Below, one piece after another: positions 1-64,000 of a stretch of DNA of 64,000 bases. Position 1 is the first letter of the stretch; the number at the start of each line of letters is the position of its first letter. The stretch covers positions 1,632,001 to 1,696,000 of the forward strand of contig CBDDIJ010000002.1 in assembly GCA_965228855.1 (NCBI GenBank), given 5' to 3'. Under the pieces are notes generated by a model. That model had not been told where the DNA came from and searched no databases. It saw nothing but the letters and a program-made list of their open reading frames with translations. This DNA comes from Candidatus Obscuribacterales bacterium (lineage in GTDB: Bacteria; Cyanobacteriota; Vampirovibrionia; Obscuribacterales; Obscuribacteraceae). A program made the translations under genes and the position numbers.

Positions 1-50
1 GTTAAACTGAAACCCGCATCAAAAGAAGCGTTCACGGGTCGCGTTCAAGC

Positions 51-791
51 TTGAGATTGTCCGTCAAAATAGTTGGTGAGGCCACCGGAAAGGTCGATGT
101 TGTTCTAATTCATGGAACGGGATCGTCGTATGAAATGTGGAACCATCAGGCAGATATGCTTGCCCAGCACGGTTTCCGTTGCTTCCTGCTCAACTTGCGC
201 GGGCACGGCGATACTCATGAACCTGGCGAGCCTACCGATTTAGCAGTTCATGTCAATGATGTCCTTGAAACGCTGGAGCACGCGGGAATCCAATTTCCGG
301 CAGTTTTTCTAGGACATTCGCTGGGCTCGATTATCAGTTTGAATATCGCTCAGACTCGTCCCGAGTTGACTCACACCTTGCTCCTCGCGGCTCTCCCAGG
401 AAAGGTGTACGCGCCAGTGGCGGCGGTGTTTAAACTGTTTCTCAACGGACCCTTCGAGGCAATCAGGCGGCGAAAGTTCCACGAAAAAATGGCGTGGCGT
501 GAGCGCACGTTGTTTAACACGCCGATACACAGCCTCTCTCAAATCGTGGAGAATTTCCACAGTTTGGATCTGCTTGCTGAGGCGGTTTCTCTGGAATGCC
601 CGGTTCATCTGTCCGCCGGAAGGTTCGATCCGGTTGCTCCGATAGACCAGATAGTAAAAATGCATAAGACTATGCCAGGCTCGAGCCTGAAAATCTTTGA
701 TCTTGCCGGTCACAATTTCATGGACTATAACACGCATTCGTTCAATGACTGGATTCTAGAGAAGCTTGGCGAGGAGCCAAGTTCCAAGTAA
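51..791 (+). CDS. alpha/beta fold hydrolase
   Basis: HGTG oxyanion motif, GHSLG nucleophile elbow, D in GRFDP and H in AGHN. Confidence 0.9.
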   Translation: MRLSVKIVGEATGKVDVVLIHGTGSSYEMWNHQADMLAQHGFRCFLLNLRGHGDTHEPGEPTDLAVHVNDVLETLEHAGIQFPAVFLGHSLGSIISLNIAQTRPELTHTLLLAALPGKVYAPVAAVFKLFLNGPFEAIRRRKFHEKMAWRERTLFNTPIHSLSQIVENFHSLDLLAEAVSLECPVHLSAGRFDPVAPIDQIVKMHKTMPGSSLKIFDLAGHNFMDYNTHSFNDWILEKLGEEPSSK

Positions 792-797
792 ATCGGG

Positions 798-2930
798 TTA
801 TAAATTGAGAAGTCGTTTTGACCAGTTCCAGAAACCGGTCGGGTTATCCATTATCTGTTCGATTTTAAAATTCGGTGGGGGTGTTGATGTCGGAGAGGTT
901 GATGACGGGCGACTCTTCAGGAGTTGTTCCATCTCGTCGTCCATCTCCGGGTTCATTCCGCGCGGAGGAGGAATAGGGTTTGGTGATACCGGAGGCGGTG
1001 CCGGCGGATCCTTTACGACCTTGCCGAGGAGTGACGTATTGAAGAAAAGTTCTTTAGGAATCAGCACGTCCGGGCGGCGCATTTTTATAACTTCCTGCGA
1101 GTCTACCGGTGCTGTAATCATTCTTCTAATGCGTTGTCCACTGGCGAGAAACAACACTGCTTCGCCTGTGTCTTCTGAGAACATGAACGCCTCTCCATGT
1201 TTCAGCGACGACGTGCCGTTCTCTGCTAGATACCGCAGGCGCCTGGTCCATTCGTCCTCGACCATCGCCGGATTGCGCCTGGTGAGCGGCGGAAGTTTAG
1301 CCGTCGGCTGCTGCTGTTGTTGCTGCGGCGAAGTTGGTCTTGACGCGATCAAGCGTGAATCGGCTTTGTGAGCGTTGAGATAAAAAGGCGTACCGTCGTC
1401 ATCATTCGTGTGAATCAGAGTCGCTCGACTTGATGAGGAGGTAGCTGGAGATTTTCCGGTATGATCGTTTAAGTTGGCGCGGTCGATTCCAGCAACCCGT
1501 TCGGCCTTCGAACGTTTCGTCGGGGATTGTTCAGGCTCAATCACGGCGGGGCTCTCAATCAGGCTGTGAGCGGATCTCGAAGTGGGAGACGATTGATTCG
1601 ATTGAACAGAATGCGCATGAGCGACTGCCGTACTTCTGTCTTCTCGTGAATTGGAGGAACTGTGGGCGCGTGTCGATGCGGGTGATGACGTTGTTGAATC
1701 TACTCCCCAGCCGAAAGGTCTGTCGACGGTGTCCGAATCATCTATTACTCGTTTTCTTTCGTTTCTGGAATTGAGCACATCTAGCGTGTCAGCTGGGTTT
1801 CCATTGTATGCCAGCAAATTCTTTCTTGATCGCGGAAGTACATTCTCTTCGATTTTTTCGTCATCGGCTTGCGCACGAAATTCTTTCTTCAAATTCGAGG
1901 CGGGCTTGGGCTCAAGATCATCCGTATCTTCCTCATCGGCGTACACTACCCGGTTGTCTTCTGCTGCATCTGCTTTAAAAGTATCGGGCCACGAAAATAG
2001 TTTTGCAATCCAATTTTGACGTTGCTCTGAGTTTTTGTTTTTTGTTTTGTATTTGCGGGCGATTAACTCGCGGATCTTGCGCCTGTTAGCCGGTCGTCTT
2101 TTGCGCTTGCTTACTGCTGTCTTTGTCGTCTCTTTGCGGGTTTGCTCGCTGGTTTCGGTGGGTTCCTCATCGCTAGCTTCGGCTAGCTCGATTTCCTTTG
2201 CTTTCTCACGCACTGCCGGCAGTGGCAGTGCGGCGTGCAGCGACTGGAGAATCATCGGCGGAACTCCGTCCATCAGGTTGATGTCATTCGTCTCATCATC
2301 AGGCTTGATAGCGGTTTGTGATTTCTGCAGGTTGAGAGACTCACCCAGTTGCTCTACGGCGTCTGAAACTTTTCCTTGTTCCAGCTTTAACGTAGCCAGA
2401 AGCAATCGCGCTCGCGAATATTTTGGTCGTATTGCCAGTGCCTGTTCCAATCTGGAAACAGCCAGCTTGTGGAAGCCCTTTTCTCTGAAGATGAGGGCTT
2501 GTTCGTAATACGCATCGATGAGTTTTGGATCTTCACGAGTCGCTTTGAGGAATTCGATCAATGCTCTGCTGCTGTCGCCACTCTGGCGATACTGCATGCC
2601 TTTGTCGAAGTTGGCACGAGCCATGCGGGCGCGGCTCTTCGCAATCAACGCGGCAGATTCCGACGGAGGGTTGGGAATGGGATCGCCGTTGGGAAATGTA
2701 GTTTGTTGAACTAGATTGGGGCTGTTTTCACCTTTCGGCGAATAGATTGATGATGGCTCGTCGTTTGACTCTCCACCCACCTGGTCCTCACCTGTGGTAC
2801 CAGATCGGCTTGTATCATCATTCGTGTATGCCAATGGGAGAGCGCTGGCAGGGCTGTTTGCAATATCCGAGAGCAGTGACTGACACCTGGCTTCACCTGC
2901 ATTCAGAGAAGCCAGAAAGAGCAATGTCAA
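798..2930 (-). CDS. TPR-containing protein with long low-complexity linker; start uncertain
   Basis: 710-aa ORF with N-terminal hydrophobic stretch, about 3-4 TPR-like helix pairs (ANFDKGMQY..., AYYEQALIF..., ARLLLATL...) and a S/P/E-rich C-terminal half. Confidence 0.75.
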   Translation of the reverse strand: MTLLFLASLNAGEARCQSLLSDIANSPASALPLAYTNDDTSRSGTTGEDQVGGESNDEPSSIYSPKGENSPNLVQQTTFPNGDPIPNPPSESAALIAKSRARMARANFDKGMQYRQSGDSSRALIEFLKATREDPKLIDAYYEQALIFREKGFHKLAVSRLEQALAIRPKYSRARLLLATLKLEQGKVSDAVEQLGESLNLQKSQTAIKPDDETNDINLMDGVPPMILQSLHAALPLPAVREKAKEIELAEASDEEPTETSEQTRKETTKTAVSKRKRRPANRRKIRELIARKYKTKNKNSEQRQNWIAKLFSWPDTFKADAAEDNRVVYADEEDTDDLEPKPASNLKKEFRAQADDEKIEENVLPRSRKNLLAYNGNPADTLDVLNSRNERKRVIDDSDTVDRPFGWGVDSTTSSPASTRAHSSSNSREDRSTAVAHAHSVQSNQSSPTSRSAHSLIESPAVIEPEQSPTKRSKAERVAGIDRANLNDHTGKSPATSSSSRATLIHTNDDDGTPFYLNAHKADSRLIASRPTSPQQQQQQPTAKLPPLTRRNPAMVEDEWTRRLRYLAENGTSSLKHGEAFMFSEDTGEAVLFLASGQRIRRMITAPVDSQEVIKMRRPDVLIPKELFFNTSLLGKVVKDPPAPPPVSPNPIPPPRGMNPEMDDEMEQLLKSRPSSTSPTSTPPPNFKIEQIMDNPTGFWNWSKRLLNL

Positions 2931-3046
2931 AAGTTTTGTTCTGGTCAGACCCGGCCCCCGATCTAGCAGCGTCGACGACAGTCTCCGCGACGTTTATCAA
3001 CGTATCGTAAATGATCGTCAATTGCAAGCAGGCACCTTCTGCGGTG

Positions 3047-3529
3047 TCATCGCTTGATGAAAACGTGTTCCAGATTTCGGAAGAATGTCTTGATGGAGGG
3101 CTCGACGATGCACGCCAGTGGACGAACCAGCACCGTTCGCATGTCCGACAGGGCGCCACCCCATATATCTGTCAGGGGTCTGTCTCCCACCACCGCCACC
3201 TCCGCTGGTGGCAATTGCAAAGCGTCAAGAGCCTTTCTAAATCCGGCTTTCCATGGTTTTGCTGCGTAGCCGATCACAGGCATGCTCAACACGAGACTGG
3301 CGTTTTCGATATAGGCTTCACGCTTGTTATTGGTCAAGACGACCATTTGAAAACGCTCACGGGCTCTGACTAACCAGGCCTCTGTCACCGGATCTATGTT
3401 TCCGGATTTCGGTGCCATCAAAGTACTGTCCAGGTCGATAATCAGACCGCGTATACCGTCGTTGTATAACTGTTCGATATCGAGCAGGCTTATGTCACCA
3501 TTGACCGAGTAAGTTGGTTTTAAAAACAT
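3047..3529 (-). CDS. YqeG-family HAD-IIIA phosphatase
   Basis: DLDSTL motif I, LTNN motif II, AKP motif III, VGDRPLTDI motif IV. Confidence 0.9.
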   Translation of the reverse strand: MFLKPTYSVNGDISLLDIEQLYNDGIRGLIIDLDSTLMAPKSGNIDPVTEAWLVRARERFQMVVLTNNKREAYIENASLVLSMPVIGYAAKPWKAGFRKALDALQLPPAEVAVVGDRPLTDIWGGALSDMRTVLVRPLACIVEPSIKTFFRNLEHVFIKR

Positions 3530-3735
3530 TTGATCTGTTTCAGTCGCCTTTTAGTTTTCTCTTGCATACCCACAAAGTCCATTTAAAACGAGCTCCGCGA
3601 ATTCGCCAATGTTACGCGAAGATTTGTTGACACACACGAGGCGATCTTTGACGGCATCGACAGGTTACAATGGCAAATCCTGTTGCTTCAGGAAGATGAA
3701 GCGTACGGTTCCCCGCTGCGTGGCGATTTCAAGTA

Positions 3736-4491
3736 GTGAATCTAAAAGGCAAATCCAAACCGGGTCCAGAAACCAACGCCGTTGAGCCGGCAAAACTGCC
3801 GGTGTCGCATGTTGCTGTGATCATGGACGGCAATCGACGCTGGGCTAGCAAACATCACCTCCCGACTGTGGTGGGGCACAAGGAGGGCGTCAAGAGTCTC
3901 AAGCGCCTTGTAAAGCATGTCGGGGCTCTGAAGCTCAACTATCTCACCGTGTACGCCTTCTCCAGTGAAAACTGGCAGCGTAGCGAAGAAGAGGTCGGCT
4001 ATCTGATGCAGCTATTCACCGATGTTCTGGTTGATGAAGTCCAGGAGCTGGCGGAAAACAAAGTGCGTTTGCGCTTCATTGGTCAGAAGTCAACAATGCC
4101 GGACAAGCTGCGTGACAGGATGGAGGAGGCTTGCAGGGAGACTGAAAACAATTCGGGATTGAATTTGCAAGTGGCCATCAACTACGGTGCGCGTCAGGAA
4201 ATTACCGAAGCGGCCCGCGAAATTGCAATTTTGGTTCGGGACGGAAAGATCGATGTCGCTCAAATTGACGAAGCGCTTCTCTCTCAGCATCTCTATACCG
4301 CTGAGATACCTGATCCTGAGCTGCTGATTCGTACCGGTGGCGAAATGAGAATGTCGAACTATTTGCTGTGGCAATCGGCATACACTGAGTTCTACGTAAC
4401 GCCGGCGCTCTGGCCCGAATTTCAGCCCAGGCACTTCGATGAGGCGATGCGCGAATTCGCTCGCCGAGAGAGGCGATGGGGCGGCGACTGA
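3736..4491 (+). CDS. uppS: undecaprenyl/polyprenyl diphosphate synthase
   Basis: HVAVIMDGNRRWA, YAFSSENW and IRTGGEMRMSNYLLWQ motifs. Confidence 0.95.
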   Translation: MNLKGKSKPGPETNAVEPAKLPVSHVAVIMDGNRRWASKHHLPTVVGHKEGVKSLKRLVKHVGALKLNYLTVYAFSSENWQRSEEEVGYLMQLFTDVLVDEVQELAENKVRLRFIGQKSTMPDKLRDRMEEACRETENNSGLNLQVAINYGARQEITEAAREIAILVRDGKIDVAQIDEALLSQHLYTAEIPDPELLIRTGGEMRMSNYLLWQSAYTEFYVTPALWPEFQPRHFDEAMREFARRERRWGGD

Positions 4492-4529
4492 GTCGCGGTT
4501 CTTTAGCCCGGTTCGAGAACCTTCGCTGA

Positions 4530-4916
4530 TCAATCGTCTAGTGCCGGCATCCACCGTTCTATAACTATTTTCAGTCTGCCTATTTCCACTGGTTTAAACA
4601 GGAAGTCGTTCATTCCAGCGGCGAAACACTTCTCTTTATCAGGGTTCGCTGTGATTGCTATGACAGGCGTATATGTCGATAAACCAAGGCTTGTCTCATT
4701 TTTGCGAATAAGCTCTGTTGCTTCCAGACCATCCATTACAGGCATTTGTACGTCCATCAGGATGACGTCGTATTTCTTTTCCATGGCTTTTCTGACGGCT
4801 TCGGTCCCATCGTTTGCAAAATCACAATCGTAGCCGAGCGATACCAACTGGCGCTTGGCCAGGTAGCGTAAGGCGGCGTCGTCCTCTGCGACGAGAATAA
4901 GCCTACTGGTCGACAT
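4530..4916 (-). CDS. single-domain response regulator (CheY-like receiver)
   Basis: VAEDD, ILMDVQMPVMDG, ITA and FLFKP receiver motifs. Confidence 0.93.
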   Translation of the reverse strand: MSTSRLILVAEDDAALRYLAKRQLVSLGYDCDFANDGTEAVRKAMEKKYDVILMDVQMPVMDGLEATELIRKNETSLGLSTYTPVIAITANPDKEKCFAAGMNDFLFKPVEIGRLKIVIERWMPALDD

Positions 4917-6306
4917 CCGGCTTCACCTGCATCGGAACGCTAAACCAGAATGTCGAGCCTTCGCCTTCGATGCTTTCGACTCCGATGGAACCTTTCATAA
5001 GTTCTACCAGGCGCTTTGATAATGCCAATCCGAGTCCTGTACCGCCGTGGCGTCGCGTCATGCTGCCGTCAACCTGTACGAATAAATTGAATAAACGTTT
5101 CTGATTTTCATCAGAGATTCCCGGACCCTGGTCTTGTACTGAGAAGCGGACGTAGGCGGTATTCTCATCGCGATTTTGCACGGTTGCTTCCACGCTGACC
5201 GTGCCGTCATCGGAAAATTTGATGGCGTTGTGCACCAGATTGTTCAGAACCTGTCTGATTCGACTGGCCGCTCCGTAAACCACGCTGTCGAGATTGCTGT
5301 CAATTTTTTGCTCAAGGTTAATCCCCTTCTGAGCGGCCGAAGCACTGAACGAATCCAAAACTCCATTCACCATCGCATCGACGCGAAAGTCCTCTTCGCA
5401 GATCTCCAGTTTTCCGGCTTCCAATCTCGACATGTCCAGGAGGTCATTTACCAAGTTCATCAGGGTCTTGGCCGATTTGAAAATGAAGTTCGCGGTTTCG
5501 TTTTCCTGGCCTTTGGTCTCGGCGACAAGAAGCTCGCTCAGTCCGAGTATTCCGGACATGGGTGTTCTTATTTCGTGGCTGATGTTTGTGATAAATTGAG
5601 ATTTTAGTTCGTTGGCGGCAACCGCCTCATCGCGTGCAGCCGCTAGCTCAGCTGTTCGGCGGGCGACGCGTTCTTCCAGCGAGTTGTTTAAACTGCGAAC
5701 TTCGGCGTACAGGCTCTCGAGTTGCTTATTCTTGTCGATGAACTCAGCGTTCATCTCGGCGAGTTTTGTCTGGCTTTTGGAAAGCTGATCGAGCGCGACC
5801 AATAGCTCCTGGTTCTGTTGATAGACCTCGTCGAGCGGATTGGTGGCGGCCAGTTTGGCCAGCGAGTTGGCGAGTTCATCGATTTCTGCACCGGAAAAGG
5901 GAATGACGCGGCCAATCAGATTTTTCTCAAGAGTCACATTGGTTCCGGTTGGAGAGGAGTCAATCGACATTGAATCGACCAACTTTTTTGCCCCCCGAAG
6001 TCCCATGTGTTCATCGCTGAGAGAGAGAGCCGCTTCGGGCATGCCTGGTCCCTTGTCACGGATGACGATGACGAATTTGATTGGTTGTTTACTATCGTCT
6101 ATGAAGAAGTCTACGAAACCTCCCTGGGCGTGGACCTGTGCGTTTCGGGCAATTTCACTCACAGCCGTCGAGATTCTAGTCTGGTCCCCGGCGCCGTAGC
6201 CTATTAGGAGCGCAATCTGACGGGCGCGACGCCGTACCATCAAGATGTCACTCTCAAGCTTTACAGGCAACGTCAACAACATTTTGGGTTTTTCGTTTGC
6301 GCTCAT
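4903..6306 (-). CDS. histidine kinase with N-terminal RsbT-like ATPase-fold domain
   Basis: N-terminal SEIARNA...RDKGPG; coiled coil; H-box ISHEIRTPM; N-box NLVHNAIKF; G1 DQGPG; G2 GGTGLGL. Confidence 0.92.
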   Translation of the reverse strand: MSANEKPKMLLTLPVKLESDILMVRRRARQIALLIGYGAGDQTRISTAVSEIARNAQVHAQGGFVDFFIDDSKQPIKFVIVIRDKGPGMPEAALSLSDEHMGLRGAKKLVDSMSIDSSPTGTNVTLEKNLIGRVIPFSGAEIDELANSLAKLAATNPLDEVYQQNQELLVALDQLSKSQTKLAEMNAEFIDKNKQLESLYAEVRSLNNSLEERVARRTAELAAARDEAVAANELKSQFITNISHEIRTPMSGILGLSELLVAETKGQENETANFIFKSAKTLMNLVNDLLDMSRLEAGKLEICEEDFRVDAMVNGVLDSFSASAAQKGINLEQKIDSNLDSVVYGAASRIRQVLNNLVHNAIKFSDDGTVSVEATVQNRDENTAYVRFSVQDQGPGISDENQKRLFNLFVQVDGSMTRRHGGTGLGLALSKRLVELMKGSIGVESIEGEGSTFWFSVPMQVKPDVDQ

Positions 6307-7313
6307 TTACTCCTCGATTGTTTGATCGCCAGGACTGTTTCATCATCCACGCTCTTCGCATGCAGCATATAGAGCCACCCTGCGATGATCTGAGCCGGCT
6401 TCTCGGCCACATCGTCCAGTGATTGGAAAGTCTTTGAATCCAAGCCGTCGGAATGCATCACCAGGACTGAATTCGGCGTCCATGGGATAGAAAGCTGATT
6501 GATCTTCCGACCTTCGTAGCCGAGCGTGCCATTCATGGAGATCAAATGTTTTCTTTGACCGCTCGCGAAAACCACGCCAGCGATATTTCCCAGACCACAG
6601 TAGTCAACGATTCCCTTGTTGAAATCGATTCGCGCAACCGCTCCGACAGCGCCTCTTGAGCCTCGCAATGACATGTGCATTATTTTGATTACTTCGGCAG
6701 GTGGTGCGTCGAGATTCTCGAGAAATCTTTTTCGGGCTAACTTTGCCGCGTCACTGGCTTCTACACCGTGACCGAGTCCATCCACAACCATGCAATAGAG
6801 ATGTTTATCAGTTCGCTCAATCGCCCATTTGTCGCCGGAAAGCTCTTCGCCGCGCTTGGGGACGGTAAACGCTCCGAAATCAAAGTCCGCAGTTGCTGCG
6901 GGCGAGGGCGAATTCCAGGTCCTGGTTTGAATCACTGTACCAACATCGAGCATGGAGAAAAAATTTGCTTCATCGGATAATCGCTTGATCGCACCAAGTC
7001 CGGTACCAAACGAACCGGCGGTCGACACCCCGTCTTTCACGCATTCGTCTATGTTCATACCGCGTCCGGAATCCACCGCATAGAGTTCGACTCCGACCGT
7101 GTCGCTCTGTGTCAAACTCTGCACAATCAGCCTGCCACCAGACTTAGTGTGTTTTAAAAGATTGGTACCGAATTCAGTGCAGGTAATGGACAGCTGGTCG
7201 GTTTTCTTATCGGAAAGTCCGCTGAGCCTTGCGAATTTAGCGATATTTCGACGTGCGTCGGAAATCTGGCTTTCTTCTGTTATCTCGAAGAGTAACGCGT
7301 CAATCACTTCCAT
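6303..7313 (-). CDS. RsbX-like HATPase plus SpoIIE/PP2C phosphatase fusion
   Basis: N-terminal TEFGTNL...DSGRG...GTGLG; C-terminal SGD, VDGLGHG, HSDGL and DDET PP2C motifs. Confidence 0.88.
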   Translation of the reverse strand: MEVIDALLFEITEESQISDARRNIAKFARLSGLSDKKTDQLSITCTEFGTNLLKHTKSGGRLIVQSLTQSDTVGVELYAVDSGRGMNIDECVKDGVSTAGSFGTGLGAIKRLSDEANFFSMLDVGTVIQTRTWNSPSPAATADFDFGAFTVPKRGEELSGDKWAIERTDKHLYCMVVDGLGHGVEASDAAKLARKRFLENLDAPPAEVIKIMHMSLRGSRGAVGAVARIDFNKGIVDYCGLGNIAGVVFASGQRKHLISMNGTLGYEGRKINQLSIPWTPNSVLVMHSDGLDSKTFQSLDDVAEKPAQIIAGWLYMLHAKSVDDETVLAIKQSRSK

Positions 7314-7729
7314 TTTGTCACGCTCACCGTTGTTCCTCGCCCCGGCTCTGACGTCAGTTCGAACTCGTCCATCAGTCTTTTCGAGCCGGTAAGTCCAAGA
7401 CCCAAACCGTTTTTTGATGTATATCCATCAGTAAGGGCCAGGTCCACGTTCTCAATCCCTGGACCGGAATCTCTGAACGTCATGCGTAACCCCATGTTCC
7501 CGTAATTTTGAACGCGCTCGATGCGGACGTCGCCGCCCATCCCGTGCTCGATAACATTCCTGCCGAGTTCGCTGGCTGCCGTGATGATTTTCGTCTGATT
7601 CATAGTCGAGAATGCCAGATCTGCTGCGTGAAGCTTGATAGCCTGGCGGGCATGCATGAGATCTTCTTCGGTATGCAACGGACAAACCTGTAGCAAGTCA
7701 CCTTCAATGATTATTGTCTCTCTTGCCAC
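7304..7729 (-). CDS. rsbT: RsbT-like anti-sigma Ser/Thr kinase (copy 2)
   Basis: TAASELGRNV, FRDSGPGI, DGYTSKNGLGLGLTGSKRLMDEF, ends KWK. Confidence 0.9.
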   Translation of the reverse strand: MARETIIIEGDLLQVCPLHTEEDLMHARQAIKLHAADLAFSTMNQTKIITAASELGRNVIEHGMGGDVRIERVQNYGNMGLRMTFRDSGPGIENVDLALTDGYTSKNGLGLGLTGSKRLMDEFELTSEPGRGTTVSVTKWK

Positions 7730-8127
7730 TTTGTTACCGATACTCTTGTTCCGCTTCCGATCAGGGATTCTACTTCGAATTCGTCCATCAACCGTTTTGC
7801 GCCTCCCAGGCCAAGACCCATACCCGTGCCAGTCGTGAAACCATCCTCTAAAGCGCGGTCTATATCCTCGATTCCCGGGCCCTTGTCCTCGAACACCAGC
7901 CTCAGGCCGACTCTGCCGGTGCCGTCGTCTATTATCTGAATTAGCGCGCGCCCGCCCTTTCCATGCTCGAGGGTGTTGCGCGCCAGTTCGCTTGCCGAAG
8001 TGATTATCTTTGTCTGGTTGATCAGGCTGAAGTTGAGGAGGGCGACAACTCGTTTAACAGAGCTGCGCACGGTACCGATGTCATCTTCTACCGAAATCGG
8101 ACGATCTTCCTGCGATTTTACGACCAT
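7711..8127 (-). CDS. rsbT: RsbT-like anti-sigma Ser/Thr kinase (copy 1)
   Basis: TSASELARNT, FEDKGPGI, DGFTTGTGMGLGLGGAKRLMDEF. Confidence 0.9.
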   Translation of the reverse strand: MVVKSQEDRPISVEDDIGTVRSSVKRVVALLNFSLINQTKIITSASELARNTLEHGKGGRALIQIIDDGTGRVGLRLVFEDKGPGIEDIDRALEDGFTTGTGMGLGLGGAKRLMDEFEVESLIGSGTRVSVTKWQERQ

Positions 8128-8509
8128 TGGCGGTTCGACCCCTGATTGATTTTGCTTTGATTAATCGCTCCAGAAGAGCCATTCCTTCTTCTGCGTGGAG
8201 AGCCGTGTGAATACCTTGTAGTGCAATTCCAAGTTCTGTGATGGTGATGGCGATAGCCGGCTGCATGCCGACCAGAACGGTTTCACAGTCGAGAAGCCGG
8301 GAGGCTTTAGCTATGTTGCCGAGCACGCGCCCCATGAATGAGTCGACCATCTCAAGTGCTGAGATATCAATTAGTACTCCCTTAGCACCAGCCGACAGAA
8401 TTTTTTCGGTCAGGTCTTCCTGAAGAGCCAGAGCGACTCGGTCGTGGAAATCCACCTGGATAGTGACCAGGAGCTTGTCTCCCAGTTTCAAAATGGGAAT
8501 TCGATCCAC
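8081..8509 (-). CDS. rsbS: RsbS STAS-domain stressosome protein
   Basis: RIPILKLG, GVLIDIS, MVDSF phospho-Ser motif, GMQPAIAITI. Confidence 0.92.
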   Translation of the reverse strand: MDRIPILKLGDKLLVTIQVDFHDRVALALQEDLTEKILSAGAKGVLIDISALEMVDSFMGRVLGNIAKASRLLDCETVLVGMQPAIAITITELGIALQGIHTALHAEEGMALLERLIKAKSIRGRTANGRKIAGRSSDFGRR

Positions 8510-8514
8510 TATGG

Positions 8515-9390
8515 CTATCTCCCCTCGTCTTTAGCTTCGGTTTCTCTGTAACTGTACCAACCGACTCTCGCCATCGCCTCACGCAAGGCGTCTTCCATTG
8601 TGGCTCTAGTGACGATGTCTTGGATGTCTATCCCGAGATGCACAATTGTTTGAGCGATTTGAGGTCGGATACCGCTGATAATGCATTCGGCGCCCATTAA
8701 CCTGGTTGCAGAAACGGTTTTGATCAGATGCTGGGCTGTTTGTGTATCGACGGTCGGCACACCTGTTATGTCGAGAATGGCAATTTTGGCGCCGATGTCC
8801 ACGATCTTCTGAAGCAGATTCTCCATCACTATTTGCGTTCTGGCGCTGTCTAATGTCCCGATTAGTGGGACGGCGACGATGCCTTCCCACATCTTGATGA
8901 CAGGTGTAGACATCTCGAGGATGTCCTTCTGCTGCCTGCGAATAATGTCTTCGCGAGTCTTTTGAAACGCTTCAACTGTCAACATTGCAAGAGAGTCGAC
9001 TAGAGCTGAAATAGTCCAGATTGTTTTGGCAAAATTCGGGTCATTGGCTAATTCGGCTTCAAGCTGCTGGAACAGAGGTTGTTTGAACGACAGGACAAAA
9101 GATGCTGTCTCAGACGGTGAGGAGCCCTGGCGTGCTCTGGAGGCGGAGATCTCGGAAAGTAGCGATTTGACCGCATTCCATTCAGGCGTCGCCAGGTCTT
9201 CGATGTTTCCGTCTTTCGCAGCTGCTTGAAACAGCTTGAAAAATTCGTTGGAGCTGCTGGTCAGGGAGCTGTCTGAAATTGCTTGCGAACGGTTTTTATT
9301 CGCGAGTTGCAGACTAACCCAATTCTCAATGATGTCAGCCGATGATTTGCTCAAAATCGAGGCAATCGGAGTGAGTGTGTCTTTAGCCAT
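8515..9390 (-). CDS. rsbR: RsbR stressosome sensor (RsbRD_N-like helical domain plus STAS)
   Basis: EMSTPVI, PLIGTLDSAR and DITGVPTVDT motifs; GGAGG RBS upstream on the minus strand. Confidence 0.92.
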   Translation of the reverse strand: MAKDTLTPIASILSKSSADIIENWVSLQLANKNRSQAISDSSLTSSSNEFFKLFQAAAKDGNIEDLATPEWNAVKSLLSEISASRARQGSSPSETASFVLSFKQPLFQQLEAELANDPNFAKTIWTISALVDSLAMLTVEAFQKTREDIIRRQQKDILEMSTPVIKMWEGIVAVPLIGTLDSARTQIVMENLLQKIVDIGAKIAILDITGVPTVDTQTAQHLIKTVSATRLMGAECIISGIRPQIAQTIVHLGIDIQDIVTRATMEDALREAMARVGWYSYRETEAKDEGR

Positions 9391-10020
9391 TAAAACCTCC
9401 GCTCAAGCGGTTGAAAAAGTCGACGCGTAGGGCCAAAGCATAGTTGGTTTTGGATCATTTTGGGGTCATTTCTCCTGATCTTTTTACGGTTCTGATTTGA
9501 ATTAACCCGCGGTTCTCAAGCGAGTCGGCTGTTTTTTCCAGGGGGTGTATTGGGCTTAGACCCGCTGGATTAGCGCCTCAAGTAGTAACACGCTGATTCC
9601 TCAGGTTGTATCCTTTTAGACACTGCACGCAGGAGTGCGAATTTGTTTACTGTAAAGAGAATTGGCTTAACCTGGAAACCGAGATTCTGACCGTACTTTT
9701 CCTTTTGTCTGAAACTGGTATTGAATGTGGTGTCATGTGAATTTTCTGAATACGAGGAGGAGCGGTTTTCAAAATGCGTTCCTCGACCCGTGTGTCTGAC
9801 CGCAACATTATTAGCCGGTCGAAACGTCGTGCCATTCGAGAACCGTGGCTTTTGACCACAACGTGGTACAAAGTACCCAGCATAAGGTTACGCACCCTTC
9901 AAACCGAGACGAAATCCTCCGGAAGGATTGCAGGTCGGGAACGTGAGCGATAGATTGACGTCATCAATTAAGTATGAGCCCCAAGAAGGAGTCTCCGGGA
10001 AGCTAGCGAGCTTCTCGTTG

Positions 10021-10518
10021 ATGGTCATGAAAACATTGCCCGCTTTGGTTTTAGCCTCCAGCACAATCGTGATTGCCTTCGCCGGTCACTGCCAGACCAG
10101 CACGAAGACTGCCGCCAAGCCTCAAGACAACGCATCGGCAGCGCAAAAAAACACAGGCGCTCCTAAAGACTCCGCGACTGCCTTCGGTTCTCACCTGGAG
10201 CCAATTTTAAAGACGGTCAGCGCTTCGGAAGAGCAGCGCAAGTCGATTACAGCAATCGTCGACGATTTCAGGGCGCGTATAGTACCGCTCAGGCAGAAGC
10301 ATGACGAACTCCGCGATCAGTTTTTAAAGTCTCTTACATCCGGTCAGCCGGGTGAAGTTGTTCTCTCCAATCAGGCAGAATTCATTCGCGCTCAAGCAGA
10401 TTTGAATGCGCAGTATCTAGCGTTGCGCTTGAAGATTTCTCAAATTTTGACTGAAGAACAGAATAATAAGTTCAGCGAGTATCGTAAGAAGCAAGGTTGG
10501 AAAACTGCCGAGAAATAA
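10021..10518 (+). CDS. secreted Spy/CpxP-like helical protein
   Basis: signal-peptide-like N-terminus from the ATG at 10021/10027; ASEEQR and ILTEEQ LTxxQ-type motifs. Confidence 0.7.
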   Translation: MVMKTLPALVLASSTIVIAFAGHCQTSTKTAAKPQDNASAAQKNTGAPKDSATAFGSHLEPILKTVSASEEQRKSITAIVDDFRARIVPLRQKHDELRDQFLKSLTSGQPGEVVLSNQAEFIRAQADLNAQYLALRLKISQILTEEQNNKFSEYRKKQGWKTAEK

Positions 10519-10634
10519 GGTTGAAGCCGGTTTCTAACGTTTTTAAACTAAACTGTTTATAGTCTTCCGGTGTGGATTTTCCATTCTTCGATGCTGATAT
10601 GATCGTTCGGTCGTAAAACAGCGAGCGCACGATC

Positions 10635-11960
10635 ATGCAGACTAATGGAGCAGGTAAGCCCGGAAACGTAGTTGTCGTGGGTGCAGGTATGGCTGGTTTA
10701 ACAGCTGCCAAAGAGCTTGCGGACAGAGGCTATAACGTAGTTGTTCTGGAATCACGCGATCGGTCTGGTGGAAGAATCTGGACCGACTTCTCGTTGGATG
10801 CACCTGTAGATTTGGGTGCTGCCTGGATCCACGGTAAATCCAAAAATCCGATTTTCGATCTCGCCAGGAAGAGTGGTATCAAAACTGCGCCGTCGAGTTA
10901 CAACAACTCGATGTTGATTGATGACAACGGGAAGAAAGTCAATTCCATTCAGCAATTGTTGAACGCGGGTCGCGCCAACCGAATTTTGCCTCGCTTAAAG
11001 CGGCTCGCCAAGCGCCTCGACAAGGATATCTCTGTCGCCGAAGCTGTGCGTTCCATTCTTGAAGAATCGAAGATGAGTAACGCCGAGATTAGTTTTCTCA
11101 ATCGACATTTGATTGAATTTCAAGCGATGAACGGTGCCTCGCTCGAAGAGCAATCGCTTTTCGCTCTCATTGATGGACCGAGCGAATATTCCGGTGGGGA
11201 CCTGGTTTTCCCGGAAGGCTACGCGCAATTGTTCGAGGGTATGGCGCGGGGAATTCATATCAAATATCGCGAGATAGTTTCTGAAATCAGGCATGGTGAT
11301 CACGGTGTTACCATTCAGTCCAATAAAGGGACCTATGAGGCTGATGCCGCCGTAATCACGCTTCCAATAGGGGTTTTGAAGGCTGGAACAGTCAAGTTCT
11401 CTCCTGAACTCCCGGATGCGGTTCGTTCATCAATTGCTGATATCAAAGTCGGTTTGTTCAACAAAATCGCTATGCGATTTGATGAAACGTTCTGGAATCC
11501 GGACTGTGACATGTTTGAATTGGTTTCGAGTCGCAGCGACTTCGTCTGTCAGTTTTTGAATTGGCGAAAATTTTCCAAAGAGCCGATTCTCATAGCTTGT
11601 TTCGCAGCGGACACGGCGCGCGAGTGGGAGCGATTGTCTGATGAGGAGACAAAAACGCGCATGCAGGCGCTGATTGCGAAGCTGTTTGGCAGCAGTGCAT
11701 CAAAGCCGACTGCAATCAGCATTACTCGCTGGGGGCAGGATGAGTTTTCGCTCGGAGCATATTCCGTAGTTGATCCGGGTGCGGCCGCGGCAAAGTTCGA
11801 CTCCCTGGGTAAACCTGTTGGACGGCTCTTCTTCGCAGGCGAAGCAACCGCCCGCGCTAATCAGGGCACCGTCCCTGGTGCGTATCTTTCGGGAAAACGT
11901 GCAGCCAGGCAGGTCGCCGAATATTGCCAAATCAAAAAAGGTCTCAGCGTTGTGACCTAG
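10635..11960 (+). CDS. flavin-dependent amine oxidase (MAO/polyamine oxidase family)
   Basis: VVGAGMAGL, ESRDRSGGRI, DLGAAWIHG and FFAGEAT...GAYLSG. Confidence 0.92.
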   Translation: MQTNGAGKPGNVVVVGAGMAGLTAAKELADRGYNVVVLESRDRSGGRIWTDFSLDAPVDLGAAWIHGKSKNPIFDLARKSGIKTAPSSYNNSMLIDDNGKKVNSIQQLLNAGRANRILPRLKRLAKRLDKDISVAEAVRSILEESKMSNAEISFLNRHLIEFQAMNGASLEEQSLFALIDGPSEYSGGDLVFPEGYAQLFEGMARGIHIKYREIVSEIRHGDHGVTIQSNKGTYEADAAVITLPIGVLKAGTVKFSPELPDAVRSSIADIKVGLFNKIAMRFDETFWNPDCDMFELVSSRSDFVCQFLNWRKFSKEPILIACFAADTAREWERLSDEETKTRMQALIAKLFGSSASKPTAISITRWGQDEFSLGAYSVVDPGAAAAKFDSLGKPVGRLFFAGEATARANQGTVPGAYLSGKRAARQVAEYCQIKKGLSVVT

Positions 11961-11989
11961 TTTTGACGTGAGCCAAAATCTGTTTGCGT

Positions 11990-12361
11990 TTACACCAGGA
12001 CTTTGGCGAGCGACTTGCCTTGCTCTTCCACTGAGCGTATCAGACCTTCCAGGTTGATTCTCTGTCCGCGTGCGGTTAGAACAACCAGGTAGTGTCCGGC
12101 GGCTTCTATGAAGTGCAAAATGCCCTGATCCGTGAGAAGCGTCATTTGAACGAGGGCGCCGCGATTCATACGCTGAATCGAAACGTCGTTGTTTGAGAAC
12201 AGTGTCGCCGAGAGCGCGCCAATAGTGGCGACTTCGATGTCCGGCGGCAACGAAGTGCACAGCACCGTTCCGTCGCGACCGACCAGCAGACACCCGAGAA
12301 TGCCATGCTTGCCGTTGAGCGAAGCTACGAGTTGTTTTACTCCGTCATTAATTTCGGCCAC
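11990..12361 (-). CDS. Roadblock/LC7 (MglB-like) protein
   Basis: 123 aa; GILGCLLVGRDG motif and typical helix/strand pattern. Confidence 0.85.
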   Translation of the reverse strand: MAEINDGVKQLVASLNGKHGILGCLLVGRDGTVLCTSLPPDIEVATIGALSATLFSNNDVSIQRMNRGALVQMTLLTDQGILHFIEAAGHYLVVLTARGQRINLEGLIRSVEEQGKSLAKVLV

Positions 12362-12396
12362 TAACGTATCCCCCAGTTAGTTATTTTGAAATTGCT

Positions 12397-13083
12397 CTAT
12401 TCTGCGTCTTCATCGCCGCCCGGTTCGTCGCCGGTCTTCTTGGCTTCTGATAAACGTTTGATAGCCAGAACGTCTACCCACGGTTCATCCAGAGCTGTAC
12501 TGAATACTTTCCCAGTTACTTCGAGTTTGTCTCCATCTTTGAGGGATGTGAGCAATTTGTTTTTGACTTTATCGGTTTCTTTCGGGATGGGCAGCGCCAG
12601 TTTCAGTTCCGAAAGCGGTACTTTGGTTTCGGTTTTTCTAACCAGGAACGAAATGTGAGTTTTTTGCGGGCGAAAAGCCGGTTTGTAGTTGAGTGCGAGT
12701 GTGCAAAATCCGGCAAAATCAGCCGTGAATTTGACGTTTTTGCCAAGAAACTCTTTCGGTTTCTCAATCAGAGAATCAGGTGTTACGGCGTTGACGTTGG
12801 TGAGTGGAACGTCCGGTACGATCTCTCCTTTTATGTTCTTGTCATCTGCCTTGGAGTCTTTAGCGGTCTCTTTAGTGTCTTTGCTATTTGCGTCCTTGGC
12901 CGGCTCTTTCTTTTCCGGCGCCTTCGGTGCTGGTTTGGCATCCTTGGCGGCGGGCTTGGCATCACCGGCTTTCTGGGCAATTAAACCATTCGAAATCTCA
13001 TTCGAATTGGCAAGACCCGCCTGAATACCGGCGAGGGAAATAGTAGCTGCGACGATCAAACTTATGGAAGATGCCCTTAACAT
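12397..13083 (-). CDS. secreted hypothetical protein, possible OB-fold C-terminal domain
   Basis: signal peptide, K/A/P-rich linker, FLGKNVKF...GDKLEVTGKV beta pattern. Confidence 0.6.
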   Translation of the reverse strand: MLRASSISLIVAATISLAGIQAGLANSNEISNGLIAQKAGDAKPAAKDAKPAPKAPEKKEPAKDANSKDTKETAKDSKADDKNIKGEIVPDVPLTNVNAVTPDSLIEKPKEFLGKNVKFTADFAGFCTLALNYKPAFRPQKTHISFLVRKTETKVPLSELKLALPIPKETDKVKNKLLTSLKDGDKLEVTGKVFSTALDEPWVDVLAIKRLSEAKKTGDEPGGDEDAE

Positions 13084-13285
13084 GATTGAACCTATATTTT
13101 GCGGATATCGTATTTGGGTTGAGTTGACTCTTTCAAGTTTCCCATATTACCAGAAGCTTATTAGCGCCGCCGTAAGTCAAGTTGTAATATTGACTCGTCC
13201 AGACTTAGTAACCGTGTTGCTGTAGCGATTTTTCAGCGACTCGTTATCATGCGGTAACATCACGTTCTTATGAGGGTGACGAAAT

Positions 13286-15934
13286 TTGGCGGCGAGTGAA
13301 ACAAAAGATAAGGCAATGGAAGGACCGAAGTCCGAAAATCTTTCGCCCATGATGCGCCAGTATTGGGACATCAAGGCGCAGTATCCGGAATCTCTTGTAC
13401 TCTTCAGGGTTGGTGACTTTTACGAGCTATTCGACACCGATGCTCAGGTCGCGGCCAGAGAGCTTGATATCACTCTAACCGGTCGCCCGGAAACATCGTA
13501 TCCGAATGGACGCATGCCGATGGCAGGAGTTCCCTATCGAGCGGTCGACGCTTATCTGGCGCGTTTGCTGGCTAAAGGCTACTCCTGTGCAATCTGCGAG
13601 CAAGTCGGCGTACCCGGCGAGCAGAAGGGACCGATGGAGCGAGTGGTTTCGCGCATTTTGACGCCCGGAACAGTGCTCGAATCGCACCTCTTGCCTACCA
13701 GAGAAAACAACTACCTGGCGGCCATCGTTCGCGGCGGCACCTCGTGGGGATTGGCTTGTGTAGATGCTTCTTGCGGAGAGTTCATCGTCACTCAGCTGGA
13801 AGAAAACGACTTGATCCTGGAGCTTGGACGGCTTTCCCCCAAAGAAGTGCTTGTGCCTTTGAAGATGGTCAAGCCTGGTCCCGGCGAGATTGTACCGAAA
13901 GAAGTCGCGGACATGCCGGAAGCGATTATCGGTCAATACCGCACTGTCGGTCGTCCGTCGATGTATTTCCAATTCGAGCCGGCGCAAAGACGCGTACTCG
14001 ATACTTTCCAGGTGACCACCATGGAAGGCTTCGGCTGTCAATCGATGCCGCTTGCGGTAGGCGCGGCAGGGGCTATTCTCGAATATCTGGACAGAACGCA
14101 GGGGGCGATGAAGCCCAAGTTCGAAGGCATCTCGGCTTACAATGTCGCCGGTCACTTGATGCTCGATCCGAACACTCGCAGAAACCTTGAATTGACAGAA
14201 ACCAGTCGCGATAGGGTTTTTGAAGGAAGTCTGCTCTGGACTCTCGATAAAACCTCGACTCCCATGGGCGGACGACTCTTGCGAAAATGGCTTCTGAGCC
14301 CGCTTTTCTCGATTCCGGAAATCGAAGCGCGTCAGGACGCCGTGGAAGAATTGATTGGCGACAGTGCTTTGAGAACATCGTTGAGCACGACTCTTGGTGG
14401 AGTCTCCGATCTGGAGCGGCTGTCGGTTCGTCTTTCGTCCGGTACGCTCTCGCCAAAAGATCTGGCTGCCATACGCAACTCGCTTGCCGAGCTTCCGAAG
14501 TTGGGTGAGTCGCTCGGTCATCGCAAGAGCGAACATTTCTCTCGCTTTGCCAAACTTCCTGCAGCATTGCTGGAGTTGGAAGAAACCATTGAGAAAACCA
14601 TTTGCGACGATCCACCTCGCGAAATTACCGAGGGCGGAATCTTCCGCGCCGGATTCTCCGAAGAACTCGATGAAATCAGGGGTTTGCTTGGTGGTGGCAA
14701 AGACTGGATCGATAATTTCCAGACTGCTGAGCAAGAGCGAACCGGCATCAAAAGTTTAAAGGTAAACTTCAACAGATCGTTCGGTTACTACATCGAAGTT
14801 ACGCGCGCCAACCAGGAGCATGTGCCGGACGACTACATCCGCAAACAGACTCTCACGAACGCCGAACGATACATCACGCCAGAGCTCAAAGAGTACGAGG
14901 TGAAGATCCTCAATGCGGAGAAAAATCAGAGCGACCTCGAGTACAAGATGTTCCTCGAGCTGCGCAAACAGTTGACGCAATATGGTGCCGAACTCACTAA
15001 AGTGGCATCGATGCTTGCTTCTGTGGATGCGCTTTTGTCGCTGGCGAAAGTCGCGCATGAGCGTCGTTATGTGCGACCGGTCGTCGATCAATCTCGAATT
15101 ATCGATATCAAGGAAGGTCGTCATCCCGTTCTCGAAAGTATTCTGCCGATGGGCAAATATGTCGCCAACAATACCAAGTTGTGCGGCGTCAGTGATGACC
15201 ACCAGTTGGTCGTTCTCACCGGACCGAATATGTCCGGTAAGTCGAGCTTCCTGCGCCAGGTTGCATTGATTACGATTCTTGCCCAGATGGGATCTTTTGT
15301 TCCTGCTGAGAGTGCGCGAATCGGAATTGTCGATCGAATCTTTACTCGAATCGGCGCCGTGGACGATCTCACCCAGGGGCAATCGACCTTCCTGGTCGAG
15401 ATGAGTGAAACCACTCAATGCTGTCGCTCGGCGACGGATCGTTCGCTGATCCTTTTAGATGAAGTCGGACGGGGAACGAGCACATATGATGGAGTGGCGA
15501 TTGCCTGGTCTGTTGCTGAGTTTCTCGCGAAGGATGTGCGGGCTAGGACGATTTTTGCGACCCACTATCATGAGTTGAACGGGCTTGCGAACTTCCTTCC
15601 ACAAATCGTGAACTATCAGGTTCTTGTTAAAGAAACCAACGGCAACGTCGAATTCATCAGGTCAGTTGTGCTTGGTGGGGCGAGCCGAAGCTTTGGTGTT
15701 CAGGTTGCGAAGATGGCGGGATTGCCCGGTTCTGTGATAGAACGTGCGCAGTACCTGATCAATCAGATGGAAAAACGTGGGGTTGCCAGCAAGATTCTTG
15801 ATGGACCTAGACTGAGAAATATCCCGATGGATGAAGTGATGCAGTTATCCTTGTTCGAAGCTGCAAAACCGCCGGAAAAACAGGTGAAGTCGTCCGCGAA
15901 AAAGGCGACGCAAGAACCGATAGCCAAGGAGTAA
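13286..15934 (+). CDS. mutS: DNA mismatch repair protein MutS
   Basis: SPMMRQY, FRVGDFYELF, TGPNMSGKS, DEVGRGTST and FATHYHEL. Confidence 0.98.
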   Translation: MAASETKDKAMEGPKSENLSPMMRQYWDIKAQYPESLVLFRVGDFYELFDTDAQVAARELDITLTGRPETSYPNGRMPMAGVPYRAVDAYLARLLAKGYSCAICEQVGVPGEQKGPMERVVSRILTPGTVLESHLLPTRENNYLAAIVRGGTSWGLACVDASCGEFIVTQLEENDLILELGRLSPKEVLVPLKMVKPGPGEIVPKEVADMPEAIIGQYRTVGRPSMYFQFEPAQRRVLDTFQVTTMEGFGCQSMPLAVGAAGAILEYLDRTQGAMKPKFEGISAYNVAGHLMLDPNTRRNLELTETSRDRVFEGSLLWTLDKTSTPMGGRLLRKWLLSPLFSIPEIEARQDAVEELIGDSALRTSLSTTLGGVSDLERLSVRLSSGTLSPKDLAAIRNSLAELPKLGESLGHRKSEHFSRFAKLPAALLELEETIEKTICDDPPREITEGGIFRAGFSEELDEIRGLLGGGKDWIDNFQTAEQERTGIKSLKVNFNRSFGYYIEVTRANQEHVPDDYIRKQTLTNAERYITPELKEYEVKILNAEKNQSDLEYKMFLELRKQLTQYGAELTKVASMLASVDALLSLAKVAHERRYVRPVVDQSRIIDIKEGRHPVLESILPMGKYVANNTKLCGVSDDHQLVVLTGPNMSGKSSFLRQVALITILAQMGSFVPAESARIGIVDRIFTRIGAVDDLTQGQSTFLVEMSETTQCCRSATDRSLILLDEVGRGTSTYDGVAIAWSVAEFLAKDVRARTIFATHYHELNGLANFLPQIVNYQVLVKETNGNVEFIRSVVLGGASRSFGVQVAKMAGLPGSVIERAQYLINQMEKRGVASKILDGPRLRNIPMDEVMQLSLFEAAKPPEKQVKSSAKKATQEPIAKE

Positions 15935-15938
15935 TTAG

Positions 15939-18620
15939 ATGCGCGAGAAGAAAGGACCAGGCCCCGGACCAATCTTAAGTCGACAGTTTCTACTCGGTGC
16001 TTCGATTCTCTCGCTGACAAGTTTGATGTTGCCACCGTCCGTGATGGCGGCTGATGAACCTATCGAAACAGAAACACCTGCGCGCACCGCGCCGGCTCCC
16101 GCGAAAACTGAAAAAACGAGCAAATCTTCAAAGGTAAAGAAGGAAAAGCCTGCCAAATCCGCAAAAGCATCTGCGGAAACGAAGGCAAAGTCTGAGACAA
16201 TCGAAAGCGAATCGTCCGTCAAGCCCGGCAAAGGGTCTGCGGAAACGAAGGCGAAGTCTGAGACGAACGAAAGCGAAACGTCCGCCAAGCCCGACAAAGC
16301 ATCTGCGGAAACGAAGGCAAAGTCTGAAACAAGCGAAAGCGAAACGCCGACCAAGCTGAAAAAAGGCGATGCCATTCCAGCTCGACTTAAGTCCGGATTG
16401 GATGCGAAGACGTTCAAATTTGTGAATCAGGGGAACTGGAAGGCTGCGGCTGCAAGGCTGGAAACGCTCACCGCGGGCTCTGATCTGCCCACTCGTAATC
16501 ACGCGTGGCTTGCGTTCGCCTATATGTTTCTAAACCAAACAGATAAACTCAACAAACTGTATGACCGAGTGACGGCAAAGACTCCGCCTGCTGGCTTGGT
16601 AGGCTACGTCAGCGTAATCGAGGCATTCAAGCAAGTCCTCGCCGGTAAGACCGACGATGCCGCCAAGACTTTGACAAATCTTCCCAAGCGTCATGTCAAT
16701 GATTCCTTTGTCACCTTCGCACTAGCAGCGGTGGCAGGTAAGCAGGGAAAGGCAAGCGCCGCCGCCGAGCTTTGTCAGCGTGCAGTGGCTCTGGATCCGG
16801 ATTTCGCCTGGGGGTACAGAACACTCGGTTATCTCCAATCACGCTGGCTCAATCAGCCGCAGGAAGCAGAGCAATCATTCCTTGAAGCTCTGCGATTGGA
16901 GCCCGAACAAGGTGAAGTCCGTGAGATGCTCATTAATGAACGGCTTGCTCGCAACGACTTCGATGGTGCAATTGATCTCGCGAATGCCGGCATCAAAGCT
17001 AATGCAAAGGATGGCAAGGCGCATTATCGTCTGGCTCAGATTTTGGTGCAGCAGTGGAGACTTCGAGAGGCGCTTGCCGAGCTCGAGAAAGCGATTGTGG
17101 TCGATCCCAACACGGCAACTTATTATAGAACGCGCGCGACCATCCGGCGCTATCAAGGGAACTACGAGGATGCGATTGCTGACCAGAAGAAGGCGGTCGA
17201 GCTTAGTAACGATAAAGCCTTTGAACTCGTAGAACTCGCCACGATGTATTCGCAGATGAACGATTCGACAAATGCGATCGCTAATCTCAATGCAGCGCTT
17301 AAAATCGATCCGGCTAACAAAAGCGCAAGCAAAAACCTGGTTGCATTGCTTGCCAAAGAAAAACGCTATGACGAACTTGTTGATGCTTACAAAGAAGCGA
17401 TCAAGTCTCAACCCAAAGATGCCGCTCTGCACTTCAGCTTAGCGGAAACTTTGCATGCTTTAGGCGAAGACGATGATGCAATCGAACAGTACAAAGAAGC
17501 TGCCAATCTCGATCAGAAGGATGCTCGTCCGCACCGCCGAATCGGCGCGATTTACTCTGCCCGCCGCGACTTCGAGAAAGCGGAAGAGGCTCACCGGCGT
17601 GCGCTCAATATCAACCCTGGCTCGGTCCAGGATTTAGTCGCCCTGGGATTCTGTTACGCTCAACGTGAGAACTATCTGCAGGCGGAGGCCGGCTTCGTAA
17701 CTGCTCTCGCTCTTCAACAATTGATGGGCAATGCCAGTCCCGACGATCCGAAGCGTGAAGATATTATCCGAAGTCTCGCATCGTTGCTCATTGTAGAGGG
17801 ACGCTATCAGGACGCTCGCAATCAATTCGAAAGTTTGTACGCGATGACGAAGGACAGCGATAAGGGAATCGGTGACAAATATCTGGTGCAGCAATCGAGA
17901 CTCCTGGCTGATCGGAGCAATACCAGCGCCAATGAATTGATCGCCGGATTCAAAACGCTTCCGGAGAAAACTCAGGCAAATTTCCGTTACCAGCTCATTC
18001 AGACTTTGCTCAAAGCCGGTAAGGGTGAGCTTGCGCTGGAACAGCTTAATGATGTACCGCAAGAGCAGACCGAAGGCGATCCTCGATGGTTATCATTGAA
18101 AGCTCGCGCTCTTCGCTTCCAGGGCAAGTTCGACGACGCAAAAACTGTGATCGAACAGGCAATAACAGAAGGCACCAAACTCGGTGAAGGTAAGGAAGTT
18201 CTGGTTGCCGAAGCCCTATTGGAGAAGGCTAGAATTCTGGCCGATGCAGGTGCCCTCAAAGAAGCGGAAGACGCTGCGAATCAGGCTATTTCTAAGTACG
18301 ACAAAGTGTATGCTGCTTATCTGGTGCTCGGTCAGATCAAATTGAAACAGAACGATCCTGGCGACGCGCTCGACTACGCGAAGAAAGCACTTGATGCCAA
18401 TCCCTACTTTACCGATGCGTACATTCTCACTGGCGATGCGTTGCTCAAGCAGAACAAAGGCAAGGAAGCCATCGAGAACTACAAGAAGGCGACTGAAATC
18501 TATCCCGGGCTGATCGCCGCGCACGAAGCGCTCCTTCGCGGGTATAAGGCGTTGTCGCTTTCCGCGGACGCCGCGCGCGTCCAAACTCAGATCGATAATC
18601 TGGCTGCCAAATCGAAATAG
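15939..18620 (+). CDS. secreted multi-TPR protein
   Basis: signal-peptide-like start and more than 12 TPR-like 34-aa units; starts 4 bp after the mutS stop. Confidence 0.88.
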   Translation: MREKKGPGPGPILSRQFLLGASILSLTSLMLPPSVMAADEPIETETPARTAPAPAKTEKTSKSSKVKKEKPAKSAKASAETKAKSETIESESSVKPGKGSAETKAKSETNESETSAKPDKASAETKAKSETSESETPTKLKKGDAIPARLKSGLDAKTFKFVNQGNWKAAAARLETLTAGSDLPTRNHAWLAFAYMFLNQTDKLNKLYDRVTAKTPPAGLVGYVSVIEAFKQVLAGKTDDAAKTLTNLPKRHVNDSFVTFALAAVAGKQGKASAAAELCQRAVALDPDFAWGYRTLGYLQSRWLNQPQEAEQSFLEALRLEPEQGEVREMLINERLARNDFDGAIDLANAGIKANAKDGKAHYRLAQILVQQWRLREALAELEKAIVVDPNTATYYRTRATIRRYQGNYEDAIADQKKAVELSNDKAFELVELATMYSQMNDSTNAIANLNAALKIDPANKSASKNLVALLAKEKRYDELVDAYKEAIKSQPKDAALHFSLAETLHALGEDDDAIEQYKEAANLDQKDARPHRRIGAIYSARRDFEKAEEAHRRALNINPGSVQDLVALGFCYAQRENYLQAEAGFVTALALQQLMGNASPDDPKREDIIRSLASLLIVEGRYQDARNQFESLYAMTKDSDKGIGDKYLVQQSRLLADRSNTSANELIAGFKTLPEKTQANFRYQLIQTLLKAGKGELALEQLNDVPQEQTEGDPRWLSLKARALRFQGKFDDAKTVIEQAITEGTKLGEGKEVLVAEALLEKARILADAGALKEAEDAANQAISKYDKVYAAYLVLGQIKLKQNDPGDALDYAKKALDANPYFTDAYILTGDALLKQNKGKEAIENYKKATEIYPGLIAAHEALLRGYKALSLSADAARVQTQIDNLAAKSK
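16164..16360 (+). repeat. in-frame 66-bp tandem repeat, 3 copies (KxSAETKAKSETxESE...)
   Basis: tctgcggaaacgaaggc recurs with a 66-bp period. Confidence 0.9.
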
Positions 18621-19485
18621 CATTCAATGAAATAGTAATCGATCGAACAAGCATTTAAATCGGACTGCCTCCAAATCTTACTGGCATGTGACTCCGGGCA
18701 GGATTAAAGTGAAGTCTTTCGAGAACATTAAAATGAGATGGCGATGTATAAGTGCTTCGAACTCCTTATGGATGCTTCTACGATTTCTAGATTTTGACCT
18801 GAACTGTAGTTCTGGACAGCCTTTCTAAAGGTTAGACGAGAGACCGGTTTACTGCATCTGCCAATTGCAGAGTTTTCGGTGTCCGCAAACGATGTATCGG
18901 GGTAAGTCTATATCTTCGATCGATTCTGCGATCGGTCCTGCAGATTCTTATGCATCGCAAAAATCCAGAGCAAAAAATCTACTGTCACTAGACAAAATAT
19001 AAGGAGTCCGGAACACATGGGAATGGTCCGTTAGTGAACGAGATGTCTGCGACCGGTCGAGCAGTCGTCCTCCGGTCTTTAGTGATTACGTCCTCCTTGA
19101 CAAGCGGCTTCGCCTTGGCGTATTCTTGGAACGGACGCTTTAGTCCGAACGGAATCCAATTACCAAAAAGAACAAATATTTTGAACACGCTGCTTGCGCT
19201 GTGATTATTTGGCTTACGCAGTTCCATCCCAACGGTTTTGGCTGTCGAGCGATGTGATGTTGTCAGTGCATGGCGAGCGATTGGGTGTCGGTGCATCCGC
19301 GATGTCGGCGCATCTGCGCTGTCAGGTAGTGTGATGCCGGTGCATCCGAGCGGTGCGTCTTGGTCCGCTCTGTTGGACTCGTCGCGTGTTCTTGAATCGG
19401 CTGCCACTACACGCGGTGCGCGTTGCTTCGCGTGCTCCGAATATAGTGCTGGCTTTCAAACTCATGATTCTCTGCGGTTTGCCGT

Positions 19486-19959
19486 ATGGAGTTTTCTATT
19501 ATGCCCAAATCCTTACCATGCGCTCGTTTCCTTTTGCCTATTCTGATTGCCTTTTTTGCGTTTTCTCCTCCGGTTCAGGCTGTGACATTCGACAAAGCTT
19601 CGTTTACGCAGTACCTTCTGGAGACGTTAGATACCGCGATATTTTGGCTTCAGCTGCTTCCGTCGATTCTAAATTTAGCCCTGGTGATTACGTCGCTTTA
19701 TCTAATGCTTGATGGCATTCGAAGATGGGGTCACAACAAGTCCGGTGCGTTCTCGAGAACACTCATCGGACTTTTTATCTTGCACTCATCATCATGCGCA
19801 GTTCCTTTCCTACCGTACCTTGCGTTGTTCCTGGAGATCTGGCTTTGCGCACGAGGATTGGAGGCACGGACAGCCGCGCGTATTGCCGCTAGCCGGCGAG
19901 GAGAGCCGGGCAACGAAAGAGCGAAAGATGTAAAACCTAAATCGGCCTCAGCTAAGTAG
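19486..19959 (+). CDS. hypothetical membrane protein; start may be the ATG at 19501
   Basis: ORF with 3-4 hydrophobic segments and a basic C-terminal tail. Confidence 0.55.
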   Translation: MEFSIMPKSLPCARFLLPILIAFFAFSPPVQAVTFDKASFTQYLLETLDTAIFWLQLLPSILNLALVITSLYLMLDGIRRWGHNKSGAFSRTLIGLFILHSSSCAVPFLPYLALFLEIWLCARGLEARTAARIAASRRGEPGNERAKDVKPKSASAK

Positions 19960-20320
19960 ACTCCCCTCGAAATTCATCAATAACTTCAATATTACCGACG
20001 ATGTTATCGTTGAAACGCTCGAGGTCTTCAGCAGGGATCCAGTATTCTTCGTGTTTGCTTTGAGCGCCTACGGTTTTAATCTCAAAGTCTTCGATGTATT
20101 CGTTCCGGACTTCAAAACGTGTGACGTAGCCGACGAAGTCAGAGACCGGATCCTTGGTATTCCAATCGCGTGCAATCTGGATTGCATATTCGCGGTTAAG
20201 CACAGGATAGAAAATCGGTTGATGAAAAAGGCGGGGTGGAAAGCGTTTGTAGTCGGACTCTTTGATGAGGTCCAATTCTTTTTGTCCAACAGGACGAAAT
20301 AAGGTTGTTGTATTGGTCAT
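19952..20320 (-). CDS. conserved small protein, putative ADP-ribosyltransferase-like fold
   Basis: LFRPVG-x-KEL, FPPRL-x-HQPIFYPVLN, QIARDWN and HEEYWIPAEDL resemble a recurring conserved hypothetical family. Confidence 0.7.
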   Translation of the reverse strand: MTNTTTLFRPVGQKELDLIKESDYKRFPPRLFHQPIFYPVLNREYAIQIARDWNTKDPVSDFVGYVTRFEVRNEYIEDFEIKTVGAQSKHEEYWIPAEDLERFNDNIVGNIEVIDEFRGEST

Positions 20321-20446
20321 GCGAATTGTGGTGTATTTGTTGAGTATTCGAGTCGCGACGCTGTTTCTGTCATGGAGCTAGCAGCTGTTTCTGAAAACGA
20401 AAGAGAGCCGCTGTTAAGCAGAGGAGATCACCAGACAGATCAAATC

Positions 20447-21961
20447 CTAGCTGTATGACGGTGCGTTTTGGGTGTCGTAAATGGCTTGGGCGCACGATTT
20501 CCAGTGGACGGCTTCGTCTTCTCGATAGGTCGATTCGAGAAGGACCGAGTACGCCATGAGCGATTCGGCAACGCTCAGATCTTGCGGACCGAGAGCGCGT
20601 GTTTTTACATCGATTGCTTTTCGATAGAGTTCTTCTGCTTCGTCGTACTTCTTGAGGTGTCGGAGTGACTCTGCTAAGAAGTGCATGACGAGACCGACTT
20701 CGCTATGGTCGGGGCCGAGTACTTTGGTTACTTTTGCAAGCAAGTCGCGATAGAGTTTTTCGGCTTCGGCCGCTTTCTGCTGTTCGATCAAAGAGACGCC
20801 ATAGTCGCAAATTGCGGCCAGAGTCTCCGGATGTTCTTTGCCGAATGCTTTTTCGCGCATCTCTACAATCCGCTTCCAGCAAGGCTCAGCCTTCGCGTGA
20901 CGATTGTATGACTGGTAGAAAAAGGCAAGGTCGCGGACGCGAATTTCGGTTTCTCTATGATTCGGCCCTACAGCCTGCTCGCAGATGGAGAGCGCTTCTA
21001 AGTAAAATGATTCTGCTTGAGGAAGCTTGTTTTGATCGCGATAAAGTTTGCCCAGATATGAAAGGAGCTCCGCACCCTCTGGCGTTTTCTTCGCCTGGGC
21101 GCGTTCTTTGATGGCGAGTGCCCGTTTATAAAAGCGCTCGGCTTCCGCATGTTTTTGAATTCTTGCGTAGCCATTGGCGATGTTTGTGATCATCTCAACG
21201 ACTTCAGGATGGGTTGGACCAAGCTGCAATTCCTTGAGGGACAAAATGCGTTCGTGCATTTTCATCGCTTCGGGTCCATTGCCATTAGCTTCGAGAACAT
21301 TGGCAAGGTTTAGAATCAAGCCTTCGAGATCCGAATGCTCTGCTCCAAGCGCGTTCTCCAGAACGGTGAGTGCTTGACGCAGCATGGTTTCAGCTTCTTC
21401 GAAACGTTCGTCCTGCAAATACAAGTTGCCGAGATTGTGCAAAATGTCGCCGACTTCCGGGTGGTCGTCGCCGAATGCTTTGCTCTTGAGCTCGAGTGAG
21501 CGCTTGTAGAGCGCTTCTGCAGCACCGAACTTTTGCTGCGCGGCATAAAGCAGCGCTAAATTGTTGTAGCTGGTCGCAACTTCCGGATTGTTCGGTCCGA
21601 GAACCTGTTCGTAAATCTCCGTGAGACGCGTGCAGATGGGCTCTGCCTTGTCATAACGCTCCTGGAAGAAATATACAGCCGAAAGGTTATTCAAACTCTG
21701 CACGATGTCTTCGTGCTGGGGATTGAGTTCCTTCTCTCGAACTTCGAGCGCTCTTTTGTAGAGCGGCTCGGCTTCTTCATATCGCGCCTGTTCGAAGTAA
21801 ACTTCTGCGAGCCGATCGAGGCAATTGGCTACGGTGAGCGGATCTTTTGAGCGTTCAGCCTCCCACAATGCCGCCTGGAACATAGTCTCAGCCTGAGCAA
21901 GATCCTCGTTCTGGAATGCCTCGTTGGCTGACTCCATCAACTTGTCAAAGTCTTTGCTCAT
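20447..21961 (-). CDS. TPR protein with 42-aa kinesin-light-chain-type repeats
   Basis: about 10 repeats of the form G.dHP.va..L.NLA..Y..Q.ry.eAE.LYKRAL; AGGGG RBS. Confidence 0.9.
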   Translation of the reverse strand: MSKDFDKLMESANEAFQNEDLAQAETMFQAALWEAERSKDPLTVANCLDRLAEVYFEQARYEEAEPLYKRALEVREKELNPQHEDIVQSLNNLSAVYFFQERYDKAEPICTRLTEIYEQVLGPNNPEVATSYNNLALLYAAQQKFGAAEALYKRSLELKSKAFGDDHPEVGDILHNLGNLYLQDERFEEAETMLRQALTVLENALGAEHSDLEGLILNLANVLEANGNGPEAMKMHERILSLKELQLGPTHPEVVEMITNIANGYARIQKHAEAERFYKRALAIKERAQAKKTPEGAELLSYLGKLYRDQNKLPQAESFYLEALSICEQAVGPNHRETEIRVRDLAFFYQSYNRHAKAEPCWKRIVEMREKAFGKEHPETLAAICDYGVSLIEQQKAAEAEKLYRDLLAKVTKVLGPDHSEVGLVMHFLAESLRHLKKYDEAEELYRKAIDVKTRALGPQDLSVAESLMAYSVLLESTYREDEAVHWKSCAQAIYDTQNAPSYS

Positions 21962-22220
21962 TTTGCCCCTGGGAAATCGCGCGAGTGGTTGTCAGTCACC
22001 TGCAACTACTCTTCTATATTGAGAATTTATATCTTATCTGAGACGAGAAGATAATTGCATCTATGTCGGAACTCAAAAAACGTTACCGACTTGCTTCTGT
22101 GGTTATGCCCTGTACGCAAAGGACATCAGACATCAAGAGTCCAAACTTGCGGAAACATGATCGGACCCATCACAACCCTGTTGTGATTCGTTGGTTGACC
22201 GGCCGGTTGATTGGGGAGGG

Positions 22221-22355
22221 CTGACGTTCGCTGGGTCGCCGGCGCTGACTTTGCGCGGGTCGCCGGCCATGACTTACGCTGGGTCGCCGGCGTTACTTTG
22301 CGCGTAGCGCCGGCCATGACTTACGCTGGTCGCCGGCGTTGACTTTGCGCAGGTC
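22221..22355. repeat. 23-24-bp tandem repeat, about 5.7 copies of alternating A/B variants
   Basis: units such as atgacttacgctgggtcgccggcg and ctgactttgcgcgggtcgccggcc, directly after the xth stop. Confidence 0.9.
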
Positions 22356-23129
22356 TTAGACGTTCAGCGTCAGGGTCACCGGGCAGTGGTCGGAGCCCAT
22401 GACATGACTTTCGATACTGGCATGGTCGAGCTGCTTGAGAAGGTCCGGGGTCAGGAAAAAATAGTCGATGCGCCAGCCCACGTTTCGTTTCCGTGCGCCG
22501 GTCATGACATGCCACCAGGTGTAATTTTTCGGCTCGGCGTTGACGACCCGGAATGTATCCGTGTAGCCGTGCGACACGAATTTGTCCATCCATTCACGCT
22601 CAACTGGCAGAAAGCCTGAAATACCAACATTCCGCTTTGGTGAGTCCAGGTCGATTTCCTTGTGCGCAGTATTGAAGTCTCCGCAAATTATCAGCTTCTT
22701 GCCTTGCTTCCGCAGACCCTCGGCGAATTCCAGAAACGCATTGTAGAAGTCGAGCTTGTATTGCAGTCGCTCCGGGCTCATCTTGCCGTTTGGATAGTAG
22801 ATCGTCAGCAAAACGAAATCGCCGTAATCGGCAACCAGAGTGCGTCCTTCCGTGTCGAATTTCGGATTTCCGATACTTTGCGAAACTGCAATCGGTTTCT
22901 CTCTAACAAAAAGAGCGACTCCGCTGTATCCGCGTCTCTCCGCATGGCTCCAATAGCTCGTGTAGCCGGGCGGCGCCGAGAGTTCTTCTACAAGCTGGTC
23001 TGCGGAAATTTTGGTTTCCTGAATGCCGAGAAAATCAGGACGATGGTCGTCGAGCCACTCGTAGAAGCCTTTTCGTGAGATGGCACGGATGCCGTTTACG
23101 TTCCAAGATGCGAAAGTGAATTTGCTCAT
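22356..23129 (-). CDS. xth: exodeoxyribonuclease III / AP endonuclease
   Basis: SWNVNGIRA, QETK, YSGVA, CGDFNTAH, GWRIDY and GSDHCPV. Confidence 0.96.
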   Translation of the reverse strand: MSKFTFASWNVNGIRAISRKGFYEWLDDHRPDFLGIQETKISADQLVEELSAPPGYTSYWSHAERRGYSGVALFVREKPIAVSQSIGNPKFDTEGRTLVADYGDFVLLTIYYPNGKMSPERLQYKLDFYNAFLEFAEGLRKQGKKLIICGDFNTAHKEIDLDSPKRNVGISGFLPVEREWMDKFVSHGYTDTFRVVNAEPKNYTWWHVMTGARKRNVGWRIDYFFLTPDLLKQLDHASIESHVMGSDHCPVTLTLNV

Positions 23130-23483
23130 GCTTAGAGGGAGTTACTCATTCTTAGGGCGTCTGTATGCCTAAACGGAATATTTTTTGACCACATATTCCA
23201 CTCGGGAATTTTAACTCGGTAATCTGCTGTAGCTATGCTGGCGGAGAGGCATGTTAGCAGTGAATTTCGACCCGTTTAGACGTTAGGCGTAACAACTTAC
23301 CAGCGATTTCGCCTCAATTCCGCATCAGCGTGTTCATTTTTATTCCTAACCGGAATAACCTTTCTGAAATCATTCCACTCAAGAATATCTCCTCGGTAAT
23401 GAGGTCCCGGTCAGACCGCGAAGGCCGCTCCGAGGAAAGTAAAACCGCTCCGAAGCAAAACGCTCGGATCGCTCAAAGGAGAA

Positions 23484-23530
23484 CGCCAGGGGCGTCAATA
23501 TTTTGACAAACCCCTGGCGATTTTTCTGTT
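23484..23530. terminator. intrinsic terminator downstream of ald, possibly bidirectional
   Basis: cgccagggg...cccctggcg inverted repeat with inner gtcaa/ttgac stem and T-rich flanks on both strands. Confidence 0.7.
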
Positions 23531-23572
23531 TCAGTTTTCTTAGATGGCGACAGCGTTTCGCTGCAGCCAAGC

Positions 23573-24685
23573 CTAGACGGCTGCCGGCTGTCCGACTGCT
23601 TCGAGAACGCCCGGATGAACGATCTCGCCGTTGTGGATGTTGACGCCCTTCATCAAGGCTGAGTCTTCCAGGCAAGCTTTGTAGCCGAGCTTGGCGAGTT
23701 TCAGACCATAGTTCATGGTGGCGTTGGTGAGTGCGCGGGTCGAAGTCCACGGTACAGCGCCAGGAATGTTGGCGACGCCGTAGTGCAGGACGCCTTCGTA
23801 CACGTAGGTCGGTGCAGAGTGAGTGGTTGCGTGGATGGTTTCGATGCAACCGCCCTGGTCGACGGAGACGTCGACGATGACTGCGCCCGGCTTCATGTTC
23901 TTGACCATTTCTTTGGTGACGATTCTCGGAGCTTGTTTGCCCGGGATGAGAACCGCGCCGATTACGAGGTCAGCGGTCGGGAGGATTTCTTCGAGGTATT
24001 TGCCTACGGAATAAACCGTTCTCAATTGACCGTTGAACACGTCGTCAAGATAACGGAGACGATCGAGCGAGAGATCGAAGATTGTGACGCGAGCGCCCAG
24101 TCCGAGCGCGATTTTCGCTGCGTTGGTTCCGACCACGCCGCCACCGATGATGATGACTTCGCCCGGCTCCACGCCTGGGACGCCGCCCAGCAATACGCCG
24201 CGACCGCCCATGGGACGCTCGAGGTAGTTAGCGCCGATTTGCGCGCTCAAACGACCGGCGATTTCGGACATCGGCGTGAGCAGCGGGAGAGCGCCATTTG
24301 CGGTTTGAACCGTTTCGTAAGCGACGCATGTAGCGCCAGTCTTGGCGAGATCAACAGCCAGTTTCGGATCTGCAGCGAGGTGCAAATAAGTGTAGAGAAT
24401 CTGACCCTTGCGGATCATCGGGATTTCGGAAGCTTGCGGCTCTTTGACCTTGAAGATCAAGTCGGCTTCCTGGAAAACTGCTGCGGCATCAGGAAGAATC
24501 TTCGCGCCAGCAGCTTTGTATTCATCATCACTGATACCGCTTCCGACACCAGCATTTTTCTCGACGTATACGGAATGACCTTCCGCGAGGAGGGCACTGA
24601 CGCCAGCGAGCGTCAGAGCAACACGATATTCGTGATCCTTAATTTCTTTGGGTACTCCAACCTTGGCCAAGAGACAGCCCTCCAT
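23573..24685 (-). CDS. ald: alanine dehydrogenase
   Basis: [37 protein letters not shown] and VDQGGC. Confidence 0.97.
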
Positions 24686-24812
24686 TGCAAAAAACTTTAA
24701 CCATATTTCGACCTAAGATCTTAGCCTGGCAGGATGCCAACTCCATATACTTTGATACTGTTTTTAGTATTGATGCCTTCTTTAGAAGGATCTCACAAGG
24801 AATCAGGTCGAT

Positions 24813-25991
24813 ATGTCACAGTCTTTAGTAATCGTAAATGGCGCAAGAACGGCTTTTGGAGCGTATGGAGGCGGTTTGGCCACTCAAACCGCAACCGATC
24901 TCGCGGTCACCGCGACAAAGGGCGCACTCGCGAAAGCCAAGGTCGACGCCAGCGATGTTGACTACGTCGTTATGGGCAACGTCCTCCAGACCAGCAAGGA
25001 CGCCATCTACCTTGCTCGCCACGTTGCTCTGCGCAGCGGATGCAAGGAGTCGACGCCGGGTCTGATTCTTAATCTGCTCTGCGGCTCCGGTGTCATGGCG
25101 GTCGCCAACGCCGAGATGCTCATCAACTCCAATCAGGCGAAAGTAGTAGTCGCAGGCGGAACCGACTCGCTGTCGATGACGCCTTACATAACCTGGGGCG
25201 TGCGCTGGGGCTCGCGCATGGGACATGCTGAACTCTGGGACGGTCTCGACATCCGCGATACCTATCCCAACGCTTCCATGGGCGAAACGGCCGAGAATCT
25301 TCAAGCCGACTACAAAATTTCCAGAGAAGAACAAGACGAATTCGCGCTGCTCAGCCAACACAGATTCCGTGATGCGCTTGCCAAGGGTGTTTTCAAAGAG
25401 GAAATCGTTCCTGTCGTTATCAAAGACCGTAAAGGCAAAGAGGTTTCAATCGAACTTGACGAGCATCCGAGACCCGAAACCGTCATTGAAGGATTGCAAA
25501 AGCTCAAGCCTGCATTCAAAAAGGATGGAACAGTTACAGCCGGCAATGCGTGCGGTATCGTAGATGGTGCCTCCGCGCTGGTCGTGATGTCCGAGGATGA
25601 AGCGAAGAAGCGCGGACTCTCTCCGTTAACTCGGGTGGTCTCGTGGGCCGTAACCGGTGTTCCACCTCGCATCATGGGTATTGGACCGGTGCCGGCTATT
25701 CCGATGGCACTCGAGAAAGCCGGGTTGAAACTCGAAGATATCGACTTGATTGAAATCAACGAAGCATTCGCTGCACAGTATCTGGCGTGCGAGAAGGAGT
25801 TGAAACTCGATCGTAATAAGGTGAACGTGAACGGCGGAGCAATCGCCGTTGGTCACCCATTCGGAGCGACCGGTGCGCGCTTGCTGTTGACGTTGTCTAA
25901 CGAACTTCAACGCCGAAAAGCTCGCTACGGTATGGTCAGCCTCTGCATCGGCGGCGGCATGGGCATTGCAATGATAATCGAGCGCGTCTAG
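24813..25991 (+). CDS. acetyl-CoA C-acyltransferase (thiolase)
   Basis: NLLCGSG, EINEAFAAQ, NGGAIAVGHPFGATG and CIGGGMG. Confidence 0.95.
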   Translation: MSQSLVIVNGARTAFGAYGGGLATQTATDLAVTATKGALAKAKVDASDVDYVVMGNVLQTSKDAIYLARHVALRSGCKESTPGLILNLLCGSGVMAVANAEMLINSNQAKVVVAGGTDSLSMTPYITWGVRWGSRMGHAELWDGLDIRDTYPNASMGETAENLQADYKISREEQDEFALLSQHRFRDALAKGVFKEEIVPVVIKDRKGKEVSIELDEHPRPETVIEGLQKLKPAFKKDGTVTAGNACGIVDGASALVVMSEDEAKKRGLSPLTRVVSWAVTGVPPRIMGIGPVPAIPMALEKAGLKLEDIDLIEINEAFAAQYLACEKELKLDRNKVNVNGGAIAVGHPFGATGARLLLTLSNELQRRKARYGMVSLCIGGGMGIAMIIERV

Positions 25992-26021
25992 CACCGTAGG
26001 TGGTGCCAGTTTCTGAAAAGA

Positions 26022-28010
26022 TTATCGTCCTTGCAGGTTCCGGAGATCTTTCCATGGGTCTGCCGCTCGTGTTTTGGTTTGCTGCGGTTTTGCTGGTGCG
26101 GTAACTTTCGACGGTCGGGTAACTCTTGCAGTGGGAGCGGAAGCCGGCTGACGCTTCGGTTTGCTAACGTGTTTCGGTGGCGCCGGATGTTTGATGCTGA
26201 CTTGCTCCTCCTCCTCCTTCAGTGAGTCACTGGGACTTCTCTCGGGAGTGGTGACTGCGCTTGTTGCACTGCGTGAGCTGTCTGTGGAATCTTCCTCTTC
26301 GGTGGTGCTATTGGTGGTGCTCCTCGTTATTCTGTGTTGAGGGACATCTGTCGATTTCGACATCGTCGCGTAGACGATAGCAATGCCCGCGCAGATAATC
26401 ACCGCTACGACCAGATACGGCAACCAGGCTTTTAAAGCTACATCTCCAGACCCACGCGAAAGTTCGACATCAACCGGATGAGCTGTCAGGCTAGGTTTGC
26501 CACGGTCAACGGAGGCACCATCCCTTCCGGTAACAGCTTGTTGATTGAAGCCTACATCGACAGGTTCCATCGAGGCTGCGGTAGAGGGCACTGTATGTGG
26601 TGTCGTGGTAACTGAGGTTGGTTTGTCCGATTTGTAGTTCGATGTCTGCGAAATCGACTGGGAAGCAGAGGTCCCTGACTCAAATCCGTCCCCGCTGCCG
26701 GTGGGGCGGGCCCACTTGCTTCTCGGTTGTTGCGGCTGCATGTTACCGGTTTGAGACTTCGCCTCGATGGCGTCTGTGGCAGGCATGTTGCTGGTCTGAA
26801 ACTTTGCCTCGACGGAGTCTGTGGCCTGCATGTTGCCGGTTTGCGACTTCGCCTCTAGGGAGTCTGCGGCCGGCTCGTCGACGAAGTCATCCGCGCCGGT
26901 TTGCAACATACCGGCAAACCAGGCCATTTGCTGGCTTTTCTCTGAGCGAGCTGAACCCTCACCGGATGTCGCAGGCAGAGAATTTCCCGACCCCAGAAAT
27001 CCTGCGGCTGAACCCTGTGCCCCTCCGACCATTGAGCCTCCTGATGCAGAGCCGGTCGATCTTGAGTGCGAGTGCGATGACGGGTGTAAGTAAAGCTCTC
27101 CTGAATTACGATCGCTGTTTGCGCAGGCTGACATCAACGCGTCGCGCAGTTCCAGCGCGGAATTGAACCGGCTAACGGGGTTTTTCTCCATCGCCTGAAA
27201 GATCACGGACTCTACGGCGTAAGGCACAACAGCTGCGGGATTCACCTCCGCAAAGCTGGCTGGCACAGTGTTGACGTGTCTCTGGATCAGTTCAAAAATT
27301 GTGGTGGCATACCAGAACGGATCTTTGCCCGTCAGCATTTCGTACATCACACACCCGAGCGCATAGATGTCGGAACGTTCGTCTCCCGACTCGCCCATAC
27401 ACTGCTCAGGACTCATGTATGGCGGGCTTCCCCAGAGTTCTCCCGATTGTGTCAGCTTGCGATTGTCTTCACTGAGTTTTGCTAAACCGAAGTCGACGAC
27501 TTTGACGAAATCCATTTCGTCATCCATCAGAACGATGTTGCCGGGCTTGAGATCTCTGTGGATGATGCCGCGTTTATGGGCATGGTCCATCGCGCTGCAT
27601 ACTTGCATCGAGATGCGCGCGAAACGATCGACCGGCAGCGGACCGTCGGCTTCGATCAAAGTTTCCAAACTGCGACCCCGCAGATAGTCCATTACCACAT
27701 ACGGTTGTCCGTCTTCCCCGATAATGCAATCATATACGGTGACAACATTGGGATGGCTCAAGGCGCAAAGACTGCTGATCTCGCGCTCGAACCGTTCTCT
27801 ATAAACCGGCTTGGAGTCTAGTTGTACGCGAATCGTTTTAATTGCTACGTGTCTGTTCACGGCAAGCTGTTTCGCTTTGTAGACGACGCTCATTCCGCCT
27901 GAACCAAGAACTTCTTCGATGTAAAAACGGTCACCAAGTTTGGTGCCGACTAGTGGATCGCGCGATTTCACGGCGTCCGTTTTTACGCTCTCATCGTTCT
28001 CCGGGCTCAT
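26022..28010 (-). CDS. Ser/Thr protein kinase with linker, one TM helix and extracellular tail
   Basis: LGSGGMSVVY, VAIK, HRDLKPGN, DFG and YMSPE; TM WLPYLVVAVIICAGIAIVYA; ATG at 28010 overlaps the upstream stop (ATGA). Confidence 0.92.
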   Translation of the reverse strand: MSPENDESVKTDAVKSRDPLVGTKLGDRFYIEEVLGSGGMSVVYKAKQLAVNRHVAIKTIRVQLDSKPVYRERFEREISSLCALSHPNVVTVYDCIIGEDGQPYVVMDYLRGRSLETLIEADGPLPVDRFARISMQVCSAMDHAHKRGIIHRDLKPGNIVLMDDEMDFVKVVDFGLAKLSEDNRKLTQSGELWGSPPYMSPEQCMGESGDERSDIYALGCVMYEMLTGKDPFWYATTIFELIQRHVNTVPASFAEVNPAAVVPYAVESVIFQAMEKNPVSRFNSALELRDALMSACANSDRNSGELYLHPSSHSHSRSTGSASGGSMVGGAQGSAAGFLGSGNSLPATSGEGSARSEKSQQMAWFAGMLQTGADDFVDEPAADSLEAKSQTGNMQATDSVEAKFQTSNMPATDAIEAKSQTGNMQPQQPRSKWARPTGSGDGFESGTSASQSISQTSNYKSDKPTSVTTTPHTVPSTAASMEPVDVGFNQQAVTGRDGASVDRGKPSLTAHPVDVELSRGSGDVALKAWLPYLVVAVIICAGIAIVYATMSKSTDVPQHRITRSTTNSTTEEEDSTDSSRSATSAVTTPERSPSDSLKEEEEQVSIKHPAPPKHVSKPKRQPASAPTARVTRPSKVTAPAKPQQTKTRAADPWKDLRNLQGR
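26735..26868 (-). repeat. in-frame 45-bp repeat, 3 copies (TDxxEAKxQTxNMxA)
   Basis: DSLEAKSQTGNMQAT / DSVEAKFQTSNMPAT / DAIEAKSQTGNMQPQ. Confidence 0.85.
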
Positions 28011-29047
28011 GGAGGTCCACCGCCACCGCCGCCCGGTGCCATTATGTCGACGCCGGTCAATTTCATGCTCAACGAATGAAACTGAGCGATCATCGCGCAA
28101 GCCTGACCACGTTTGTTCGCTGCGATAAGCGCATCAATTTGTTGTTTGAGTTGTCGCAACTGCTGAGCATCGTTGCCTGAGACCCGATTGATCACCATGG
28201 GCGCACCGGCTGAGTAGCTTTGCAGTATATGGTCAACGTTTGGTGGCACTGCGAAATCATTACCTGTTCCGGGACCCGGTAAGTTCATCGGCACATTCGC
28301 GGTATTCGCCTGACGTCCACCGTTCGGTCCACCAATTGGTCCGCCCGTTTGAGAACCCGCTGAGTTGCCGCCTGATTTCAAAATCAATCTGTGACCACTT
28401 GCCGCTTGCTTTGCTTGTTTGACCTGGTCTTCCTGCTCAGTCAGTTTTGTCTCCAGATAGCTTATCTTCTGGGTCAGTTCCGCAGAACCGCCAGCTTTGC
28501 TGAGAGTCTCAATCTGAGCAAACAGTGTTTCGAACGGCTTGACTCCTGTTCCTCGTTGCCTCAGTTTGTCGATCCTCTTCCAGATCAGCAGCCTTCTTTC
28601 CATCTCCGCACCTGGTACCACATTCGGTGCTGCCTCTTCTTTCACGGGAATTAGAGTGAGCGAGCCGAGAAGTTCACTCGGCGATTTCCTGCCGGCACCG
28701 AAATCATCGATAACACCCTTGGAGACGGAAACATACCGTGCTGTGCGCCCGGATTGAGAATAAAGCACCTTGACGGCCGATACCTGCTCCGGGGCCGCCT
28801 CCATCAAAGTTTTCGCGTAGAAAACTGCGTCTATTTTTAAGTCGTTATCTGTGGCATCAGGTTTTCCCTGTGCCAGGACAGTTACTGTAGGTCCGGTCCC
28901 GACCGCTTTGGGCTCGGTTGTTTTCTTTCCGACGTTGGCACTTTCGAGCACGCCGGTGAGTTGTCCGGCAGTTAGCGCTGCCCATGAGCTTTTCGCATCC
29001 ATGAGAAGCAGCGTAATTATTATGACGGCAAAATATAACCGTTTCAT
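28007..29047 (-). CDS. secreted hypothetical protein; may start at 29098
   Basis: MKRLYFAVIIITLLL signal peptide; translationally coupled to the kinase. Confidence 0.7.
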   Translation of the reverse strand: MKRLYFAVIIITLLLMDAKSSWAALTAGQLTGVLESANVGKKTTEPKAVGTGPTVTVLAQGKPDATDNDLKIDAVFYAKTLMEAAPEQVSAVKVLYSQSGRTARYVSVSKGVIDDFGAGRKSPSELLGSLTLIPVKEEAAPNVVPGAEMERRLLIWKRIDKLRQRGTGVKPFETLFAQIETLSKAGGSAELTQKISYLETKLTEQEDQVKQAKQAASGHRLILKSGGNSAGSQTGGPIGGPNGGRQANTANVPMNLPGPGTGNDFAVPPNVDHILQSYSAGAPMVINRVSGNDAQQLRQLKQQIDALIAANKRGQACAMIAQFHSLSMKLTGVDIMAPGGGGGGPP

Positions 29048-29149
29048 CAATCTTGGATCTCCGGATATGGCCTTTTTATGCCAATATACGGAGTCCATTA
29101 AACGCTGAATTCTGGTGCTTGTTTGCGACGGGCTGACTGTTTTGCCTGT

Positions 29150-29392
29150 TTACTTGACGATGCCTGACTTTACGTAGTTAGCCAGAATTTGTTCGATCTC
29201 ACGCCAAATTGGCTCCGAATCACGCTCCTGATTGTGCTTGTCGTACAACTCAGCGAGTTCCAACAGAGCAATTCCGGTATCCAAACTGTTTGGTCCATTT
29301 TTCTCAATCGCTTTGTTCACTTGTTTCTTGTACAAGTCCTCTTTCGAGTTTATATGCTTTGATTGAGGTGTTTTGGAAAGTGTCTGAACCAT
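29150..29392 (-). CDS. small protein with a single TPR-like unit
   Basis: GAGGG RBS before the ATG at 29392; GPNSLDTGIALLELAELY resembles a KLC-type TPR. Confidence 0.6.
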   Translation of the reverse strand: MVQTLSKTPQSKHINSKEDLYKKQVNKAIEKNGPNSLDTGIALLELAELYDKHNQERDSEPIWREIEQILANYVKSGIVK

Positions 29393-29671
29393 CTGTGGTG
29401 CCCTCTGTGGTGACAGGAAGGTTGTAACATGCCTATTGACTACCGATGGATTTGACCTGTCTAATTTCCTCGAAAAGCCTTGCGGAGCCAGAAATAATGG
29501 CTCTTTACATTGCGTCGCTTCCAGCTTCTGAACGCAATGTTTTTTATCGGAAAGTGGATTTCTTTCTGCAGTCTGACAACTTCGGTCAGAAGCAAAAAAA
29601 TACGCATGCATCAGGGATGAAGACTGCACGCGTATTTCTTATTACAGTTGTGAGTGAGCTGTGATCTTGGA

Positions 29672-30073
29672 CTAACCCTTGTTATTCCACGTTACCACGC
29701 CGTTGCCCTTCTTGACTGGCTGCGGATCTTCATAACCATCCACTGCTTGAACGCCCAGTTCTTCAAATGCGTCCTTTTTCTCGTCTTGCACAGCGACTGT
29801 GGTGGCTTTTCTGTGATAGCCACGCGATCTGGCGTATGCGAGTTCGGGAAGAATAGATGGAGCGTAAGGCGGTGGTGGCGGAACCAGATAGCTCTTACCG
29901 CGACCACGATGAGCAATTACGCGTTTTGACGAATGCTTGGTGGTTTTTTTAGCCGCAACTCTCTGAGTGGCTTTGGCTTGTGACTGTTTCGTCTCGGTTG
30001 CTGATGCATCTTGCGCAGCTGTCGAGAATGAGACCAGCGCAATGACCAGTCCGGCTGATAGTCGCCCTAACAT
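29672..30073 (-). CDS. secreted hypothetical protein
   Basis: GGAGGGG RBS, signal peptide, VPPPPPY motif. Confidence 0.7.
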   Translation of the reverse strand: MLGRLSAGLVIALVSFSTAAQDASATETKQSQAKATQRVAAKKTTKHSSKRVIAHRGRGKSYLVPPPPPYAPSILPELAYARSRGYHRKATTVAVQDEKKDAFEELGVQAVDGYEDPQPVKKGNGVVTWNNKG

Positions 30074-30221
30074 GGAACCCCTCCACTTGGTGGCGATAGA
30101 GCCTGAACTCGCGCCACGGTATTTCCTGTGCCAAAGGCTACGGCACTACTCTTATTGTACCGCTGGTTGAAATATTTAAACTTAAACCCGGCATCGCTTC
30201 GATACATATGTGCTTAAGTTC

Positions 30222-30260
30222 AAAACATAACTGCTCCGTCGGGGCATGAAACGGAGCAGT
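30222..30260 (-). terminator. hairpin, probable terminator
   Basis: perfect 10-bp stem actgctccgt/acggagcagt followed on the minus strand by TATGTTTT. Confidence 0.55.
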
Positions 30261-30513
30261 CATATTTGGGGCACTGACAATTGTGTGCGCGCGCGAGCCT
30301 AGGGCTGGCAGCGGTTTATAGTTTTCGGTTTCTAGTAAGGGTGGGAGCGCGGATCGGCCGGACGCAGCGGAGAACCCACCTGTTATGGCGTGAAAATATT
30401 TGTCAAGAAGGTCGTAGGAAGACCGATAAATACCGGTCTTTGAAAGTTTGATGCCAGGAAATTGACCTTCACTTCCGGGTGAGCCACTTCCTTGCTCGAT
30501 GATTCGAGGTTGC

Positions 30514-30951
30514 CTACCTGGGTGGTCCGCCGGGACCGCTCGTCCCGCCAGGATGTTTGTCGAACCATTTTGCTTTGGGCTGACGGCGTTGTTGCTCGAT
30601 GGAGTCAAGGTTTTTGCCGTCGACAACCGGGTCCCAAGTGGCTACGGCGCCTCCCCACCAGGCTTTCAGGTCTACTGATGTGGTGGCGTTCTGTTTTCGA
30701 TCTTTTCGGACAATGACTGTATCTGGTTCTTGAACCTCCCCCTGCACTTCATTGCAGAGTTGCTTGAATTGTTTTTCTACCTGAATTCCTACATCTGCCT
30801 GGTAGGTAATCGGACTCATCGGATCTTCGCCGAATCTTTCGGCAAGCTCATCGAGACCTTTGACCCATGGGCTTTCGAGTTTTTTCTTGGGTGAGAAGAG
30901 ATTGAAGAGAAACTTGAGAGGAGGTAACTCCTTCCAATTGAACGTGGACAT
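30514..30951 (-). CDS. hypothetical protein
   Basis: GGGAG RBS before the ATG at 30951; no recognised domain. Confidence 0.6.
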   Translation of the reverse strand: MSTFNWKELPPLKFLFNLFSPKKKLESPWVKGLDELAERFGEDPMSPITYQADVGIQVEKQFKQLCNEVQGEVQEPDTVIVRKDRKQNATTSVDLKAWWGGAVATWDPVVDGKNLDSIEQQRRQPKAKWFDKHPGGTSGPGGPPR

Positions 30952-31127
30952 AGTTGGATTTGCTCCCACTGCTATTGAATGGCCATGCTGGAATAATTCC
31001 CATGACAACTCGCGGGTAACGGTTGAGCCTCCACTAAAATTTCAAGATGAACAAACCTTCATAATTGCTGGCGGTTTCTCCACGAGGCATAAGTCGCACC
31101 ATACCGAGGACGGTATCGCGCCAAATT

Positions 31128-31158
31128 AACAAAGCACCCGGCTTTCGCCGAGTGCTTT
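31128..31158 (-). terminator. intrinsic terminator of tdk
   Basis: minus strand reads aaagcactcggc-GAAA-gccgggtgcttt followed by GTT. Confidence 0.75.
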
Positions 31159-31181
31159 GCGTGCGTTGAAAGACCAGTCGA

Positions 31182-31808
31182 TTAGCTCGCTACGGTTGAC
31201 GATGTGACCAGTGCGAGTTGGGGAACGTGTGTCTCGATTGGAAGTTCGAGACGGAGTTGGTATTCGCCCGGCGGTTCGAAGCAGTGAATGCAACGTGCTT
31301 CGTACTGAGCGTCGCCAACAAGAATTTGTTCGTCGGAATGAACCATGCGTTGAGTGCGGCATGCGAAATCGGAACCGCACTTGCGGCAAACTGCAAGCAG
31401 TTTATCCACGCGATCGGCCATTGCCATCAGCTGCGGTACTACACCGAAAGCTTGACCACGATAGTCGAGGTCGAGACCGGAGACTATCAGTTTCTTTTTC
31501 TGTCTCAAAAGCATCTGGACGACGCCGATGAGGTCATCACTGAAGAATTGCGCTTCATCAATTCCAATTACAACTGCATGCGAGGAATATTTCAAAATTT
31601 CTTTCGGTTCTGCCACGACAATGGCTTGTGAAGCCAATCCGTTGCGTGACTCAACTTGATTTGGTTTCGAGCGCGTATCGGTTTTTGGGCGCACGATGAT
31701 TGTTGGCAAATAAGCGAGGCGAGCTCTCTCAATTCTTCGAATGAGTTCGCTGGATTTTCCGGCGCTCATGCATCCGACTATGACTTCGAATCTATATCCG
31801 CTCAGCAT
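31182..31808 (-). CDS. tdk: thymidine kinase (type II)
   Basis: GCMSAGKS, IDEAQFF, GLDLDYRG, CRKC and CIHC Zn-lasso. Confidence 0.95.
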   Translation of the reverse strand: MLSGYRFEVIVGCMSAGKSSELIRRIERARLAYLPTIIVRPKTDTRSKPNQVESRNGLASQAIVVAEPKEILKYSSHAVVIGIDEAQFFSDDLIGVVQMLLRQKKKLIVSGLDLDYRGQAFGVVPQLMAMADRVDKLLAVCRKCGSDFACRTQRMVHSDEQILVGDAQYEARCIHCFEPPGEYQLRLELPIETHVPQLALVTSSTVAS

Positions 31809-31993
31809 TCAGTAATCTGTCTCCGGTATATTGGCGGGATGCCTTTTGGCGCTTGGCTAGGTCTGAAAACCAGTGATAGTAATCGTTTCGGTCCCAAACG
31901 CGAAACCTATGTTAACCAAATTCACGCGCCGGAGGGTTCGACAATATTAATCTGATCTGTCGATCAGACTGTCACAAACCCTGATCTGGTGCC

Positions 31994-33445
31994 CTACTCA
32001 GGGTTCTCAGGAGGCGTTCCGGGCTCTAATAAATGTGGCGTGGTCAAATATTTGTAATGGAATATCTTGTCAAGAGAACCCTTGGAGATGGTTGTTGTGC
32101 TTTGCAAAAATTCTCGAACGTCGATTTTTTGTGCCCTGGCTGAATCGATGATTTCGATTGCCTTCTGATAGCCCACTTCTGTGGTCAACGCGGCAATTAA
32201 TGCCGATGAGCGATCGAGAGTTTCTCTACATTTAAATGTATCTGCCGTGATCTTGATCAAACAATGATGGTTGAAAATGTCGAGCGCCGTTTGAAGCATC
32301 GATACGGAAACGAGAATGTTGTCGATGATGACGGGTGTCAATGTATTGTTCTCTAATTGCCCAGCCTGCGCGGCTAAACAGACAACATGATCGTTGCCGA
32401 TTACCTGGTAACAAACCATCAATAGCGATTCTGTAAGAGGCGGAATTCCCGTTTTTGGTAGAACATCCGGCCACAATGATGACGGTTGTAGTATGGAATC
32501 CGGTAGTTTTATCTCGCCGAAACCGGCTGTAGGTCCAGATCCCATTAAACGAAGGTCGGTCGCGATCTTTGCCAGGTCCGCCGCCAATTCTCTTAATGAG
32601 CTTGAAACAGCTACAAAGTCACTCATCGATTGAGTAAGCCGAAAGTAATCATCTGCGGCTCGCAGAGAGAATCCTGTAAGTTGAGAGAGGTGTCGAACGA
32701 CGACGTTATGAAAGTCAGGTGCGGTATTAAATCCGGTGCCGACGGAACGACCACCCAGTCCAATTTCCTCAAGGTGATGACTCGCATCCTTGATTCTTCG
32801 CAGCCCGTGCTCGATTGTGGAGCCGAAGCAATTGAACTCTTGCCCGAGTGTGATCGGCGCATCGTCGCGCAAAGCTGTTCGCCCGACTTTTACCACACGC
32901 TCGAACTCCAGACTTTTACGTCGCAACAGCCGCTCCATCTCAAGTACGGTCGCTTGAAGTTTTTTCGTCGAGGACAAACATGCGATTCGCATTGCCGTTG
33001 TATAAACGTCGCTAGTCGATTGCGACAGACTTACGTGTTTCGTCGCATTTACTGAAACTAAGGATTCAAGCGAGTCTCCGAGGATCTCAGATGCGCGATT
33101 AGCGATCACTTCGTTGATGTTTATAATCAAACCAGAGCCCGCGCCACCATGCACGGCATCAACAACAAACTGCTCGCGCCACTGCCCGCTTAAGATTTCA
33201 TCGCAAACTTGAGTGATTGCCGACACTATCTGTCGAGGAAGTAAACCAAGTTCGCCATTGGTTTGAGCACATGCTTTTTTGACCTGGACGACTGCCTCGA
33301 TTAGCAGAGAATGGCTTGGACGCCCCGTCGCGCTGAAGATTTCGAGCGCACGGCTGGTGCCAATTCCCCAGTAACAGCCGGCGGGGATCGTAACTTCGCC
33401 GAGTTCGTCGGTTTCTATTCGGGCTTGACCTTTGCGGGATGCCAT
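31994..33445 (-). CDS. aspartate ammonia-lyase/fumarase-family homologue with degenerate active site
   Basis: RIETDELG, YWG, NEVIANRA, TLGQEF, LMGSGP-x-AGFGEI and GQLE motifs present; catalytic motifs altered. Confidence 0.85.
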   Translation of the reverse strand: MASRKGQARIETDELGEVTIPAGCYWGIGTSRALEIFSATGRPSHSLLIEAVVQVKKACAQTNGELGLLPRQIVSAITQVCDEILSGQWREQFVVDAVHGGAGSGLIININEVIANRASEILGDSLESLVSVNATKHVSLSQSTSDVYTTAMRIACLSSTKKLQATVLEMERLLRRKSLEFERVVKVGRTALRDDAPITLGQEFNCFGSTIEHGLRRIKDASHHLEEIGLGGRSVGTGFNTAPDFHNVVVRHLSQLTGFSLRAADDYFRLTQSMSDFVAVSSSLRELAADLAKIATDLRLMGSGPTAGFGEIKLPDSILQPSSLWPDVLPKTGIPPLTESLLMVCYQVIGNDHVVCLAAQAGQLENNTLTPVIIDNILVSVSMLQTALDIFNHHCLIKITADTFKCRETLDRSSALIAALTTEVGYQKAIEIIDSARAQKIDVREFLQSTTTISKGSLDKIFHYKYLTTPHLLEPGTPPENPE

Positions 33446-33521
33446 TAATTTGTCAGGAGTTTCTGGGACGTGAGGCGCTACAGCATACCCGATTGAAGGT
33501 CTGAAGAGACAAAGCTGACTG

Positions 33522-35081
33522 TCATTTCAATTCTTTAGCAAGGTCTTGTGCAAGGTTGTTCAACTGTGGGGAACGGTCGCGCGCGTCCTCGCTCAAGAGT
33601 GGTGCCAGTTCGTTTCGCGCCTCCTCTTTTGAACCTAGAGCTGCAAGCGAGAGCGCTTTCAGATAAGGCAGGGAGGCGTCGGAGTATCCAAGCGATTCCG
33701 CCTTGCGCAAGTTCTTCAGGGCGTCGTTGTAATCGCCCTTCATTAGCTGCGCCCGGCCCAATTGCAGATGAGCGGCACCGCTGCTCGGGTCGATCTCAAT
33801 TGCTTTTTGATACTCGATAATCGCGTCTGGTACGAAGTTCAATTTCATGTACGAGTTTCCAAGATTCGTGCGAAGCTCGGCTGAATCCATACCAACGGTC
33901 TTGGCGCGCTCAAGGCTTTCCATGTAGTCCTTGACGGCGCGAGACGGATCGCCGGATTCGTCGTACGCGAGACCTCGATAGAAGTACACGGAGAGATTGC
34001 GAGGTCTTAACTTCACTGCTTTATCCAGGGGCTCGACTGCGAAGGCGGGGTTGCCTGCAGAAATCAGTTGACGTGCCGAGCCTACGTTTTTCAAGAACTC
34101 CGTCATGTTGTCACTGGGGGCGTCTGAGCCGTTCTGGCTGTTGAAGGCTGCAGCCGGAGGAGCCGGGCGCTGAGTTTGGTTTAAGTTTGAAAACGGCGGC
34201 GGCTGTTGAGAAAACTGCTGGGGCGGCTGGGTTTGCGCGAAGGGACCAGGCGGCTGTTGTGGGTACGGTGCAGGAAACTGCCCCGGCGGTTGACCCTGAG
34301 AGAATGGCGGCATCGTTTGCTGAGGCGGATAGCCTTGCTGAGCGGATGGCGGCATGGTTTGCTGAGGCGGATAGCCTTGCTGAGCGGATGGCGGCATCGT
34401 TTGCTGAGGCGGATAGCTTTGCTGAGCGGATGGAGTTTGTTGATAGAAAGGGCGTTGCACGGGATACGGCTGTTGATAGCCGTAAGCTGGTTGATTGGGA
34501 TAGCTCTGCGGCCGGGGCGCGCTCTGGAAAGGAGCTAGTGGCGCTGGTTGCCCGAGCTGCGCGTATGGTTGTCCGGGATAGGATTGACCGGAGAATGGCG
34601 GCGGAGGCTGTCGTTGATAATTTGGCGGCGGTGGAAACTGAGAAGCATAAGCAGGCGGATATTGCCCATAGCCAGGCGGCGCCTGATTTGGTGCTGTCTG
34701 GACTGCTGGCGGCATTGTTGTTTGACTGGGAGCCGGAAGCGGTTGTTTACTCTGAAGACCAGATTGCATCTCAGGTTTAGCGCTCGGTGGTCCACCTTCC
34801 GGTCCGTTCTCGACACTCGGAGTTTGGGGCTCAAGTTTCTCGGCGCCTTTTGAAACAGGCTTTACCACGGGCTTGGCGGGGGCGGTTGGTTTCACCGCCG
34901 CCGACTTTGCAGAGCTTGTCGAAGGCTTCGCTTCGCTTTTGCCGGTTGCTGGTCGTGCCTTCTCTTTAGTTGGTGGCACAGGTTTCGCGACGGCGCTCAT
35001 CTGCGCATGAGCGTGATCTGAGACCGCGCAGAAGGCCGCGGTCACCGAAGTCATGAGTGCTAGTAATTTTTTCGTCAACAC
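33522..35081 (-). CDS. secreted P/Q-rich protein with C-terminal TPRs
   Basis: signal peptide (AHA-Q), long P/Q/Y-rich region, about 5 TPRs. Confidence 0.85.
   Translation of the reverse strand: MLTKKLLALMTSVTAAFCAVSDHAHAQMSAVAKPVPPTKEKARPATGKSEAKPSTSSAKSAAVKPTAPAKPVVKPVSKGAEKLEPQTPSVENGPEGGPPSAKPEMQSGLQSKQPLPAPSQTTMPPAVQTAPNQAPPGYGQYPPAYASQFPPPPNYQRQPPPPFSGQSYPGQPYAQLGQPAPLAPFQSAPRPQSYPNQPAYGYQQPYPVQRPFYQQTPSAQQSYPPQQTMPPSAQQGYPPQQTMPPSAQQGYPPQQTMPPFSQGQPPGQFPAPYPQQPPGPFAQTQPPQQFSQQPPPFSNLNQTQRPAPPAAAFNSQNGSDAPSDNMTEFLKNVGSARQLISAGNPAFAVEPLDKAVKLRPRNLSVYFYRGLAYDESGDPSRAVKDYMESLERAKTVGMDSAELRTNLGNSYMKLNFVPDAIIEYQKAIEIDPSSGAAHLQLGRAQLMKGDYNDALKNLRKAESLGYSDASLPYLKALSLAALGSKEEARNELAPLLSEDARDRSPQLNNLAQDLAKELK
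34306..34433 (-). repeat. in-frame 42-bp repeat, 3 copies (PSAQQxYPPQQTMP)
   Basis: gctgaggcggatagc...gctgagcggatgg recurs every 42 bp. Confidence 0.9.
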
Positions 35082-35248
35082 TTGGATTTACAGTATCTCA
35101 AATGGCTGGTTGCTGCTACCAAACCGTTTCCATCGATTTCGCTCAAGACCTCTCTTTGGGTCGGGCGTCCGATTTTTAACTGGCTTCAGGAACGGTCCGT
35201 ACATAAATTCTTACACATGCTAGCCTTTCAACAATTTAGAATTCAGGC

Positions 35249-35563
35249 ATGGGGCTGGAAGACGAAATTCAATGTATCGAAGGTGGGCAGTCGCACTGCA
35301 GCCAGTGCCAGCAGCCGCTTTGCGTGCGTAAGCAGGTCATCAATCTCGCTTTAGGTAATGTGGATGCAATGTTTTGTCTCGACTGCCTGGGCAAGGACAG
35401 CGACCGCGAGCCTCTGGAAGTGCTCACGGGCGTCAAAAGTTACGTTCTTTCGCGTCCGTGTTTCAAAAAGGAATGGGTGAAGTATCCTGATCGGACTCAC
35501 TGTCCGCAGCCGCAGAGCTGCTTTTCGGAAGCGTGTTTCGAAGACGACGATCAGGATGAGTGA
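35249..35563 (+). CDS. small Cys-rich (metal-binding?) protein
   Basis: 104 aa with 10 Cys including two CxxC (CSQC, CLDC). Confidence 0.7.
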   Translation: MGLEDEIQCIEGGQSHCSQCQQPLCVRKQVINLALGNVDAMFCLDCLGKDSDREPLEVLTGVKSYVLSRPCFKKEWVKYPDRTHCPQPQSCFSEACFEDDDQDE

Positions 35564-35587
35564 GTTTTCACATGGTTGAGGTTTCAG

Positions 35588-35815
35588 ATGGCTGATTACG
35601 AGCTGGATTTGCGTGGCGTCGCCTGTCCGATGAATTTCGTTAAGACAAGACTGTTTCTCGACAAGATCGCAAGCGGTGATGTCGTCAAAGTTTTACTGGA
35701 TGCCGGTGAACCTTTAGAAAGCGTCAGCTCAAGCATTGAGAGCGAAGGTCATAAGCTCGAGGAAACCGTGAAACTTTCGGACGAGCACTTCAGTCTAATG
35801 ATTCGCAAGGCTTAG
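35588..35815 (+). CDS. TusA/SirA-family sulfur carrier
   Basis: LDLRGVACPMNF motif; GAGG RBS before the ATG at 35588. Confidence 0.9.
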   Translation: MADYELDLRGVACPMNFVKTRLFLDKIASGDVVKVLLDAGEPLESVSSSIESEGHKLEETVKLSDEHFSLMIRKA

Positions 35816-35979
35816 TTGGCTGACCGATAAGGTCGAAACCAGGCAAGGCTGAGCTCTTTAGTCTGTTGCGTTAAGTACCTTGTTGACAAATCCCCGAAAA
35901 ATCAACTATAACCGACCCTTATCCGCTGGATTAGAGCCCGTTCGGGCGAGAGATTCCGAGTCGGTCTAGAATCATTTGC

Positions 35980-36660
35980 ATGCGCAGAAAAATTTCTACT
36001 AATAATGTTTTGGTTGCAACCGCGGTGTTGGTTGCCTTGAGCGCGCCAGCCGCGTTTGCACAGGGCGCGACGACCGCGCATGCTCACATGACGCCGGAAG
36101 AGGCTCGCCGACTGGCTGACAATGATCCAGCCAATCCAAAGCTCAAGTTTCAATACGCTGAAGCTCTTCGTCACGCGGGTAAAACCAGCGAAGCTCTCAA
36201 AGAGTATGTTCAGGTTACCGAGATGGATCCCACGAACTATGTGGCTTATCACCAGATAGCGCTGGCGTCACCGGATGCGAAAACTCTGTCCGAATCTATC
36301 AAGCGTTTGACGCACTTGATGTCCGACAAACCCAAAGAGCTGATGCTGCGTGTCGCGCTTTCAGAATTGCTTGAAACCGACGGAGAATACTTCCAGGCCT
36401 CAAAGGTGCTTGTGGACCTGGTTTTCGATAATGCGGTCCCACCTAAATTTACTGCAAAGGTAAACAGTCGTATTCGTTTCCTTCAATCAAAGGCGCGCGG
36501 TGAGCACGCCAACCGCAAAGTCGCGGATACGCATCATAAGACGGATAACGCGCCGCCGCTTCCGTTGCCCGAAGAAAACCTATCGCGTGGTTTGTCCGCC
36601 TCGCGCCTTGAAAAGGGGCATGAAGTCGACGGTTTTGGACATTCACTCCTGCAACACTAA
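35980..36660 (+). CDS. secreted TPR protein
   Basis: signal peptide (AFA-Q) and TPR-like helices. Confidence 0.75.
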   Translation: MRRKISTNNVLVATAVLVALSAPAAFAQGATTAHAHMTPEEARRLADNDPANPKLKFQYAEALRHAGKTSEALKEYVQVTEMDPTNYVAYHQIALASPDAKTLSESIKRLTHLMSDKPKELMLRVALSELLETDGEYFQASKVLVDLVFDNAVPPKFTAKVNSRIRFLQSKARGEHANRKVADTHHKTDNAPPLPLPEENLSRGLSASRLEKGHEVDGFGHSLLQH

Positions 36661-36675
36661 AGTTTCTAAACTGAG

Positions 36676-37437
36676 ATGGCGATCATGAAAAAACAAATTT
36701 TGAAAACGCCAACTCTGCTAGATCGACAATCCATGCGAATCCTGGGTGCTCTTTTGGCGCTGACGGCTGTTACTGGTTGTCACGGCAGTTTTGATACCGA
36801 GAAGTTGTCGAAGGTCGAATATGCAAAGAAGGCGCCGTATGAGACTCCTGATGCGCCTTCCCAGAGACCTGTCGTTGGGTCCGATCCTTCCAATGCGTCT
36901 CAGGTTTCGGCTGAAGCGAACATGGCAAAGGAACAAGCCGTTGCGAATGGTTGTCTCGCTGCCTGGCGCAAAGCCTATCGAGACAAGGATGAAGAGGGCT
37001 CGATGAAAATGCTTGAGGAGCTGGACAAAAAATATACCGGCATCTCGACAGTTCAGTTCATGATGGGGCAAGTCAAAGACTATTTCCATAAGCCCGAAGA
37101 AGCGCTGGAGCACTACAAGCGCGCCCACAGCACTAATGAGTTCAGCTCCATGCAGACATTCAAGCTCGCGGAAGCTACTCGCAAATCCGGAGATGCTAAG
37201 GGTTCGATCGTCTACTACAAGAAACTGCTTGAGAATCTCGACCGCGCCACCACCGATTATTCGATGTCAAACATGGAGCAGCTACGCTCTTCAGTGCGGC
37301 TTGGTTTAGTCAAAGCGTATAAGGACTGCAAGCAGAACAGCGAGGCGAAAGCTGAGCTCGACAAAGTTTTGAAAGTCGATGCAAATAATGCAGAGGCTAA
37401 ATCGCTTCTTAAGGAACTCGAAAATACCCGGAAGTAA
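36676..37437 (+). CDS. TPR lipoprotein
   Basis: lipobox-like LALTAVTGC and TPR-like helices. Confidence 0.75.
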   Translation: MAIMKKQILKTPTLLDRQSMRILGALLALTAVTGCHGSFDTEKLSKVEYAKKAPYETPDAPSQRPVVGSDPSNASQVSAEANMAKEQAVANGCLAAWRKAYRDKDEEGSMKMLEELDKKYTGISTVQFMMGQVKDYFHKPEEALEHYKRAHSTNEFSSMQTFKLAEATRKSGDAKGSIVYYKKLLENLDRATTDYSMSNMEQLRSSVRLGLVKAYKDCKQNSEAKAELDKVLKVDANNAEAKSLLKELENTRK

Positions 37438-37495
37438 GCGGCTTCTGTCGTACAATTAATCTCGAAGGGCACAGTTGCATTCGGGGGAGTTACCG

Positions 37496-38626
37496 ATGGT
37501 CAAAGAGATCGTGGAGCACCAGGCGGAAAAATCTGCCGTGGAAGAAATCAGAGTTGACGGTTTCGACCATACGGAATTCTATGTAGGCAATGCTTTGCAG
37601 GCTTGCTACTACTATCACCACGGATTTGGTTTCGACATCGTTGGATACAAGGGGTTAGAAACCGGTCACCGCGATCGCGTTTCCTACGTGCTCCAACAAG
37701 GTAATGTCAAAATTGTTTTGACAGGTGCTTTGAATGCTGACAGTGACATCGCTGAGCACGTACATCGGCATGGTGACGGCGTTAAGACGATTGGCATGAA
37801 GGTGCGCGACGCCAGGCTTGCTTATGAAACTGCCATCGCCCGCGGTGCTAAGAGTTTTGCTGAGCCGTCCGAAGTTACCGATGATTATGGCACCATGGTG
37901 ACTGCATCTGTTCACACATACGGTGACACCATCCATACTTTCGTCGATCGCTCGAACTACAGCAAAGAAAATTTCGCTCCTGGTTTTAAACCGATTCAAG
38001 GTAAAGCTGATGGTGGCGTCGGGCTTGCCGCCATCGATCACGTAGTTGGAAACGTAGAAGTGGACCGCATGGAGCACTGGGTTGATTTCTACAAAAAGGT
38101 TTTCGGATTTTACGTCTATCAATACTTTGACGCCAACGACATCTCGACGAAGTATTCGGCGCTGGTATCGAAGGTGATGGCAAACAGAACCGGCTCCATC
38201 AAACTTCCGCTCAATGAACCAGCAGTCGGAATTCGCAAATCTCAGATTCAAGAATATCTGGACTATTATCTGGCTCCCGGTGTTCAACACATCGCTATTG
38301 CTACCCGCGACATCATTAAGACAGTCGGAGCGTTGCACGAGCGTGGCATCGAATTCCTGACCGTTCCCCGTTCATATTACGATGCGCTTCCGGAGCGCGT
38401 AGGCGAAATTGACGAAGATATTGAAGAGCTCGCTAAGCTCGGTATTCTTGTTGATAGAGAATCAGAAGGTTATCTGCTTCAGATCTTCACCAAGCCTGTG
38501 GAAGACAGACCGACTTTGTTCTTTGAAATTATTCAACGCAAAGGCGCGCATGGTTTCGGCAAAGGAAACTTTAAAGCGCTGTTTGAATCGATTGAGCGCG
38601 AACAGGCTAATCGCGGCAACCTCTAG
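37496..38626 (+). CDS. hppD: 4-hydroxyphenylpyruvate dioxygenase
   Basis: HGDGV, IDHVVGN, SQIQEYL, GVQHIA, LLQIFT and FFEIIQRKG-x2-GFGKGNF; GGGGAG RBS. Confidence 0.96.
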   Translation: MVKEIVEHQAEKSAVEEIRVDGFDHTEFYVGNALQACYYYHHGFGFDIVGYKGLETGHRDRVSYVLQQGNVKIVLTGALNADSDIAEHVHRHGDGVKTIGMKVRDARLAYETAIARGAKSFAEPSEVTDDYGTMVTASVHTYGDTIHTFVDRSNYSKENFAPGFKPIQGKADGGVGLAAIDHVVGNVEVDRMEHWVDFYKKVFGFYVYQYFDANDISTKYSALVSKVMANRTGSIKLPLNEPAVGIRKSQIQEYLDYYLAPGVQHIAIATRDIIKTVGALHERGIEFLTVPRSYYDALPERVGEIDEDIEELAKLGILVDRESEGYLLQIFTKPVEDRPTLFFEIIQRKGAHGFGKGNFKALFESIEREQANRGNL

Positions 38627-38745
38627 GTACTTCTGGATACCTCTAGAGCGCTAGATACTTCTAGATCTCTAGATAATTTTAGATGTCTAGATACCTCTAG
38701 ATACGCGTCTTAGAGCTAAAGACGTCTACAGCTAAAAGCGCTAAC
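38621..38745. repeat. degenerate ~10-bp CTAGATAC-type tandem array
   Basis: ctctaggtac ttctggatac ctctagagcg ctagatactt ctagatct ctagataa...ctagatacct ctagatac. Confidence 0.8.
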
Positions 38746-38836
38746 CGACAGCGAAAAAACTCTAGGGTAAATCCCTCTTGATAACCTGGTGCGACCGGAT
38801 TTAATCTGGTCGCACACTTAGTATTCGAGGGCAAGG

Positions 38837-41407
38837 ATGTCGAATTCGGCACGGTGGCTCCCCGGTTTAAACAAAGCGCAATGGCTGATCTGGGTTTCGA
38901 CCATTGCTTGCATGCTGTACTCGAAACAGACGTGCTCAATCATGATGCTCGTCATGCTTTTTCTGGCCGCTGAGGACTGGAAAACGAGGGCGGCGCAATT
39001 CCGTGAGCGCGCCCATCTCTACATGCTCGTGCTGTCGGGAGCGCTACTCGCGTCGGCGTGGCAGCGACCGATTGCGGTTATTGCCGTGTACATGACCCTG
39101 AGTTGGATTCACCTTCATTTCCACAAGAAGGCGATGGCGAATCGAGATTACGCCTGGTTCTGCGAGCACCTCTTGAGTCTGTCGGCGCTTCGCATGCATT
39201 GCCTGGCGATTTTCGTTGCTGTTTGCAGTTACAGTTGTCACGAGTTTACCGCGCTTCTTCGAAACAACAGCGATCACCCTGCCTCATTTGCGCTTACGAT
39301 TCTCGGCATATTTACCCTGACACTGAGCGCTATTCCGGCTGCCCTTGCGGTTTCGCTTTTCTGGCGGGAGCAATTGCTCGACCTGATTCGTTTCTCCCGC
39401 TTCTCGCGACTTTGCCAGGCGCTCTGGCTGGATCTTACGTTTTACTCTTTCGCCGTTGCGCATCTGGTGATTTTACTGGCCGTGATCTGGATCCCTGGTG
39501 GGCTCGGTGAGCAGATCGTCAATTGGTTGGCAGCGTGCTCTCTTGATGCCAATCTCAGCTGGCTGCCCGTTGCCTGGCCCACGCAATCGAGGGGTTTGGA
39601 ACCGGTGGTAGTGCCGTCCAGTTTCGATTTGCACTTCTATTTGAAGGTCGCTGCCAGTGCGATTTTTACAAGCGTCTTCATGCCGGCAATAGTTTCGAGT
39701 TCCGCGTTTTGCACTTCATTTGCCCGTCGGTTTCGGTTCACGTGCGGAGCGCAGACCTGGGCAGAAACATTTATAGAGGTACTGCGGCAGCCTACTCAAA
39801 AACTCAGTCTGAAGCTTGGGTTGCCATGGCTGCATCATGCAAGAACCACATTACTATGGTTGATGTTCTGCTATGCGCTTCTGTTTTCGTTTGTTGCTTT
39901 TACGCCGGGACCGCTCGGAGAGGCGGTCTTGCAGTCACTCGATCAATGGTTTTTCGAAGCTGGCTTTCGCGCGCTGGCTGTTTATGACAATCCGGAATTG
40001 CGACTGTTTGGAGCATCAATCGTTGCCATGATTGGTATGGTTCCGCTTGCTGTGATGAGTTGTTCATTCTTACCCACGATGAAATCAAAGGTCATTTCGT
40101 TAAGTGCTGATGGAATATTGTTGCCGCGAGGACCGTTTCTCAGCCTCGGCTTTCGTCCGATGCGGAGCTGGAGCGACGTGCGCTCTGTTTCAATCAGGCA
40201 GTTTGTTGGTGAAACGCGACCGAACAAACGCACGCTAATAATCTCCTTCTTTTCCGGTGGCGCAATCAGACTGAAGCTCCATCAGCTTTCTGGCAAGGAC
40301 ATGTACGAGCTGCTAAGCGCTATCGACGAGCATGCAGATGATTGCGTGATTGCGCCTGAGGCTTTGGATTTGAGGAACAGCTTGTTCAACGAGCATGGCG
40401 CGCGCGCTTTGCCTGAGGAAGGTCGATTGCGCAATTTGGATGCTGAAAATTTCAGGTCCACTGTATTCGTACCCTACGAAGTAGGACAGAAGATACCGAA
40501 CACTGAGATGCGCGTTGTTCGCCAACTTTCGACGAAGCCGCTGTCAGCCGTTTATCTTGTCAGACGAGGAGATGGCAAGCTTGTTGTGGTTAAACAATTT
40601 TGTTTTCCGGATGGTGTCGCAAATGGTGCCACGCAAGCCAAGACCAGCTTGCAAGTAGAGCGCATGCGCAAGAACTTTCTCAATGAATTTGAGTTACTGA
40701 GCCGTATAGACAACTGCCGGATTGCAAAAGTATTGGAAGTGTTGGAACTCGGTAGCTCCAATCTGTTGGTCCTCGAGTTCGCCAGCGGTCGAGATTTGAG
40801 GGATATAGTCGAACGCGATGGGGTTCGCAGTGAGGCAATCGTGTTGGATATCGCCAGGCAGCTAGTCGATGTGATGACTTATCTACACAGTCAATCCACA
40901 CCCGTGCTGCATCGCGATCTGACTCCGGACAACCTGATTCTGGATGACGAACGAAACTTGCGACTCATTGATTTCGGCGCTGCGCATCAGTTTCTCGAAG
41001 GTATCACTGGAACTTTGATAGGCAAGCAGTGTTATGTGGCTCCCGAGCAGTTGCGTGGCGAGCCCTCGGTCAGGAGCGATATTTATTCATTCGGTTGTAC
41101 ACTCTATTTTCTTTTGACTGGCGAAGATCCGATTGCGTTGACGCAAAGCGATACCGGCGAAGAGTCTTCTGTTTCACGCGCCATGCGTACTCTCATTCTC
41201 GACTGTACGCAATTTGACGAAAGCGCGCGGCCTGGTTCGTTTGCTGAAATCCGCGCCCGTTTAGATCTTATAGAGGATGCTGCATCGGGCGTGGTATCGC
41301 TCGAAGATCAAGGGCATTGGCTCCGACTACCAGACGAGGATTCTCTAATCGCTGTTTCAAGCGGCGTGGAAACTTCCAGCGGTTTGAAAAGAGGAGAAGG
41401 CGCGTGA
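38837..41407 (+). CDS. multi-TM protein with C-terminal Ser/Thr kinase domain
   Basis: about 8-10 hydrophobic segments, then VVVK, HRDLTPDN, DFG and YVAPEQ. Confidence 0.88.
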   Translation: MSNSARWLPGLNKAQWLIWVSTIACMLYSKQTCSIMMLVMLFLAAEDWKTRAAQFRERAHLYMLVLSGALLASAWQRPIAVIAVYMTLSWIHLHFHKKAMANRDYAWFCEHLLSLSALRMHCLAIFVAVCSYSCHEFTALLRNNSDHPASFALTILGIFTLTLSAIPAALAVSLFWREQLLDLIRFSRFSRLCQALWLDLTFYSFAVAHLVILLAVIWIPGGLGEQIVNWLAACSLDANLSWLPVAWPTQSRGLEPVVVPSSFDLHFYLKVAASAIFTSVFMPAIVSSSAFCTSFARRFRFTCGAQTWAETFIEVLRQPTQKLSLKLGLPWLHHARTTLLWLMFCYALLFSFVAFTPGPLGEAVLQSLDQWFFEAGFRALAVYDNPELRLFGASIVAMIGMVPLAVMSCSFLPTMKSKVISLSADGILLPRGPFLSLGFRPMRSWSDVRSVSIRQFVGETRPNKRTLIISFFSGGAIRLKLHQLSGKDMYELLSAIDEHADDCVIAPEALDLRNSLFNEHGARALPEEGRLRNLDAENFRSTVFVPYEVGQKIPNTEMRVVRQLSTKPLSAVYLVRRGDGKLVVVKQFCFPDGVANGATQAKTSLQVERMRKNFLNEFELLSRIDNCRIAKVLEVLELGSSNLLVLEFASGRDLRDIVERDGVRSEAIVLDIARQLVDVMTYLHSQSTPVLHRDLTPDNLILDDERNLRLIDFGAAHQFLEGITGTLIGKQCYVAPEQLRGEPSVRSDIYSFGCTLYFLLTGEDPIALTQSDTGEESSVSRAMRTLILDCTQFDESARPGSFAEIRARLDLIEDAASGVVSLEDQGHWLRLPDEDSLIAVSSGVETSSGLKRGEGA

Positions 41408-43806
41408 AGGTGTCGCAGTTTAAAGAACAGTTTTTAAACGAATTTGCGCAACAGGCGGGTGGTCTGCGGGTGCCACTGTTTGTGGTGGCGCTATTTTTGT
41501 TTTGCAGCAAGCTCATCTCGATATGGCTTCTGGTTATCTGTGCTCTATTCGCTGCTCAAGCCTTGTTTCCGCACTTGCCAGTAAATGTTCGCGAGAGGTT
41601 TAACTTTCGTTTGCGCGATTGGAGTTTGCAGCATACTCATGAGTGGAAGTTTTTTGCGGAGCTCATAGATGGACTTCGATATTTGAAACCATTTTTGTTT
41701 GCTGCTTTATTTTTCGCCGCAGCCCCGATTTCCGTCTGTATTATGACCGTGCACTATGTGAAAAAAGTCTTCGCTCGGAATTCGCCAGAGCGAAGACGAA
41801 TAGCGGAGAACGGTGCTTTAGTGCTTCGGCAAAATGTGTCCAGGAACAAGGATGAGGAGACCAGCTTCTATCATTCGCCGGCCTTCGCAATCACGACTCT
41901 CGCGGTTGTAGGACTTGGAATACCTGTCGCCATAATGCTTTCCATTTATACTGCCGGGAGTATCGAAGAGCGGCTTGCGACTGTGAATGATGGCGTTTAC
42001 GTTCAATACCTGGCTCCGCAGGACGTGAAGTCTCCGTCGCGGTTTCATAAGCGCAGTTTGACAGGCAAGAGATTTGTTATGAGTGACGGAGACTTACCGA
42101 TAGTTGCGCATGACTTTCCTGAACCGAGTTCGGCTTCGTTGCAACACTTCGCGATGTATGCCTATCTCATGAGCCTCTCCTGGGCGGTCAGTATCATCTT
42201 TATGCGTGCATATTTTCTGTTTCCGCTCAACTTCGCGAGCACGGAATACGATATTCGACTGGATCGCCGCGGTGTGAAGCGAGGGCATGTGCATGGTTGG
42301 TTTGCGGAGCTTATCTGGTATTGCTGGCCTGAATTTATGCCACGTTCGTTTTCCTGGAGCGAGGTTAAACGCGTCGATTACATTCAAGGTGGCGTTGGAC
42401 GTCTCAGTCCTCTGCCCTCGACGATTTTCTCGAAACGCAGCGTTGTTTACCAGGTCCTGAATAAACTGGCCGGCGTTACAGATGGACTGGTCGATAAGAT
42501 TGGTCGAAGTGAATATATTAGTTTTGACCACAACGTCGATTCTTCGTCGGCCGCTAGTCGAATCAATATCCGGCTCTGGGAGCTGAGCAGTGACGACAGA
42601 GTGCGACTGTTTTATGCCTTGAGAACTTACGCGCCTGACCTTTTCATTCCGCCTATTGTGCAGGAGAAGTTGATTGGTTCAAGCGTAATGAAGGAGTCGA
42701 GGTACACAGATCTCTGGTTCAATATGCTCACTTCAACGCAGGTTAGCTTGCGCGCAGAGTCTCTAAGTAAGGGCGACACGCTCCGAGATGGCACTTACAC
42801 TATCGTCGAAAAGCTTGGTTCCGGTGGACAGGCCTCCGCCTTTCTGGCTAAGACAAGCGAGGGTGAGCTGATAGTTTTAAAAGAATTCATTCTCAACTCC
42901 GCTGAAACCTTTGGCGCGCTTGTTGAATCCGCCACTGACTTTGAAAATGAGAGCAGCATTCTGAGCCGCTTGGACCACCCGCGAGTGGTGAAATTCAAAG
43001 ACATTTTTTCACAAGACAGACGAGCGTATATCGTTCTTGAATTCGTCGAAGGCGTTACGCTTCGTCAAATGGTTGAAGCGTCCGGGCCTGTTGGCGAGCG
43101 CACTGCTGTCGAACTCGCACTAGAGATGTGTGATATCCTCGAGTATCTTCATGGGCAAGCACCGCCAGTAGTGCACCGTGATTTTACTCCGGAAAACCTT
43201 ATACGGCAGACTGACGCTGGATTGAAGATCGTCGACTTCAGCGTGGCAAGCCGTACCGGACCGGCCAGGTCGGGCGATTGCGTCGGTAAGCATTCGTATA
43301 CTCCGCCTGAGCAATTCCGTTCGCAAGCCTCAACGCAAAGTGACATTTATGCTCTAGGAGCGACACTGTTCTTTCTTCTCACCGGCCACGACCCTAAGCC
43401 AATCAGTGTTTCGGACCCTTGTTCCATAAACTCTGAGCTATCCGAAACAATCGCGACGATCGTTTCAAAAGCTACGGCGCTTGATTTGGGTGATCGATAT
43501 GATTCAGTCGAGTGGCTGCGCTTGGACCTCGAAGATGCGCTTCAGCGGTTCGATTCAGCAGGAGGAAAACTGAGGTGTTCCGATACTGACCTGTCTGATT
43601 CAGGGCGAAGTCTGTTAAACGTTCCTGAAGCCGCAGTTACGAGCGAGTTGGAATCCGCTAAACCAGGTGGAGTCGTAATTAAGTTGGGAAGCAGAAACAG
43701 AGTCAAAGTCTCCGCGAAGAAATCGAAGACACGATCCAAATCGAGTGGAGGCAACTTAGGTTCGGGTACTCGGTTTGGCAAGTCCCGCCGCACCAATTGC
43801 CGGTGA
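41404..43806 (+). CDS. membrane protein with C-terminal Ser/Thr kinase domain
   Basis: GTG start overlaps the upstream TGA, GAGGAG RBS; LGSGGQA, VLK, HRDFTPEN, DFS and YTPPEQ. Confidence 0.88.
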   Translation: MKVSQFKEQFLNEFAQQAGGLRVPLFVVALFLFCSKLISIWLLVICALFAAQALFPHLPVNVRERFNFRLRDWSLQHTHEWKFFAELIDGLRYLKPFLFAALFFAAAPISVCIMTVHYVKKVFARNSPERRRIAENGALVLRQNVSRNKDEETSFYHSPAFAITTLAVVGLGIPVAIMLSIYTAGSIEERLATVNDGVYVQYLAPQDVKSPSRFHKRSLTGKRFVMSDGDLPIVAHDFPEPSSASLQHFAMYAYLMSLSWAVSIIFMRAYFLFPLNFASTEYDIRLDRRGVKRGHVHGWFAELIWYCWPEFMPRSFSWSEVKRVDYIQGGVGRLSPLPSTIFSKRSVVYQVLNKLAGVTDGLVDKIGRSEYISFDHNVDSSSAASRINIRLWELSSDDRVRLFYALRTYAPDLFIPPIVQEKLIGSSVMKESRYTDLWFNMLTSTQVSLRAESLSKGDTLRDGTYTIVEKLGSGGQASAFLAKTSEGELIVLKEFILNSAETFGALVESATDFENESSILSRLDHPRVVKFKDIFSQDRRAYIVLEFVEGVTLRQMVEASGPVGERTAVELALEMCDILEYLHGQAPPVVHRDFTPENLIRQTDAGLKIVDFSVASRTGPARSGDCVGKHSYTPPEQFRSQASTQSDIYALGATLFFLLTGHDPKPISVSDPCSINSELSETIATIVSKATALDLGDRYDSVEWLRLDLEDALQRFDSAGGKLRCSDTDLSDSGRSLLNVPEAAVTSELESAKPGGVVIKLGSRNRVKVSAKKSKTRSKSSGGNLGSGTRFGKSRRTNCR

Positions 43807-43838
43807 CGGCCATAGTATGGCTTGGAATTCGGAGTTTG

Positions 43839-46049
43839 CTACTCGTTAAATAAGCTATGCAGCTCGCGTGCTTTCATGCGGTATTGAATGGCGTCGAGAT
43901 AATTCCCCTGGCGCCACATAATGTCTGCGTACTGCATCATTGCAGGAACTGCGAGGTCGCGACCGGGACCGGACAGCTTTTTCAACTTTGGAATTACGGC
44001 TTTGTAAGCTTTGCTTGCTGTTTCCAGCTTGTCGAGTTTGTACAGGCAAAATGCTCGATAAAACGATACCAGAGCTGAACGCGTTTCGCTCACGTTGTCT
44101 GAGCTAAAATAACCGCCTTCTTGAAGAAGCTGTTTGTAAGCGTCGTCGGCGTTTTCATATTGGCGAATTGCTTCATTCCACAAGCTGCGGGCTCGATAGC
44201 ACTCAGCCATTCGGGCGCAGGTGACGGCATAGTCCTCGGCTTTGAAGTGGTCGCTGCTTTGCAGTTGTCTCACTACTCGCTGAAATTCGGGGAGCGCGCC
44301 TGAGAAATCGCCTAGCGCGTAAAGTGCGGTTGCTTCCTTCAAACGCAGCTCATTCTGATGATTTGTCAGTTGTTCGTTACGCGTGTTTTCTATAAGTTTT
44401 GCATAGTGCTTAGCGGCCTCGCGATATTGTCCGAGCTTGAAATCACAGTCAGCAAGCCCCTCAAGCGCGATGCGCGTTCCCCTGGCTTTATTTCCGTCGT
44501 GTCTGCTCCCGAGTTCAAAGAGATTGCTGTAGCAAACCGCTGCTTCTTTAAAATACTTCTGGGCAGCGTAATTTTGAGCCAGGCTTTCAACAGACCGAAC
44601 GTATTCATCGTACCTATCGGAGTTTGGATCCGCTCGAAGCATCTCTTCTTGAACCTCCAGGCTTCGCATGAATATTGGTTCCTGAGGAGGAGGCGTAGCC
44701 GGACGTGCTATCGGCACAGGCATGAATGCTTTGTCGATCGGGAACGCGGTTTTGGTTTCCATCTCGAAATATGGCATCACCAGCCTGGTTGCAGCGACAC
44801 AGAGCATGAGCGAAACGGCCGCCGCAAACGCCAACAGTATTTTTTCGCGTTTCTTCAAAGGACGAATTTTGAGTTTGATGACCTGAAATCTATCCTGAAT
44901 TTTCTTCAAAAGCAAAACAGTGACGTTCTGCTGAAAGGCGCGGAGCGCCTCTCCGAGTACATCCGCCGATGGAAAGCGCTCGTTTGGATTTTTCGCAAGT
45001 GCTTTGAAAATTATCAATTCCATCTGATGCGGAACAACGAGGTCCGGATCTACTGATTTGAAGTCGGGCGGCGGGTCGTTCATCTGCTTCAGCAGAGTCT
45101 CCATGATATTCTCGCCGACTAGAGGTGGTCGCCCGCTGAGAACTTCATACATCAAGCAGCCCATGGAATAGATGTCAGCCCGTGGATCGACTTTCGTTCC
45201 CGAGCATTGTTCCGGACTCATGTAGTTGGGACTGCCGAACACTTCTCCGGTGCGCGTCAAGCCCATTGATTCCGCGCCTTCTTGAGGCATCACTTTTGCA
45301 ATTCCGAAGTCTAGTAGCCGAACAAAATCAATGCCACCACTGGCGGGGCTAATCATTACGTTGCTCGGTTTCAAATCTCGATGCAATACTCCTTTTGCGT
45401 GCGCGTGGGAGAGGGCGTCACAGATTTGAATGAAGATTGGAACGGCTCGCTCGAGCGGCAGTCGTTTTTCCCGCCTCAAAAGATCGGAGAGCGAAAGTCC
45501 ATCCAGCAGTTCCATGACTAGATAAGGTCTGCCGTCCGGCGTCACACCGAAGTCGTGGGTGACGATCAGATTAGGATGTGAAAGGCTGCTCGCTGCTTGA
45601 GCTTCTACCTGAAAACGTTGATGGCTTATCGGATTTGCCATCAAGTGTGGAAGCAGCACCTTTACCGCAAGCGGTTTGTTCAGTTTAATGTCTTTGGCTT
45701 TGTATACTGCGCTCATGCCGCCCTTGCCAATCAGTGCCAGCAACGCGTACCGGTCGGATAATGTGTGACCGACGAGATTTTCGGCTGAGTCATCACCGGA
45801 CTCTCCCGCATCCGACGCCAGTTGGGAGCGCACAGTTGACGGAAATTCGCTGTCATCAGGAGGTTCTGTTTGCCCCCCGCTCAATCGTGGACGACCGCGC
45901 ATTTGTCTCTGAGAAGAGCGGTTGAACGGACCATGCGGAACCGCGTTTCTTCTTCCAGACGATGTGCCACGATGCACGCGTCCTGGAAGAACAGGCGTAT
46001 CTTCACCGTTTTCTTTTAAGTCCTCGATGTCGTCAGCATCTTTCGGCAT
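43839..46049 (-). CDS. Ser/Thr kinase - TM - TPR protein
   Basis: IGKGGMSAVY, LAVK, HRDLKPSN, DFG and YMSPE; TM ILLAFAAAVSLMLCVAA; C-terminal TPRs. Confidence 0.92.
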   Translation of the reverse strand: MPKDADDIEDLKENGEDTPVLPGRVHRGTSSGRRNAVPHGPFNRSSQRQMRGRPRLSGGQTEPPDDSEFPSTVRSQLASDAGESGDDSAENLVGHTLSDRYALLALIGKGGMSAVYKAKDIKLNKPLAVKVLLPHLMANPISHQRFQVEAQAASSLSHPNLIVTHDFGVTPDGRPYLVMELLDGLSLSDLLRREKRLPLERAVPIFIQICDALSHAHAKGVLHRDLKPSNVMISPASGGIDFVRLLDFGIAKVMPQEGAESMGLTRTGEVFGSPNYMSPEQCSGTKVDPRADIYSMGCLMYEVLSGRPPLVGENIMETLLKQMNDPPPDFKSVDPDLVVPHQMELIIFKALAKNPNERFPSADVLGEALRAFQQNVTVLLLKKIQDRFQVIKLKIRPLKKREKILLAFAAAVSLMLCVAATRLVMPYFEMETKTAFPIDKAFMPVPIARPATPPPQEPIFMRSLEVQEEMLRADPNSDRYDEYVRSVESLAQNYAAQKYFKEAAVCYSNLFELGSRHDGNKARGTRIALEGLADCDFKLGQYREAAKHYAKLIENTRNEQLTNHQNELRLKEATALYALGDFSGALPEFQRVVRQLQSSDHFKAEDYAVTCARMAECYRARSLWNEAIRQYENADDAYKQLLQEGGYFSSDNVSETRSALVSFYRAFCLYKLDKLETASKAYKAVIPKLKKLSGPGRDLAVPAMMQYADIMWRQGNYLDAIQYRMKARELHSLFNE

Positions 46050-46157
46050 GTAAGTGATACGGTTCCGTCGGAAAAACGATCTGCCAATTGGCTATAATAA
46101 GCGCTATATTTCTATACCCAGGACTTACGCTATTATTCAGATGCTGGTTGGGAACTA

Positions 46158-46952
46158 GTGATGAAAGAATTTGAAAATGCAATTGCATCAATACTTTCGA
46201 GACCATTGAGTCGCGCAGCTGTGCGGCAATCCGAAGGTGTCGGCGCTTCTTCTTTGGCTTCAAAACAGCAGATAATTCTTGGCGGTTTCGTTGCCATTCT
46301 CTCAGCACTGTCAAGTTGCTCTGATGCCGAAGCGCGTACTTCAATCAAGAAGAAAGCAAATGATAGTTCCTCGAAGAATGTTGGATGGGTGATCGACCAG
46401 ACTTCCGAGGAAGCCGGGCGTGGCGAAATCATCGTCACCAAAGACGGTGTGCGTATAAAACTCAAGACGTTAATCGCCGTTCTCACAGCTCCAAAGTTTG
46501 ACGCCACTATATTCGATACCAGTACCAAGAAATACGTCGACCTTCCATACGACAAATGGACATCGAAGTACAAAGATAAGCGTCCCGTATCAATCACGCC
46601 AACTGGAAAAACAGCCAAGATTGCTGGTTTAAACGCGAGTAGTTATCGTGTTCCAAGCCAAAAAGTGCTGAAAGAGGTTTGGTTCACCAATGACGTGCCA
46701 ATTTCTGAAGATATGTGCGCGTTCATCTCGACGACCATGCATTTGCCCAGCGGGCACGGCTTGCCGGTTCGCCTCGAAGTGAGTCGACCGGCAGGAAAGC
46801 GCGTTGTTTTCGACACTCTAAAATTGACGAAAACCGACAAAGTAGATCCGAAGGTTTTTGCAAAACCTGTTGGCTACAAAAAGGTTGAGAGCGAGTATCA
46901 ACTGTTCGTCAAGGAGAGTCAAGTTCAAGACATGGGCAGCTTCTTCCAGTAA
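46158..46952 (+). CDS. exported DUF4412-like protein
   Basis: hydrophobic leader; TGKTAKIAGL...EVWFT...GLPVR...F-x2-P-x-GY pattern. Confidence 0.6.
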   Translation: MMKEFENAIASILSRPLSRAAVRQSEGVGASSLASKQQIILGGFVAILSALSSCSDAEARTSIKKKANDSSSKNVGWVIDQTSEEAGRGEIIVTKDGVRIKLKTLIAVLTAPKFDATIFDTSTKKYVDLPYDKWTSKYKDKRPVSITPTGKTAKIAGLNASSYRVPSQKVLKEVWFTNDVPISEDMCAFISTTMHLPSGHGLPVRLEVSRPAGKRVVFDTLKLTKTDKVDPKVFAKPVGYKKVESEYQLFVKESQVQDMGSFFQ

Positions 46953-46974
46953 AGTGTACCCGCTCCTGCGATGC

Positions 46975-48510
46975 TCAATGTTTGCTCAAGGGGGCCGGCG
47001 CAACACGATTCCAACGCTCAATCAGATCGCGAAAGACATCCGGTTCCCAAACATCAGGCTCGTATTTTAATTCTCTCGCGGCTCGTAAGTCCGAGTCGCA
47101 CTTTTCCAGTTCTCCTTGCTTCAGGTATACAGCCGCGCGGTGGAAGTATGCAGCGGACGATTTTGGTTTAACCTTAATTGCTCGATCCAGATCTTCGAGC
47201 GCCTTTTCATAGTTTTCCATCAACAAATACACGGTCCCTCTTGTGTCTAAAACATCAACAGCATCATGTTTTTGCTCTAGCGATTTGTCTGCGTTTTTCA
47301 GCGCTTCTTCTAGTTTGCCGAGCGGCGTTTGCGTCCAGGCGGCGGCATTCAAGAGTTCGTAGTCATCGGGCTTGGCCGCTAATGCATCCTCGTAGAGTGC
47401 GAGGGCACCGTCGTAATCTTTTTGTTTGAATTTGACAAGCGCCTTCGTTCTCTTCAACTGAACTTTGTCTTTGCAAATTGGCTCGCTTGCGTCAATGTCG
47501 CGGAGCGCGGCTTCAAACTGTTTAAGTTCGACCAGCGTGCGAACTCGAAGGGATAATGCGGAGAAGCGAGCTTCGTCATATTTCTGAGTTGAATCCGCCT
47601 GGAATGTTTCCACGGCTTTGTTCAAAAGCGGCAACGCCTCTTCGAATTTCTTATCGTTCATCAGGGCGGTTGCATCAACGATATAGTTCTGACTGATGAA
47701 CCGCAAATCGCCTTTGTACTGCGCGCTGATTGCAAAGAAGGAAACCAGCGGTGCGAGCGCCAGAAGCGTCAGCGCTGAGATGGCGAGCGGTTTTAAATTC
47801 TGTCTGGTGGAGGCTTTCATCGCAAATCCACAAATCAAACCAGCAAGCAATCCGCCGACATGGGCGGCATTGTCGATGCCCGGCATGAAAAATGTGGGAG
47901 CGACCGCTAGAAGAATGAACGCCAGCAGGACGAGTAAGCGGCGTTTCATGCTAGTAATCAGCTGTTTAAAATCGGTCGCGCCGATCAGTGAAAAAGCGCT
48001 GCCTAAAACTCCCATCAGCGCGCCCGAGGCGCCGACGGTCACCGCAACCGGAAGGAACTCGAGACTGAAAAGCGAGCCGTAAATTCCGGAGACGAGATAG
48101 ATAAACAGGAATTTCTTCGTACCGAGAAGTTCTTCGATTTCACGACCAACAACACCAAGACCGAAGAGATTGACGAGAATGTGAATCAGGTGCGCGTGCA
48201 AGAATGTGCAGCTCAGCAAGCGCCATGGTTGACCGTTAAGTGTCAGAGGTCCATATCCCGCGCCCCATTCGATGAGCGTTTTGTTTGTCTGAGCGCCAAT
48301 TGAATGCTCTGGCGATGAAATCACCATGGCGGTATATAGCACCGCATTTAGTACTATGAGGCTGATGGTTCCTGCGTGCTTTCGCAAGTGAAACGATTTC
48401 ACGGTTTCCGCTCGGTCCTCAATAGAATCTGTATCGATCAACAGGGGCAACGAAGTGTTCCGGACATAGACTTGTCCGTGTAAACCATAGAGCGGTTCGG
48501 ACTCTACCAC
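46975..48510 (-). CDS. rhomboid intramembrane serine protease with C-terminal TPRs
   Basis: PWRLL-x3-FLH, HILVN, VGASGA and AAHVGG; TPR tail. Confidence 0.93.
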   Translation of the reverse strand: MVESEPLYGLHGQVYVRNTSLPLLIDTDSIEDRAETVKSFHLRKHAGTISLIVLNAVLYTAMVISSPEHSIGAQTNKTLIEWGAGYGPLTLNGQPWRLLSCTFLHAHLIHILVNLFGLGVVGREIEELLGTKKFLFIYLVSGIYGSLFSLEFLPVAVTVGASGALMGVLGSAFSLIGATDFKQLITSMKRRLLVLLAFILLAVAPTFFMPGIDNAAHVGGLLAGLICGFAMKASTRQNLKPLAISALTLLALAPLVSFFAISAQYKGDLRFISQNYIVDATALMNDKKFEEALPLLNKAVETFQADSTQKYDEARFSALSLRVRTLVELKQFEAALRDIDASEPICKDKVQLKRTKALVKFKQKDYDGALALYEDALAAKPDDYELLNAAAWTQTPLGKLEEALKNADKSLEQKHDAVDVLDTRGTVYLLMENYEKALEDLDRAIKVKPKSSAAYFHRAAVYLKQGELEKCDSDLRAARELKYEPDVWEPDVFRDLIERWNRVAPAPLSKH

Positions 48511-48619
48511 AATGGTGGATACACTACTGGAAACATGGTCAACCAGGGTGAATTTATACCGATTGCAGGTTGAGCTGATCTCCCGCGCTTAAGCCGGTTC
48601 GCGCTACCGATTATTCCCA

Positions 48620-48653
48620 AACAGTGAAAGCCTGAGCTTGCGCCCAGGCTTTC
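48620..48653 (-). terminator. intrinsic terminator
   Basis: minus strand reads gaaagcctgggc-GCAA-gctcaggctttc followed by ACTGTT. Confidence 0.7.
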
Positions 48654-48677
48654 GAACTTTTAGCGTTGTAGCTTCAA

Positions 48678-49151
48678 TTACTTGCGAAGAGTAATGGTTG
48701 CTTTTTCGCCTTCGAATTTGACTTCGCCTTTGAGGCCGAATTCTTGTGCGAATTCTTTGACGCAGTTTTCCATCGAAGCGCACATTTTTTCTTCTTGTGC
48801 TTTCTCCATTCCGCATTCCTTCATTGCATTCCACATGCCGCAGGAGTTGTAGAGGAGGTGTGCTTCTTTCTCGTCGCCCCAGAATTCGATCTTGGAACCA
48901 AACATGTTGGTTTCGAATTCTGCTTTAGCTTTGATGATTTCGATCGGGGTCGTAACGCCGAGCTTCTTGTAGTAGGCGATCATCGGCTTCTTGCTGACTT
49001 CTTGATATTCTTTTGTTACTGCTTCGCCTTGTTTGCAGAGTACTTGCATCGCGGACATATAGTTGTTTGCCATCATGCGCGAAACCATTTCGTGCATTTT
49101 GTCGGCGGTCCAAGTGGGTTTCACTTCAGTTTTTTGAGCTACAGCTGTCAT
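48678..49151 (-). CDS. hypothetical protein, possibly V4R/ATC-hydrolase-like fold
   Basis: GGAGAG RBS, own terminator, YNSCGMW...MC Cys pattern. Confidence 0.7.
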   Translation of the reverse strand: MTAVAQKTEVKPTWTADKMHEMVSRMMANNYMSAMQVLCKQGEAVTKEYQEVSKKPMIAYYKKLGVTTPIEIIKAKAEFETNMFGSKIEFWGDEKEAHLLYNSCGMWNAMKECGMEKAQEEKMCASMENCVKEFAQEFGLKGEVKFEGEKATITLRK

Positions 49152-49289
49152 TTCACTCTCCAGTAAACACAGAGGTTTTAATACGATGCCTGTATTCTAA
49201 ACTGTTCGGTGACTCTATTAGCTGCCTTTAAGACTTAATCCGCATTTCTTCTTTGCAAGTTCGATTTTGTCGAACTTTTGGTCATTGTT

Positions 49290-50402
49290 TTAGAAAACTT
49301 CTTTCAGCGCTCTTACAACAAGTTCGTTTTCTTCCATCGTTCCAACAGATATGCGCAAACAGGTAGGCAAGCCGAAAGCCGCCAGGGGTCTGATTGCTAT
49401 GCCTTTGCGCAGAACTCCGTTGTACACGCGGTTGGTTTCTTCCTCGCTTCCCATTTCGAAGAGCACGAAGTTTGCATGCGAGGGAATGCGCTTCATTCCA
49501 AGCTTATCGAGCTCTTTCGCGAAGTAAGCCAAGCCCTCTTCGTTATTGGTGACGGTTTTCATCAGGAAGTCGCGATCGTGAAGAGCCGCTAGCCCTGCGT
49601 AATGCGCGAGGATGTTTGGTTCGAAAGGCAATTTGATCCTATTAATAAAATCGATCAAGTGATCATGACCCAAACCGTAGCCAAGGCGAAGACCAGCCAT
49701 GCCCCAGGCTTTCGAGAATGTGCGCAGCGTCAAGACATTGTCCAGGCGATAAGTCATCGAATCCGGATAGTCCGGCTCTTTGCATGCGAATTCATAGTAC
49801 GCCTCGTCCAGCACGACGAGAACGTGCTCAGGAACCCGTTCCATAAAAGCTTCGAATTCAGCGCGCCGAAAAATTGTGCCGGTCGGGTTGTTCGGATTAC
49901 ATAGGTAGATGATCTTAGTGTTCTCGTTGATGGCGTTGGCAATGCCGTCGAGATCGAAGGTGTAGTTTTTGAGCGGCACCTTGTGAAGCTTGATTCCCAT
50001 GCCGTTGACCAGCACGTACAAGCCGATAAAAGTGCCCTCTGACGTCAACACCTCATCGTTATCGTGGAGAAAGGCGCGCAGTGTGTTGGCAAGGATACTT
50101 TCGCTTCCGCTTCCGATAGCGACGTTTTCGACTTTTACGCGGTAGCGCTCTGCTAGTGCGGTTCTGAGAGTAATGCCACCCGATTCAGGATAGCGGTGCA
50201 TGTCTTTGGCGCCTTCGGCAATTGCCTGAATTACCGAATCCGGTGTGCCAAGGGAGTTTTCATTAGAAGCCAGATTGATAAATCGCTCAATGCCCAGCTC
50301 TTTCTTCAAAGCTTCAGGTGGTTTGCCTGGTTTGTACGGCTGAAGTGCCTCTACGTGCGGAGGTACGAGCTTGCGCTTCTTGGGGCTATTCGAGATTGTC
50401 AT
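49290..50402 (-). CDS. hisC: histidinol-phosphate aminotransferase
   Basis: YKPGK, LASNEN, CNPNNPTG, LDEAY and RTFSKAWGMAGLRLGY. Confidence 0.93.
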   Translation of the reverse strand: MTISNSPKKRKLVPPHVEALQPYKPGKPPEALKKELGIERFINLASNENSLGTPDSVIQAIAEGAKDMHRYPESGGITLRTALAERYRVKVENVAIGSGSESILANTLRAFLHDNDEVLTSEGTFIGLYVLVNGMGIKLHKVPLKNYTFDLDGIANAINENTKIIYLCNPNNPTGTIFRRAEFEAFMERVPEHVLVVLDEAYYEFACKEPDYPDSMTYRLDNVLTLRTFSKAWGMAGLRLGYGLGHDHLIDFINRIKLPFEPNILAHYAGLAALHDRDFLMKTVTNNEEGLAYFAKELDKLGMKRIPSHANFVLFEMGSEEETNRVYNGVLRKGIAIRPLAAFGLPTCLRISVGTMEENELVVRALKEVF

Positions 50403-50634
50403 GGTTTCCCTTGCGATTGCCACTGTGGGTGCCTGTTTCAAATATTGAGAACCAACCGAAGCCGGAAGCCAAAGAGGTAGAGTTAGGCGAAACGACGTCT
50501 CGCACGGCACTTCCGAGCTCCTTCATAAAGTTAACATCTAAAGTACGTAAAAACAAATATGTAATTGGTAATGAACGTTGCAGGACATTGGACCTTTCCT
50601 GAGCCTTCATGTTAATATGCACTTACGCCTTCAT

Positions 50635-50708
50635 GCGGGTGTAGTTCAATGGTAGAACGGCAGCCTTCCAAGCTGCACACGCGGGTTCGATTCCCGCTAC
50701 CCGCTCCA
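50635..50708 (+). tRNA. tRNA-Gly (anticodon TCC) with encoded CCA
   Basis: GCGGGTG/TACCCGC acceptor stem, GCAGC-cttccaa-GCTGC anticodon arm, GGTTCGATTCC T-arm, TCCA end. Confidence 0.97.
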
Positions 50709-50760
50709 ATTTTGAATTGAATAGCAATAGCAGTGCATCACGTCATCCGATGGGCTCGAT

Positions 50761-51300
50761 TCAGGTCCACTCGATGTTTCTCAGGCACTCTTTGATTTCC
50801 TTGACGTACTTGGGATAGGAGCTCGTCGGCGCGAGAAAGTATATTTGTTGCACCACGCAACCGCTGTCATCTGCCGCGATGTATAGCGAGTAGGTGTCCC
50901 ATTCCTGCCTGAGCCATCGCCCCTCGACGACCAGGAGTGTCCTGCCTCCTGTGACCTGGGTGTGGATGGCTAGTGGCTTAAACGAGTCCGGCTGGCAGAT
51001 CTCTTCAAGCATGCCGGCAATGCTTTTGATTTCTTTGGCGGGGAGGCTGTGAGGCGGCGTCTCCAGCACTGCCTTGAACGCAGCTCCTGTCGGCAGGTCA
51101 TATGGGAAACCGCGATAATAGAAACATAGCCGCGTGTCTTCGCTGTCTTGCGGCGAAAATTCTCGCAAGCTCTGTTCGTGGTTGTCACTACCCGTGGTGG
51201 CGGTTTCCGTCCAACCAGCGGGCAGCAAAAGACGCTTAATTTGACCGTGGTCGACGACTTCTGTCGAGATGTTTACTGAATCCAATCGATTTCGTCCCAT
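50761..51300 (-). CDS. PsbP/Mog1/DcrB-like fold protein, partner of the giant protein
   Basis: LLLPAGW at the N-terminus, GGRTLLVVEG, and QIYFLAP-x3-Y-x2-Y-x6-L-x2-I at the C-terminus; overlaps the upstream gene by 28 bp. Confidence 0.65.
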   Translation of the reverse strand: MGRNRLDSVNISTEVVDHGQIKRLLLPAGWTETATTGSDNHEQSLREFSPQDSEDTRLCFYYRGFPYDLPTGAAFKAVLETPPHSLPAKEIKSIAGMLEEICQPDSFKPLAIHTQVTGGRTLLVVEGRWLRQEWDTYSLYIAADDSGCVVQQIYFLAPTSSYPKYVKEIKECLRNIEWT

Positions 51301-54300
51301 AGCGAGGTTTTCGGATCACGATAGGTTGCACCTTCGGCAATCGCCCGACGGCGGACGCGCTCACCGGCTAACCATGCGTCGTATTCATGAAACTGCATGT
51401 AGTTTTCGTACAAGGTTCTGCGCCGCTCGTTGATTTGATCTACGTGCCTGCGCATATGTTCGAGAATAACTTTTCTGGCTTCCATTTCCACATCGTTGTT
51501 CCAGGAATTGTCGTCTGCGCCGTTCATGTAGCGATTTAAACGTCGGGCATAATCAACCAGCTCCGGATGCATCGTGTCGGTTCCGAAGAAGCGCTGAGCT
51601 GTCAGAGTTCTGCTCTTCGAGCTACTGAGGTCCATTAAGATGCGCGCTGCAACGCTCTTTTCGTTGGCCTTACCTTCCAGTCGCGGTATCTCGCGTTGAA
51701 TTCTGCGGAAACTGTTGCCAAGCTCGATCCATTCTTGACCCACCGGTTGGTTGAGACTGAACGCTTCCATCAAAGATTGGGCTCGCGCAGCGGCGGTCTC
51801 CGGAAGTTCTGTTCCGTTTCTCAAATCCATTACGCGGCGGGCGTATTCGTCGGGCATGTTGCGACCGGTGCGATCTTTGTATAGCTCCCTGAGGACCTTC
51901 ATATCTGTTTCGGTTGGCTTGGTTCCCAGCTTGAGCTCATCGGCCAATGCTCTCAAAATTGTAGTTTGTTGTTCGTTGTGAACGAGTTCGTGATAAACCG
52001 TTCCCAACAAATCTGCGACGGCTTTGTCATTGAGCATTTCAGCTTTGTTGATACGGATAACTCCATCGCCGTAGGTCGCAACGGCTGAGCCCATGTGCTC
52101 CGGTAAAACCAGTTCCACTTTGACATTCGGAATGCCGACCAGACTACCGTCTGAATTTCTGAAGCCGGCTACGACGCTGTTTGCAAGATCTTCGATTTGC
52201 TGCCTTCTGGGTTCCAGGGCGTCATCGAGCTTTTCCAGTAGTCGATAATTTGTGTCTCTGGCATCGAGATATGCGTTTATTATCTTAAGCTTGTCGGGCT
52301 GCCCTTCGTAGAATTCATTCATCAGCTCTCTGGTCTGATGAATGCTGCCCACGTGCAGACCGGGAACTTCCTGCGCAAGTTCTGAAAACTGATCGCGGTT
52401 AGCGAGAATGACATCCCGAGCTTCTTTCATCTCTTTGAACATGGGCTTGTAATTGTCTTTCCAGCCCTGAAAAATTGGTAAAGCATTTTGCGTGAATGCT
52501 TCAGTGAAGTCCGGATCGGTGAGCGGCGTGTCGCGTCCGCTCAGCATCTCGAACAGCGCGCGCTTGTCCTCGTACTCGAGTTCATCGAAGTGGCGATTCG
52601 GAGACCATAAACCGCCATTCGGGTCTCGATCGCCTATGATTTGCTCGCTCGGTGCTGTGACACTATCTGCGGTGCGTACTGGTGCGTCGAGTGCATGCGG
52701 GGACGCGTCGAAACTATCCGGCGATGATGCGACGATATCTGCAGTCGATGCGACGCTGCTGCCGTCTGCCGCCGGTGTGCTGTCACTCGTAAAGAGTCTT
52801 CTGAACCACCCCTTTTTCTCAGGTCCCGGTTCGGGACCCGGGGTGGGACCGGGCTTGGGCAGGGGCGGCGGTGCATGTTCGAACATCGAGTGATACAGCT
52901 GTTCGATCGGAATGGCCCGATCTCCCATGTGGTCTTTGCCGAAGCCCCACTGGTTTGTGGCATCGACCACAGCTTTTCCTGTCCGTGGGTCCTGGCGCAC
53001 GCCATGCACGTTGACCACGTGCCAGCCGCCGGAACCGCCCGCACGTCCTGCACCTGAATCGGTGAACCATGGCTCGTTTCTCGTGTGCACGAGGAGAATT
53101 CCAGGACCCTGACCATTGTTAGTAACTCTTTGAATTTGGTCCTGAAGCTCTCTAGCCGAGTTGACGGCGTATGAACTGTCGGTGCGAGGACCTCCTGCAT
53201 TCACGGTGCCCCGTATGACGAAATGCTGGTCTTTTGTGCCGGCGATCTGGTTGTAGATGTCCGTCAGTTCAGGACCGGTGATGTGCGGTGAATCCTGAAG
53301 CTTGGTTCTGCGGATGAAACCATTGCTGTCAACGGAGTATTTCACGAGTTCTTCGCCGGTCTTCGACGTAGTAGGACCACCCGGTTTTTCGTAGACGACA
53401 ATTTCGCCGGGAGCGACTTTAAACTCGTTGCTCCTTGCATACTTGAGGTTGACCGCGGTTACTTCAAATATCTGACTTGCGTAGGGGCGCTTGCCGTCGA
53501 TGCGTAAATCAGTGCCGTTCGCCTGAAACGTCCGCGCCAGAGCTTGAGACTCGGCATCCGGTTTCAGCACGCCGGGTACTCGAGCCAGGTCGACGGTGAC
53601 ACCATCAGCGGTGACATACTTGCCGTTGATGACGACATCTGAAATCAGCCGCGCAGCCTCGGACGGTTCACGCGTAAACATTCTCGCTTCTACTGTGGAA
53701 ACGTTACAGGTGTTGTTATAACCCTGGCATATCCGCGGATCGCTTGCCAGGTCCATGATTTGCTCGGCAAGCCGCGCGCGTTCCGGAGCCGTGAGAAACG
53801 CCCCGTATTCTGCGGTAAACAGCCTGCGCACATGGAAGAAGGTTTGTGCCTTCTCTTCCGCGGAGAGACCCATTTTTTGAGCTCGTAGTTCGAATTGACT
53901 CATCATCGTCTTGAATCGTCTGCTTTGTGCTTCGTCAGGGAAGCTCTTCGCAATGAGATTCATTCTGCTGAGTTCTTCGGAGAATTGGACGTTCTTGTAT
54001 TCGACTCGCCCGTTCGGATGATGCACTTCGCGCACGCCGTCCACGCGTTCGATGGTGCTCATCGGTGGATTTCCACGATCCGTGAAACGGATGCCGCCAT
54101 CTGGTTCTACGCTGATGTCACCATCCCAGTAGCGTTGTCGTTGTCTATCCGGAGTAATGCGCGTCCAGAGCCCGTCGCTACCGCGAACCGCCACGCTCTC
54201 ATCATCAAATCGGATTGTTGACAATTTGCCGTCGGCACCGTATGTGAAACCATTCCTGTTTCCTTCAGGATTCAACGTCTGCAGGACGCGCCCGTACTGG

Positions 54301-57300
54301 TCTTCGAGTCTTCTAAAATTGAGGAAGTTAGTAATTTCTGTGGTGCCGTCCGGTCGCTTAACTGCCTGATCGAAGTTTTTGCGAGGAACCACAACCAGCC
54401 CATCAGGTTGTCGATATCCCTGGTTGGTGATGAACTTCAGCTCTGGTCCATCCAGACTGCCGAGGTGAATCTGATCGTTCGGCCCGATGAGAGTCGAATT
54501 GCCTTGAAGGAAGTCAACTTTTCCGTCAGCACGTTTGATGTATGTGCCGTTTCCACCCGCACGCATCATGACGGTGCGTTCTGCGAAGTCCGGGTTCTGT
54601 GCCGAGGCTCTCGTAAGGTCTGTCAATTCCCATGATTGCGCTGACTCATTCCATTTGAGTTTTGCGTGAGTGTTTGCGACCCGCCGGTTGAGAATGTCGG
54701 ACGGGCTGTCGTTTCCAAACGATTGGTGTTTTCTTCCTATCATCAACTCGCCGTCGGCGTTTGGATGCAACGGTTGTCCATCGAAGAAAATTCGAACGTC
54801 CACGTCACCTTTAGGACCCGGCGGCGGTTTCATGTCTTCGCCGTTACGAACCCGCAGTTTCACTTCGGGACCGTCGGCAGAACCCAGTCTGACTGAATCG
54901 TTCGGTCCGAGATAAACACGATAGGGTTTCTCTTTGCCGCCCGGCAGATAAGTAAATTCGCTCTCCCCTGCTCGTTTCAAATACGTTCCGTTGAGAGAAT
55001 GTTCCTCCAGATAGTACATTTGCTGCTGTGCGTCGAAGTGCACAGTGGCATGATTGGTCGATACCAGCAAATTCGAATCGTTGCGGATAAGCCCCAGCGA
55101 ACGGCGACCAAGTTCGACCGGCGGTCCATCATGGCTGATCTGGTGACCGTTTATCGCTCTGCCGTCCAGGGTCAACTCCGCACCGTCATAAAGATCGGTG
55201 AGGTGATACTGGTTGCGATCGATGTGCACACTGATTTTGGGTACTACCGGTGCCTCCACGCGGGGGGCTTCCAGACCGTGTCGGCCGTCATCTCCGAACA
55301 GGGGAATTTGTTTCTCAGGCGGTTGGTACGGCGCTGCCTTCAGATCATCACGCGCATGGATTTGATATTTGTGCTTGATGTAGATGCTCTGCTTACCGCC
55401 CATTTCCATCAGGTCGAAAACCTGACCGTGCTCGTTGCGATAATACTGTTTCCCGTTGATTTCGATTGGCTTATAACGACCGTCATTTTCGAAAGGTCTC
55501 ATTTGAACCGCCCAGCCCTCACGTTCCGGGAATTCGACTATCGCCTCGCCCGTGCGCGTGTCATAGCCCAGGAGCTTGCCGCGCTCGCCTTTCGCTATGA
55601 CCTCGTGTCCTTGTAGCAAAATTTGAGGTGGACCGCCCTTACCGTCTGAACCGACGACGACTCCACCCGATGAATCAGTTATTCCCTTAGCCGTTTCTCC
55701 CGCTGCAGCATCGTGGGCACCGCCAGTGGTGCTGTCGCGGAGTGTCTGGCCGGCCGCATTCTGTGCGGTGCTCTCAGCTCCGTTGACAGCCGCATCATCG
55801 GCGACGTCAGCGACCTGCCCAACTATGCGGCCGGTGGATTCACCGACGGCTCGACCGCCACTCTCTGTCACGACTGCCGCACTACCTGTGATGGCAGCCC
55901 CACCGCCGGTAACAGCGGTGCCGTCTCCTATTGCCGCAGCAGCGCCATTAGGTGTGGTCACTGTCGGTCCGTGAGTTGTCCTGTGTGGTGCGTCCACTTG
56001 CCGAAACGCGCTTACAGTTCTGCCGATGGCGCGGAACCCGGCCGTGAAGCCTGCTGCCATGCCTGTTCCTGTCAGGCTGCCGGTAAACCCGGATTGAGCG
56101 AGCTGGTAAAGGTTGTCTGAAACCGAGCGGGATTCATCGAGGTCTTTGACACCGTAGACCAGCCCGGAAAGCCCGCCTCCAACGTTTCCCGCCAGGCTGT
56201 TCAGACCCAGCTCTCTCATCTGTGCCTTGAGCGCGTTGGCGCCTTCCTGACGAATCGCTTGACCCAGGCTTTGTTCAACGACCGCGGCCAACGCCGGAAC
56301 GTCTTCAGGGGATGCGGCGAAGTCGGAAGCGATGCGCGTAAATGCTTTTTGATCGACACCGTCTGCACCGTTGGAGATAGCAAACGCGACTTCCTGGAAT
56401 ATGCGTTGCTGCAGCTTTTCTTCGGAGCCTTCTTTCAACAGCTGTCTGCCACCCGCTTTCAGAAGATCGTCAGATTGGGCGATTACTGTGGCGGCAGCAG
56501 TCTCCGCCGACTTGGCACCGAGCTTCAAAAACTGAGCAGCTTGCGCTGGACCGAGGAAAATCGTGGCCGCGTCGATTGCACCAGTGGCTCCGTCCGCCAG
56601 AACATCTGCGCTGGCAAAGTCGTAGTCGTTGCCGACGATGGCTGCCTTTGCACCGACTTTGAACAAGGCTCCGCCGAGGCTGGTGTAAGCGAGGAGCGAG
56701 AGGCTGACGCCACCGGTGAACTTGGCGCCGATTACACCGGCTGCAATTATGGCGCCATCGACGACCATGTCCGCAGCGGAATTTTCAGACTTACCGTAAA
56801 GTTCTTTGGCTTTAATGAAGTTCGCCTGGAATTCGGCACGCTGTTCGGGTGGCATCTCTTCGAAGCGTCGCGTGTAGCCGGCCATGCCGGATGCGTACTG
56901 ATTGAGTTCATCCATCGTCATGTCGGCGGTGCCGTCGATAGCGTCGACAAATGAGCGTCCTATTCCGTCCACGCTCTTGTAGACGCCATCGCGCGCGGTG
57001 TTAAACGCTTCGCGGGCTGTCTCCGGTTGAGCGCCTGCTGCCCGGATGACTTTCTCCCGATCGCTGCCACCCATCTCTTGCAGCGTGTCTCCGAGCATGT
57101 CGGAGTCGTACTTTCTCAGGTATTCTGCCCGCGCTGTTTCGATCTGCGCTTGCGAGAGACCTTTCAATGTCTCGTGAATAACTTCTTCAGCGGTGCCGCC
57201 GCCAAGCATCGCTGCGCGGATCTTGTCCTCAGGACGCATTTCGCCGCGTTGTCTTGCGATGTTGAGAGCGACTTCGCGTTCTTCCACGCTGAGAAACGGC

Positions 57301-59483
57301 AATGTGCCTCTGGGATCGGCAAGGATTTCGTTCCAATCTTTATCATTACCTTTGCTTATCTCATCAAGCAAACTCTTCTCGTCGTCGTTGAAGAAGCCTG
57401 TGTAAAGCTCCGCCTTCACCTTCATCGGGACGCGTCCCTCTTCAATCAGAGGTTTTGCGTATCTCTCGTATTCATCGTCGTCGAGAGCGCCATGAATTGC
57501 CTCGTCGAACTTCTTGCGGTACTCGGGATCGTCTTTCAACCTGTCGCGCAGCTTGGGATCTTTGCGGAACGCTTCCTCGAGGTCGGCGATAACCTTGGCT
57601 TCGTCGGTGTTCATGTGATCGGCATGAACATAAAGCTTCGACAAAATATCGTCTTCCGGTTTGTCACCGCGGGTGATGGCGTCAAGAACGGCGAATGCAG
57701 ATTTCTGCTCTTCGCCTTCGTCCATGCCGTCGATAATGAGCTGGTCAACTTTTTTCTTGAACTCCGGATCCGTTCTATAGCGCTCTTGGTCGGATTTGCT
57801 CATTCGCCGCAGGGACTCTAGCACGCCTTCTTCACTCGTGTTGAAGAAACCGACCTCGTCACCCACGGATTCTAGAATAGATCTCTGAGCGCCCTGTGAT
57901 TCAATGTACGTTTTTGCCTGGAGCTTAGCTGTCAAAAGTGCATCGACTCGCTTCATCTCGTCTTCGCTGAGATCGATCTTCAGTACTTCACGCACACGCT
58001 TGAGTTGATCGGGATCATTTTTCAACAGATCCCAATCATCTTTGGACATGTCTTCAATCGTGCGGAGAACTTCACCCATGCCGTCGTCAATCATGCCGCC
58101 GTGTTTGGCTAATTGACTTACGAGCGTGCCGTCCTTTTTACCGATCAGGTCTTCCCATTTTGCGACTTCTCTTTCGTTGCCTGCTCCGACCAGGGCTTTA
58201 TGCAGTTTTTCGTAGTAAGTTTTGTCCGCTTTCTGTTCGTCGCTTAAGCCATCGGGTGGCGTGCCTGCGAGATTTTTGCCTCGCACATATGACTGTCGCT
58301 CGCTGTCGGTCATGCGCTCGATCGCCAGTTCAATGGCTTCCTCGTTGTCATTGACGACGCCGGTGTTTGCCTCAATCTTCGTGGAGACATCCAGTTTTCC
58401 GAGTTTGGCGTAATCGAGCGCTTGTTTGCTGTCATCGGTGACGCCATAAACAACCTCTCCGGAGGGACCATAACCTTGCCCACTAGTCACGGGTTTGCCG
58501 AAAGTAACCAAGATTCGGTGCTCGCCGCCATTGTTGAGGAACGTCTTACGAGCGGCCGGCGACGCATCTCGGAACGCTTCTTGAAACATGTCGAGATTTT
58601 TTTCTTTCAAGGCCAGATCGGCAAGCTTCAATGTGTCGGCATCGGTACGTTTATCCGTGCCTTTCAGGTAGATCTCCAGGGCCTGCTTTGTCGACTCGGG
58701 CAAATTGGGGTCTTTGAGCAGGGCATCGTGAATGCCGACACCATTGTGCTCGGCGCGATAAACCTTGTCCATCTCGGCGATCTGCTGCGAGTTCATCGTG
58801 CTAATCGTGTCACGAAGATCTTTTTCAATTGTGGAATTGGAGCGAACACCCAAGCCCCACTCCTTGTGTTCGGTCAGGGCGACGTCGACTCTTGCTGCGT
58901 CGATGTTCTTGGGTTTCCAGAGAGCAAGCGACCGTTCGAGGTCAGAACCGGACAGCTCGTCTCTGAGTTCATCCTCGATACCGTGACCTACGAGCTTTTT
59001 GTAAACCTTGTCCAGCTCTTCGCGATCCTGGGGATTCTTGATGCGCTTGAGCTGTTCGTTTATGGCGTCTTTGTCCGTGCCGATTCCGGTCCAACCGCCG
59101 TTTGCAGCCTCATTGATGGCTTCGGCGATCTTTTGAAGCTCCTTAGCAGTCAGCCGCTTTGCTTCGGCTGGTGGGGTGTTCGTTCCAACGAGTTCCACTG
59201 CGCTCAAGCCTGGTGCTGTCGCCGCCGGTTTCTGAGCGTCTTTTACAATTTTGAGCGCGTCCGGCTGACCAAATTGCTGCTGGCTGACGTGTGTCTCGAT
59301 GGCGGTTCCTGAGGGTCTGGCGTCACTCGGCGCGGCGGTCGCATCACCCTGAGTCCCCTCCGGTCTGGTTGCAGGGATTGTTTGCTGTTGAACGACGTGC
59401 GCCTCAATCCTGTCGCCCGGCGGCTTTGCTTCAGCAGCCTTGCCGTTTCCGGCAGGTTTTGTGGTGTCTACAATTTCAGACAT
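51273..59483 (-). CDS. giant multidomain protein: annexin-like repeats, hydrophobic helices, 2 FHA, YD-like repeats, Cys protease, HExxH metallopeptidase
   Basis: uninterrupted 2736-aa ORF; motifs detailed in findings. Confidence 0.85.
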   Translation of the reverse strand: MSEIVDTTKPAGNGKAAEAKPPGDRIEAHVVQQQTIPATRPEGTQGDATAAPSDARPSGTAIETHVSQQQFGQPDALKIVKDAQKPAATAPGLSAVELVGTNTPPAEAKRLTAKELQKIAEAINEAANGGWTGIGTDKDAINEQLKRIKNPQDREELDKVYKKLVGHGIEDELRDELSGSDLERSLALWKPKNIDAARVDVALTEHKEWGLGVRSNSTIEKDLRDTISTMNSQQIAEMDKVYRAEHNGVGIHDALLKDPNLPESTKQALEIYLKGTDKRTDADTLKLADLALKEKNLDMFQEAFRDASPAARKTFLNNGGEHRILVTFGKPVTSGQGYGPSGEVVYGVTDDSKQALDYAKLGKLDVSTKIEANTGVVNDNEEAIELAIERMTDSERQSYVRGKNLAGTPPDGLSDEQKADKTYYEKLHKALVGAGNEREVAKWEDLIGKKDGTLVSQLAKHGGMIDDGMGEVLRTIEDMSKDDWDLLKNDPDQLKRVREVLKIDLSEDEMKRVDALLTAKLQAKTYIESQGAQRSILESVGDEVGFFNTSEEGVLESLRRMSKSDQERYRTDPEFKKKVDQLIIDGMDEGEEQKSAFAVLDAITRGDKPEDDILSKLYVHADHMNTDEAKVIADLEEAFRKDPKLRDRLKDDPEYRKKFDEAIHGALDDDEYERYAKPLIEEGRVPMKVKAELYTGFFNDDEKSLLDEISKGNDKDWNEILADPRGTLPFLSVEEREVALNIARQRGEMRPEDKIRAAMLGGGTAEEVIHETLKGLSQAQIETARAEYLRKYDSDMLGDTLQEMGGSDREKVIRAAGAQPETAREAFNTARDGVYKSVDGIGRSFVDAIDGTADMTMDELNQYASGMAGYTRRFEEMPPEQRAEFQANFIKAKELYGKSENSAADMVVDGAIIAAGVIGAKFTGGVSLSLLAYTSLGGALFKVGAKAAIVGNDYDFASADVLADGATGAIDAATIFLGPAQAAQFLKLGAKSAETAAATVIAQSDDLLKAGGRQLLKEGSEEKLQQRIFQEVAFAISNGADGVDQKAFTRIASDFAASPEDVPALAAVVEQSLGQAIRQEGANALKAQMRELGLNSLAGNVGGGLSGLVYGVKDLDESRSVSDNLYQLAQSGFTGSLTGTGMAAGFTAGFRAIGRTVSAFRQVDAPHRTTHGPTVTTPNGAAAAIGDGTAVTGGGAAITGSAAVVTESGGRAVGESTGRIVGQVADVADDAAVNGAESTAQNAAGQTLRDSTTGGAHDAAAGETAKGITDSSGGVVVGSDGKGGPPQILLQGHEVIAKGERGKLLGYDTRTGEAIVEFPEREGWAVQMRPFENDGRYKPIEINGKQYYRNEHGQVFDLMEMGGKQSIYIKHKYQIHARDDLKAAPYQPPEKQIPLFGDDGRHGLEAPRVEAPVVPKISVHIDRNQYHLTDLYDGAELTLDGRAINGHQISHDGPPVELGRRSLGLIRNDSNLLVSTNHATVHFDAQQQMYYLEEHSLNGTYLKRAGESEFTYLPGGKEKPYRVYLGPNDSVRLGSADGPEVKLRVRNGEDMKPPPGPKGDVDVRIFFDGQPLHPNADGELMIGRKHQSFGNDSPSDILNRRVANTHAKLKWNESAQSWELTDLTRASAQNPDFAERTVMMRAGGNGTYIKRADGKVDFLQGNSTLIGPNDQIHLGSLDGPELKFITNQGYRQPDGLVVVPRKNFDQAVKRPDGTTEITNFLNFRRLEDQYGRVLQTLNPEGNRNGFTYGADGKLSTIRFDDESVAVRGSDGLWTRITPDRQRQRYWDGDISVEPDGGIRFTDRGNPPMSTIERVDGVREVHHPNGRVEYKNVQFSEELSRMNLIAKSFPDEAQSRRFKTMMSQFELRAQKMGLSAEEKAQTFFHVRRLFTAEYGAFLTAPERARLAEQIMDLASDPRICQGYNNTCNVSTVEARMFTREPSEAARLISDVVINGKYVTADGVTVDLARVPGVLKPDAESQALARTFQANGTDLRIDGKRPYASQIFEVTAVNLKYARSNEFKVAPGEIVVYEKPGGPTTSKTGEELVKYSVDSNGFIRRTKLQDSPHITGPELTDIYNQIAGTKDQHFVIRGTVNAGGPRTDSSYAVNSARELQDQIQRVTNNGQGPGILLVHTRNEPWFTDSGAGRAGGSGGWHVVNVHGVRQDPRTGKAVVDATNQWGFGKDHMGDRAIPIEQLYHSMFEHAPPPLPKPGPTPGPEPGPEKKGWFRRLFTSDSTPAADGSSVASTADIVASSPDSFDASPHALDAPVRTADSVTAPSEQIIGDRDPNGGLWSPNRHFDELEYEDKRALFEMLSGRDTPLTDPDFTEAFTQNALPIFQGWKDNYKPMFKEMKEARDVILANRDQFSELAQEVPGLHVGSIHQTRELMNEFYEGQPDKLKIINAYLDARDTNYRLLEKLDDALEPRRQQIEDLANSVVAGFRNSDGSLVGIPNVKVELVLPEHMGSAVATYGDGVIRINKAEMLNDKAVADLLGTVYHELVHNEQQTTILRALADELKLGTKPTETDMKVLRELYKDRTGRNMPDEYARRVMDLRNGTELPETAAARAQSLMEAFSLNQPVGQEWIELGNSFRRIQREIPRLEGKANEKSVAARILMDLSSSKSRTLTAQRFFGTDTMHPELVDYARRLNRYMNGADDNSWNNDVEMEARKVILEHMRRHVDQINERRRTLYENYMQFHEYDAWLAGERVRRRAIAEGATYRDPKTSLWDEIDWIQ

Positions 59484-59664
59484 GGTGCCTGAGGTCTCAT
59501 CCAGCTTGCCCTTACGAATTTATTCCCAATTATGGCTCAGGATATATAACAAAGTTGTGTAATCAAGAGGTCCAAAATGCCCATAGAGTTGAGGAATTTC
59601 GTGTTGCATCCGGTGGTTTATCCCTGATAGACTGACCATCATTCGCTTTTGAGGAAGCGCCGTA

Positions 59665-60687
59665 TTGGTTTTGTCAAGGAGCCTGGTGTCTGTGATTGTA
59701 GATAGAGTCAGCCTTAGCGACGTTCTCGTCGCCCAGAAGCGCATTAAACCGTTTGTGCTCAATACGCCCTTAGCCAAGAGCTTTTGGCTCAGTGAACTGA
59801 CACAGGCCGAAGTCTGGTTGAAGCTTGAGAACCTGCAAAACACCCGCAGTTTTAAGCTGCGCGGAGCGCTTAATGCGCTGAGCTGGGCACGTGAAAAGGG
59901 CATGGTCAAGTGCTTCTCCTCGACAATTGGCAATCACGCATTGGCGATGGCACAAGCGGCGCTGTTTACAGATCGCGAAGTGACAGTCTGCGTGCCGGAA
60001 AACGTTTCGCCCAAAAAGCTGAAGGAACTCGACCGTTATTCGGTCGGCATTGTCAAGCATGGGGAGGAAGCATCGGTCACCGAAGTTTTCGCTCGTCGAT
60101 TGGCTCAGGAGAAGAAAGGGCTTTATGTTTCGCCCTACAACAACCCTGAGGTGATTTGCGGGAATGGCACCATAGCGCTCGAAATGTTCGAGCGTGTCCC
60201 GAAATTCTCGACCATCATTTGCGCAGTCGGCGGAGGCGGTCTAATCAGCGGTATCGCGACAGTCGCCAAAGCCATCAATCCTTCTTGCCGTATCGTCGGC
60301 GTTGTTCCGAGTGCCGTGCCGACCATGCATCGCGCCGTGACAACCGGAAGAATTCAGCCGTCGATAGCGAATTACACGCTGGCTGAATCGCTTGCCGTGA
60401 ACATCGAAGAAGACACCATAACTTTGCCTCTCGTCCAGGAACTGGTTGATGAGTGGGTCACTATCGATGAAGGCGATATTGCTTCGACGATGTTCGAATT
60501 CCTTGACCAGGAAGGCATGTTAATCGAAGGAGCAGCTGCTTGTGCAATCGCTGCCATCGCCAAGAAGGTGATCAACTTCAAGCCGCGCGAGAAAGTTGCA
60601 GTCATCGTATGTGGTGCCAATGTCAATAGAAACGACTGGCGTGAAGTTGTTGTCGATCACCTGGTTGGTGCCCGCACTTCCGTTTAA
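59665..60687 (+). CDS. PLP-dependent threonine/serine dehydratase-family enzyme without ACT domain
   Basis: LKLENLQ-x-TRSFKLRGA, GNHA, VGGGGLISG and CGAN. Confidence 0.88.
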   Translation: MVLSRSLVSVIVDRVSLSDVLVAQKRIKPFVLNTPLAKSFWLSELTQAEVWLKLENLQNTRSFKLRGALNALSWAREKGMVKCFSSTIGNHALAMAQAALFTDREVTVCVPENVSPKKLKELDRYSVGIVKHGEEASVTEVFARRLAQEKKGLYVSPYNNPEVICGNGTIALEMFERVPKFSTIICAVGGGGLISGIATVAKAINPSCRIVGVVPSAVPTMHRAVTTGRIQPSIANYTLAESLAVNIEEDTITLPLVQELVDEWVTIDEGDIASTMFEFLDQEGMLIEGAAACAIAAIAKKVINFKPREKVAVIVCGANVNRNDWREVVVDHLVGARTSV

Positions 60688-60716
60688 GCGAGCCGTTCGG
60701 CTGTTCTTTGTCTGCG

Positions 60717-60971
60717 TCAGGGGCTATTTTTCTTCTGCTCTTCAGCGGGAGTTTGCTGATTAGTTTCCGCTGGCGCGGGCGATCGCTTTTGAGTCTCTGG
60801 TGGGTTAAGCATTAGCATCACCACCGGTATCAAGGAAAGTGCCGACACGATTAAGGCAATTAGAATCCATTTGCGCGTCGATACCGGCGGCAAATCTTCC
60901 TCAACTAGTCCGTGAACGTCAGGCGTCGGTTTTTCCGAAGCGTCGGTGAGTCTGTTATCTGTATCTGTCAT
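60717..60971 (-). CDS. small single-TM protein
   Basis: WILIALIVSALSLIPVVMLML hydrophobic helix. Confidence 0.6.
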   Translation of the reverse strand: MTDTDNRLTDASEKPTPDVHGLVEEDLPPVSTRKWILIALIVSALSLIPVVMLMLNPPETQKRSPAPAETNQQTPAEEQKKNSP

Positions 60972-60984
60972 TGTCTGTGGTTAC

Positions 60985-61488
60985 TTAAAGTGGAGTGCCA
61001 TCGTCAAATTGCGATGCTTTGCGTTCGCCATCGCGTTGCCAATCCGGGGTTTCGCTCCAGACCTTGGCGCGGTGGGCTCGCTTGGTGCTGGCGTTCAAAT
61101 CCAGGTCGTCCCCTTTTGTGAATGTTGAAGCACCGGTCACAAGGCTTCTGAAGAGGAACGCGAGAATCGACGCTCCTACGAAACCTCCACCGAGCAAGTA
61201 ATAAAGCCCATTCTTCATCTTCCCGACTGCGTACAGATAGTTCAGCTGCGGGACCTTCTTGGCTGCAACCGCGAAGATGTGAGGATTGCTCATCTGAATA
61301 CACGCACTGGCTAAAACAAGAAGCAGTCCCACGGCGCATGAAAATGCTACTGGGTTTCGCTCGAATTCGTAGGTTTTGTAGCCGCTGCCCTGGGTTCGCC
61401 TGTCCGCGAAATTTCCCGCGAATATTAGCCATAGCGCGTTGATGAAAAAGATAATTCCGAGTCCGGTAAGTAACCAGTATTGGTTCAT
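60985..61488 (-). CDS. hypothetical 3-TM membrane protein
   Basis: three hydrophobic segments; GAGG RBS. Confidence 0.7.
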   Translation of the reverse strand: MNQYWLLTGLGIIFFINALWLIFAGNFADRRTQGSGYKTYEFERNPVAFSCAVGLLLVLASACIQMSNPHIFAVAAKKVPQLNYLYAVGKMKNGLYYLLGGGFVGASILAFLFRSLVTGASTFTKGDDLDLNASTKRAHRAKVWSETPDWQRDGERKASQFDDGTPL

Positions 61489-61609
61489 TTCAAGCCTCAG
61501 CGAAAGGACAGATTCCTAAGACTATGTTAGTAGGTTTGGCGTCGTGCAACAAGCGGCGGTATGATGGCAAAAGCCCAAGCGTGACAGCGGAAGAGGTCGC
61601 GTTAACTCC

Positions 61610-62422
61610 GTGGAGTCGTCGATGACCGAAGCTAAACCGATTGTTCAAAATGGAATCGATCAGCTCCGCTCTGTTGTAGCGCAGGATAAGCTCAATTTTG
61701 ACGAGTTAAGTGTTAGACTCGCGCCGCTTCTCGAACTCCAGAGCGCTTCGCAACGGCTGCACTCTGCCTTCGCACTTCAGGTCGGCCAGTTGCACGAGCA
61801 CCTCACAGAAGATCAATTGGACGCGTCTATAGATGGTTTACAGTCAATGTACTATGAGCTGCTGATGACCACTTCGGTATTGCTGCGTTTGCGGAGCAGC
61901 GATGCGATGAATCATCAAAGAAAACTGATTGAACTAGCAGCTTTCATTCACGAACATTTAGCGGACGAGGTCAGTGCGAAGCGCTGGAAGGACGCTATTC
62001 ATCCCGGAAAGCTGGAAACTATAAAGCGGCAGAGATACAAGAAGCGATATCAGGCGCATCAGTTAGTAGACAAGCATTTTAAGAGAAGCGAGACTGAGCA
62101 GGGGCACCTGATCGGTTTAAATTATGATGCAGCCTGCTTCTTCGTACATCCGTCCGTGATTTCTAGTCGCGATCGTATCGTCAAGAATGAGAAGAAATAT
62201 TCGCTGCACTCTCACGATCAAAAAACAGACGAGACTGTCGCCTCCGTCGTCAGTCTCGTTATCGGTGTTCATGGATTGTTTGTTGCTTTGCTTGATTCGC
62301 TTGCCGCTGCGCTAAGCGTTTACGATGGTTTCGCCCTGGACGTCTGGCAGTCAGCGATGGACGAGTGGACAGAAGTCTGGGAGCCGCTTAGCGAAGACAA
62401 TGAGAACGCGTATGCTCGTTGA
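61610..62422 (+). CDS. hypothetical all-alpha protein, DUF5677/HEPN-like
   Basis: A-x4-R-x2-IE (AMNHQRKLIE) and Y-x6-VHPS (YDAACFFVHPS) patterns. Confidence 0.55.
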   Translation: MESSMTEAKPIVQNGIDQLRSVVAQDKLNFDELSVRLAPLLELQSASQRLHSAFALQVGQLHEHLTEDQLDASIDGLQSMYYELLMTTSVLLRLRSSDAMNHQRKLIELAAFIHEHLADEVSAKRWKDAIHPGKLETIKRQRYKKRYQAHQLVDKHFKRSETEQGHLIGLNYDAACFFVHPSVISSRDRIVKNEKKYSLHSHDQKTDETVASVVSLVIGVHGLFVALLDSLAAALSVYDGFALDVWQSAMDEWTEVWEPLSEDNENAYAR

Positions 62423-62447
62423 AAATTTCTTGCCGCCGAATGGGCTC

Positions 62448-64000
62448 TCAGGCTTTTGCGGATAGTGGTAACTCAATCGTCACAGATTCCATATTCTCGT
62501 CAGCTTCGATGCGTACTTTTCCATTATGCGCGTTGATTATTGCTCTTGATAGGGCCAACGCCAGACCGCTGGACTCCACGGCTTCATCGCTTATGACCGG
62601 TACGAGGGCGTAGCGGGACAGTGAGGCATCGCGTACTTCTTCCGGTAGATGGAAACCTTCAGCGGTGATCGTGATTGAAGCAGCTGGCGCTTCTTCTGCA
62701 AGCCATATTCTGATCTTCGCGTCGGGTGAGGCGAAGCGCTGTACTAGTGAAACAAAATGCGCCAGAGCAAACGTCATCCGTTCTTGATCGACTCTTACGC
62801 TCACGTTGGGATCAAAGGTGGCTGGCGTAATAGTGATCGAAGCTCTGTTCAAGTGCTCGACCGCGATCGTCGCTTCGACCAGACGTAACAGGGAAATTTG
62901 GTTTAGCTCTAAAACGCCTAGCCCGGCCTCGAATTTTTCCAGATCAAGGAAGTCGTTGATTAGATTGACCAGGTTGGCTACGATAGTGTTGGCATTTCTC
63001 AGTGCTGAGCCTTCTTCGGCACTGCTGAAGTTCGCTCCCTCGACCATTATCTCGAGTGTGCCGAAAAGCGCTGTAAGGGGGGAGCGCAAATCGTGACTGA
63101 TCATGGCAACAAAGTCACGCTTTACGTTTTCAATCTGGAGCCTCGCAGAAATGTCTCGAAAGGTAGCCAGATAGGTTCTCTTGGAATATGCGTTTGCGTA
63201 GGAACGCATGCTGAATTCAGCGGGAATGATTTCATTGGCGAAACTTTTCACATTTAGCTCGATTGGATTTGCTTCGGCAATCCGTGCGATCTCTTTTAGC
63301 TGCGCACCGGTGGTGGTGGCGCCGGTGATCAGGACTCCCAGATCTCGAGCGAGTAACTTGGTTGGATCGCAGCGGAATAAATCCGTTGTCGCCTTGTTGA
63401 GAGAGCTAATTACGAAGGATTCGTCAGTTGTTACGACGGCAATCGGCATGCGATCAACAATGTTTTTGAACTCTTCTTGTCGTTGTCGAATTTTGCGAAT
63501 CTGCGAACTCAATTCGGTGACGTCGTGACCAACGAGAACAGCTGTGTCACCCTCATCTGAACGCCGCCCCTTCCAGGATATATCAATCGTCTGACCCGAT
63601 GGCTTTCTCAAGGTTGTGTCAAATTCTATATCGATGCCATCAGAAAACAACTGGTTCAATTCTGCCTCGATATCACTCGAGCTATCGAAGAAGGGCAGGG
63701 ATGCGAACTGTTTTTCTATCAGGTCTGTTGTTCTAAAACCCAGCTGGTCTGCGCTGCCCCGTCCGATAGAATAAATTTTGCCGGATTCGTCGATCGAACA
63801 AACCACACTTGTGGCATGGTCGAACATGACCTTTTCGTTGCTCTGAAACCGTTGTATGTTGGCTGCAATTTCGTGAAGTTCAATCGCGAGCATGTCGATT
63901 TCATCGGTACCTCTCGGTAATTCCAACAAGGGAGCGCCACTGCCAATGGTATTGATGTCTTCGAAGATTTTGTCGAATCGCCGGGTTATATCAGAGAAGA
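62448..64000 (-). CDS. HAMP-PAS-PAS histidine kinase, 5'-truncated by the window edge, with degenerate ATPase domain
   Basis: frame stays open to base 64000 (FSDITRRF...GTDEIDML is HAMP-like); two PAS; H-box ISHDLRSPL. Confidence 0.85.
   Translation of the reverse strand, partial: FSDITRRFDKIFEDINTIGSGAPLLELPRGTDEIDMLAIELHEIAANIQRFQSNEKVMFDHATSVVCSIDESGKIYSIGRGSADQLGFRTTDLIEKQFASLPFFDSSSDIEAELNQLFSDGIDIEFDTTLRKPSGQTIDISWKGRRSDEGDTAVLVGHDVTELSSQIRKIRQRQEEFKNIVDRMPIAVVTTDESFVISSLNKATTDLFRCDPTKLLARDLGVLITGATTTGAQLKEIARIAEANPIELNVKSFANEIIPAEFSMRSYANAYSKRTYLATFRDISARLQIENVKRDFVAMISHDLRSPLTALFGTLEIMVEGANFSSAEEGSALRNANTIVANLVNLINDFLDLEKFEAGLGVLELNQISLLRLVEATIAVEHLNRASITITPATFDPNVSVRVDQERMTFALAHFVSLVQRFASPDAKIRIWLAEEAPAASITITAEGFHLPEEVRDASLSRYALVPVISDEAVESSGLALALSRAIINAHNGKVRIEADENMESVTIELPLSAKA

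Follow-up and report, generated by a model that had tools for sequence, protein, structure and literature searches.

A giant annexin-containing protein family of Obscuribacterales with exchangeable cargo domains and a small partner gene that follows its papain-fold domain

The giant gene P0001 of an Obscuribacterales genome, from a little-studied group of non-photosynthetic cyanobacterial relatives, encodes a member of a large unannotated protein family of this order, in which a conserved annexin-containing chassis carries shuffled cargo domains and in which one cargo, a papain-fold Cys domain, is gained or lost together with a small neighboring gene. We put at about even the chance that P0001 is an exported multi-cargo (polymorphic/polyvalent) effector whose Cys protease is held in check by the small protein; that would make the family the first effectors to be described from Obscuribacterales. 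The gene lies in a 64,000-nucleotide stretch of DNA, the window, with the following features.

51273..59483, minus strand: giant modular gene P0001, 2736 aa; confirmed ORF with a 97% identical orthologue in genome G007
59154..59483, minus strand: polar, non-hydrophobic N-terminus (aa 1–110), by sequence
59181..59210, minus strand: family N-terminal motif (aa 92–101; L-P-x-V-[ET]-[IL]-x-D type), from a held-out test; candidate export or chaperone-binding signal
58914..59138, minus strand: annexin repeat 1 (aa 116–190), GxGTD and downstream acidic E176; Pfam, model match and profile
56784..59162, minus strand: conserved helical chassis (aa 108–900), degenerate annexin-like units; model, homologues and profile
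57033..57242, minus strand: annexin repeat 2 (aa 748–817); Pfam and profile
55974..56783, minus strand: Gly/Ala-rich, moderately hydrophobic helices (aa 901–1170), conserved chassis end; candidate membrane-insertion segment
54846..55148, minus strand: FHA domain 1 (aa 1446–1546), by Pfam; what we take to be the motif residues (G-R, S-x-x-H, N-G) present in the sequence
54423..54758, minus strand: FHA domain 2 (aa 1576–1687), by Pfam; judged by the same residues, with Ala replacing the Ser of S-x-x-H
53982..54362, minus strand: short YD-like beta-repeat unit (aa 1708–1834) ahead of the Cys domain; RHS_repeat matches in relatives only
52872..53960, minus strand: papain-fold Cys protease domain (aa 1842–2204; Q1920, C1926, H2155, N2177), predicted from conservation and model
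52617..52871, minus strand: Pro/Ser-rich linker (aa 2205–2289), by sequence
51276..52616, minus strand: HExxH...E metallopeptidase-like domain (aa 2290–2736); conserved residues, weak SprT/Spartan match
50761..51300, minus strand: small partner gene; 179 aa if read from the first ATG but probably 169 aa, starting at 51270; resembles Mog1/DcrB in profile comparison; cognate partner of the Cys domain
50635..50708, plus strand: tRNA-Gly(TCC), confirmed; conserved flank, also at syntenic loci without the cassette

The 2736-amino-acid ORF, the small ORF and the neighboring tRNA-Gly of the first-pass annotation were all borne out, as was most of its domain order. Coverage of the locus was continuous in four runs, with no joint and no deleted form, and an assembly chimera was rejected because G007, P0006 and P0009 have the same architecture. 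The setting is chromosomal, with conserved housekeeping-type genes and tRNA-Gly as flanks; there is no need to invoke the tRNA as an integration site, and this reading was rejected, since congeners with and without the cassette have the same flanks. The giant gene reaches a G+C content of only 0.52–0.58, and comparable rises occur elsewhere in the window.

Pfam recognized Annexin in two stretches of P0001 (E 8e-9). An AF2 model of aa 108–1170 was nearly all helix (pLDDT 77.9) and found annexins as its best Foldseek matches; model residues 3–83 matched the domain I fold of an annexin with Z 11.3, 73 residues aligning at rmsd 1.5. The annexin-like repeats had originally been drawn across aa 112–812, a range that proved overstated: two repeats are clear (aa 116–190 and aa 748–817, ~630 amino acids apart), and the remaining units are degenerate, matching a repeat-1 profile at E 0.003–0.4. 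Repeat 1 has five helices, GxGTD and an acidic cap, with G135 found in 11/16, T136 in 12/16 and E176 in 9/16. The compact four-repeat annexin core was not found, whole-annexin TM-scores being ≤0.39. The Gly/Ala helices are present as first described but of no more than moderate hydrophobicity (19-residue means of 1.57 at best and 1.14 for the next), and pLDDT was low across much of aa 901–1170 in the AF2 model. Annexin, helical and hydrophobic parts together give the chassis a length of ~1050 amino acids.

The chassis occurs in 30/33 family genomes and in 0/117 other genomes of the class, and the family comprises 672 representatives (50%-identity clusters) at E≤1e-30. Cargo counts rest on 150 listed of these 672 representatives plus P0001, of which 138 have the full chassis end. 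In this set 128 tails formed 49 C-terminal clusters, some of which may be truncated contig ends, as P0003 and P0051 appear to be. Pfam found FHA in two stretches of P0001 (E 8e-8), in agreement with the two domains noted at first, and in 34/138 listed chassis proteins; FHA is thus optional cargo, and the phospho-Thr responsiveness once proposed for the protein is not a family trait. The Cys domain is likewise in 34/138 listed chassis proteins, terminal in 28 of the 34, and occurs without the chassis too; on the chassis tree, built with FastTree only, its label switches 10 times. Pfam cargo in 45 chosen representatives included PRTase-CE, PP2C, Zeta toxin, Phage_30_3, PGDYG, GGDEF, LRR, a transglutaminase-like domain and dual-specificity phosphatases, among them the polymorphic-toxin model Tc-R-P. 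Homologues thus show what the first-pass annotation had suggested looking for: a conserved N-terminal module, swapped downstream domains and a linked small gene. Its statement that the domain combination matches no named family held for the freely available literature covered, in which we found no named family or description, though architectures of this kind may be listed in the supplements to PMC3482391 or PMC5512222.

The Cys domain, first placed without its helical cap, extends over aa 1842–2204, and its predicted catalytic residues are kept across 66 homologous ORFs (Q1920 in 100%, C1926 in 98%, H2155 in 97% and N2177 in 92%). Its model (pLDDT 92.6) matched papain-fold structures, the top matches being tied at Z 9.1–9.5, of which calpain 9 aligned over the most residues (202, at rmsd 3.8); Foldseek with this model returned nothing at E≤0.001, PDB sequence searches with Cys, small-protein and FHA queries gave no useful match, and Pfam C39_2 matched weakly in 6/48 family members. 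By modeled fold and by its Gln/Cys/His/Asn site the domain classes as a clan CA papain-fold peptidase of predicted activity, which could be that of a protease, peptidoglycan hydrolase, deamidase or transferase. The Cys family, looked for in 150 genomes of the class, turned up in Obscuribacterales only, with up to ~15 scored matches per genome, and it represents a new papain-fold family with a candidate cognate inhibitor. The ~125-amino-acid beta-repeat unit ahead of it, described earlier as YD/RHS-like, matches RHS_repeat in relatives and has no Pfam RHS_repeat match in P0001 itself. At the C terminus the HExxH zincin motif was confirmed, with H2498, E2499, H2502 and the downstream E2700 kept in 14/14 aligned copies; the domain matched SprT/Spartan weakly (E 0.009), and its nearest atlas clusters carry LPD23 (0.90, a lead only). 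Compared with G007, the Cys domain has 24 synonymous and 4 non-synonymous codon differences and the HExxH domain 18 and 5; in both, the predicted catalytic residues are intact and under purifying selection.

The small gene lies downstream of 19/21 Cys-bearing complete giants vs 1/44 Cys-free ones, a count from which a length filter dropped L107 (Cys present, small gene absent). In independent pairs, 7.4/8 showed the small gene going with the Cys domain (median p 0.016). In two syntenic loci (G002 and G005) the flanks, chassis and zincin are the same, the FHA-beta-Cys block (aa ~1215–2275) is absent and a kinase-like gene occupies the place of the small gene; kinase-like genes lie downstream at L033, L034 and L048. 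The small gene therefore tracks the internal Cys protease, and not, as first thought, the C-terminal catalytic domain, with which it shows no link. These data also bear on the idea that the Cys protease frees the C-terminal zincin and that the overlapping gene encodes a zincin immunity protein. Gene order at the P0001 locus alone suits this, as do the intact catalytic residues in both domains, but the small gene follows 4/16 zincin-bearing giants, three of them Cys-bearing, the two syntenic loci kept the zincin while the small gene was replaced, and a Cys domain that is terminal in 28/34 listed chassis proteins has nothing behind it to release. We consider this account very improbable, and self-processing, part of the original proposal, is unlikely as a family mechanism given also that the domain occurs chassis-free.

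The partner is not exclusive to Cys-bearing giants. It lies directly upstream on the same strand in five Cys-free giants and on the opposite strand in one, and at L138 it lies downstream with the Cys domain absent. Among Cys ORFs of any architecture, 38/81 adjoin a small gene and 43/81 have no adjacent copy by profile. Paired trees of the Cys domain and small protein correlated at r 0.52. Predictions of their complex disagreed (0.56, 0.01 and 0.11 in separate runs) and count neither for nor against binding. The PsbP/DcrB fold first proposed for the small protein is a candidate by profile comparison: the protein matched DcrB-like proteins over 136 columns (88%, E 3e-6) through a profile assembled from weak PF08786 matches; the reversed profile gave 0.25% and PsbP 0.5%. 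P0002, the small protein of this locus, had no Pfam match, its atlas neighbor was DUF4946, and a hydrophobic N-terminus was found in 0/56 small proteins. The small-protein family was not found in 200 other genomes of the phylum, none drawn from this order. A linked small gene thus exists as first reported, but its 28-nucleotide overlap with the giant's stop codon is doubtful because the G007 orthologue starts past that stop, with an ATG two bases after it and an annotated product of 169 amino acids. The codon matching that ATG is ATC here, the 179-amino-acid overlapping form depends on taking the first ATG, and from these sequences the overlap probably reflects nothing more than the choice of start codon.

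Hydrophobic stretches within residues 1–60 were seen in 0/69 chassis proteins vs 37% of genome ORFs of ≥300 amino acids, and Pfam/NCBIfam gave no match to a secretion-route leader (signal peptide, PAAR/VgrG, WXG/LXG, TPS, MuF or PVC metallopeptidase). The N-terminal motif was recovered in 27/61 and 33/61 held-out proteins vs 4–5% in shuffles; about half of the family has it, as do 8/43 stand-alone Cys proteins. Genome-wide it was weakly enriched, too weakly to define an effector list, and motif-bearing genes include an amidase/NlpC-P60 protein and a LysM protein. The first-pass suggestion of T6SS, eCIS or T3SS loci led elsewhere: single-family profile searches found no markers of these systems in the 95%-complete genome (G000, in which the sheath/VgrG-type families PF04984, PF17482, PF05954 and PF05943 were not found), and two VirB4-like loci, candidates for export, turned up instead. 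Because PF03135 missed the VirB4-like genes that PF19044 found, negatives from the other single-family searches may likewise be misses. A VirB4-like gene is present in 35/35 genomes of the order and 0/115 others at E≤1e-30, a pattern that equals that of the Cys family and, arising in a single clade, counts as one event. The VirB4/VirD4 system is chromosomal and order-wide, with a coupling protein in 43/45; a Replic_Relax gene conserved in 43/45 suggests that the machine moves DNA. Ten stretches between the coupling-protein and Replic_Relax genes, from 9 genomes, contained no chassis, Cys or partner gene. Both this system and the N-terminal motif may be linked to export.

Absence of a signal peptide and of T3SS/T6SS/eCIS markers also fits a protein that stays inside the cell, as a membrane-associated defense or signaling platform whose annexin and FHA domains would respond to membrane stress or phosphorylation by activating enzymes that act in the same cell. 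The signaling-type cargo (FHA, GGDEF, PP2C) and the kinase-like genes at three loci suit such a platform, and a cytoplasmic partner suits regulation equally. PADLOC, however, matched neither the giant nor the small protein, the associations with LysM and amidase imply that the substrate lies outside the cytoplasm, and an N-terminal motif common to unrelated cargo proteins suits a trafficking signal better than a sensor; we think the platform unlikely.

Returning to an exported effector, we infer the export route and target of the annexin-chassis giants as steps of decreasing confidence, with Ca2+/lipid binding by P0001 putative. The small cytoplasmic Mog1/DcrB-like protein would bind the protease as an inhibitor or chaperone; the giant protein would be exported without a Sec signal through its polar N-terminus and short motif; the annexin repeats would attach to an anionic membrane and the Gly/Ala helices enter it, so that cargo ends up inside the target cell or on its surface; and the target would more probably be another bacterium than a eukaryote. 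LysM on 4/19 Cys homologues, among the matches listed, together with the motif-bearing amidase/NlpC-P60 and LysM genes, suggests a target with a cell wall. Least confident is the exporter, for which the order-wide chromosomal VirB4/VirD4 system is possible but somewhat doubtful. The broader proposal, that Obscuribacterales turned a conjugation-type VirB4/VirD4 system into a core, order-wide protein injector, which would recognize an N-terminal signal and export a large effector arsenal, is more tentative still. If true, the arsenal would comprise multi-enzyme proteins on the annexin chassis, a papain-fold family present in many copies with its own Mog1-like inhibitor, and cell-wall hydrolases, and would imply that this lineage, for which metagenomes are almost the sole source of knowledge, lives as a predator or antagonist.

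The same exported chassis could be aimed at eukaryotes (algae or protists), with the small protein as a secretion adaptor instead of an inhibitor. A eukaryotic target would be in keeping with the annexin, FHA, Tyr/dual-specificity phosphatase, PP2C and LRR cargoes, the family member L108 comes from a diatom co-culture genome (PMC10868163), and Vampirovibrio, a relative, is a predator of Chlorella for which a T4SS has been proposed (PMC4451040, available part); that T4SS is described there as plasmid T-type, unlike the chromosomal loci here. LysM, amidase, Zeta-toxin and GGDEF associations suit bacterial targets instead. PsbP/MOG1-like genes next to T6SS toxins have been proposed as adaptors (PMC3482391, available part), and the small gene also lies upstream of Cys-free giants; an adaptor is expected to follow the chassis, yet the small gene follows one optional cargo. 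We regard this version as improbable. The family as a whole gives an idea of the lifestyle of uncultured cyanobacterial relatives and draws attention to a chromosomal type IV-like machine that is conserved and has gone unstudied.

Among known systems, clan CA peptidases (calpain core, C39-like, phytochelatin synthase, PeiR and Citrobacter rodentium CdiA-CT) share the fold and Gln...Cys...His...Asn order of the Cys domain, which differs in its 9–11% identity to them, its own helical cap and its restriction to this order. Mog1/PsbP/DcrB-like adaptors of the T6SS DUF1795/Eag type, which act as chaperones, resemble the small protein in its DcrB-like profile match and its place adjoining an effector-like gene; here no T6SS was found by the marker searches, there is no cyanobacterial PsbP match (0.5%), and the gene follows a protease cargo, not a transmembrane segment. 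Rhs proteins enclose the toxin in a long YD-repeat cage, in place of which P0001 has ~125 amino acids of beta repeat.

Polymorphic toxins of the PVC/eCIS annexin type are also comparable. As far as the available part of PMC3482391 (Zhang et al. 2012) describes them, annexin domains precede toxin domains in PVC-type toxins, and P0001 shares with them a conserved N-terminal part, a variable enzymatic C-terminus and annexin before enzyme, as well as a PsbP/MOG1-like neighbor of the toxin gene, which that paper reports at T6SS loci. Against that description, P0001 has no PVC metallopeptidase, PAAR, VgrG, WXG or TPS leader, nor any other leader for a known secretion route by Pfam/NCBIfam; its genome yielded no sheath or VgrG-type gene, and it has two annexin repeats within a ~1050-amino-acid chassis and more than one cargo in the same chain. 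Its partner gene goes with an internal cargo, not the terminal zincin as an immunity gene would, and its neutralizing role is putative.

Polyvalent proteins, in the available part of PMC5512222 (Iyer et al. 2017), likewise join unrelated enzymatic domains in one chain with one to several HExxH metallopeptidases anywhere, include GGDEF and PRTase-type cargo, and have T4SS as one delivery route. The giants differ in sitting on the chromosome among housekeeping genes, away from phages and conjugative elements and, in the stretches searched, from the coupling protein, in their fixed membrane-type chassis and cognate partner gene, and in having no DNA-binding or anti-restriction domains in 45 scanned representatives; annexin, FHA, LysM and papain are absent from the main text of that paper as available.

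Bacterial annexins, as far as the available part of the 2014 survey goes (Kodavali et al., PMC3894181), also fuse GxGTD-type repeats to metalloprotease/toxin domains and membrane segments. That survey listed 34 proteins from 17 species, none cyanobacterial or melainabacterial, whereas here a single family holds hundreds of 50%-identity clusters; at 672 clusters against those 34 proteins, it is a large expansion of bacterial annexins.

The giant protein P0001 and its small downstream gene lie beside a tRNA gene:

51273-59483, minus strand: giant ORF, 2736 amino acids
ending at 50761: small ORF
50635-50708: tRNA-Gly

This locus is a real feature of its source genome, G000, an assembly of 8.2 Mb in 6 contigs (completeness 95.3%, contamination 5.8%), and strains ~97% identical that carry the whole of it (window 49500-60500) occur in runs annotated as bioreactor sludge, algal bloom and marine metagenome. 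Elsewhere in the assembly, at C4:40000-75000, short ORFs of eukaryote-like appearance adjoin a trb-type conjugative element and the contig appears chimeric, probably through contamination.

Pfam recognized two Annexin and two FHA stretches in P0001, and PDB annexins matched residues ~125-258. An AF2 model of residues 108-1170 was nearly all helix (pLDDT 77.9, pTM 0.69), with annexins as its best structural matches (first repeat Z 11.3, rmsd 1.5). The annexin repeats proposed in the first-pass annotation held up in these matches and in two clear repeats identified with a repeat profile (residues 116-190 and 748-817), but less well in the units between them, which were weaker, and in the TM-score of the model against whole annexins, which was at most 0.39. 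The Gly/Ala segment is conserved, with only moderate hydrophobicity. FHA domains are marked by G-R, S-x-x-H and N-G residues; as read from the sequence, FHA1 has them all, and in FHA2 Ala replaces the Ser of S-x-x-H.

The papain-fold (Cys) domain spans residues 1842-2204, and its Q1920, C1926, H2155 and N2177 are conserved in 92-100% of 66 homologous ORFs. Its model (pLDDT 92.6) matched papain-fold proteins, five of which shared the top rank at Z 9.1-9.5 (the phytochelatin synthase Alr0975, PeiR, a CdiA-CT, calpain 9 and staphopain); a Foldseek search with the same model gave no match. In the last domain, the zincin, HExxH and a distal Glu are conserved in 14 of 14 copies, and library matches were weak only. 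Between P0001 and its orthologue in the related genome G007, synonymous and non-synonymous differences numbered 24:4 in the Cys domain, 18:5 in the zincin and 34:4 in the FHA region, with 8 and 3, respectively, in the small gene. The papain-fold domain also forms a multi-copy family of its own, found in 12 G000 ORFs and often lacking the conserved front part of the giants (including C3:2061082, C5:1070539, C3:1143740, C5:593357 and C2:518326); some relatives carry LysM, and one subgroup has a ~100-amino-acid insert in the domain.

That front part, a chassis of ~1050 residues comprising the annexin, helical and hydrophobic regions, characterizes a family of giants. A search of 40 relatives with the whole protein gave matches in 22 of 24 Obscuribacteraceae genomes, in 3 of 3 from the sister family and in 1 of 13 from other orders. 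In a class-wide draw, 30 of 33 Obscuribacteraceae genomes had a match to the chassis profile, versus 0 of 117 others. The same profile retrieved 672 representatives at E<=1e-30 from a library 1.84 billion strong. The titles of 23 related chassis loci mostly read Obscuribacter, Obscuribacterales or Melainabacteria, three being vaguer or other cyanobacterial, and members named at source were called hypothetical protein, annexin or FHA protein.

Behind the chassis, the domains are exchanged. Considering the 150 matches listed of the 672, plus P0001, the chassis end was present in 138, followed by beta repeats in 43, FHA in 34, Cys in 34 and zincin in 30; in this set the last 200 residues of 128 tails, a few of them probably cut contig ends, fell into 49 clusters. 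Among 45 representatives picked for tail diversity, Pfam identified PRTase-CE, dual-specificity phosphatases, PP2C, Zeta toxin, Phage_30_3, a transglutaminase-like domain, PGDYG, GGDEF, LRR and TPR, and many tails had no match. Chassis and cargo behave as a cassette, and the main test posed by the first-pass annotation, that homologues keep their fronts and swap their rears, came out in its favor.

At L036, L097, L101 and L110, genes of the family are broken into two ORFs, through either assembly error or decay. G000 encodes 117 ORFs of at least 1200 residues, the longest of 9530, and at C3:2827646 an 8541-residue protein with a zincin and a divergent chassis. A second set of proteins, of 340-710 residues with Gly-rich hydrophobic segments, adjoins giants, often with a kinase-like gene after it (L096:18283-19356, L097, L098, L045, L040:11958-14093, L111:18387-20423, G000 C2:322954-323973); some end in a domain resembling, by eye, the Phage_30_3/NADAR-type tip of protein P0025.

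The small gene is one of a family encoding ~165-residue proteins, of which our own profile identified 9 in G000. Counting partners at the 65 chassis loci that were complete and continued for 700 bases or more past the giant (eight incomplete rows were left out), we found it downstream of 19 of the 21 giants with Cys, adjacent in 17 and separated by an inserted gene but within 3.5 kb in 2, and downstream of 1 of the 44 giants without Cys; outside the chassis filter, L107 has Cys without the small gene and L043 has both. Along the tree of the chassis, Cys status switched 10 times, and 7.4 of 8 independent pairs linked it to the small gene in the same direction (median p 0.016), the FHA link being weaker (p 0.125). 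The first-pass annotation had coupled the small gene to the C-terminal zincin, for which independent pairs gave no link (0.7 same, 2.9 opposite); the gene tracks the internal Cys domain instead. The first-pass reading, a self-processing toxin whose small gene confers zincin immunity, is one we consider highly improbable.

At the syntenic locus of the congeners G002 and G005, the flanks are the same, the chassis is 60-64% and the zincin 55-56% identical, residues ~1215-2275 are missing and a Ser/Thr-kinase-like gene occupies the small gene's place. With every architecture included, a small gene adjoins 38 of 81 Cys ORFs, and paired Cys and small-protein trees correlate (r 0.52, 0/999 permutations). 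The figure of 38 is too low, because the profile missed a divergent copy located after a further Cys gene (94% by hhalign); C3:3427622 is one divergent member. Counting against exclusivity, G000 has orphan copies, and six Cys-free giants have the gene directly upstream. Orthologous Cys-free giants with this upstream arrangement (G000 C3:1207714-1213999, L159, L160, L161, L050) have a tail domain that is HD-like by eye, duplicated in some and without an informative Pfam match.

None of 56 small-protein members has a hydrophobic N terminus, and the protein is therefore probably cytoplasmic. Its profile matched DcrB-like proteins (88%, E 3e-6) and had no match to cyanobacterial PsbP. The supposed overlap with the giant's stop codon is doubtful, because the G007 orthologue starts at an ATG two bases past the stop, where G000 has ATC at what is likely the small gene's start codon (window 51268-51270); translation may begin at this ATC or at an ATG 30 bases upstream.

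Our preferred reading, held with about even confidence, is that P0001 is an exported multi-cargo effector whose small protein guards or chaperones the predicted protease. We infer a delivery in which an export signal in the giant would be used first, the annexin part would dock on a membrane, the Gly/Ala helices would insert and the enzyme cargoes would act; in the producer, the small protein would guard or chaperone the Cys protease. A version of this effector directed at eukaryotes seems unlikely to us, and so, to the same degree, does an intracellular role for the giants in defence or signalling.

As for a route of export, the first-pass annotation had suggested looking for T3SS, T6SS or eCIS loci, and we found no FlhA/SctV, FliP, VipB, sheath or Phage_GPD match in G000. 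The genome does have two chromosomal VirB4-like genes (C2:2003758 and C3:3048514), and beside the latter stand genes for a VirD4-like coupling protein and Replic_Relax. All of these score below the curated cut-offs of the named NCBIfam families. Their loci (L118, L120, L121) are:

G000 C2:1990000-2007731: type IV-like locus, chromosomal
G000 C3:3042915-3065575: type IV-like locus, chromosomal

The C2 VirB4-like protein occurred in 35 of 35 Obscuribacterales genomes versus 0 of 115 others (identity mostly 73-93%), and the Cys family is similarly order-restricted; because this co-distribution describes one clade, it shows availability only. The coupling protein and Replic_Relax gene occurred in 43 of 45 genomes of the order, and no family genes were found beside the VirB4/VirD4-like machine in 10 stretches from 9 genomes. 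The loci also encode large multi-membrane proteins and contain DUF2225-like genes together with a pilin-sized gene in two copies; their ATPases, coupling protein and Replic_Relax are conserved order-wide, mostly as single copies, and a literature search found no description of either locus. The gap between coupling protein and Replic_Relax (L224-L233, 9 genomes) spans 4-30 kb and serves as a site of variable insertions, filled in four genomes by the same metabolic gene cluster.

No hydrophobic leader was seen in 69 chassis proteins. When they were split into halves and each was held out in turn, a short motif ~50-60 residues in was present in 27 of the 61 proteins of one half and 33 of the 61 of the other, versus 4-5% of shuffles. 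It was also present in 8 of 43 stand-alone Cys proteins, versus 2% of shuffles and 3.6% of genome ORFs. One amidase and one LysM protein encoded by G000 have it too, but its genome-wide enrichment is weak. A 506-residue G000 protein (C5:905682-907202) joins this motif, through a low-complexity region, to a C-terminal small-protein domain.

A literature search found no description of the annexin-chassis giants; bacterial annexin fusions are already known from 17 species outside their lineage (PMC3894181). The giants would work like the polymorphic toxins described in PMC3482391, but lack a defining feature of these, a known leader or a tip-specific immunity gene. In their stacked cargo they resemble the polyvalent proteins described in PMC5512222, but here too a defining feature, the mobile element, is absent.
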